DNA of 63,949 nt, the filler included, from Platydemus manokwari (lineage: Eukaryota): assembly GCA_037951405.1 (NCBI GenBank). It is 6 parts of 6 records of this genome, joined end to end, with 100 filler letters (N's around TTAATTAATTAA, not from the genome) between each part and the next. Parts side by side here need not be neighbours in the genome. Positions count along the whole stretch, not along the records: positions 20,745 to 30,564 come from JBBMOY011200655.1; 5 more parts are not named here. One strand, 5' to 3'. The translations under genes and the position numbers were made by a program. Below, in pieces: positions 1 through 63,949 of this stretch. Each line of letters opens with the position of its first letter. Within the stretch, counting starts at the first letter, position 1. The notes beneath the pieces are model-generated. The model was not told the origin of the DNA. It saw nothing but the letters and a program-made list of their open reading frames with translations, and made no database searches.

Positions 1-227
1 CAAGTTAGTCGAATAAGATTTTATCATTAATTCTTTATAATTAATTTAATTATTTTAAATAATTTAATAAATTAATTTTTTATATTAATCGATATTTTAA
101 TCAATAATTAATTAATAATTGATTTTAAATTTATTAAATCAATTATTGAATGGATTATTATTTATTATTTGATATCATATTTGATTGATTGTTGACTTGA
201 ATCGCTTTATCAATAATTTGTTGCCAG

Positions 228-1255
228 GTGTCCGGATTGACACTTGATACCATGGATTTGCATTCTAAAACAGTGGATAACGTTTGTGATTCAGTTGATG
301 CCAACATCAAGGTAAGTCGCCATAACAACCGCAATCGATGATCACCTATATTGATATTGATATCTAATAATTAATATTATTCAGGCAATGTATGCTCTGA
401 TCGCCAAAAGTGAAGAGGTGTCCAAAGAGTTGTCCATCGCGTTATCAGTGAAAGATGAAGTGTGAGGTTTATTATCGATTTATATGTTGCTATGGTTACC
501 AATATTTGAATGATTGGAGCGTCCCGTACTGTCAGATTATTCTCATTAATCGATCGTCGCATTGATTTGTTAATATTTATCACAGGGAACATCAAAAATC
601 ATTATTATTATCGACAATATTTATTATAATTATAATATTGATTGATTATTTACAATCCATTTCAATACTGATGGCCTATCTGTAAAAATTAGCTTTATCG
701 TAACCCTGACAATATTGATTTTTAAATAATTTATCATCGAAATGAATCATTGAGAACTTGTGGTGAAATGCTATTTGATAAATTAGAGTGCCTATTATTA
801 CAGAAATGTTCCAACGGTAGGCATGCTGTTGTCAATGGTTTCGATTCCTCACGTTTTGTAAATTTAATATTTTACGTCGAATCCATGTTGTGATTGTCCA
901 GCAGTTTATATCGTGTGTATCACGCGACATAAATAGGGATTGTTAGCCGCTACTATTTTAAAAGCCACACATTAAAAACAAACTCAAAAGTCAAGACACC
1001 ACAAATCTATTTAAATCCAAATATTTAAACAAATAATTCTAATTTTATATTAATTTTATGTTTTATAAAATTAGAATTACATTTGAATAAAAATTATTTT
1101 GAATTAAATTGAAATTTAATTCATAATAAATATCTCACGGGGATAAATCCACATTTATCGATTTATTAATTATTTATTTTTTATTCAGCAATGAAATTAA
1201 GCGTCTCCTTGACCAATTGGAACCGGTGATTCTGAAAGATGTGAAAAAGAATTGA
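228..1255 (+). CDS. BORCS6: BLOC-1-related complex subunit 6 (lyspersin), last three coding exons; 5' part lies outside the window
   Basis: GT-AG exons 228-311, 385-461 and 1189-1255 splice in frame to VSGLTLDTMDLHSKTVDNVCDSVDANIK-AMYALIAKSEEVSKELSIALSVKDEV-NEIKRLLDQLEPVILKDVKKN*. This matches the BORCS6 C-terminal coiled coil (VDxxIKxMYxLxAKxEE...IKRLxDxLE). AATAAA at 1351. Not in the ORF track. Confidence 0.85.
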
Positions 1256-2151
1256 TTTGTTTGACATTGCATATATTTTTTTCCTATTCCTTAACAAGAA
1301 TTATTTTTTATCATTATTATTGATATTTTCCAATTAATCTATCGAAATCCAATAAAATCTCAAGTTGAAATGACGAGAAAATAATATATTGAATTATTAT
1401 GATTTACGGCCAACATAGAGATAATAATTCCTTGGACTGATAAAATTATTTCCACAAAGTTGTCAATTATCTCATTTCCAAATACATTTCTTGATGAAAT
1501 ACAAATTCAATAAATTATAGATTTTCTAAAATAAAAACAAGGATTTTCAATCAGAATATTTGACCAAAGTTTTTGTCGAACATAATTTGTAAATCATAAA
1601 TATCGTTGGAATATCTGCTAAATTACAAGAAAAATATTTATTTCTTGATTATTGATTTTCGTCTCAATTAATCAATACTGTATCTTAGAAACGCTTAATA
1701 AGTTTGGAAATAATATCACTTTTGAAATTTTGTTTCTGATTTATTTGAAGTTTCTTGAAACGTTTTGGTGTGGAAGACTTATTGATATCTGTTCAGTTAT
1801 TGAGCATTGTCGTTCATTTTTTTAAAATAAGAATTAAAATTCAATAAGCATTTTATTCTAATTATTTAATGTCACCATGACTTCTGGCCCATTCAGTATA
1901 ATAAATGGTAATTTATATTGATACGAATCGACTTCATGAATCCAGCAATATCTGATATTTGAAAATTAAAATTTGATCATTCATGAATGAAAATCGCAGT
2001 TATAAAATCAATTATTACAACATGAAACAATTTTTATCGTTTAAGAATTTGAATAATTCTTAGAATTGAAAAAATTTCTGTTCCAACATTATTTAATGAA
2101 ATAAATTTAGTGAGAATCAGAATTATTAGATTTCCCATGAAAATCTGTATT

Positions 2152-3690
2152 AGTTGGATGTTATCCTAGTAACTGGTAGTTTGATTTCTCTTGGGATTTC
2201 CGTGGTGTCTCCTTATAGAAAATATCATTAATTTAGAATGTTTCGAATAGGTTTCGATATTTTATAAGTACATAAATCTAATTACAGAGTAACATAAGTG
2301 CGAATTCAAATATGTCCATAAAATTATTGTGAAACATATCCTATTTCATCTGCCTATTAGTAGTCCAATAAACAATAACTGTTGATATTAATTAATATGA
2401 AGTCTGATAAAAGATTGATGGTAATGCGTATATTGGAATTAGTGGAGTTTATTAAAAGGTAATTATTAAATCAACAACGTGAGTCCAAATCAAATTTGGT
2501 CTTTATTCCAAGCTTCAGCATTATTCACTGTCAATCATATTTACCTCTCGATGTAGAACAATATCTTAAAAACTATTTATATGAGTGTATTTAATATTCA
2601 TTACGAACTTTGTTATAATATAAATAATAATCAATTTTAAAGTGCAACAGTTAGAATTTCTGCATACATTCTGCATCCAAAATGAAAGATATCTACATAT
2701 GTGATCATTAAAAAAATACCATAAACTATATATCATGTATCTTCTCTAGGTAATCATTAAACTTGGTTATTTGATTTGGAAATAGATTTTCGTTGAGATG
2801 CAATTACTAATCTACCAAATTTAGTATCGGTCTCTGTGCTCTTTGTCACTCAAACATTTACTGTTATGTAGCTTTGGATTATATTTTATTTCATTTACAA
2901 TGTCGATATTGTTGTTTCAGCTATCACTGTCGTCTTAATAAGTCTTAATGAGTTCTTATTAATGCTTCAGGTGTAATCAAATTTATTGTGTTTATTTTAC
3001 TACTCGCAGAACTTTATTGTTTGGATACAATAAGTGAGGCAACAACAGTGAAGTAATTTATATTCTATTTATCAGTGCTAATCAATCCAAACTCCCCACT
3101 TTTTATCTTTACCACCAAATGACTTTAACTGTTGTTGAAACTTCCAATTACTATTGACAAAAATTACTAATCATAAGTCATTATTAACGCTAGTTAAAAT
3201 ATAAAATTATTATTACTGCTGTGGAATCCAATCATAACCGTAGTATAGGACATACGTTTTTGTCAGGCATTAAATGAAAATAAAATTATAAAAATTCAAA
3301 CTTACATTACAAAATTATACATTTATTACAGAGCAGGATCAAGCTAAACGATCTCAAAAGGTTTCAGTAAAGTCGTTAAAAAATAGATATATCGGAATAT
3401 TAACAAGGTGTGTGGTTGAGCTTTCGTTAAAAGAAATAAACACAATTAAAGGGGCCATATTATAAAATCTATAGTAATATAAAAATCATATATCAACGCA
3501 AAGAAGGCTCGGTATTTGAGCCTTCTCTTGTTGAAAAATCTTCCTTAATCTGTGCGTTTTGAAAAATCTGGAATATTGTTTGTTTGTCTAAATAAGTTTG
3601 AAGGGATTTTATCATATTTGGATGTTATCCTAGTATCTGGTAGTTTCTTTCGTAAATGATTTCTCTTGGGATTGCAAACGTTGATATTTG
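2152..3690 (-). mobile_element. Two degenerate fragments (about 2152-2220 and 3500-3690) of a probable Gypsy integrase C-terminal region
   Basis: TTGGATGTTATCCTAGTA.CTGGTAGTTT...GATTTCTCTTGGGATT occurs at about 2153 and 3618. The minus strand reads PREIIYE, like the SPxEIIxG motif that follows the integrase core. Confidence 0.4.
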
Positions 3691-5999
3691 TAAATTTGTT
3701 ATTATAAAAGAATAAATCTTATTGTTATCACAGCTGTGTTTATTTAGTGTTTTATTTGATTATAATTATAACAGCACGCACCTACCGGATTGACGTTGCG
3801 CTTCAACCAATAGTACCGAACTCACATGTATACAAACAGACATATTTAAAAGTCTCTATAAACCGAACACATTGAATTTAAGGTATTTAAAAGAAATATA
3901 AAATCAAATTTAAAAAATTTCTACAAAAAAATAAGATAAATAAAATTTAAAATTTTTACACATAAAATTTATTTAAAAAAAATAAAACAAAATTTTTTTG
4001 CTTATGTGACGTCATGGTTACTGAAATGAAAACCAAGGTTAAATAGAAAAAAATATTTCAAAAATCTATTTTTAGTGACTGTGTCAATGCTAAATCTAAT
4101 GTAAGTCAATTAAGCAACTCAAACAGCTAAAACAGTAGAATATTGCTAAATTTAGATATGACGTCTTAAGAGTTACTAAAAATAGTAACAAATAGATACG
4201 AAAAATGTGTACAGCAATATTACGCATATTATCTACAAACTCAGTATATAAGCTCAAACAAATGCAGTTAGCTTTGAATTTATTTCACGTGCTCAAAACA
4301 TTGAATTAGTTCTTATTATTACGAAGCATTATCGATTACTGTTATTATGAAGGAAGTTATCAACGACTATTTTGAAATTTACATTACGAAACTACCCGAC
4401 GAACATTATGATGAGTAATGTTGTTTTAATATTATGCACCCACAGCTGTTTCGATAGCTGTTCGTTTGAAATAAAGTCACCGAGGTCACTTTTTTATCTC
4501 CCACTTTCTTTTTTGATCACAGGGATTGGAGACACATGAATTTTATCCTGTTTGTCCACTATAGCATTTCCAATTCTTGAGTGTTATGAAATTCGATTTA
4601 CTCAATAAAGTTTATTTGATCGTATCACTTTAATGGATTATTTATTATTATTAATATTTGTCAGGATAGTTAACAATCGCTCTGACTATTTATATTTAAA
4701 TTATTTTTCTTAATATAGAGAGTTCGAACACTTCCTACGTACCTGAGAAGATCAGATTCTGTTGGGAATAAAATAGCATCCTTATTTCGTAATTTTAATT
4801 CGATTTTATCGAACTCTATGGAACCCAAACACTGCTATTGTCTACATAATTTCTGTACGAAAAAATCAAAGCACCAAATTATATTACTGTTAAATTGTTA
4901 GGATTTCGAACAAAATAATTATATAAAACTAAACTTAGCACTGCGTAGCATACCCATTTTTATGATTGTAGGCCGTTATTATTTTATAAAAAAGGCATTT
5001 GAAAACAAGTGAAAAGTCACGACACCAAATTATATTTTCATTATAATTATACAAACAAAGTAATACTTTGGAAACATTTGACTCTAAAATTTTTCAAATT
5101 TTTGTTGGGAAGACAACCCAACTGAAATCTAAATCTTAAATAAAAAGTGCCTTGACTATATTGAAGCAGTCAACAATCTCAACCAATTCAAAATCCCAAT
5201 AAATGCAATCAACCCAAAAAACCAATCATCCCAATCGATAATTTTAATTACTGTACAGGGGAAATTTTAATTTTTGATTATCTGATTCAAGAAAAGACAG
5301 TGCTTTGATAACGATCTGATTTTTGATGCTTGTCATCCTTGTTCTATTTTTATGAAATTTTGATTTTTTAATGACAGTTAATATCTTATTCGATTATATA
5401 TTGTAACCAATCAATTAATTGGTGCTTATTGTAATATTATTTTCAATTGTGTCTGTGCAAGGGAATAGAAGAAATAAAGTTGATAAAGATATAGATTAAA
5501 ATAAATAAACACTAAGAATAAATAATTAATAAAAATAAGCTAATAAATATAATTAAAAAAAGTACAAGGAAAGAATGTAAAGAATGCATTTAATTAAGAT
5601 GGTCACCAACGAAGTTGGTCAATATAAACAGTAGATCAAAAAGTTTCTCGATACCACTATAAAAAACTCTACTAAAAACCACTACAACAAAACGAATATT
5701 TTGAACACTTATTTAGTGAGATATAATCGAAGCTCTTATTTATCTTCATCAGATTATTGACCAAATGCAAGCTGCACTATTGTTCAATCAATAATCTGTG
5801 AACGCCAACATATTTCAGAAAACTGAAGTACTTTTTGATAATGTCTTTTTCTGTGGAATTTTTGAGAAATGATTTATTTTCACATTAATTTGAGCGAAGT
5901 AAGGTCACTATAATAGATTTTTTAAATCATATGATTCAGTAATTCATCACCAGTTTAAAAATTTTAAACTTTTATTGTCAACTTATTTCTTCTAGAGTG

Positions 6000-6595
6000 T
6001 GCTTTCAGATTACCAATGATCCACTGTGGTACCAGAGGTTTATTCGCAGAAACTTACGAGATACCTTCATGAGGAGTTGTGCCATATTTGTAATAAAAGA
6101 AGCATCGAAATGAAGTACGGAATTGTGATATTTGTGCTAAACGGTAGGTGTACACTGGACGGACTAAAGAGATTATGATTCTCAGGGAGGAGTTTGAGCC
6201 TTTGGAACAGATCGTTTTAAATGTTGCGCACTTTGGGGAATTTATTACTAAAACCAGATATTTGTTGGTTATAGTAGATAGATTCAGTAAGTTAGTAAAC
6301 TTGGTGCCACTTATTCAACAAGATGAAACAAGTATTTCGAAGGCTATTACCACAAAGTTAAAGAAATTCGATGCTGAAAAAGAGGTTGTAGAATTTTCAC
6401 AGTTGGAGAAGAGATTTTATTGAAGAAAGAACCACATAATATAAAGAAGGACGGAGCTCGTTACGAAGGTCCTCAAAGAATTTTGAAATTTTTAAGTCCA
6501 CATCAAGTTCTTCTTGATTTCCATGGACAGCCAGAACCTCGAGGAATTGAATGGCTAAAAAGGATCTCAAAAACAACGGGAGAGGGAAGTTAGAT
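6000..6595 (+). mobile_element. Ty3/Gypsy LTR retrotransposon integrase remnant with polypurine tract
   Basis: HEELCH..CDICAK zinc finger, LEQIVLN..RYLLVIVDRFSKLVNLVPL (ORF 6148-6423), RYEGP C-terminal motif and purine tract GGGAGAGGGAAG at about 6578. Interrupted by frameshifts and deletions. Confidence 0.8.
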
Positions 6596-8589
6596 AAAAA
6601 ATGAGATTTGTTTTAATATTAAAAACAAACGGTGTAATTTTGAAATATAATAAAATATTGATGGACACGAATTATCTTTTTACTAGAACCATTGTCAATT
6701 TTATTAGAAAAAATTTAAATTTAATTCATTTCAAATATTTAGAATAAATTAAAAATATCAGTGGTAATGCAGATACATCATTAATTTGAAAATGAAAACC
6801 GACGATCTATACGTGACTTCATGCCGGTTAAGTTTTTATATCAACGGACATATCTTGCCTTGACTCTTTACATGTTTAATTTGTTTATTCCCATGTATGA
6901 TGCCAAACATGATCAAGAATATAATATTGTATTTCACTGATGATCAATAACTTCGAGAACACATTTTAAAATGGCCAGGTGAATAGTTTGACGAAGCGTT
7001 GAATTATTTTCAATAAAATATTCTTTATTAAAAATAATATTCCGATAGAATTTGTCTGGATTTAAAGATTAAAAAAATCATTTTATATCTCGGAAAATTT
7101 TAAAAAAAATATCGGTTCGTTTAAAAAAATATTTTGAAAGCGCATTTTAAATAGATAACATGCCGCTACTTTTTCAATCAAAAGCATTGCGGAAAAATGT
7201 GGAAATTATTTTCGATTTGTATTACAAAGGGCCACTTAGACATTTTTCGGTGAAAAACGATAGAATTTTTATATTTATTCATCAAATTTTCAATTTAAGT
7301 TCTTTTAGAGGAAAATTTAAAAAAGGAATCCGGATTACTCTTTATACGTCTTAATTTCTACTCATTTATATGCTTATAACGAGTGTTGATGTTCTTTGTA
7401 TGTCTATTCAGTAATCGCCTGGACTTAATGGATTAAGAAATGATCGAGTGACTTGCATCGAGGACATCATTCGGTTTTAACGTAATTATTTATTTTCTTT
7501 CATTCATTAGGTAAGAACCGATTATCTGGAGAGACATATACAAGCCAAATGTAAGAAAGACGAGAGTGAGAATCAAGTAAAAGCTTTTTTTGTTAAATTT
7601 TTATACCACTACTTCATTTCTCCTATTTTTGGTCTTTAAAATTCAGATATTTGATGGTTCTTTAGGATAGTTCATTAGGATTTACACTGACTAATGAGTC
7701 TCAAACCCCTTAGTATATCAATCAAGATTTGTAAAAGAATAAATAAGTTTGCAATTACTTGGCTTCTGAATCGAATGAACCATCGGTAAAGATCTGCTTT
7801 ATGCAAAAACAATTCTTATTTTTCGATACAAATTGATTATTATATAATCTGAGAATTTACTGATTCGATTCGTGCAATGATATATCACAAAATAACAGAA
7901 TAAAATATTCCTTATAATACGTGCATTGATACGACAATTAACTTTTAGAATAGCAAAGAAATTCTTCAAATGACTGGTCGAAGAAACAGTAAAACTTGTT
8001 TTAACCTGAGCGCATTTTATTAACTGATTTTTTACTTTGGTCGGACTGATTGTTAGAGGATATAAAATTATTATATCACGTGAACTGTAACAATTTATTT
8101 TTGAAAGTTAAACTAATCTAACCTACTTAAGTAAATATAACAAAATATAGTGAGATAGATGGACGGATATAGAGTCAGTGTATGAGATTGATTTTGCCTC
8201 AATATTGAAGGAGACTTGTAAATCGTAATCTGTTCAGAAAATTATATCGCATCTGACCTTTTTTCATCTAAACCAATTGTTTTTCATTAGGAAGGTAAAT
8301 AGGCACTATCTCCAAGTAATATTTATCATTAATTATCATTGCATCACCTTCTAGTTGTTGTGGTGAAATGAAAGGGGCGAAAAGTGATTACCAAGTTATT
8401 TTTCTTGACACTGATAGGAACATTAGATATAGAGCTCCTATGCCATTCTCACAAACTTCATATTATATGTAGAATACTGTTGGGATACACCTGAATAATT
8501 AACTAATTGCTGACTATAAAATTCAGAAGACCAAAACTTTATTTCAACTGCATACTACTCAGTACGACTTATAAAATAAATACATTCAG

Positions 8590-8960
8590 CATAGTTCTCA
8601 AAATATAACCAAAACCTGACTTCCAACTATCAGTTGGCCACATATACATAGATATTTATATTCGAGATCTGGGTGTAATTTTTTATGTCATATTGTATCA
8701 CATTTTGATTTGATCTTTGTTTTTCTGTGTTCCTATTGCGATTTTAGGTTTCGTATGTGTGGGATTGGTCAATCCCTATGTATATGTTATAATGTGCCTA
8801 TGTCTCTTTTTCCAGTTGTTGTTTCCCATCTAACTCCACTGTGTTTGGCTGGTTGCTATGCCTGCATGGTGTTGTAGGCATGCTAATGTTTAAAATATTT
8901 AAACAAGGGTTTTAAGGTGCAAAAATCGTCTTTCGTTTGCGAAATTTCGTCTCCCTCAAC
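8590..8960 (-). mobile_element. Gypsy integrase 3' remnant, dispersed family copy 1 (others at about 44650-44870 and 61960-62340)
   Basis: Direct sequence similarity among the three copies (ACTTCCAACTATCAGTTGGCCA...TTGTATCACATTTTGATTTGATC). The minus strand of the family reads like QLPVGSQVLV of the GPY/F-type integrase tail. Confidence 0.55.
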
Positions 8961-9208
8961 AGTACGAAGTGAACTAACCTTTATAATAATAGGAATAATT
9001 TACCTGGGTCTTAATTAGAACTCCTAGATATATAATCCATAAGAGAAAAAACACACGCATAAATAGTAAACACAGAATTAATGATAATCAAAATATAAAA
9101 ATTAATTAAAGCAAATGTGGGCGTAGAAATTACCAGATTAAAATTTTAAATCAACAATGACCAATTTGGAGAAAATCAGTTTCCATGGTAATTTCAACAA
9201 AGATAATA

Positions 9209-9278
9209 TTGGGTCTATAACTTAATAACCGGAATTTGACACCAGATGTAAACACTTGTGTGTGTGCTGTAGCAAATC
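9209..9278 (+). mobile_element. Mariner/Tc1-like terminal sequence, truncated by a contig end
   Basis: TA|TTGGGTCTATAACTTAATAACCGGAATTTGACA...; 69 of 70 nt identical to 42457-42526. Similarity starts exactly at a TA dinucleotide in different flanks. Confidence 0.7.
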
Positions 9279-9378
9279 NNNNNNNNNNNNNNNNNNNNNN
9301 NNNNNNNNNNNNNNNNNNNNNNTTAATTAATTAANNNNNNNNNNNNNNNNNNNNNNNNNNNNNNNNNNNNNNNNNNNN
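9279..9378. other. Artificial 100-nt assembly spacer (N44-TTAATTAATTAA-N44)
   Basis: Six-frame-stop linker inside an N run; identical at all five gaps. Confidence 0.97.
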
Positions 9379-9613
9379 TAATAATAATAGTAACAGTAAT
9401 ACTAATTATAATAATAATAATGATAAGTACAATAAAAATAATAACAATACATTTGTCTTGTTTACTAATTCGAGGTAAGTAATTTCCATATTAATAAATG
9501 TTTTCGCTTAGATGTATGATTTATCTTTAATAATGTCCGTTTAATAAAGAGAACATAATGAAAATCATGAATATTTACCATAAATATTTCAATCAAAATG
9601 TTAAAACTAATAC

Positions 9614-12600
9614 GTTATCAATACACTGCATAGAACAAGTCATATAAAATCGTCCAGAATTACTATTTTCGCCTGCTTTCGTCTTCTCTAAAGTCAGATT
9701 TAAATTATTAAAAAATATCCATTTGTTTATAATAATCTTTCTTTCAATCTTATTTGATCGTCTTATTCCCAGATTTGTAAATCAGTATAAATAATTATTT
9801 TATTTATTAATAAGTTTATCGACAAACGATTACCATTTTTCGTGAAATCCATGTGGAAACATTTTTTCAAAAAGTTGAAATTGATGATATCAGATGATTT
9901 TGTTGTCTGCTGCTCAGTTTTCTTCGATTTCTGAATTCATAAATTAACGTTGAAAGAAGACAAGGACGAAAGAAAATAATAGAAAACCTTCCAATAATGA
10001 ATCATAGCATCAGTATCGCTTTCGCTAATCTTTGTGACCTCAAGTTCATCCAGACAATCGATCGAACTCGAACTGTTTATATCAGATGAAGGCGTTTTGG
10101 AAGATGTTTGCTCACTAATGATTTTCATTTTCATACCGAATTCGTCGTCGGATTTCAACGTGCTATATGATTTTTCCAGTTCCATCATTTTGAAATTCTT
10201 GAAATGTGGTGAATGAAGACTTTGGTAATTGATGAGATTGATGTTTGGATCAGATTTATTACTGCTAGGTGACATTTCCCGTCGTGGAGTACTCGATCCG
10301 GAACTGAGACTGCTCTGAAGAACCGTGCTTTCAGCATCAATGAAGTTCTCTCTCGTACTACTGCAACTATTCAATGCGACCTCTTTATCTGAAAATTCCG
10401 ATGAAGAACACGGAAGTAGAACAACAATATCGCAATTATCTCGAAGATAAATGGCTGCATTATGCAAAGTCTGTTGTACAATACATGTCGTAATTTGGTA
10501 GAGTCGTACATCAGTGTTAATAACCCTCTGTAATGAATTGTATGTACTTCCTATAGCCGCATCTTCGGCCAGAGTGAATGGTTCATATTCTAATGATTGG
10601 CTAGTTGATAGCTTGAATACAGCATGGTTTAATTTAAAAATACAATTAAATCCGTACCTCTTCAATTGTCTCTTTCGAATAACTTCGGTACATATAACTT
10701 GATGGAAACATCGGTTTTGCGATGCCAAGTAACACTTGACCTTTAGGTAGTGATTGAAGAACTTCGATAACTTCGAGTTTTGTAGAAAGACTGTCAACCT
10801 CTACTTCATTGATGAAAATCAATCGATCACCAGGAATAATTCGACCATCTAAGTGAGCAACACCGTTTGGAACTAAACTGGATATCACAATCACAGGAAC
10901 ATTGGAACTTGAATCCTAATGATGAATTCATAATCACAATTGTAGTAATTTAATAAAATTATACCTGATAATAATCAATACTGAATCCCAATCCTTGATA
11001 TTCTTTAGTTAGTTCAACGAGTATTGGACCAGACCACATAGCAACATCTCTCAAATACTGAAGTGATCTGTTAGTTGTGAATGACTTGATCGGTAGTAAA
11101 TTGGATAGTGAGTTTGATTTTACAAATATTGAGTTATCGGATTTTGCTTTAGTCATTATGGGATATCGATAAGAATCTTCATAGATTATTTTATTATCGG
11201 TCTTTGGATGATATTTAGCTACAGTATCTGTGTGACACAAAAAACTTCCACTTCTAAAACCAATGTGATGATTATAAAGCTCTTGCATCTGATCCAGAGA
11301 ATGATAGTCAACATCAATGCTGATGTTATCATTATCATTGTCATCATAATATTCGTCGTCGTCCTCATCATCATCTATATAATCATCATAAAGCATTGTA
11401 GACGATGACCGAGACAATTGGCTGACATCCACTTCTTTCCTACGAGCTACGACTATTTGAACTCGGTTTGGAAGAGATTTCAGACTTGCGAGTACTTCTT
11501 GATAAGGTACGCCGTGTAACTTTTTGCCATTAGCCTACAATTTATTTGTTTAAACTCTTTGAATTTCTTTTCAAAAGAAGGACCTCCAACAATTCATCGC
11601 CAGGTCTAAATGTTCCATCCAGTCCAATGGGTCCATCGATCATAATGGTTCTGATATAGTGATGTGGCTTATCTTCTAAACCAGTGACGTCATCAACGTC
11701 TACTGTTCCTTCTAAACTAATTCCAAGACCTTCGTTTGTTTTGTTTATGTAAGATATCTGGGAATAAATAATAATTTTTAAATATTTTACTCAAATATCG
11801 TTAAATTAGAGAAACTATTTCATTGACATTGACAACACAAACCTACAGAAATTCATCAGCCTATTTATTTATTCGTTGTTTTACTGTGGGTTGGTGTCCC
11901 TGGTTAAAATTGCTATTACATACTCTACTGCAGATAAACCACATTATTTATCAGTCAACTCAAAACAAATTTTAACGTGATGAGCTAAATTAATATTTAT
12001 CAAGTCAGATTTTATTCAATTTAATAATTCTATCCAATCACAGTCAGATTTCGTATAAGAAAATTAATCGATTCAACTTTTTAGTAATTGGACGTCAATT
12101 CATGGTCTTACACTGATAGACGGAATCCGAAATGTTGGTGATCTTCAAATTGGATAGATTGAATAAAAATGAACACAAAATTCAGTTTGGTATTATTATA
12201 ATTAACAAAGGAGTTTTAATTTTTATCTGACTAAAATGATCAGTTTCAAATCTCACCAATATATCATAGTTGATGCCAATTATTTTATTCCAAGTCGATT
12301 TTATCGTGTCCTCGATTGACTTGTCAATGGATGCATCTATAAGACAGAAACGATGGTAATGATTACAACAATTTAAACAAGAAACTTTACATTTCAAATT
12401 CATTTTCTGCACATTGAAGCCACTGTTAGGCAAAATGTTCGCTATTAGCACATCGGTCTTCGTTGTATTTTCCAAAGACACTTTTTGAGTTTCTTGAAAA
12501 TCCAGAATCGAATTTTCAGCCTCATCTTCACTTGATGAGTTAACTAATTGAGCTGAAGGAGGGACTACGCAGAAATCAATATTTTCCGGACAATTATTAA

Positions 12601-27479: not shown

Positions 27480-28100
27480 ACTAAAACTGATAAAATTCCA
27501 TAAGCGTTGAAATAAATTTTATGAGGTTTACTTATTGAAACTCAATGAGATCTCTTTTCTTCTGTAGTCTCTAAATTTATAAATCTATATTTTTATCAGA
27601 AAAATTCTTTATTTTTATAATAATTTATAATAATTTCATAATTTCTCATAATAATTTCAGTGTCTAATTTTAAATCACCAGAAATATCATTTAAAGCAAA
27701 ATTATTAGTTTTATCAATTCCATACTTAGCGAAAAATAAATATATATTAAATACTTACTTTACCTCTTCTTTTACTTTATTTACCTCTTAAATATAAATA
27801 ACTATAAGTTAGAAAGTTTTAAATAATAGTTGTGCTTTTTCCAATTTTTCGGGTTTAGATTTTCTAGGTGTCCTTTTATTTCTCAGTTTCCAGATGAGTT
27901 TTCTTAGCTTGTTTTGTTTGATTTACTGCAGTTGTGACTCTTCCAGTAATTCCTGCAGCTTTATTTAAACCTACTGTAATTGCTGGTAATGCATCTAATA
28001 TCGGAAAAATTTCACCTTCTTTTTGTTTCTTATAGTCTTCTTTATTTTCTATCAATTTTTTAATTTTAATAATTTCTTTAGTTAATTTTTTTCCCATCAT
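27480..28100 (-). mobile_element. Polinton/Maverick (adintovirus-like) fragment: small hydrophobic virion-type protein plus adenain-like cysteine protease remnant
   Basis: ORF 27876-28100 KEGEIFPILDALPAITVGLNKAAGITGRVTTAVNQTKQAKK resembles the Polinton GG-FLPxL...AGGxAxAVNxxK protein. Downstream TNNFALNDISGDLKL..IIMRN and FINLETTEEKRSH*VSI...IYFNAYGI match the protease pattern INLD...G(S/T)HWV...YFDSYG. Confidence 0.72.
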
Positions 28101-29617
28101 AGTGAAATGAATTATATTTTTCCAAATTCAATTAATTGTTTTAAAAAATTTTCATCATTCATTTTTAAAAAAGAATATTTGGAAGTTAATTTTGATATCA
28201 ATCTTAAAAATCAGTGTTTAATACTAATCGCCTAATTGCTGTCAAATCTTGAACCTTGTCACACACTCATAATTACATACGGCTTAATAATTTGAGCTGT
28301 AGTTCATGAGCTTTCCGAAATTTGTAGATTCTCCGAAGCGATACGAGTATTGTCATTGGCAGCTTTTAAACTTTTTCTGTAACGTTTAAACTCTTCAGTT
28401 GAGATATTTGAGAACAAAAATTTAAGATCTTTTCACAACTCACAATGTTAAATCACACAAGACAGGATAGCGCTGAAAGTTAAAAATATAACAGAAAGTA
28501 CTCAAAAAAATTGATTACTGAAATATCCCATGGATATAGTTTAGCGCACGAATTACCGACAAAAAAACTGGCAGATCTTCATGAAACTCAACATCTTTTT
28601 AATATCTATCGAGTGTGTCTGTTTAAAATCACGGATCTTCATTTTCTATTTGCTGAATTTGTTCATCGATCGGTTTACATGAAAAATTCCACAAATCTCT
28701 CGTGCTATGCGAGGATATTTGAGATTGCTGCCATTTATAGGCGTTTCCTCTCGATTCTTAGTTTCTATATATGGATTAATATTAGAACAAATCTGATTAG
28801 TGCTTATCGTGTCTGTGTGTATCGACTCTTTTTAGAGTTCTTTCTTTGGTATATATATTGTGTGTATAATAGAGATCTCAAGGCGTTTCGAGTCTAAACT
28901 GAGTAATTTTATCACTTTTGATGTACTTAACCGATTTTAATAAATTTTATATCGAATTCAGGGTAGTTTTATGTCCGAATTCGTGGAACTACGGGGCTTT
29001 TACAGTACGGAAGTAATAATAATTGTCGCTGCCTTATTTTTACAATTTTTAGAGTTATGACTTTAAGTTCAGTTGATCATAGATATTAATCTTTCACATT
29101 AAAATATAATAATTATAAACCTGTTAAATTTACATTGCGATAGTCAATGAATCGGAAATTACATAACAATCGTTATAATAATCCAACACAATTTTCTTTT
29201 CACGTTACTCATTTCGCCAATTCCACATAGTAATTCTGAAAAAATTAGCACATTCTTCTGTTTTCAATGTTATTATAAAATATTTTTTGCTTTTCAAACT
29301 TATCTTGAATTTTACAATAACACCATAACACCAAAACAATACAAGATAACAATAAATCTGTAATCTAATCTGATAACGAATAACTGCCCATAAATGTCAA
29401 AATAAAATGATGCCAAATCCAGTTATTCGAAGTAAAATAAATATCGTGTGAATGTCTTTCAAGAATAATATAATATCTTAACTCATTGCGTACAATTTGA
29501 TAAAAAAATAATTAAAAATAATATATAATCATAATATATCATTAATAATATATCATTAATAATCACATCTATTTAAACACTAAAATATTTCAACTAAATC
29601 GTCACACTAAATCATGT

Positions 29618-30521
29618 TTAATTATTTGTGATATTTTGGCAGATATTCCCTCTAATCATATAATCCGATCGCTCTATCTGTTTTGTTATGTCGATTCCGT
29701 AATAATTGACCAGTTGAATTAAGTTGCTCGGTGTTGAATCTTTCCAGAATGTACCCCCAACGATGAAATGCCAGGTATTCATTGAAATGCGTTCCTTCAA
29801 CCCATTTATGTCAAATTTAGATTTACGTTCAATGCCAAAAATAAGGTCCGAGATTCCAGTGTATTTCATATAATCTTCGATCGAATGATAACAATTAGTG
29901 TAATCAATACATTTACCCTTCGATAAATAACTTATAAATCTCTTGTGCATGAAAGAGTATTCCCCTATGGCAATCATTTCACCCTTAGGAAGGACAATCA
30001 TTCTACTACCCATATATGTGCCAAAAGCCACAATAGTCATATTTAACTTGCCTTTAACGATTGGAATAGCTCGAGTTCTGTTTAGAATTTTAAATACAGA
30101 TGGATAACCACGACCAAATTGCCAATTTATTCCCTGAAGTAATTGAAAAACTGTACCAGTTGAATCTCCTTCAAACTTAAATATGAATCAATTTAGTTCT
30201 CAATAATATATTAAAATTTACCAAATTGTTATATCGATCATTGATAAATATCGTCACATTCGGACATACAGTATTGGATTGACATATTTCATGAAATGAA
30301 TACAAGTGACACATTGTTTTATTTCTATCATATTCAAATGCTTTGCAATCAGCCATATCGCATTTCAATGCACATTGTAACCTTGTATTCATCAATATTG
30401 ATTGTAGAGGATTGAATACACAAGAATTCGTGGCTCGATAAACTGAATCAGCATTTATATCGATAAAGAATATTAAAAGAGGCCAGTAAAACATTAAAAA
30501 TGCAAGAGAAATAGCTTTCAT
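29618..30521 (-). CDS. Secreted protein of about 285 aa: signal peptide, PAN/apple-like domain, and a C-terminal alpha/beta domain resembling the TCAF N-terminal region
   Basis: Exon 1 30521-30222 (300 nt), 46-nt GT-AG intron, exon 2 30175-29618. Hydrophobic N-terminus MKAISLAFLMFYWPLLIFFIDINA; PAN pattern TRLQCALKC...CKAFEYD....CHLY. Structure corroborated by the paralog at 21280-22158. Confidence 0.85.
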
Positions 30522-30564
30522 TCAAATATATTTTATTTATAAATGTTCCTCTATTTAATAATGT

Positions 30565-30811
30565 NNNNNNNNNNNNNNNNNNNNNNNNNNNNNNNNNNNN
30601 NNNNNNNNTTAATTAATTAANNNNNNNNNNNNNNNNNNNNNNNNNNNNNNNNNNNNNNNNNNNNATTNNNNNNNNNNNNNNNNNNNNNNNNNNNNNNNNN
30701 NNNNNNNNNNNNNNNNNNNNNNNNNNNNNNNNNNNNNNNNNNNNNNNNNNNNNNNNNNNNNNNNNNNNNNNNNNNNNNNNNNNNNNNNNNNNNNNNNNNN
30801 NNNNNNNNNNN
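30565..30811. other. Artificial spacer (30565-30664) followed by a further N gap (30668-30811)
   Basis: N44-TTAATTAATTAA-N44, then ATT, then an N run. Confidence 0.95.
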
Positions 30812-32660
30812 AGTTGTTCCTAATATTTCGTTAATCCAATTCTTTGGTAATATAAAAAGTCAATATTTTTCGTTACAATATGTTTTACGAATACAACAAA
30901 GATGACAACCCTGCCGTGTTAAACTCAGATTTTTGGTGATATTGTTCAATCAACTATTCATTTATGTTTAACTCGACGATTTCCTGTTCCCAGTCTTTAA
31001 AGTTTAATAAATCTTTCTATATCGGCATGCATTGATAGATATGAATATTTCTGGAAATTTTTATAGAGATTTCTATGGTTACATCTAATTCAGTCAATGG
31101 ATAGTTTTTTCAGGTTAATAATTTCAAATTGTTTCCATTCTATTTAAATCATTTTTAAAGGAATCCATTGGTTTCTTGAATGGAGTTTTAAATATTGTTT
31201 TTTTTTATCGCCGCAACCTGCGAATCAATATGGGGAAACCAAAACCCAAATGATATCCGTACATTTGATAAGGTTATAAAAGAAATTTAACAATCGTTAA
31301 CATCCGATTCATTCGCTGATCAGGAAAAAGAATTTTCGTGGTTTCCGATGTCAATTAATTGACTTAACAGTGACATCGATACCGTTAACAATGTCGACAG
31401 CTGTTTATTAGAAATAAATTCTCATAAACGTATCGAGCTGTTCTTTTTTTACCTATAAATTGAATCGAATGGAAAATAACTCAATGACTATTTGATTAAA
31501 TGACCTTGACCTATTGATTGTCATCATTTGTTCGAGATTCATCATTTATGATAAATCGGATTATTTTTGCTGAATGGTTCCGTGCGCTTAATTTCAAAAC
31601 GAGAACCCATGTATCTAATTCCATATGATGACCACACAGTTTCGATTTAAATCGAATCTTAAACATGTGCATCCTTTTCTATGCAATGACGTGTTTCATA
31701 CTCGGCCATCTCTAAATACTCTTGGAAAATAATAATTTTTGTTTATAATAATAAATCTCTTTAGGATAAGAAATGTGTTTTCATGAAACAAATTTAAGCT
31801 TTCATGCAAATTTAATATGGTAGGAGACTGGATTTCAGCTCAGTATTACATGACAATAAATATCATGATATTCCATTGCCTCCTATTGGCTTATATTATT
31901 TTTAATAATAAGATATCATTGGTGTTTGATTATTAGAAATGATTATTGCATGTTTTCCAAGCACCATTGTTTATTATCTAATATACTATCAGTACCACAA
32001 ATTTTAAGTAGATCTGTAAACATTCATATTCATATTCAGCTGCCACACAATTTTCAACAATGCTAGATGGCTACATCTTATTAGTATTATCTAGTTTTCA
32101 CATACAATTTTATTTAATTATATCGATAACATTCTTATTATTATTGATAATCAAAATTGGTATTATTTTCACGGATAATCGATTATCATCTGAAATCGAT
32201 AATTAAATTACTTGAAAAAATCAAAACAAATATTTGATTTGATATCGGTATTTGTTACAATTTATCACCATGATTTGTCGTTGCTGTGATGTGATTATGC
32301 AACCGGATTATATAATCAATTGTTTAAACTTGTTCTTGCTATAATATCACATGAAATAATTGAAATTGTTTAACGAATTCTTCAGTACGAATTTGTCAAT
32401 ATTGGAAATATTGATTTTGATCAGAAATTTTCTCAACACACAATTTAATAAGTTATCAGAATGTTTTTATAATTGATTTTTCAATCTCATAAAATGCTAT
32501 GCATTAACCTTTCATTAGATTTACAATCGAGATTGTTTTCTATATTAGAATAACCATATTGAATCGATGGTTTTTATTGATATACTATTGCTAGCATTTT
32601 AATCGGAATATGATAAATCATTTGTATTACTCATTATTGTAAGTAGAATATTTTTATTAG

Positions 32661-34556
32661 GTCAAATCAGAATGGTATCAAAATCTTCAGAAAATCGGTT
32701 GCTGGAAACGAAATTCTTATCAAAGTTCCATCAATGACTGGCCGATAGTTGGTCATTCGCAGAAAATCAAACAGAATGATGTTCAATCTACAGATGTTTG
32801 GTTGAATGATTTATTGGTGATAGGTCACGGTGATGGTACTGTCGTATTTTGGAGATTGGGTTTGGGTGGTTGCATGCAGAAGATAGCAATTATCAGATCT
32901 TCCAATTTGTTCAAAATTACTGATGAGGTAATTCCTATGGAAATATTGAATCGATGATATTGATTTATTCATTATATTTATAAAATCAATGCATGTATTA
33001 TTAGCTGTAATATTGATAACTATTCTCATAAGAAATCCATAAATTAATAATAATAATAATAATAATAATAAATTGAATAACTAAATTATTAATATAATGG
33101 TGAAATTTATGTTTTACTGATTTGATTCTGTAAAGAATCAGGATTTACAATAGAAACTTCAATATATTCGATGAAATATCAATTAAAAATCAATATGTTG
33201 AAGAATTAAAATAATCCAAACGGTTAATAGTCAAGGAACAAATAAATAACTGTTTAAAATATTCACTACTGAATATTTATTTTTTATTTGGCTTAACACG
33301 ACCAATGGAAAAAATGTATGAAATAATTATTGATTATTTTGTGGGAATTTTTAATTTTTCACAAAAATACTATTCAATAGTATGGGAACAGTTATTGTTG
33401 TAGCAACCGTTGAGAAATTTGTAAAATATAAGTAAAATTCTAGATTATTGATTAAAATTATTTTACAATTATAAATAAAATTATAACCCTAACTCTGTGT
33501 CCACCCCAGTCCTCTCTCTCTCCTCTCTCTCTTTCTCTCTCTCTCCTCTCTCATTCTCTACTCTCTCCGATTTCGCCGTTTATCTCATTACTCTAAATTC
33601 AAACAATTAAAAAATCCACATTTATTATATTTAAATTAATTCATACTATGATTACAGAATCCCCTGAAGTTTGATTGGTGTTCTATTTTCTGATTGAGAT
33701 CAATTGATTCATAACGATTTTCAATTTAATTATAATTTCCAGACTAATCAGAATTATAAGGATTATGAAGAAGATATCATACCATTCAAACGCACCGGGT
33801 TATTTGATCCCTGTTGCGATGATATCAGACTTGCTGTTCAATTGATTCACTATACTGGCAATCATTTGGTGATTGGTGGAAATGGTGGACAGGTTGATTT
33901 TTATCAGTGTATAATGTTATTAAATCAATCGATAGGTGGTTCTATGGGGGTTTGTATCTAGTTCATTTGAGAAGCATACACTCGATGTAGATCTGACGAC
34001 ACATTTGTCAACTTTCCAATGGAAAGGTTGTCGGTCATTCCAGCACTTTCCAAATGTTGGTTACTGATATGATGGTTTTATTTATTTTTAATCTTCTTTT
34101 CATTTACAGACCGTAAAAAACGAATCGACATTTAACCCGATGATGACTTTATTGATTTTCCCGCCAAGTCAAATAACAGCATTAGACATTCTTGAAGATA
34201 GACAGGACAATGATCAGCTTTTAATTGCCTGTGGTACTTTGCATGGTGTGGTTATGGTTGCTTGTCCGAAAATGGAAGGCATGGAAGCCGCTGTTGTCAC
34301 TACGCATTGTACAGTGCCGAGAAATTCTCTTGCTAGTCAGGAAGCGGCATTGGGAGAGGGTTGGGCTCGCAGGCGAACTCGTGAGTTGAAAAAGTCACTG
34401 AGGAGTAGTTTTCGCAGATTGCGAAGGCGATCAACAAAGAGAATGGAACATCCTACCGTCAATAGAAATATATCCCGAGATCCTGATACTAAAGCTTTAA
34501 AGGTAGCAATTTAATATTAGTAATAATTCAGGTTTTTATGTGCATACTTCATTATC

Positions 34557-34619
<63 letters not shown>

Positions 34620-35259
34620 TTCATTAATGTTTTTATCTATATTTGAATTAGTTTTTAATTCTGTTTCATTAATTTTTTCCAAATTAATTTTTTTAGGTGG
34701 AATATGTTGAAAACGAAGTTGAATTTGAAGAGAGAGCTATAGAAGATCGTCCAAAAGGAACTGCAAATGATGGATTGATTCGATCGATAAAAATTCTTAT
34801 ATCATCAATAAAGAAAAGGTCAACAAATGCATGTGAGCACATGTTAAATCTTTTCGCTGGTACATATGGGGGACAGATAATGTGGTTTCAAAGCGATTGT
34901 GAGATCGAAACATTATCCTTCAAAAACCCAATCAAGATGCGCCTTATGAAACAGTATCAATTTCAACACCGGGCACCAATTTTATATCTCAATCTCATTA
35001 ATTCCGATCCAATTAATACATTATCAGGTCTGTGTTGGTACGAAAACTATTTTTATCATTTCTACGATTTCAGGTGAAAACATGATTCCAGAATATGATT
35101 CCAGCATTATGAACAAAAAACCAGAACAGTTGTTAGTCATTACAGAAGAACAGATTAGATTATACGGATTTCCGACATTTGCTTTGAAAAACAAAATGCG
35201 AGTGACGGCTCATGATGGATTTCGATTGAAAAACGGTCATATAATAGCGATGAATGACG
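32661..35259 (+). CDS. LLGL: Lethal(2) giant larvae homolog, internal exons
   Basis: In-phase exons 32661-32927, 33743-33892, 33936-34055, 34110-34502, 34697-35027, 35074-35259. Motifs: WPIVG, DLLVIGHGDGTVVFW, PFKRTGLFDPCCDDIRLAVQ, GGQVVL, FQWKG, PPSQITAL, LKKSLRSSFRRLR (aPKC/polybasic segment), QFQHRAPI, LLVITEEQIRLYGFP, RVTAHDG. Flanking exons not resolved. Confidence 0.92.
33511..33568. repeat. CT-rich microsatellite in an Lgl intron
   Basis: Imperfect (CT)n run. Confidence 0.9.
34558..34619. repeat. (TTA)n microsatellite in an Lgl intron
   Basis: About 20 perfect TTA units. Confidence 0.95.
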
Positions 35260-38200
35260 GTTAGAATCAATTGTGTTGATTAATTTCATGATAAACTGTA
35301 ACCTACATCTTTTATTTCTCGGCCAATTTTCTGTCTTTTTTAGAAAAATGGCTGGTCTCTTTTACAGTATAAGGTTTGGCTTGTGTTATGGTTGATTGAT
35401 TATAATTTTGCAGAGTATTTAGAATGAAATCGATAATAATTTTAATAATTCAAATACCTATGGCAAGAATAGTAATATTGAAATAAATTGTAATAATCAG
35501 AGATGGAATTTCAAAATTGTTTTGTTGAGATCATCGAATCGATGTTAATTTTTCAATGGGTTATTTGAACTGACTTGATATTCTGAAATCGATTATGAAA
35601 TTTAATTGATTATTTGACATTTATCTTTCGATTTATTGAATAAAGCTAATTCTAATAAAATCAATACTGATAATTATTACTATAAATAACTGTCATTTAT
35701 CTAATCAATAAAATATAACATTATTAAAAAAATAAAATTATAATTAAAATTGATATTATTTTTACATTTTACAAGATTTTTTTAATCCAGTAAAACACTT
35801 ACGACCATACTAATAATACCATGAGTTCGCAGATATCCATCGATATTTGGCAACAATTACGTCTTAACACACTTTAATGACTTGCCAGATTGCTTAATTA
35901 TTAGTTGGGAATTTTTAAAGATCCGTATCATTAGCTGGAAATGTTTGAAGTAATCGTGTATTATCATATTAAATAATATATTAGCTTTCGAGTATTCACA
36001 ACAAATATAAATATTTATTAAAATTCATCAAATGATTTTATAATTAATTTCGAGAGGATGAACCAATGGATCTTTTTGGTTGTGTTGGTAACTAGGGTAG
36101 GAAACGAAATCAATGTGGACCTTCACATCGAATTACTGGGATTTGCCTTCAATATTTTTATCATTTTACAATTAAAAAAAAATTCTAATATTTACTTCTA
36201 CAAGAAAAATCTAAGCTGTGTTAAAATCAATAAATTATTTGATGATTGTCCTGAATTAAGAAAATGAAGATAAGTTTTGATATAGACCGTTAACAATTGT
36301 CTTGAACGATATTTTTCATTGTCTGGATTTGCCGTGTAATCCTACGGGATCACATAAAATAAATATAATTCAAACCAGAACAGAAACTATTAAGATTAAT
36401 TTTTCTAATATACAGAATGGGTTAGAAGTAAGGCAGCAATATCATAAATGTTGGCTTAAGTATCTGTTCATTTTATTAAATGTATTATACCTATGTACGA
36501 CAATGCAAATGATTAAAAGCGATACTTTTATTTACAAATACTCAAATTGTCCACCATTTATCTGTATTTTCGAACCGTTTAATAAGCTTGAAAACAGTAT
36601 CAATCTTGATATTCCTTTGAAATTCAAGTCCAAATAATCGACACGTTTCTGATTTATTCGAAGGTTTATAAAAAGTTTTGATGACAAAGACTTTTTGATC
36701 TTTGTTCCGTTGCTGAGTTTTTTCCCATTTTTTAGGCTACAGGTTGAATTATAATGAAAATACTCAATTTATTATGTCGAACTGAGCGCGTGAATATAAA
36801 CAAGCTCATTTTAACAAAAACAGCATATATAAACAAGCTAGATATAAATATTATTAATCTCAGTGCTTATTAGATGTGTATGAGAGTGATTGAATAATTT
36901 ATGTGTCATTGCCCCCTAACTTCTGGTCCACATTTTATTATAAATATAATATCAATAACAATCATAACCATTGCATATTACAATAACAATGAAGAAAACA
37001 TCTTATATTTATAAGATTTGATTATAATTATCTTAGTGAAACAGGTAGTCTCTCAAGATACAGATACATTATTAATAGCTATATCATTTCGAAAACAATG
37101 ATCTCATTGAGAGACTATCAAACGACAACTAACTTTTTGAAGTCAGAATAATCAAATAAAAGAAAATGTCTTACCGCTAGGGCACAGGTCTTCTTACGGG
37201 GTAATTTGTTATTTGCAGAAAAGACTACCGCAAATAATGTTCAAAATAAATTCAGTCAAGCTAAATTTCTTTATATAGATTAAATATGAACATGAATTAG
37301 TTCCGATCAATGAATAAATGAACTAGAACAGGAATAATCAATATTTTATTGGTCATGACTCATTTTAAAAAATTATAGATCATTGTCACTTTTCAGTTAT
37401 CGATTGTGATAAAATTTATATTTTTTAAGGATTTTTAATGATAATTCGAAAATGATCCAGCACTAATTAATATGTGAAAGATATCATTGAAATATATCAA
37501 TAAATGAATTCAAATAATTTCGAGTAAACTTTAATGAAAAAAACCCACTAAAATAACTTTGGAAGACAGGTAATCAAGTCCAAAAGCTGGTGGAGAAAGA
37601 TTTTGCTTTCTTCGAAAGATTTGGAAATTAATTTTTTATTTCTACACAAATTAGAAGTTTTTATTTATAAAATTCTTTTCTAATGCTATGACAATAGTGG
37701 CAATGTTTCTGTGTGATAGACGGATTAACTTATTATGATATTGAAATATAATGTCGAATTATGATTCATGGAATTGCGATATAGAGATTACTTATAATTC
37801 AACTGGTCAATAAAATTTATAAAAAGGTTTGTTGCTTGACTGGAAGTAAGTGACTATTACCTTTTCTTGATTTAAGTTCAGGGATTTTCCAATACAGGAG
37901 TTTGAAATTTGACTTCATATTTAAATGAAAAAGGTAATTGACTATACTTAATTCATGTCGATCAAATCAACTCGTTTTCGATTATTTTTACTCTTTGGTG
38001 ATTTCAAGGGGCTGTATCTTTGAATTTAGAGATCTGAATAAATTCCTAGGAATTATATTAATCATTCGGAATCTGTTATCATTCGATTATATTAAAATTA
38101 AAGAAAAAACTTTATTCATCTCATCAGGAAGTGGTATGCACAATAGTCTGGGTACACAGTAGGAGATCAAGACAAGACTTTGGCTTTTCACGTCTGTTAC

Positions 38201-39031
38201 GTAACATGTTCCCAAATTTTCATTTGATCGTATATTAGTCGTTATACATGATTTTTGCAGTTTCCGTCCAAAATAGTCATGATTTTGATAGCTATCTTGA
38301 TATGAAAAGTATTTTTGGAGTAAAATCTAAATCTAAAACTACTTCATCAAACATGGTCATCAGCCCTTAGACCAGTACTTCATAGTGCGACTTGATTTTA
38401 CAAAATCTTATGGTTTTCATCGCTAGTGGAACACCAGACATTCAATAAATTAATATTAGTGAAGGAAAACTAAATGAGGTAATTTTTGTGAGTTGTAAAA
38501 TTAGAGATTTTATTAAGGACCAGGATTTCTTTTCAACACTAAGTGACACTGAAAAACGGCATGGAAGTCTTTCAAAAGGTTTTGTAAGAATTGCTAAGAA
38601 AAGAAGAAAAAGGAAAGCTGTGTGAAATTAGTGAAGAATTTGTTTCAGAAACTGAAAAAGAAATATCACTAAATTTTGCTTTTTGTATTCACAACGTTAT
38701 TTATTATTTTTAATTTTTGAAGCTACGGGCGACGAGCATTGATGAACGTCCTTATAAGTACATTTTATGCTTTGAAAATCGTTATCAAAGAAAATGGAAT
38801 CCAAATATTCCAGTTGATTAATATTAGATTCAAAAATGATACTCAAAATTTTCTAGGAAAATCCAATATTGCTGCATTTTAAGGTGGGGTTTATTGCATT
38901 TTACATAGGCATGCACATACATTGTGCAAATCTCAATTACCTGTTGTGGTTAAACCTTATATAGTAGGAAAAAATATTTTAAATATATTAATAAACAACA
39001 AGGAATTTATTTAATAAAACAGAGTATAAAC

Positions 39032-39432
39032 CAGTGATTCCCAAACTTTTCTGGCGTACCGCCCCCTTTTCAGAATACATATTACATAGCGCCCCCGAAC
39101 TAACCCACACCAAATTGGTTTAACTTTCGTTACATAATTTTAACTTCTCGTGATATCACAACAAACTAATCTTTCTTTTAGTTTTATTTCAGTTAATCAT
39201 TACGGGGAATGCCAGAAATACTAACGCTCTACTACAAGACTTCGGCGTTGCAAGAGACAAAGCACACAAGCAGTAGCATTGAGTCCCCGATTACACATAA
39301 TTCAATAAAAATTAGTCAGAACGTACAGTACGTTTTTTAAAGACTGATTAAGTGTTTTGATAATCATGTTCGTACATTCTTGTTGTATTATCGCCCCCAA
39401 ATGAGCTTGTATTCACCACTGACCCTCTGGAA
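39032..39432 (+). mobile_element. Truncated hAT (Charlie-like) non-autonomous element, same family as 57265-57722
   Basis: Starts CAGTGATTCCCAAACTTTTC.GGCGTACC and shares GTATTATCGCCCCCAAATGAGCTTGTATTCACCA with the 57.3-kb copy in inverted orientation. The distal TIR is missing. Confidence 0.75.
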
Positions 39433-42400
39433 CTTTTCGATTTTTCCAAGAATTTGATCGAGGATAATTTACAGCTTTAATAACTGTAGTTAATGAATAT
39501 TTTCCCCCTAAATGGTGCTTTTCAATAAGACATTAAATTGTAAACAGATCTGATAAACATTTTTGTACACAAAAATCCCCGTGTGTGCTATAATTATAAT
39601 TATAGAAAATTATATTATGTGAAGAGATATTTTTTCTGTCAAAGTAATTTTTGGATCACCTCTAAGATTGGTCCTTCAGTTGAATCTGTTTTGGATTCTT
39701 TAGTAAATTATTTAATTAATTTATCTTCTCTTTTGAATCTCACACGTGAGAGTAGTATTTGTTAGAGAAAATTCTTGATTTTCAGTTCTGTTTCAGATAT
39801 TTGGTGAGAACCAGTGAAATTATTATTTAAATGAATATCGTTAATTATTTGAAAACCATTTTGATTTATCATAATTAGTTTCCACTCATGTTATGAGGTA
39901 TCCCATTTCGATCAATTAAGTTTGAAATATCCTATGATGAAATTTACTAATTCCTGATTTCTGAATTAAATTGTGTTATTATATGTTTTATGGTTGATCG
40001 TCCGTTATAATTATTTTACAGAATGTTAAAATTATGAGCCGGTTTGTTCTTCATATTTTTCTGAAGCGTTTTCAAATGAATTTTTCACTTTGATTATCTC
40101 TGACTATCATTATTAATGATTTTGTTGGACTTTTATGATCTGAAAGCAATTCAGTAAAACTTTTAAGTGAGATACTAGATGAAATCTTCGCGATTGTTTA
40201 TCTGACACTTCTGAAAGTCCTTGTAATTAACTGACCCCAGGTAATAATATCAGAGTATTTTCAGATAGACATCATCTATATTATAATGTCCATTTACAAA
40301 ATCATCTATAAGTCGCATTTCTCGGAATATTGGCTTTACTTCCGCAAAAAAATGAAAATGTGTTGATCATGTAGCTTGAAAAATTCGTAATGTTAAATCT
40401 GAGTAGTTCTTAAGGGTTTTGAAAACCAAGCAATCATAGTCGTGAGTTTGGTGTAAAAAAAATTTCGATTCTTGATTCTTCCATGTGTGTCAGTTTGTTG
40501 TGCTTAAATAAATAAATGTGGATAAAAATGGCCGAAAAATAACAGCTTGGAAAGCTATTAAGTTATTTTCGACTTCTTTATTACCCCACCTGTATGAGTA
40601 TTGAAAACTTTTTTTTATATCTCTGAATTATTTTTGAAAAATTATCGAAATACGATAAATAAATCGATAAACAAAAACCTTTCAATGTTAAATAGAGACA
40701 TAACGGAATGGAACTTCAGGACAAGTTATTTTTTTAACATACAACATGGAATCAAATTCTTAATTCAGTTAATTAAAATGACAAGAACTGTGATTTCCAT
40801 CAAATGGGGGAATTATATATTTCATTTGAACGAGTAGTGTCCACGTTCAAATATCTAGAACTTTCTTAACAAATATTCTTCAAGAAATGTCATCATTTAT
40901 GTTTCTTACTAACCAAAGAAATCCTTAGCTTGTACACATTCACAACATTTTAATAAAATTTCAAAATAATAAACAAAATTAGGATTGAAATATGATTTGA
41001 AATTTTCTCGACTTGTTTTATCGCGACTGTTAATTTTATCACTGGTCAGAAATGGAATTTTTATTAATAACTTGTTGTGTTGAATGACAGAGTGTTGTTT
41101 GTGTATTGTTCCGCTATTAAGATTGAATTGAATGAATCCGAAATGTTGAATAGAAAATATTCAAAGCTGGTCGTTCTTAAGTAATGTTTCAGATATTATC
41201 TAAACTCATGACATGGCATAAGTTACTCATAATAGAGGGCTTACTCACTCATATCATTCTAAACACATCAAACTATAATTCAATCTTGGATAACTAGCTA
41301 CAGTAAACAAGTGTAATCACGGTTTAATTTATGCGGTCTAATACAAAATATTTTTTATTCGAATCTCAAATATTGATGAGGTCTAAAATTTTGCAATACA
41401 TAGCAAAGCATCAGTTGTGTTCTTCTATACTTCCAATAAGATTATTAAATATAATACCTTAGATCATACAATTTATTAGCAAGATCCGTTCTCGAAAAGA
41501 AATAGGCTATTACAAATATATGGTTTTGGACAAGACTTCAAATCTTTCAACCGGATTCAATATCACTATTGATAATCTCACCTAATAGTAAATCATCGAG
41601 ATTCAGTGTTCCGAGTATATTATTTCATATTTAATTTCCATCAAAACCATATTTCGTCATATCGTGTTTGAAACAAGTCTTTGAATATCGGAATATTTTT
41701 ACGATTATACAATTCATCGTTCCACATTCTCCCTGAACAAAAACGTCTTTTCTACAAAATAATGACATTGATCAGAAAATTTTCTCAGTATAATTCTCTG
41801 CATTCCGTAAATTCCTTTGAGAATGAAATATTTAATTTATTTAGTTGCTTGGGGCTTTATTATTATTGGAAAGAGTTAAAAGCTGGTTGTGAATTTTTTC
41901 TTCCTTTAACCTTTTACAATATTGAGTATAAATTGCATTTGTTCTACTATGGGCTCTGAATCTGCTTCGAGGCTATATTATTGAATAAATCTATAATTAG
42001 CTATCTGTATTGAGTTAGTAGTACAGTCAATAGTTGTTGATTATCGTTGTTTTCTTATATTATTCTCTTTTCTCATGAAAGTCAATAAAATCTTAATTAA
42101 TGAATTATCTCAAATTAATGATAATGAAAATTAGCGATTTATAGATTAGAATTTTAATCAATATAAATTTAAGGAATTGTGAGATACACAATAAACTTCA
42201 GAGAAATCAATACTGTACTGGATTCCTCTACTCTTTCTCCTGGTACAAGAAAGACTAAGATAGTTCGACTTTACATGAAGTGTGGGGTTAAACGCCTTAT
42301 TTGGAATATCATACAATAAAATAAAAATTATAGAATAGTCCAACCTAGTCAGAGTTCTAAAATAAACATGGAATATTTGCTTGCGTTGTAATATTAAGTT

Positions 42401-42456
42401 TTATTCGGTAAGCACTTTAAGAAGCTTTACACCTATACAAGCGCCTGTAGTAAGTA

Positions 42457-42570
42457 TTGGGTCTATAACTTAATAACCGGAATTTGACACCAAATGTAAA
42501 CACTTGTGTGTGTGCTGTAGCAAATCATTAACATACACGTCATTTTGAAGCTCTATTCATAAGCTATCAA
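42457..42570 (+). mobile_element. Mariner/Tc1-like terminal sequence, truncated by a contig end
   Basis: Near-identical to 9209-9278 and preceded by TA. Confidence 0.7.
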
Positions 42571-42670
42571 NNNNNNNNNNNNNNNNNNNNNNNNNNNNNN
42601 NNNNNNNNNNNNNNTTAATTAATTAANNNNNNNNNNNNNNNNNNNNNNNNNNNNNNNNNNNNNNNNNNNN
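42571..42670. other. Artificial assembly spacer
   Basis: N44-TTAATTAATTAA-N44. Confidence 0.97.
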
Positions 42671-43076
42671 CTTACTCATTTTTTTATAAAAAATTTTGAA
42701 TATACTTTTTCTAAATTTTGAATTTATTCATTTAACATTCATTTAATATTCATTGTGTTCCATGAATTTTTGTTTTGAATTTTCAATTTTATCCAAAAAT
42801 AAAATTTTTATAATGAATGTAATAAATTAAATCTCTGAAAAGAAAAACAAATTTTACTATATAAGTGAATTTAAATATTATAAAATATATTTATGATAAA
42901 ACAGTTAATGTTTGAAATAAAACCTGATCTTAATACTGAAATAAATTTTACAAAAGTCAATATTAAAGAATCTAATAATCATAGAAATTAATCATTGATG
43001 AAATATGATGATAAAGTCAAGTTTTATAAAGCCAAGTTAATTAATACAAAACTTTATTTACAAATAAATGATATTT

Positions 43077-43874
43077 TTATTCCAACCATTCGTCATATAG
43101 AAGATCATCAAAATCCATTCTTTCATTAGGATTTTCTTTCATACAATTTGATATAAATAATGCAGCACAATTAGAAGCTATTTTCGTTTGTTGTGGACAA
43201 CACTGTTTAGTATCATATTCTGAATTGAAAGGTGTTTTCATTTCTAAACAACTATACACCAAACATCCCGTACTAAATACAAGACTTGGTTTTAATTTGT
43301 ATCCTCTTGTAAACGATTCAGGACTTTTATAACCAATTGTTCCAGAAGTTGACAATGATGATGGATCTTCTTCTCTACTGTACATCATGTGTTCGAAATC
43401 GATTAAATTAATTTCCAATGTCTTTTTATTAACCATGATATTTTCTGGTTTTATATCTCGATAATAATAACCATCTATGGACATCTCATTCATAATGAAT
43501 ATAAAATTTCTAATAATAGTTTTTGTACAATTTTCATCATGGAACTGTGCAATGTAATCAGATAAATCCATCCAATCACCATCGAGAAATTCGATAACAA
43601 TTGTTGACCAATTTTCTCCATCGTGATAATTCAACAATTTTGGTATATACCAAGCATGATTTAGAATTCTGTAAAACATTAATTCTATCGGGACTAATTG
43701 ATTTGTTCGTGGATCTTTTCTAAACGTCGACTGACTGAAATCCTTAGAAAATGATTTCAAAATCACTCTTTTGTTATTTTTATCAAAAGCTTCACAAACG
43801 ATACTCCTTTGAGAAGAATTGATAATTTTAAAATTGAAATAATCGTTTTTATTTATGCTATCAACAATTTCCAT
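43077..43874 (-). CDS. Intronless Ser/Thr protein kinase, divergent PIM/PASK-like (CAMK group), about 265 aa
   Basis: VILK, VPIEL, PKLLNY, MDLSDYI, YRDIKPENI, LIDFE, GTIGYKSPE, PF, NPNER...WL. Likely ATG at 43874; on the minus strand TATAAA at 43947-43942 and AATAAA at 43058-43053. Confidence 0.9.
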   Translation of the reverse strand: MEIVDSINKNDYFNFKIINSSQRSIVCEAFDKNNKRVILKSFSKDFSQSTFRKDPRTNQLVPIELMFYRILNHAWYIPKLLNYHDGENWSTIVIEFLDGDWMDLSDYIAQFHDENCTKTIIRNFIFIMNEMSIDGYYYRDIKPENIMVNKKTLEINLIDFEHMMYSREEDPSSLSTSGTIGYKSPESFTRGYKLKPSLVFSTGCLVYSCLEMKTPFNSEYDTKQCCPQQTKIASNCAALFISNCMKENPNERMDFDDLLYDEWLE

Positions 43875-44649
43875 TTTGATTCTCACTTGAAATATATTTA
43901 TTTTATTTTGATAATTAAGCTAATATTAAATTTTAAAATGATTTATATTGAATTCTATTGGACTAAAATTAAATAAAATAATAAAATCTATTTATTGTAA
44001 TATTTTGTGATAAACAAATATCACACAGATTTATTATATGATCCTCTTCATTAAAATAATTTTGGGTGGGTTGCCTTTTGTTGCGGTTGTTGTCGGTTAT
44101 TTATTTGTATTGGCTTTATTTTACTTGACTTGTTCTTAAGGAACTTCAATAACGAGTATTGAGGACTGGGCTAATGAAATTATTTACTGAATGAATCTAA
44201 AGGTTTCTTATAAAGCTCATATTTTATTATTGCTTTTTGATGTTCTATTTCAAAGTTAATTGAAGGTAAATTTTCAAAATTATTAAATTGTGAAAATAAT
44301 GAAAACGTTGAGCGAACTCTTTGTTTTTCTCTAAATTGAAATGAAAATTATAAATTTTAATCATATATTGCGACAATGTTATTTTACGTTCTGCTATACT
44401 ATGTCAATCAAGAAAGAAGTTGTTCAACGTAAATTGTATTTATGAAGTTAAAATAAAACAATGGTTGGAAAATAACACAAAAATAAGGTTCAGTATCCAG
44501 TGGGTCACAGAAGTGAGTGACTGGTAGTCCGAAGTGGGCGGAGAAGACGGTTCGGAATAATTAATGAAAATCTGTCTCTAAATTTGAAGGCAATTAATAT
44601 ATTTCCCTGTGTATTAATCCATGCACTAACACAAATTACACTGCGCAAA

Positions 44650-44870
44650 ATATCAACCAAACTTGACTTTCAACTGACAGTTGGCCATCTTTACATCGAT
44701 TTTTATGTTCAAAATTTGTATGCAATTTTTGTGTCATGTTGTATCATATTTTGAATCGATATTTGTTTTCCTATGTTCCTATTGGGTTTTTCCATTTAAG
44801 TCTTCTGTGATTAGTTGTTTGCTATGGCTGTTTGGTTGTGTTGGCATGCAATGCTTAAAGTGCTAAAATA
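44650..44870 (-). mobile_element. Gypsy integrase 3' remnant, dispersed family copy 2
   Basis: Similar to 8590-8960 and 61960-62340. Confidence 0.5.
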
Positions 44871-45366
44871 TTTGATACTAATTCAGTAATTGAAAATCTT
44901 TATTTTAATACTCAACGAAATCGAAATCTGAAGCAGATACGATCTATTTTTGGTAATCTCAGATAAAAATGATCATCAGTTTTTTAAATTGTTAATTAAA
45001 TTTAAATGTTTAGAACACTCTCTAGAATACTCTCTTTTAAATTTATCTACTTATGTAATAAATTTTTTTTAATTCTTTGATCAATAAGAGAACTTTGACA
45101 TGTGCTCGACCAAACCGAGTTCTTTAATATGACTTTATCTTGGAAGATCTTTAATGAAGACATGACAATATAATTAAAATTCTAGTTTAATAATATAAAA
45201 TATGATTTTATTAAGAATTCCTCATGATTTTTGAATTCTTTAAAATAAACTTCATCAAAATAAGTAAATAAAATTAAGAATAAATTAAAATGGTCAATTC
45301 TTGAAGTATTTTGTATTTAAAAATTCAATAAACTAATCATTAATATATTAAGATTTATTTTTATTG

Positions 45367-45948
45367 ATGACTGTTTTGAGTGATGATGAATCCGATTGCA
45401 ATTTCCTATGCTCATATCATTCGTCTTTATCAATTTCTGAAGCACTGATTCGTTTATCAATGTCTAATAATACCAAAAAGGAAAAGATCAAATCATTGGA
45501 AGGATGGCTGCCATCGAATATCAATTATAAATCACCAAAAACCGTGATTGTCAATAGAAGAAGAAGAAAATCAAAGAAAAAAACTCATTCAAATATAAAG
45601 AACAATGTTGGATCGAAATTTCCTTTCGAATTCGAAAACGAATCAGACGAAATATATTTGGAAAGTTATCGAAAATTCAAAGCAATGAAAAATAACAATG
45701 GGAAATTTCGACAGAATATTTGTCATAAAATCAATCTTAATACTGAAGTGATGTGTGACGATTCTAATCCAGAAAATCATTCCAAACAAAAAACAATTTC
45801 TCGTAAAGATATGTCAGCGAATCATTTTTCAAATGGGAAAAAAATTCATTTAAATCGAAAATCTCGAAATATAATTTCGAGGAAAAAAATGACATCACCA
45901 ATTTATTTACTTACCGCAAAATCGTGTTTTCGAAAACAATTAAAATAA
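45367..45948 (+). CDS. Hypothetical basic protein of 193 aa with an NLS-like RRRRKSKKK
   Basis: 582-nt ATG-initiated open frame in very AT-rich DNA; no recognisable domain. Confidence 0.5.
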   Translation: MTVLSDDESDCNFLCSYHSSLSISEALIRLSMSNNTKKEKIKSLEGWLPSNINYKSPKTVIVNRRRRKSKKKTHSNIKNNVGSKFPFEFENESDEIYLESYRKFKAMKNNNGKFRQNICHKINLNTEVMCDDSNPENHSKQKTISRKDMSANHFSNGKKIHLNRKSRNIISRKKMTSPIYLLTAKSCFRKQLK

Positions 45949-46339
45949 ATTTTCAAACCGGAAACGATTTAGATTGGAATCTGAAGTTTGATTAAAATAT
46001 TTAATACATGAAATATTTGATAAATTGGTTAAAATTTGCTTCTATAGCGAATAAATATTGAATAATTATTTCCTAAACAAGATATTATTCCATATAATAA
46101 TAGGTATTAATAAATATTTATAAACAATAATTAATTGTAAGTTATAGATTATAATTAATTATAAGTGAATTCGAAATATATTTAATTATTTTGTTTTTCA
46201 ATATCAACTCTAATTTGTTTTTTAAAACTTATGAATTCTGACCGAATTTTTATATCGAAAATATGATGCGCGATTATTCTTCATTAGTATTTTTATCGTC
46301 TAAGAATTATATAAATCTATTCAGAACTCATTAATATTT

Positions 46340-46830
46340 TAATATTTATTTAGTACAACAAATTTTATGATTTTACTTTTACCGAGTTCATTCGATAAAT
46401 AGTTTTTGTAACCACTACTGAAATACCTCAATTGCTCAATGTTTGAGGTTATTAAGAATATTGCTAAGCGTGATTCTTGCGAATTATATCTTGAAAAAAT
46501 ATATGCCATGTTTGTTAACAGGAAGATTTTCAAAGAAATCCTAGCTAAACTATAATAACCGTTCCTAGTTTATAGGTATTTCATATTCATAGACCTAGTC
46601 TCAATCTTGTAATACGGTTTTGTTCCAATAAAACGAAAGAGTCCTATAAATAATTTCTGTCCAAAAATTTTACTATCGCTTACCGTTTTATAGGCGTATA
46701 AGTAGTTAGAATTGCAATCTGTTATACCAATAATTTTTATTTAAACTAAGTTTTAGTGTTGTTATTGCAGCCAAGTGAGCTTAAGGATTAATTTCACTTA
46801 AATCATCCAGCATTACATTATATAGCCTAT
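46340..46830 (-). mobile_element. Possible highly degenerate piggyBac transposase relic
   Basis: Minus-strand fragments KIIGITDCNSNYLYAY, RNGYYSL and FQDIIRKN occur in the order of the piggyBac motifs GIKIFxLxD..Y, DNYYTS and GTIRKN. Confidence 0.35.
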
Positions 46831-49014
46831 TAGTTTGTAAAGATATTATAGTTAATAAAATTAAATACAGTAGCCAATGCCACTTCCCTAGTCTTCAAAT
46901 TAGAGTTAAAATGATCGACTCGAAACTAAGTTAAGTAGAACCTGAGGATCATCAAAACCACGAAGACTGATAAGACTCAGACATGACCCAAGAGAATGAA
47001 TGATGAAATATACAACTGTAAATTAACAAAACAAATCAGACACCGAAACACATCAAAATAATTTATAAAAAGTGTAAACCGGATATTTAAAAATTAAAGA
47101 AAACTCAAATTATATATATTTTAAATGGATATCTATTAAAACACACTAATTATGTTTAAACCCGAGCTATCCCAATCCTACTAGACCGGTCTATGTTGTA
47201 ATATTGGATTATGTGTTTTCATTTTTCTTTTTTTCGCTTTCATTACACTAAAACAAGTAATTTAATTGATTACTTAAATAATTAGAGTTACATTTTTAAT
47301 TATCTTTCATTTGTTATTGTTTCCAATATCCATCATGTGAATTTTTATAGCCATCTACTTGAGTAGCGGATCACAAATTTATTAAATTATGAACAATCGA
47401 ATTTAAAATTAATAGACTATAGGAATTCGTATCAAATTTTGAAATATCTGCTTTTTAATATTGTTGTGTGAATAAAATCTGTAAACTAATTGAACTGTTT
47501 GATCATTTTATCTTATATTGATTCAAACATTCTCAAATAACATCTAATTAAATAGTTTAGATAAAATTGATGAAATTATAAGGCGATTTAATTTGGATCA
47601 GGTTAACAATTTATTATCCATGATTTACTAATTATTTAATTCGAGCAGTTTTTGGCTGATAATCGATAATTACATCAAATATCTGACAACTAAAAGATTA
47701 ATAAATTGAGTGTAATTCGAGTTTATCTATAATAAAAATAAGTGGTCAATATAATAAATTTCGGTATAATCCATACTAATCAATGCGTAATGACAATAAA
47801 AACTAAAAGCACATAAGTGTAGTGACCTAAATAATATGAACAGTGGTTGTTGAGAATTATACCTTGATAAGAGAACTAAATGGTATAATTTTAGGCTTGA
47901 GCAAATTCTTGTGGACATTCAGGAGTATTTTTTAATGGAAATTTTAACGAATCTCTTTTTGAAGTGGCACAATTTGAACAAATTTTAATAAAATAAATTT
48001 ACCACGATTCAGTGATTGTATAAAATGGAAAATGTTGAATAGAAGGGTCATTGTAAAATGAATTTGAATGTGCTATAATTGATAAACAATTTTCAAGAAT
48101 ACGTTAATTGTTATCAGACAATTACGAATCGTTAGTTGGCAATAAATTCGGTTGAGTATTTAATGTGTGAAACTGATGTCGTGGATTTGTGATTTTAATG
48201 TCTCATTTTTCAGTAATTTATTAATCATGATGGTTATGATTCACGTTGCCATGATGCAATGAATTTAAGAATGTATGGTTGCATATTAAATTGTCATGGT
48301 AACAGTAATCCAATGAATTGATAATCATGAATAATCTTATAGTTATTTCCATCCACAGTTCATTACACATTACCTAATCTCTTAGGACCTCCACACAACA
48401 ATAAATTTTATTATTCAAATGATTTTAACTCAATTAAAATAATATCTTTACTAATTTAATGAACTAAAATTAAGAAATTATTTCAGTAAATATTCAAATC
48501 ATTAATAACACACATTCGTTTTTATGTTTCGAGCAATATTAAAAATCTTTGGAATTTAATTATAATTTCAGCATCAAGTTCAAAAGTGTGTTGATAGAAT
48601 TTGAAATAAAAAAACATTTTTATAATCGACGCGTCTTTTAAAATATTCACAACAAACTTAAATACAAACACAAATTTCCGTATAATTTTAAATGAAATCA
48701 AATTTCCTCAGCTTTTAATATTATTAAATTATTATTCAAACACACATTGTAAGAACAAATTAATGAATTACATAATAACAGAATTTTGAAAACAGTTGTT
48801 GTGTAGTAATAATTATTTTTCCAAAATATCATGATCAAACAGATACTGTTCAATGTCGGAATACATAATCAAATAAATAATTATGAATCATATTTGAAAA
48901 TATCTAAGTAAAATCAATAAATTAATCAAGAAAAAATCTAATCAAGTCAATGGCAATACAAGTATTAATAAATCATTGGTATCATTGAAATTTGTGATGT
49001 TGAAATATGATTTA

Positions 49015-50038
49015 TCAAGCTAATACTTTTCCATGATTCTTCCATGTATAACTGGGAATCGTTATTATGAATTCATCATCATCATCGCCATCATCTTCTT
49101 CGTCTTCCTCAGTTTGATGAGAAACGGAAGAGTCATCTGGCGAGACAGTTGTATGAGAATTGTCATTAATCTAAAATCGACATTCAACAAATAAATTGTG
49201 AATAATAAATCGTCACATTAGATGATGATATTATTCGACAATTATCCCATTTATTCGATGGTTGTTTGTGATGGATATCTCTATTGTGTACATAACTCTT
49301 AAATGAATGGTTTAATTGATTATCTGGTTTGTTGTTTATGGAATTGCATTGTTGAGGAGAAATTCTAATTATGAATTCATCATCATCATCATCATTGTCG
49401 TTGTCGTCATTTTTGATTTTTCCAGAATTGTAAAGATTAATTTCTGATTGTTTCAGATGAAGATCTGATTTCAAGTATGGCCGCTAGTAATTAAATATTA
49501 TTTTATTAACATTTTATTATGATTAGTGTTGATTATGTTTATATCAAACATTATATGAAAATAAATTACCTTTGTATGCGTGGGTGTCACACGATTTGTT
49601 GTCGTATCATCATATTTACACGTGGTTTTTGTTGGAATGTCTTTAGAAACTTTGGTATGGTTTTTATTTAAACAAGGTGGAGTATGTTTTGTTGATTTAG
49701 ATTTAGACATTATTTCATTGCCATTTTGTTTAGTAGATGGCTGAAATAAAAATTATAAACCACATCAAACTTGGTTTTTGTACCAACATTATTATTTAGA
49801 ACGTGAGAAGGTATTTCGATAATGAAATCATCATCTTCCGTTTTGGAATTTGAAGTCGACTTAAAGATTGAATTTAAATTTGATTGAAAATATGGATAAA
49901 ACTAACTGAAATATTTGTCATGTTTTTCATGGAAATTTCCTTTTTTGTTTTCGATTTATTGGGTTTACCTTTACCTTTTAACAAACCTCTTTCCTTTAGA
50001 AGAAATTTAACAGCAGCAGTATCTCTGGTATAAACCAT
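49015..50038 (-). CDS. Orphan low-complexity protein of about 265 aa with three acidic-FIIxI repeats
   Basis: Exons 50038-49907, 49859-49788, 49740-49570, 49483-49217, 49170-49015. All four introns are GT-AG, 46-86 nt and phase 0, giving one open frame from MVYTRDTAAVKFLLKERGLL. The last exon could splice further downstream. Confidence 0.75.
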
Positions 50039-51149
50039 GTTTGATAGAAGCAACTAAAATATAATCAAAATTTGATTAATTTTATAATTGTTGCATTGAT
50101 TTGATAATAAAATATTTAATTCAACTAAAATTTTAAAAATCTTACAAGAAAACTTAATTTCTAAATCGAAAAACTATTGCATAATTGTGATTTTTAAAAT
50201 AAATTTAAAGTAAACATTTATTTAATTATTAGATTTATATTAATGAATATGAAATTGCTATTTAAGTATAAATTTGAAATTAATTTTTCCAATATTTTTA
50301 AACTGCATAATTTAGAATAAGAAATATACAATTTTCCAATAAATAATAACAATGAGAATGAGCGAGTACTTTTTCTTTTGAATTAAAATTGACTAAAAAG
50401 AAATTCAAGTATTTAAAAATGTCATATTTTATAATCAATCACTGTTTTATTTTTGCACAATATCGTTATTTTTAAAATAGTCTTTGTCAAAATACTTTAT
50501 TCACAGAAATATCCCACCAATGACTTACTTTTTAAAGTAAATATTAAAATCTGGTGTATATTCCATCTATTCATTATACTTTTATTGTGATTTCAATAAG
50601 ATATGCTACATAATTATTCTAAATTTTTCGACACGTTTTAAATTGATTTCTAAAAAAGTTGTTGCTACCAAATCTGTTTTGCATGTTTATGATTTATTTA
50701 ATTATGCGGTATATCTTATTTGTAAACTATGAAGTATTTTGGAATATATAAGAAAAGCACATTTTATGGAAGCACTCAATAAATGATTATATTTTGAAAA
50801 TGTTACAAATGTATTTTTTGTTAATTGTTTACGGCCAAAGTTAAAAAGAGTCGTAAAATAAAATTTAAATTTGTTGAGTGTATTGCAAAAATATATATAG
50901 CTTATTTAATTATATTATTTAAAAACATTTTGAATTTTTTATTTAAGTGCTTAAGAAGAATTTAAATTGTTTAAAATCAAATATTAAATACACTAGAGCT
51001 TAAAAACTTCCTAAAATTTGATTATTAAAAAAATGAAAACGTAGGTCGAAATGCAATTTATTGAAAATTAGCGAGGACCCCTTAATTTAACATTAAAAGC
51101 GAATTGAGAGATATTCTCAATTTTTACATTTATTTTATAAAAATAAGTA

Positions 51150-51886
51150 GTGATATTATTAAACAGATCTGTAATTAAGTAACTCGATTTATAATTATAA
51201 ATATTTAAATTTAAAAACTCAAATAATTATATAAAGGTGTTCTAATTAGAATGGGAACTTGGTTTTAAAACTATGTTTTGTCACTATTAGACATCTTATA
51301 AAATGAGATATTAACTGAATTATACGAATAAATGAAAAAATTTAATTAAATATAAAATTAAGCTACAAAATCATCTCATGCGCGAAAAATCATTACAACG
51401 AAAGTAGGTCATAGGGCTCTTTTTCTTAACTTAAGCCCACTAGCGCTTCAAAATCTCCTAAAAATAATTATTCGAAAAAGAGATCAAAGTAGATCGAATT
51501 GCAACAATATTAAAAATTAACGAGATCTCATTTTTAAACATTATAATCAAATTTTCGAGATATCATTTTTTATAATTTTTTAATAAAAATAAACAATAAT
51601 ATTATTTAACATGTCTGTTGTTAACTAACTCGATTCATAGTTATAAATATTTAAATTTAAGAACTCGAATAATCAAATTGACGTGTTATGATTAGAATTG
51701 GAACTATGTTTTAAAACTATGTTTTGTCCCTATTGGACATTCTAAAAACAGATATATTAACTGAATTATACGAATAAATCCAACAGCGTAATGATACATA
51801 AAATTAAGTTATGAAATTATCCAGTGTGAGAAAATTCATTATAACGAAAGTAGGTCAAAGGACCTTTTTTCTTAACTTAAGCCCAT
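51150..51886. repeat. Tandem pair of a diverged repeat (core about 260 bp, period about 447 bp); inverted copies at 63635-63845
   Basis: 51180-51439 aligns with 51627-51886 (AACTCGATT...TTTTAAAACTATGTTTTGTC...ATATTAACTGAATTATACGAATAAAT...ACGAAAGTAGGTCA...TTCTTAACTTAAGCCCA). Confidence 0.85.
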
Positions 51887-54800
51887 TTATTCAAGACCAA
51901 TATAAATTAAAATTTTCTTCAGTTAATATGAAACTAAAACGTTTTTACTAATTAGAATTATATTGGTTGATTTTTCTTTTAACACTGTTGTTTTAAACCA
52001 AATAAATTTTAAAAAATTTAAGGAAACGATTTTTTTTAATGAAAATAATTCAAGTTTTAATTAAAAAACAAATATTGAAACAATTTTTCCGTTTCTTAAC
52101 CAACTAAATCGTGAATATGTTTATTTTGATGAACAAATTGACAATTTTAAAACTAAATTAAAATTAACTTCATCTATGAAAATAAATCTCAGTTAAAATC
52201 AAATCAATTTTCAAATTAATCATTGAAAAGAATTGATTTCTTTCTCATCATAATGAAACTTGTGCAATTGTAAATCCGAATAATAATTTGAATTGAATTC
52301 ATAAATATCATGTTTAACATTAATTTCCAATTCGTTCTTTTGAAGTAAATTGCCTTTTCTACAAGTCATGACTTGGCTTTTGATTATGTGATTTTCAATC
52401 ATCGTTTAATCTTATATCCGAGAACTGTATCATGAATTTTAATTATTTTGATAAATTTTTATTAATATCCGAAAATTGATTAAACAAAAGTTCAATAAAG
52501 ATTTATTTAATTATATTTAAAATATAAATGATAAAAAATGCATAAATAATTGCTAACAATTACAATTTATAAAGATAAGAATAAAAATGTATTTATTAAT
52601 TTTTAATTTATGGGCTTTTAACTTTAATTATAGTTTATTTTTAAATTAACAATTCTGAATTATGGAACCACAAAATTTCTTAAATCTGTCGTTGGAATCC
52701 ACTTTTAGATACATGGTATGTTTATTAACATCAAAAAGGATAGAATAATGTTTGTACTTAAATAGAATAATTAATAATTTAATTGGAAAAGTTACTTTCT
52801 TTAGAACATAACTGAGAATTCTTCAAATATTAAAAGTACTGATTTGATATTTGAGTGGGATTTTGAACATTTATCGTTAATCTTACCCTTAAATAAAATT
52901 TCCTTTGCATATGCATTGATTTTTCATCGTGGTCATCGGTTATTGGCAAGTCTATAATCAAATAACTGCGTAAAAATATGAACACCGATTTCGATTTTAT
53001 AATTAATTGAGCACACCTGACCATAGGATGCTGTGACGAAATCTGGTTAAATTGATTAGTTTTATAGTTAATTCTTTTCTATATATGGATATAGAAAGTA
53101 TTTGGATTCAAATGGGGATTAATTAAGAAAACATGAAACAAATGTAATCAAAATCATATAGATGTCTAACCCGTGACAGTTAAAAGCCTGCTAGGATTCG
53201 AATGGAACTTTATGTTGAAAATTATTAGACAGTTTTTCGATTTTGAATAAGCAAATATTTACATTACTATTTATATCGATTGTAATAATATTTAATTTTA
53301 TTCTTTGGCTTAAAGCTGATCATCGAAAACAAGTGATTGATGATGAAATAAATTCTTTTTATCATTATAATAATTTAAAAGTAACAAAAACAATTTGAAT
53401 ATGAATATCATGAAATATTAATTAAGCAAGAAAACAGAAACCACGTTGCATTAATTTAAAATTTATGAATTCCTAAAGGCGTTGCTATCACGAAACAGAT
53501 CCATTGTGTTTTGAAAGTGTTAAATTATTAATGTCTGCCTTTTCAATGAATCTTATGAATAATATCTCAGATTTCTTTCATGATGTGTTCAGATATCAAT
53601 TGGGTTTTGGTAGGAATTGTATTTATAATATTTCATAAATAGAATATTGTGATTTATCTTCGAAATGTCATTGAATTGACTAGATTCAAGATGGGAATTA
53701 ATTCACAGCAACTGATAAGTCCAATCAATTCAATCAATGAGAGTCACTCAATCGATCCCAGGCGAATTGGAAACTTTGAACTATTTAATGTTTGATGTAC
53801 TCGAATAAGATAAGCGAAAAATAAAATAAATTTAATGATTGAGCAGTTGATTGTTCGATCTGTATATTTGACCGTTTCCAGGCGGAACCAGATTGTATTG
53901 CCATTGTTATATAAAATAAGTTATCATTTGCTGAATAGAAAAATTCGGTAAATCAATCGATAATAATAATCTTAATAATCTTAAAAAAATATCGGTTTTC
54001 TATTAATTGTCGGTAGAATTAATTAATTAATTAATTAATTAAGCAGTTTTTCCTTCAATATTATCCCACACATAAAATATTACCAATATTAGCAATTATA
54101 ATTATTACTACTCAAAGATATTTAATGAAAAATACCGTCGAAAGTCAAGCTAAAAACGTTCATATCAACTATGTTTCATACTAGCTACTCAGCATTAATG
54201 GTTGAAACTAGCTCAATGACATTCTATCTATCTTTAAATATTTTTAGTTATAATAATAATAATAATGATAATAATAACAATAATAATAAACTAATTATTA
54301 TGATAGTAATAATAATAATAATAATATAACAAAAGAGCATATTTTATTATTAAAGAATTTCCTTATCATCGCAAATGGCTGGATAAAATAGACAGATCTG
54401 TATATAGTTTTATCATATGATATTTTATACTTCTTTTTGTTTTCTGTACAAATAAAATGGATGAAATACACAAATGGAAATAATTCTCCATCAAATCAAC
54501 CCAAAATAAGCAGTATTACATAACGTGATCTGCATAATTATGTCATTAACTGTGCATGGTATAAGGTATAATTATTTTCGTGAAAGCTCACAATCGATCA
54601 ATAACACGAATATCTATAAATCCCGAATACAGATTATTTCTAATATTATTAGATTATTAACAAGAGTTTTTCTATCAAAATCTCTTTTATTTGTTCTAGT
54701 TGTCGATTATTACAGAGATTCTATTGGATGAATTTTTATGAAAATCAATATCTATTGAAATTATTCAGACATTGTCCTCACTTCCCCTTTTAATGAAAAT

Positions 54801-55113
54801 CTTTGATATTTTCAACATCCTATGTGCTTGTTTCAGCCTTATTTTGTATTTAAGACATTGTTTATCACGTATTTTATTTGTTATCATTGATTAATTGATA
54901 TTAGACTCTTATTTCTTCATTAAGAAGTACGTTCTATTATATTTCAAACAATCTCTTTGTTATTTCTGACCACATTTGTAATTCCTATATTTCTTATTTT
55001 GTTATCTTGTTCTCATTTCTATTAATTTTGTTAGATTTATTGATTGGGGTATTCGATTAGTGGTACGATAGTCAGTTCATGAAGATAATGATAATATGAG
55101 AAATTGTAATAAT

Positions 55114-55213
55114 NNNNNNNNNNNNNNNNNNNNNNNNNNNNNNNNNNNNNNNNNNNNTTAATTAATTAANNNNNNNNNNNNNNNNNNNNNNNNNNNNNNN
55201 NNNNNNNNNNNNN
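55114..55213. other. Artificial assembly spacer
   Basis: N44-TTAATTAATTAA-N44. Confidence 0.97.
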
Positions 55214-55356
55214 ATTAATAATAATAATATTTATAAAAAAAAATAATATTTATAATAATATTAAAAATAAATTTTGTAATATTTGTTTTTTACCATTCTA
55301 TTCAGGTAATTGATTTTCCAATAAATATCGATTATGTTATTTTTATCCTTAATCAG

Positions 55357-58300
55357 GACTTGGCCACTCCACTCTATATTGCATCACAGATGGGACATCA
55401 CAAAATTGTCAAGTGTTTATTGAATTCCGGCGCTGAAGTCGATGCAGCGAGAGAAGTAAGGAGAAGGTTGACTGATTGTTGTGCGTGATTTCTGTATGTG
55501 ATCGTTAGGATGGATCGACAAGTTTGTTTAAAGCTGCACAGAAAGGTCATCGATTAGTGATTGAAGCCTTATTGGTCGGTGGAGCATCGACGGGATTATT
55601 GGGAAATGGTGAAAGCGCTTTACATATGGCTGCTTTATTTGGTCGAACTCGAATAACTCATCTGTTATTGGTGAATGGTGCAGATCCGTTATTGAAAAAT
55701 AAAGTTGTGTTAACATGTCATTGGGAGATTTGTGTGTTGAAATTGTGTTTTGTGTCTATAGGATGGCTTGTCTTCTTGTGATCTGGCGAAAGAAGCTCAA
55801 TTTTCGGATCTTTTGACAGTTTTGGAAAGTTTCGAAGAAAAATCTCACATGAGAAAGGGAAGAAAACCATTTACTGCTCCATCATCGATTTCTCTTGAAG
55901 TATGCAATGACGATTCATCACAGAGTTCCGACACAACTTCAACAACTGATCAAACATCAGGCATAACTTCAATCATACCTCATTATTCTGCACCGACCCC
56001 TTTACTTTATAAATGGCCACCTCATAAGTTTTATCCAAGCTTTATGCCACCATCGACAGAAGAGGAACTAATTGCTGCAATCAAATCAATGGTAATATTT
56101 ATGAGAACTTTCACAAATTTTATATTTAGAATTGAGAAAAAATCCATATTTTTCTCTTTATCCTTTATTTCTTTCAGATTTATAAACATAATTTTTTCAT
56201 TATATTAATTATCGATCGCTATTATTACTAAAATAATGATTATCGATTTTATTATTATTTTTATTATTAAATTATTATTTTTACTGTTATTATTATTAAA
56301 TTATTATTATTACTGTTATTATTATTAAATAATAATGATCATTGTTTTTATTATTATTAAGTTATTATTATTATTGTTATTATTTAATTATTATTACTTT
56401 TGTTTTAATTAAATTATTATTAATGTTATTATTAAATTATTATTTTAATGGCAACTTTAATTAATATAAAAATCAAATCTGAACAGTTTATCATCCAATC
56501 GTACGATGTAATCAATAGTATTGATGCTGATCTTGGTTTGGCTTGAATTTGCTGTATAAATCGATATCAGTTTTAATTCAGTAGCAAAGCGAATAAATAT
56601 TTTCCAGACGGCAACTATCATGATTCCTTCACAGCAGGCCGACAGATGACTAAATTGTTATTCAGCATCTAAGCGATATTTATATAATTATTACAATTTC
56701 TGTTGCAGTATTAATCACAAAATCTCACTGCAATTGCTAATTGCAAAATAGTGATTTAAATATAATTATAAATATATTTTATAATCAACGTTTAAAACAA
56801 TAAATGCCGATTTTCACTGAGTCGAAAAATTACGTCCTTTTCAATTGAAGTACTAAATTTTCAAACCAAATAGAAATGAAAGGAAATTACAAATCTTAAT
56901 GCATAAATAGTTCAGAAACACATTACAGCATCATGTTTTGAATCTGCAATTCTATGTTAATAAAATCGATATGTAATTTATAATATTAGATCCACAAATA
57001 TCAATATTTCACTACTTTCAAATGGTTTTACTTAATGGCAACCGAATTTTATCACGGGGAATAAGGAGCAAGGTGTGAAATATAAATATTAATTATTTGA
57101 ATCAACTATTGTTGTATGTAATTAAAGGCGTATAAAAATGTTTAGGTGGTTCGAAGGCACATATATTTCCATTATCATGAAGCAGTAGGAAAAGTATATT
57201 ATACATTACAAAATATGCTACTTGTAAATAGTATGGGCTTCATATGATTTGGATGCATCTAGTGCATGGATTTCCAAAGTGGGCGTTGCAAGGATCCAGA
57301 AGGTCGTTGGTGAATACAAGCTCATTTGGGGGCGATAATACTACAATTTGTTAACCAAAAACAGAAACCGCTAGCAGATAGTCAATCGGGGTGATTTAAG
57401 GTTACTTCTGACGAAAATAGAGCCAAATGATACAAAATTGGTAGCAGGACACCAGGTTCATCCTTCTAATAACATAATTTCGAGTTTTTGTATAAAAATC
57501 TATTCTAAGTGCAATAAATATGTTCTTGCTTTCAAAATGCATTGTTCCTACCTAATTTATATATCTTTTTAAAATATATAATGAAAAAGATAGTAACATT
57601 AAGATTTTTTTATAAATTGCTACTAAAACCTACAAAAAAGTGGCTGTGGGTTATTTTGAGGGCGCTAAGTAATATTTATTCTGAAAAGTAGGTGGTACGC
57701 CCGAAAAGTTTGGGAATCACTGATCTAGTGTATTATATAATTTAATATATAAAACAAAAGATATAAGAAGCAATAATATCATCTATAAATCAATAATTTT
57801 GAAAATATTTTGTCAATATCTGCATTAAAGTATTACATATTATCTCTTGTTATCTGTAATAATAATTTCCGTATATATTTTTTTCAGTCCAAACCAAGCT
57901 CGGTTCTCAGAGACGATCTTGAAACGAATCCAGACGATATATCTTTATATGATTTACAAAATGAGCAAAACATTTCAGAGCAAGAACAACCAATCCATTT
58001 AGAAAAACTACTAGCAACCAGACACTCCAATCCAGAAATTCGAGAGCTTGAAGAATTGCGAAAGACACTGGGTCTCAGTGAATATTCATCTGACATTGAA
58101 CAGTGTCTCATACAAAATGGAATATTGAATGTTAATTCGTTGAAACCATCAAGAAAACCGATATATTTACCATCTTTGATTTCATATCGAAAAGTCAATT
58201 CAAATCAACCCCAAATATCCTATTATATACCCCCTAACCAACCACCACCTCCACTTCCAATTCCGCCGCAAATGTTTGCGTCCAACAATGCCGATAAATT

Positions 58301-58385
58301 CACCCTGTTAGACCAGTCAACAGTTCTCGTCGGTAAACGGAAAATGTCGCAACCGAATTTGAAAAGCTACCAATACGAGAAATAA
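55357..58385 (+). CDS. ANKRD29: Ankyrin repeat domain protein 29-like, 3' exons, with a long C-terminal extension
   Basis: Phase-0 exons 55357-55455 (99 nt, one ankyrin repeat), 55509-55703, 55762-56091, 57888-58385. TPLYIASQMGH..GAEVDAAREDGSTSLFKAAQKGH..GLLGNGESALH..GADPLLKNK parallels ANKRD29 (PLWIASQMGH..DAARNDGTTALLKAANKG..GILKNGTSALH..GADPSLRNK). Confidence 0.82.
56245..56445. repeat. Degenerate ATT-based low-complexity repeat in an intron
   Basis: Repeated ATTATTAAATTATTATT..TACTGTT units. Confidence 0.85.
57265..57722 (-). mobile_element. Complete 458-bp non-autonomous hAT (Charlie-like) element in an ANKRD29 intron
   Basis: Imperfect TIRs CATGGATTTCCAAAGT and CAGTGATTCCCAAACT; perfect 8-bp TSD ATCTAGTG at 57257-57264 and 57723-57730. 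Confidence 0.9.
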
Positions 58386-60035
58386 ACGAATCGTAATTTC
58401 ATCTTTAATTCCTGCTTTTGCTGCAATAGCCTTTCACTATCTCTCAATCGCATAATTATTCTAAAAATGTATTTTTATTATCAAACGGGCTTTTCTGTAT
58501 TCTAGCAAGTTGTTTGCTTTATTCATTGATTATAACATCTCGACAGCTTTAAATTATACAAAACTCTATCCATATGGTATATTCAATCTATTTGCTTTAT
58601 GTGCCAAATAAGTTCTGGAACACATGTGGATATTTATAGAGTTATATATACATATATATTACTATCAGTTTTTCTTTTATTATTATTAAGTTTTTAAAGT
58701 TTTAATAATAATTTTACTGGAAACAAAACTAGTTATTTTTCCAATCGCATAATATGATCAGTGCTTAATGAAAGAAATTATTTTTTAGATCTGATATGAA
58801 TATTGATAAAAATAATTTCCATGTATAGTAAGAAAATTATTTATTTTCGAATTAAAAGAAACTCATTTCAAATGCTTATTTATCTCTGAGCTAGAATCGA
58901 GTATAAATTTTTTGGTAATTAATTAATAGAAATATACACATTTTAATTAATAAGGAAAATATATTAACTGTTATGTTATCACTATTTAATTACAGATATT
59001 GAAATCATTGCTTTTTATAGAGGGTACATTTTTGGCTAAATTCAATTAAAAATAATTCAATGAATATTGTTTTTCGTTTTTATAATCTAAATAAACGAAA
59101 TTATAAACCAATAGGATCCCAAATAAATTATATTAATTGATAAAATGAGAAACGAATTTTTTGGTCGTTTATTGGAATACAAAATCATAAAACCAATCAC
59201 CGGACGAAGACTGATTTCTAGTTTTCTAAATTAATTATTAAAAAAAGATTTATAATGAAATGAAATTTGAAAAAATTTTAAATGAGATTTTTATAAAAAT
59301 AGTAATTTATCTGAATAATTGAAATTAAAATATAATTTGATGTTGTGACTTTCCAGTTGTTATAAAATAATTGCGCTTATTTCCTATCCCCAAATACTGA
59401 CATCATATCTTTGTTGGCCTTTGTTCTGTACTTACTTTTTTTACCAATACTTTACCACTTATCTTAAATTTGTGTTTTCTCTTTTTTATTTATCCGCAAT
59501 TCTTCTTTTATTTCTTTCCCTATCCACTTGTTATTGGCATGCTATTGTTGAGAAACCATAGACGGGTAGTGCTCGACTCAGATAGTGAGGAGACCAAAGA
59601 CGAAAAGATTTCCATCACCATTAGCTCATATGCTGCATGGAAGAATAAAGTGGTCGAGATAAAACCCTTCCAATCAACATCCCAAACAACAAAAATAAAA
59701 CCCCAAACATCTCAAATGTTAGGTCGACAGGGCTAAAAAGATGCGGAGTTCAAGAAACCGACGACAGTGGCCCAGCCTTAAAAAGCACTGGGATGAAAAG
59801 AAAAAAAAATATGGGAAAATAAAGCTGCGGCGAAAATTACAATTTTGATACTCCGAGCCATGATACTGCAAGATGAAAATGTACGAATTCATCATTATGA
59901 TTCTAATCCCAATATATAATAATTCAATATATGACAATGACAAACATTTGTGAATATTGATTATCTTGACTCTTCTGATACATTGTGATCATTTTATCTT
60001 TTCGATGTGTAAAATTTGGCCATTAATTTCATTAA

Positions 60036-60430
60036 TTAAATATTCCATAAAATTGTGATCTGCCTATTTTCTTCTAAAAATAATTTTTGCCGGACTAACA
60101 ACAATTGTTTTTGGACCGTAGCATTCAATATGTATTTAATCTCTGGTAATATTGAAACCAAGTTTGTATATTGCATATCTTTTACTGTAGCATTTACATT
60201 GTCTCTTATCGTTCTAAATTGTCGTTCAATTAACCTGTTCGCCATGTGACAGGAGCTGGAAAATATGTCATCTATCTCCATTCTAAAAATTATTTCTTTG
60301 ATTTTTTGTGATTCAAAGCATTTACCACAATCTTCATGTATTTTTCCGGTATATTCTATTTTAGAACTCATTGTAAATTTTTTTTTGACACAGCTTTTTT
60401 GTGAATAAACCAAAAGTGCTTTTGTAATAG
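60036..60430 (-). mobile_element. Ty3/Gypsy integrase core remnant
   Basis: IHEDCGKCFES...ANRLIERQFRTIRD...LPEIKYILNATVQK, the DDE core region. Confidence 0.8.
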
Positions 60431-60922
60431 AAAATTCATATTTTTTCCTATTTTAAGATTGTAATGATATGGGTATCAGAGAAAAAATTGACAAGATAGG
60501 CATATACAAATAAACAAATTAATCCAGACGGTATAAATGAATAAGATACTAGAATAAATTAATAATAACATTTTCATTCATGTCGCATAAAATTAAAAAT
60601 AACAGAAAATCAGACTGAATCAATAGCGCCGTATTTTTGTGGGTTGAGATTTGCTTTCAAATAATGAGTATAAAATTTTTAATGCTTTTGTTAAAACTGA
60701 TAACATATTTATCTGAGTTTTAAAACGATTATTTGTTTAAAATATTTTCTAAAAAAATTAAAATCTACTAATAATTTTAATATACGAATTAAATTTTAAT
60801 ACTATTCAAAAATTATAATAAGCAAATAATTCTGTAAATGTTCCTGCCATATTATGTAACCAAATACAATAAAAACTTATCTGTACTGTTCAGTAGTTAA
60901 GTTAAATACAGTTGATTTAAAT

Positions 60923-61027
60923 CAGGGGTGACTAACCGGTCGATCTTGAAGCCAATTTTAGTCGATCGCGTGAGATGTTATTCAAATGAAAAGTCGATCT
61001 TACGTACGCAAAAGTTGGCCACCTCTG
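60923..61027 (+). mobile_element. 105-bp hAT MITE
   Basis: TIRs CAGGGGTGACTAAC and CAGAGGTGGCCAAC; 8-bp TSD ATTTAAAT at 60915-60922 and 61028-61035; three internal GTCGATC motifs. Confidence 0.88.
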
Positions 61028-61959
61028 ATTTAAATGATTGGGCTTCGAATTATTAAATAATGTACTCAAGCTCCTGTTCAATGCACTCAATTGAAAATAT
61101 TATTAATACTGGTAGTTTTTTGTTTATTTATTGTGCTCTTTATCAAAGGGTTTCTGTAATAGTGTGGCCACTGTTATTTATGTGATTATTTGGATAAATT
61201 GAAACTCTAGCAGCTTCGTTGAAAATCTTTATGTGAACAATTTATGTACTTAGCTTATTATTCGTCAATATATTCTTGACCAGCTTACTATCTATATGAT
61301 GAATTATAATGATTTTGCCAACGGAATCTATTATTTGTCTTCAATAAATTATGTAAATCAAAATAGTTATGAACAGTGACGAGAATTTCTTTATGTCTAT
61401 AATTAAGAGGGCAATGGCAATTGAACAATATTGGCAACTGGTTTCTGTTGGCCACCGTATTAAGTGATACAGAACATCTATTTTGTTCATAGCTGGAGAA
61501 AGATACGTTTGTATTAGTTATATACAAATACTTACATTCGTTATATTTGATAGGAAAATTTTTGTGTAAATGTATGTGTGAATTTGACTACATGTCTTGT
61601 CTTTATTTGTTTCACATTTCTTTTGTTATCGTGTGAGCATTTGATCGACGTAATTCACTGAGACCTATGGTGTATAGGTTCTGATGATTATTATATTGTA
61701 ATCTCTCTAAATCTTTATCATAATATCATAACACAATGTCTTTCTTATAAAGTATGATCCATTCGCATTTAAAGCTTTTCTTTTTATAATACTATATATA
61801 TATTGTTGAGATCTGAATAAGCAAGTTATTGCTAACTCCAAAAATCAAAGGTAGCAAACATTATTTCTAATTATAAAAAATATCACAAATTTGCCAATAA
61901 AATTTCACATTCTAAATGCATGCGTATTACTCATTACGAAAAACAAATTTAATACAATA

Positions 61960-62340
61960 TCTCAACAAGTAACCAAAACTTGGCTTCCAACTGGCAGTTG
62001 GTCATCTTTATATAGGTATTCATACTCGAGATCTATGTGTAATTTTTTGTGTCATTCATGTATCACATTTTAATTTGATCTTTACTTTTCTATGTACTTA
62101 TTGGGCTTGTTGAATTTTGTATGTTTGGGATTGGTCAATCCATGTGTGTCTGTGTTGTTGTGTGGATATGCCCCTTTTTCCAAATGTCGTTTTCCATCAT
62201 ACTCAACTATGATTGGTTGATTGCCATGCCTGTATGGTTGTGTAGGCATACAAATGTCTAAAGCATTAAAACATTGGTTTCAAGGTGCAAATCAGTTTTT
62301 CTTTTGCAAGATTTTGTCTTACTCAACAATATCACCAAAC
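61960..62340 (-). mobile_element. Gypsy integrase 3' remnant, dispersed family copy 3
   Basis: Minus strand AYTTIQA...HKKLHIDLEYEYLYKDDQLPVGSQVLV; similar to 8590-8960. Confidence 0.55.
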
Positions 62341-63634
62341 ATAAACGCTATCTTCTTTAAATATAAAAGTCCATCTTTTCTTTATATAATTTATATATAC
62401 TCTATTTTCAATTTTTTTCAGTTTACATTTATTTTATATCAGTTAGTGAACATTTTCATTGCTCTTTGTTTCAATTGGATTTATTAATCTTCAGTCTCTG
62501 TGCTCTACATAATTTCAAGTCTTTTGGATTGAGATTTTTCATGATTATTGAAATTTCTGGGCAAATGTTCAACAATATCAACGGTTTTATCAGATAGCCT
62601 CTCTGAAAAATATTGGCGTCATTTAAATAAAATAAATAGAATCGAAATCAAATTCAACAATTTTGGCTACAATTATCAATTGAAAAATAACAGTTGAAAT
62701 GTACGTATAAACGAAATAAATATCAATTATAACTCCCATAATCCAATATTCAACAATCCAATTCGATATTTGATTTGACATTTTCATTGGAATCTCACTC
62801 GAAACAAACCACTACAATATTATTGGCATTTCAGTCACAAAGCAAACTATTGGTTGTTGCCGTAGAAATGTTTATAAATTCAATATTATCAGTTTAGAAA
62901 TGATAAAAATCAATGATCATCACAAAGTCACATCTAAACAATTGTGGAAAATGTTCATAAAATATAAAATTAACAATCCAAATTATATTTATAAGTAATG
63001 GAAAAAAAATCGTGAAAAAAATACACAAAATGTTTAGCAGTAATAAATTGATTTTTCATTTGATGATCAGATTTAAAATTTCAGCTTCATTTTGTACATT
63101 TTATAATTTGTTTCGAGTGACATGAAGTTAGCCATTTTGGAAACTATTTTGTGAGATAAAAGACAAAAACTAATCTGTAAATCAAGAGATGAATTGATTT
63201 TGAAATTTAACTATAAAACTAGATCCAAAATTAAACAAAAATATGGCAATTTGATTTTTGAATGATTGTGTATGTCTATTACTGATAATTGTTATGATAA
63301 GTAACCATTTTGTTTATATAACATAATTTGATAAAATATTATTGTGAAACTCTAGTTAAGCTAAACAAGGACACCCATTACTACCAAAATTAAAGGAAAA
63401 AACGATCAAATTAAGAATTATACTAACTATGGTAATTGTTTTGATAATGATAAATAAAGATTAATGTTTTCATTTAAATTTTCACAGCAATAATAAAATA
63501 TGCAACATAATAATATGAAAATAAAATATCAATTTTATAATATCGATCTATTTTTCATTGTTTAAACAAAGCAAAAATAAATGAATTTCATACAATTGAG
63601 CACAATTTAAATGTGTTATTAGGTCGTGAATTTA

Positions 63635-63845
63635 GCTTAAGTTAAGAAAAAGGGTCTTTTGACTTACTTTCGTTATAATAAATTTTCGCACATGAGATAA
63701 TTTCATAACTTAATTTTATATAATTGTGATATTTGATTTATTCGCATAATTCAGTTAATATCTCACTTTTTAGAATACGCAATAAGGATAAATCATAGTT
63801 TGAAAACCAATGGCTTAAGTTAAGTAAAAGGCTCCTTTGACCCAA
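63635..63845 (-). repeat. Inverted copies of the 51.2-51.9 kb repeat family
   Basis: GCTTAAGTTAAGAAAAAGG..TTTGAC.TACTTTCGTTATAAT is the reverse complement of the 51.8-kb unit end, and restarts near 63812. Confidence 0.8.
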
Positions 63846-63949
63846 TTTAATGTAATGTATTTTCGTGAATAATTTAATATAAAAATTTATTTTCAATCAT
63901 AATTTAATGAAATTCAATTTTAAATGAAAAATGAAAAACTATAACAATC

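What the first reader, a model, noticed from the sequence alone, without database searches (positions are those of the whole stretch)
29618..30521. Secreted PAN/apple + TCAF-N-terminal-like domain protein: a possibly undescribed architecture
Seen: signal peptide, a Cys-rich PAN-type exon, then a 185-aa exon. From memory, exon 2 (VFQLLQGINWQF..PSVFKIL..AIPIVKGKLNMTIVAFGTYMGSRMIVLPKGEM...FISYL...FIVGGTFW...QLVNYYGIDIT) parallels the N-terminal non-catalytic region of TCAF/FAM115 M60-like proteins (AFEALMNGVTSW..P.ELLL..FPVMVND.GQVLIAASSYGRGRLVV.SHE...AVGWL...LLIGGQAW...NLVTSVAGIYFT). TCAFs are intracellular and carry a C-terminal M60 peptidase; this protein has no HExxH peptidase domain and is predicted to be exported. 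Inference: exon shuffling at the phase-0 intron created an extracellular binding protein, for example a mucus, glycan- or microbe-binding protein or channel modulator. This is the best candidate for a new system in the window.
Basis: partly seen in the sequence, partly recalled or inferred. Interest (0 to 1): 0.75.

Follow-up and report, generated by a model that had tools for sequence, protein, structure and literature searches.

The report
Secreted PAN plus TCAF-N-like protein
A small two-exon gene encodes a probably secreted protein that joins a PAN/apple module to a domain whose predicted fold matches only the non-catalytic N-terminal domain of TCAF and IMPa (M60-type peptidase) proteins; no annotated protein has this combination, and the same genome seems to hold many copies.

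Summary
On the minus strand, ATG 30521 to TAA 29618 gives exon 1 (100 aa: signal peptide plus Cys-rich PAN module), a 46-nt GT..AG phase-0 intron (30221-30176) and exon 2 (185 aa).

- An AlphaFold2 model of exon 2 (pLDDT 84.6, pTM 0.83) matches the IMPa N-terminal domain, residues 79-302, with Z 12.8-12.9. The next chain among 48,161 scores Z 3.8.
- In the ESM Atlas it matches clusters carrying TCAF_N or IMPa_N_2 at TM 0.69-0.71.
- No sequence or profile method finds this link, and no class-I GATase match appears.

There is no M60 peptidase part: the protein ends after exon 2 and has no HExxH.

The family has about 30 relatives, all unnamed ORFs from metagenome or Logan assemblies. Every locus with readable upstream DNA has the PAN exon and the intron at the same site. 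A degraded inverted paralog lies at 21280-22158. Contig depth suggests a large family in this genome.

Most likely function (inferred): a secreted, glycosylated, disulfide-bonded two-module binding protein for glycoprotein or glycan ligands. The IMPa homologous domain holds a glycopeptide-binding exosite. Expression is untested. I rate it a new variant of a known kind, of moderate interest.

The parts
29618..30521 (-). Complete CDS of the two-exon gene (285 aa after splicing; the joined model was not submitted to any tool)
   Evidence: ATG with an in-frame TGA just upstream, GT..AG intron, TAA stop. Relatives end at the same place.
30450..30521 (-). Signal peptide, residues 1-24, with the likely cut after I-N-A. 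An alternative start Met is at 30494.
   Evidence: Hydrophobicity. Relatives L001 and L002 start at the aligned Met10 and carry short typical signal peptides that end before a conserved Asp. Judged by inspection; no SignalP run.
30222..30449 (-). PAN/apple module with 7 invariant Cys and 2 N-glycosylation sequons (NKT, NVT)
   Evidence: Pfam PAN_1 scores 21.4 bits, equal to the cutoff, and 17-19 bits in three relatives over the same profile span. The family profile hits only PAN/apple structures in the PDB, best HGF N domain at E 0.0018.
30176..30221 (-). 46-nt phase-0 intron at the boundary between the two domains
   Evidence: GT and AG are invariant at the same site in six loci. The intron is the most diverged segment between the two window copies, 33% different.
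29618..30175 (-). Exon 2: 185-aa alpha/beta domain with the TCAF_N / IMPa N-terminal-domain fold, 3 Cys, 3 N-glycosylation sequons, then TAA
   Evidence: AlphaFold2 pLDDT 84.6, pTM 0.83. Foldseek gives IMPa at E about 4e-5. VIA-align gives Z 12.8-12.9 to IMPa residues 79-302. Atlas TM is 0.69-0.71 to TCAF_N / IMPa_N_2 clusters.
21280..22158 (+). Inverted paralog (copy A), a pseudogene. It has an in-frame TGA at 21439-21441 that replaces a conserved PAN Cys, a 21-nt deletion after 21709, a 6-nt insertion at 21821-21826, and a 10-nt frameshifting deletion after 22008.
   Evidence: About 82% nucleotide identity to copy B. dN/dS between B and A is 0.45.

Best explanation
The locus is an intact gene for a small secreted, N-glycosylated, disulfide-bonded protein made of two non-catalytic binding modules.

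The parts:
- After a cleavable signal peptide comes a PAN/apple module (exon 1).
- A conserved phase-0 intron separates it from a 185-aa alpha/beta domain (exon 2).
- That domain is a very diverged homolog of the N-terminal accessory domain of TCAF proteins and of IMPa-type M60/M88 O-glycopeptidases (Pfam TCAF_N / IMPa_N_2).
- The helical and metallopeptidase parts that follow this domain in TCAF and IMPa are absent, so the protein cannot be a peptidase.

Most likely it acts outside the cell as a lectin-like or adhesin-like binder of glycoprotein, O-glycopeptide or glycan ligands.

It belongs to a lineage-restricted multigene family. Depth in the one run that holds it suggests many copies in this genome, with a conserved N-terminal exon and a faster-evolving C-terminal domain.

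Shown: the gene structure, the PAN assignment, the fold match, the absence of a peptidase part, and conservation of the architecture.
Inferred: secretion, homology rather than convergence, ligand class, and expression.
For: Gene model.

PAN module.

Fold of exon 2:
- AlphaFold2 model with a 29-sequence alignment: pLDDT 84.6, pTM 0.83.
- IMPa chains are the only strong PDB matches. Foldseek E is 3.7e-5 to 9.9e-5. VIA Z is 12.8-12.9, rmsd 3.4-3.5 A over 174-175 of 185 residues, IMPa residues 79-302. The next best is Z 4.0 in the re-alignment of Foldseek's top chains and 3.8 in the exhaustive search of 48,161 chains.
- Eight of the ten Atlas rows are TCAF_N- or IMPa_N_2-bearing clusters at TM 0.69-0.71. 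They include chordate TCAF, bacterial M60-like peptidases and archaeal He_PIG+TCAF_N. Unrelated rows score 0.39-0.44.

No catalytic signature: the conserved columns are Cys, Gly, aromatic, aliphatic, Thr and Asn. No conserved His, Asp, Glu or Ser set appears.

Extracellular hallmarks:
- A signal peptide in three orthologous N-termini.
- Five N-X-S/T sequons.
- Ten Cys in total.
- In relatives, a Cys at position 162 co-occurs with a Cys in the C-terminal tail: 10 of 12 with it, against 1 of 14 without it. This is the pattern of a disulfide.

Architecture: the PAN exon and the same intron site precede the domain in window copies B and A and in L001, L002, L003 and L004.

Function lead: the IMPa N-terminal domain (PF18650) holds an exosite with a bound ligand (PMC10550946, citing Noach & Boraston 2021, 'proline-specific glycopeptide recognition domain', PDB 7JTV).

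Family size: summed contig depth over the 3' end of the PAN exon reaches 1671 against about 11.5 for the single-copy flank in the one run holding the sequence.
Against: - No sequence-level link to TCAF_N or IMPa_N_2. Pfam found nothing at E up to 10 for exon 2 or at E up to 1 for 29 family members. The family profile against PDB does not find IMPa. The profile word search found no annotated relative. Identity in the structural alignment is only 9-12%.
- Both sides of the Atlas comparison are predictions. AlphaFold2 was trained on a PDB that already held IMPa.
- No RNA data exist, so splicing and expression are unproven.
- The gene sits next to retroelement debris, its neighbour copy is dead, and dN/dS between the two copies is 0.45. 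That is only moderate constraint.
- The hydrophobic N-terminus is 18 residues long if translation starts at Met1, so it could act as a signal anchor.
- Ligand binding by this domain is documented, as far as I could read, only second-hand and for IMPa.
- Whether the exosite residues are conserved could not be tested.
Confidence: 0.6

Rival explanations
1. Exon 2 is a lineage-specific orphan domain. Its likeness to the IMPa / TCAF N-domain is convergent or an artefact of prediction, and its function has nothing to do with glycoprotein recognition.
For: No Pfam, PDB-sequence or profile hit links the two. Structural-alignment identity is 9-12%. Three-layer alpha/beta folds recur in unrelated families.
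Against: The match covers 174-175 of 185 residues at Z 12.8-12.9, while every other one of 48,161 chains scores under 5. An independent library returns eight TCAF_N / IMPa_N_2 clusters from three domains of life at TM about 0.70. A generic Rossmann-like fold would have pulled many mid-Z hits.
Confidence: 0.15
2. The ORF is intact but non-functional or decaying. It would be one member of a repeat-like amplified family in a transposon-rich region, intact by chance and not expressed.
For: The neighbouring copy A is a pseudogene. Retroelement debris lies between the copies. L003 has a degenerate PAN exon. No RNA holder was found. dN/dS is 0.45. Very many near-copies of part of the gene are present in the run.
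Against: The 285-codon frame is open, with intact start, splice sites and stop. All family-invariant Cys, Gly and Trp positions are kept. The dN/dS value includes the pseudogene lineage. Depth is highest only over the conserved exon-1 end and not uniform, unlike a recently amplified mobile element.
Confidence: 0.12
3. The protein is a type II membrane protein or cell-surface receptor, held by an uncleaved signal anchor rather than freely secreted.
For: If translation starts at Met1, the hydrophobic stretch is 18 residues long, at the upper end for a signal peptide.
Against: Relatives start at the aligned Met10 with 9-10-residue hydrophobic cores and a small residue at -1 before a conserved Asp, which is typical of cleaved signal peptides. 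The I-N-A | D site is kept in both window copies.
Confidence: 0.08
4. The C-terminal domain is an enzyme, for example a hydrolase or amidotransferase of the class-I glutamine amidotransferase-like kind, as the reader suggested as an alternative.
For: It has an alpha/beta three-layer fold. Conserved Cys and a frequent His (the 'CYH' and 'WH' motifs) are present.
Against: No GATase, DJ-1 or ThuA chain appears among matches with Z of 3 or more. The His residues are not conserved across the family, and the conserved Cys behave like disulfide partners. The homologous domain in IMPa is a non-catalytic accessory domain.
Confidence: 0.05

Closest known systems
TCAF1 / TCAF2 (FAM115A/C), TRPM8 channel-associated factors of chordates (Pfam TCAF_N + TCAF_helical + Peptidase_M60)
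   Same: The exon-2 model superposes on the N-terminal domain of chordate TCAF cluster representatives: TM 0.71 by query over 169 residues, and TM 0.69/0.62 to a 211-aa TCAF_N-only cluster.
   Different: TCAFs are about 830-920 aa. From my own knowledge they have no signal peptide and act as cytosolic partners of TRPM8, and they carry helical and M60-like parts. This protein is 285 aa, has a signal peptide and a PAN module, ends right after the domain, and has no HExxH. No sequence similarity is detectable.
IMPa (immunomodulating metalloprotease) of Pseudomonas aeruginosa, N-terminal domain, residues about 79-302 (Pfam IMPa_N_2, PF18650; PDB 5KDV/5KDW/5KDX/7JTV)
   Same: It is the only solved structure with this fold: Z 12.8-12.9, rmsd 3.4-3.5 A, 174-175 aligned residues. 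Both are extracellular. The IMPa domain is non-catalytic and reported to hold a glycopeptide-binding exosite (PMC10550946).
   Different: In IMPa the domain is an accessory module of an 890-aa secreted O-glycopeptidase. Here it stands without any peptidase and is fused to PAN. Identity is 9-12%. Conservation of the exosite residues was not tested.
PAN/apple-module proteins (HGF N domain, plasminogen PAN, apicomplexan MIC4 and SML-2)
   Same: Exon 1 has the C-x3-C ... C-K-A-F ... C core and matches PAN_1. Its family profile hits only PAN structures. PAN modules are extracellular protein- or carbohydrate-binding units.
   Different: There are seven rather than 4-6 conserved Cys. The match sits at or below the Pfam threshold. 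The PAN partner domains known to me are kringles, proteases, further apple repeats and lectin or kinase domains, not a TCAF_N-like domain.
Archaeal He_PIG + TCAF_N and bacterial TCAF_N + M60-like_N (+ Peptidase_M60) proteins
   Same: Same fold at TM 0.70-0.71. They show that the domain is a mobile module used in several extracellular architectures, including some without M60.
   Different: They are prokaryotic and have different partner domains (Ig-like or peptidase). No sequence relatives of this family exist in 185,579 bacterial and archaeal species genomes.

Membership tests
TCAF_N / IMPa_N_2 domain superfamily (fold level) | Three-dimensional fold of the N-terminal alpha/beta domain of IMPa and TCAF | tested here: met
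   Z 12.8-12.9 to IMPa 79-302, the only chain with Z of 5 or more among 48,161. Atlas TM 0.69-0.71 to eight TCAF_N / IMPa_N_2 clusters. Model pLDDT 84.6.
TCAF_N (PF27016) / IMPa_N_2 (PF18650) as Pfam families | Significant match to the family HMM | tested here: not met
   No Pfam family at E up to 10 for exon 2, and none of these families among 29 relatives at E up to 1. PF18650 was already cited in the 2023 paper PMC10550946, so it should be in the local library. Whether PF27016 is in the local Pfam copy is unknown, so that half is inconclusive.
TCAF protein family (TCAF1/2) | TCAF_helical + M60-like_N + Peptidase_M60 region following the N-domain | tested here: not met
   The CDS stops at 29618, 185 aa into exon 2. 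The same end is seen in copy A and L002. No HExxH and no Pfam peptidase hit.
TCAF protein family (TCAF1/2) | Cytosolic protein without a signal peptide | tested here: not met
   An N-terminal hydrophobic signal sequence is conserved in three loci. That TCAFs are cytosolic is from my own knowledge.
IMPa N-terminal glycopeptide-recognition domain | Conservation of the exosite residues that contact the O-glycopeptide in PDB 7JTV | not testable with these tools
   Model coordinates and residue-level structural alignments are not returned, and the primary paper (PMC8091461) is not held.
PAN/apple domain (PF00024 PAN_1) | HMM match at or above the gathering score | tested here: met
   21.4 bits against a cutoff of 21.4, E 2.3e-4. 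Relatives score 17.2-19.1 bits over the same profile span, below the cutoff.
PAN/apple domain (PF00024 PAN_1) | Conserved Cys framework and the PAN fold | tested here: inconclusive
   Seven invariant Cys include the C-x3-C...C-K-A-F...C core, which aligns to the HGF N domain. The AlphaFold2 model of the exon was poor (pLDDT 51.8), so no fold search was made.
   No such chain appears among matches with Z of 3 or more. No conserved His or acidic residue.
Classical secretory protein | Cleavable N-terminal signal peptide | tested here: inconclusive
   The n-, h- and c-regions and Ala at -1 are seen by inspection and conserved in relatives. No signal-peptide predictor was available.

The most novel reading that the evidence does not exclude
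The gene is one member of a greatly expanded family in an unannotated AT-rich eukaryote, possibly around a hundred or more copies. Each member would be a secreted PAN + TCAF_N-like protein. A conserved N-terminal exon would carry export and anchoring, and a rapidly diversifying TCAF_N-like domain would provide a repertoire of glycan or glycopeptide recognition specificities, used as an innate-immune-like or host/prey-interaction toolkit. This would also point to extracellular ligand recognition as the ancestral role of the TCAF_N domain of the vertebrate TRPM8 regulators, whose function I know of no report on.
Probability: 0.25. Interest if true: 0.75.

Novelty: new variant of a known kind. 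Interest (0 to 1): 0.55.

Why it matters
TCAF_N / IMPa_N_2 is a recently delimited domain, and I found no literature on it apart from the IMPa exosite.

A stand-alone, secreted eukaryotic version without a peptidase, fused to a PAN module, shows two things. The domain is an independent mobile module, and it can work outside the cell. This supports the idea that it is a ligand (glycopeptide) recognition unit rather than a mere scaffold of M60 enzymes. It also offers a small 185-aa test object for its binding specificity.

The family is invisible to annotation. All roughly 30 relatives are unnamed metagenomic ORFs, and no sequence method names the domain. It may be strongly expanded in this organism, which is typical of recognition or interaction repertoires.

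It is also a useful case in which a resemblance recalled from sequence alone was borne out only by structure prediction.

Tried and rejected
Searches that led nowhere:
- Word-index protein search with exon 2: nothing. With the family profile: only family members, none annotated.
- Pfam and NCBIfam on exon 2: nothing. The NCBIfam XopB hit on exon 1 (11.6 bits against a cutoff of 700) is noise.
- PDB by sequence: SA0254 at E 0.34. By profile: chickpea lectin at E 1.1. Both are chance-level.
- Scattered single-member Pfam hits in the family are noise.
- ESM Atlas by features: no usable hit for exon 2. For P0001 only weak PAN clusters at 0.77.
- AlphaFold2 of the PAN exon from 4 sequences: pLDDT 51.8, too poor for a fold search.
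- Bacterial and archaeal genomes: no relative. JGI metagenomes: one locus.
- RNA evidence: no RNA run holds the sequence.
- Rfam, tRNA and tandem-repeat scans of the piece: nothing relevant.
- Primary IMPa papers (PMC5293097, PMC8091461): not held.

Not done:
Exons were searched by reference. The natural read-through ORF P0001 served as the only two-domain query.
- The organism could not be identified because names are coded. It is an AT-rich (about 28% GC) eukaryote with 44-60-nt GT-AG introns and the standard stop-codon usage.

Rejected readings:
- Class-I GATase-like fold.
- Peptidase function.
- A ciliate origin, because the ORF has no in-frame TAA or TAG.

Full report
**Observation.** The piece (20745-30564) is AT-rich, at 17-34% GC per 500 nt. 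On the minus strand an ATG at 30521 is directly preceded by an in-frame TGA. It opens a 100-codon exon that ends at 30222. A 46-nt intron follows (30221-30176, GTAAAT...TTTAAG, phase 0). A 185-codon exon then runs from 30175 to the TAA at 29620-29618.

The N-terminus is M-K, then 18 hydrophobic residues, then D-I-N-A | D. A second Met at codon 10 aligns with the start of two relatives whose signal peptides are short and typical. No signal-peptide predictor was available, so export is inferred by inspection.

The mature protein would carry ten Cys and five N-X-S/T sequons. There is no HExxH.

**Surroundings.** An inverted paralog lies at 21280-22158 on the plus strand, at about 82% nucleotide identity. 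It is dead:
- a TGA at 21439-21441 replaces a conserved PAN Cys;
- there is a 21-nt deletion and a 6-nt insertion;
- a 10-nt deletion after 22008 shifts the frame.

Similarity between the copies ends about 45 nt upstream of the ATG and about 90 nt past the stop. The intron is their most diverged part, at 33%. dN/dS between the copies is 0.45: 0.37 for exon 1 and 0.49 for exon 2. The roughly 7.4 kb between them holds retroelement debris, including a weak RVT_1 fragment at 23125-23496 on the minus strand and gag-like ORFs. It holds no RNA genes.

**Relatives.**
- The word-index search found nothing.
- The exhaustive HMMER search of 1.84 billion representatives found 28 proteins (E 1.6e-39 to 8e-4, at most 44% identity). 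The profile search added one more.
- All 20 clusters examined are unnamed and hold one or two sequences, from ENA or JGI metagenome assemblies or Logan assemblies. There was no self-hit, so this genome is not in the protein collections.
- Most hits are just the exon-2 ORF, as called by prokaryotic gene finders.
- Wherever upstream DNA could be read, a signal-peptide + PAN exon precedes the domain: L001 (where the 48-nt intron is read through in frame, giving P0001), L002, L004 and, in degenerate form, L003.
- GT and AG are invariant at the same codon boundary in all six loci.
- Bacterial and archaeal genomes hold no relative.

**Exon 1 is a PAN module.** Pfam PAN_1 scores 21.4 bits, exactly the gathering score. 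It scores 17.2-19.1 bits in three relatives over the same profile span. A profile of the four exon-1 peptides hits 19 PDB sequences, and all are PAN/apple modules: HGF N domain at E 0.0018, then MIC4, plasminogen and SML-2. Seven Cys are invariant. The AlphaFold2 model of this exon was too poor to use (pLDDT 51.8).

**Exon 2 has the TCAF_N / IMPa N-domain fold.** Sequence methods name nothing. With the 29-sequence family alignment, AlphaFold2 gives a confident alpha/beta model (pLDDT 84.6, pTM 0.83).
- Foldseek against the PDB returns only IMPa of Pseudomonas aeruginosa with significance: E 3.7e-5 to 9.9e-5, probability 1.00.
- VIA-align gives Z 12.8-12.9, rmsd 3.4-3.5 A over 174-175 residues, to IMPa residues 79-302. 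The next chain scores Z 4.0 in the re-alignment of Foldseek's top chains.
- In the exhaustive comparison with 48,161 chains, IMPa is the only one with Z of 5 or more, and the next scores 3.8.
- In the ESM Atlas, eight of ten rows carry PF27016 TCAF_N or PF18650 IMPa_N_2 at TM 0.69-0.71. They are chordate TCAF, a 211-aa TCAF_N-only cluster, bacterial M60-like peptidases, archaeal He_PIG+TCAF_N, and IMPa. Unrelated rows reach 0.39-0.44.

It is not borne out by any sequence or profile method. The suggested class-I GATase-like fold finds no support.

Caveats: structural-alignment identity is 9-12%, the Atlas side is also predicted, and IMPa was in AlphaFold2's training set.

**How it probably works.** The conserved columns of the domain are Cys, Gly, aromatic, aliphatic, Thr and Asn. 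No conserved His, Asp, Glu or Ser set exists. This argues against catalysis.

In relatives, a Cys at position 162 co-occurs with a Cys in the C-terminal tail (10 of 12, against 1 of 14). That is the signature of a disulfide and hence of an extracellular protein. The window protein, like L002, belongs to the short-tailed subgroup without this pair.

In IMPa the homologous domain is a non-catalytic accessory module with an exosite that bound a ligand (PMC10550946, which cites Noach & Boraston 2021, 'proline-specific glycopeptide recognition domain', PDB 7JTV). The primary paper could not be read. PAN modules are themselves protein- or carbohydrate-binding units (established knowledge).

I therefore propose a secreted two-module binder of glycoprotein or glycan ligands, with no peptidase activity. 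The ligand class is inference.

**Family size.** Logan contigs of the only run that holds the sequence were laid at 90% likeness or better. Depth is about 11.5 over unique flank, but the summed depth is:
- 52-137 over 29972-30105;
- 233 over the start of exon 2;
- 575 over 30173-30239;
- 1671 over 30240-30306, the 3' end of the PAN exon.

In all, 566 contigs were laid. Summed contig depth is not a copy number. Still, the pattern fits a large family with a conserved N-terminal exon and a more diverged C-terminal domain. Two ENA samples alone account for at least six of the distinct relatives.

**Rivals.**
- Convergent or orphan fold: 0.15.
- Unexpressed, decaying family member: 0.12.
- Signal anchor instead of secretion: 0.08.
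- Enzyme: 0.05.

**Novelty and limits.** The fold and both modules are known kinds. New here are:
- the architecture (signal peptide + PAN + stand-alone TCAF_N-like domain, without helical or M60 parts);
- the sequence family, which is absent from annotated databases;
- its occurrence in a eukaryote whose identity I could not establish.

An InterPro-style architecture search was not possible, so PAN + bona fide TCAF_N proteins elsewhere cannot be excluded. No RNA data exist. The organism is unknown because names are coded.

Noticed in passing
window 30240-30306 (and 29972-30507 more weakly): In the one public run that holds the sequence, summed contig depth at 90% likeness or better reaches 1671, against about 11.5 for neighbouring single-copy DNA. 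The 3' end of the PAN exon therefore exists in very many near-identical copies. This same stretch is also the best conserved at nucleotide level in loci from other samples (L002, L003).
   Followed up: partly
window 28632-28966: A high-copy repeat with summed contig depth of 3000-12000, many paralogous joints and loose ends. No Pfam hit for the 128-aa ORF at 28511-28897.
   Followed up: no
window 22578-25568, minus strand: Degraded LTR-retrotransposon-like material lies between the two gene copies. It includes a reverse-transcriptase fragment (23125-23496; RVT_1 16.4 bits, below cutoff). It also includes gag-like ORFs at 24757-25221 (ending in a C-x2-C start of a zinc knuckle) and 25314-25568.
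   Followed up: partly
window 26489-26518 and 26643-26672: A perfect 30-nt direct repeat 154 nt apart. The overlapping minus-strand ORFs share the peptide YPLVDDYQSL.
   Followed up: no
alignment A2 (relatives P0002, P0004, P0006, P0010, P0011, P0014, P0015, P0017, P0022, P0026): A subfamily has an extra Cys after the conserved Y-G-I (position 162) together with a Cys in a longer C-terminal tail, a likely additional disulfide. The window protein and L002 lack both and instead end in N-x-T-N-N.
   Followed up: yes
window 30494 (Met10 of the ORF): A second in-frame ATG aligns with the start codon of L001 and L002. The real start may be here, giving a shorter, more typical signal peptide.
   Followed up: partly
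L003 60-230: This relative's PAN exon is degenerate. The first conserved Cys is Tyr, the C-x3-C part is missing, and the frame changes, while its exon 2 is intact. It is either a pseudogene or a member that has lost PAN.
   Followed up: no
L001 (whole locus): The closest relative (44% identity) comes from a contig of 40% GC, against 27-31% GC for the window and L002-L004. The family therefore spans organisms of different base composition, and its 48-nt intron ends in the nematode-like TTTTCAG.
   Followed up: no
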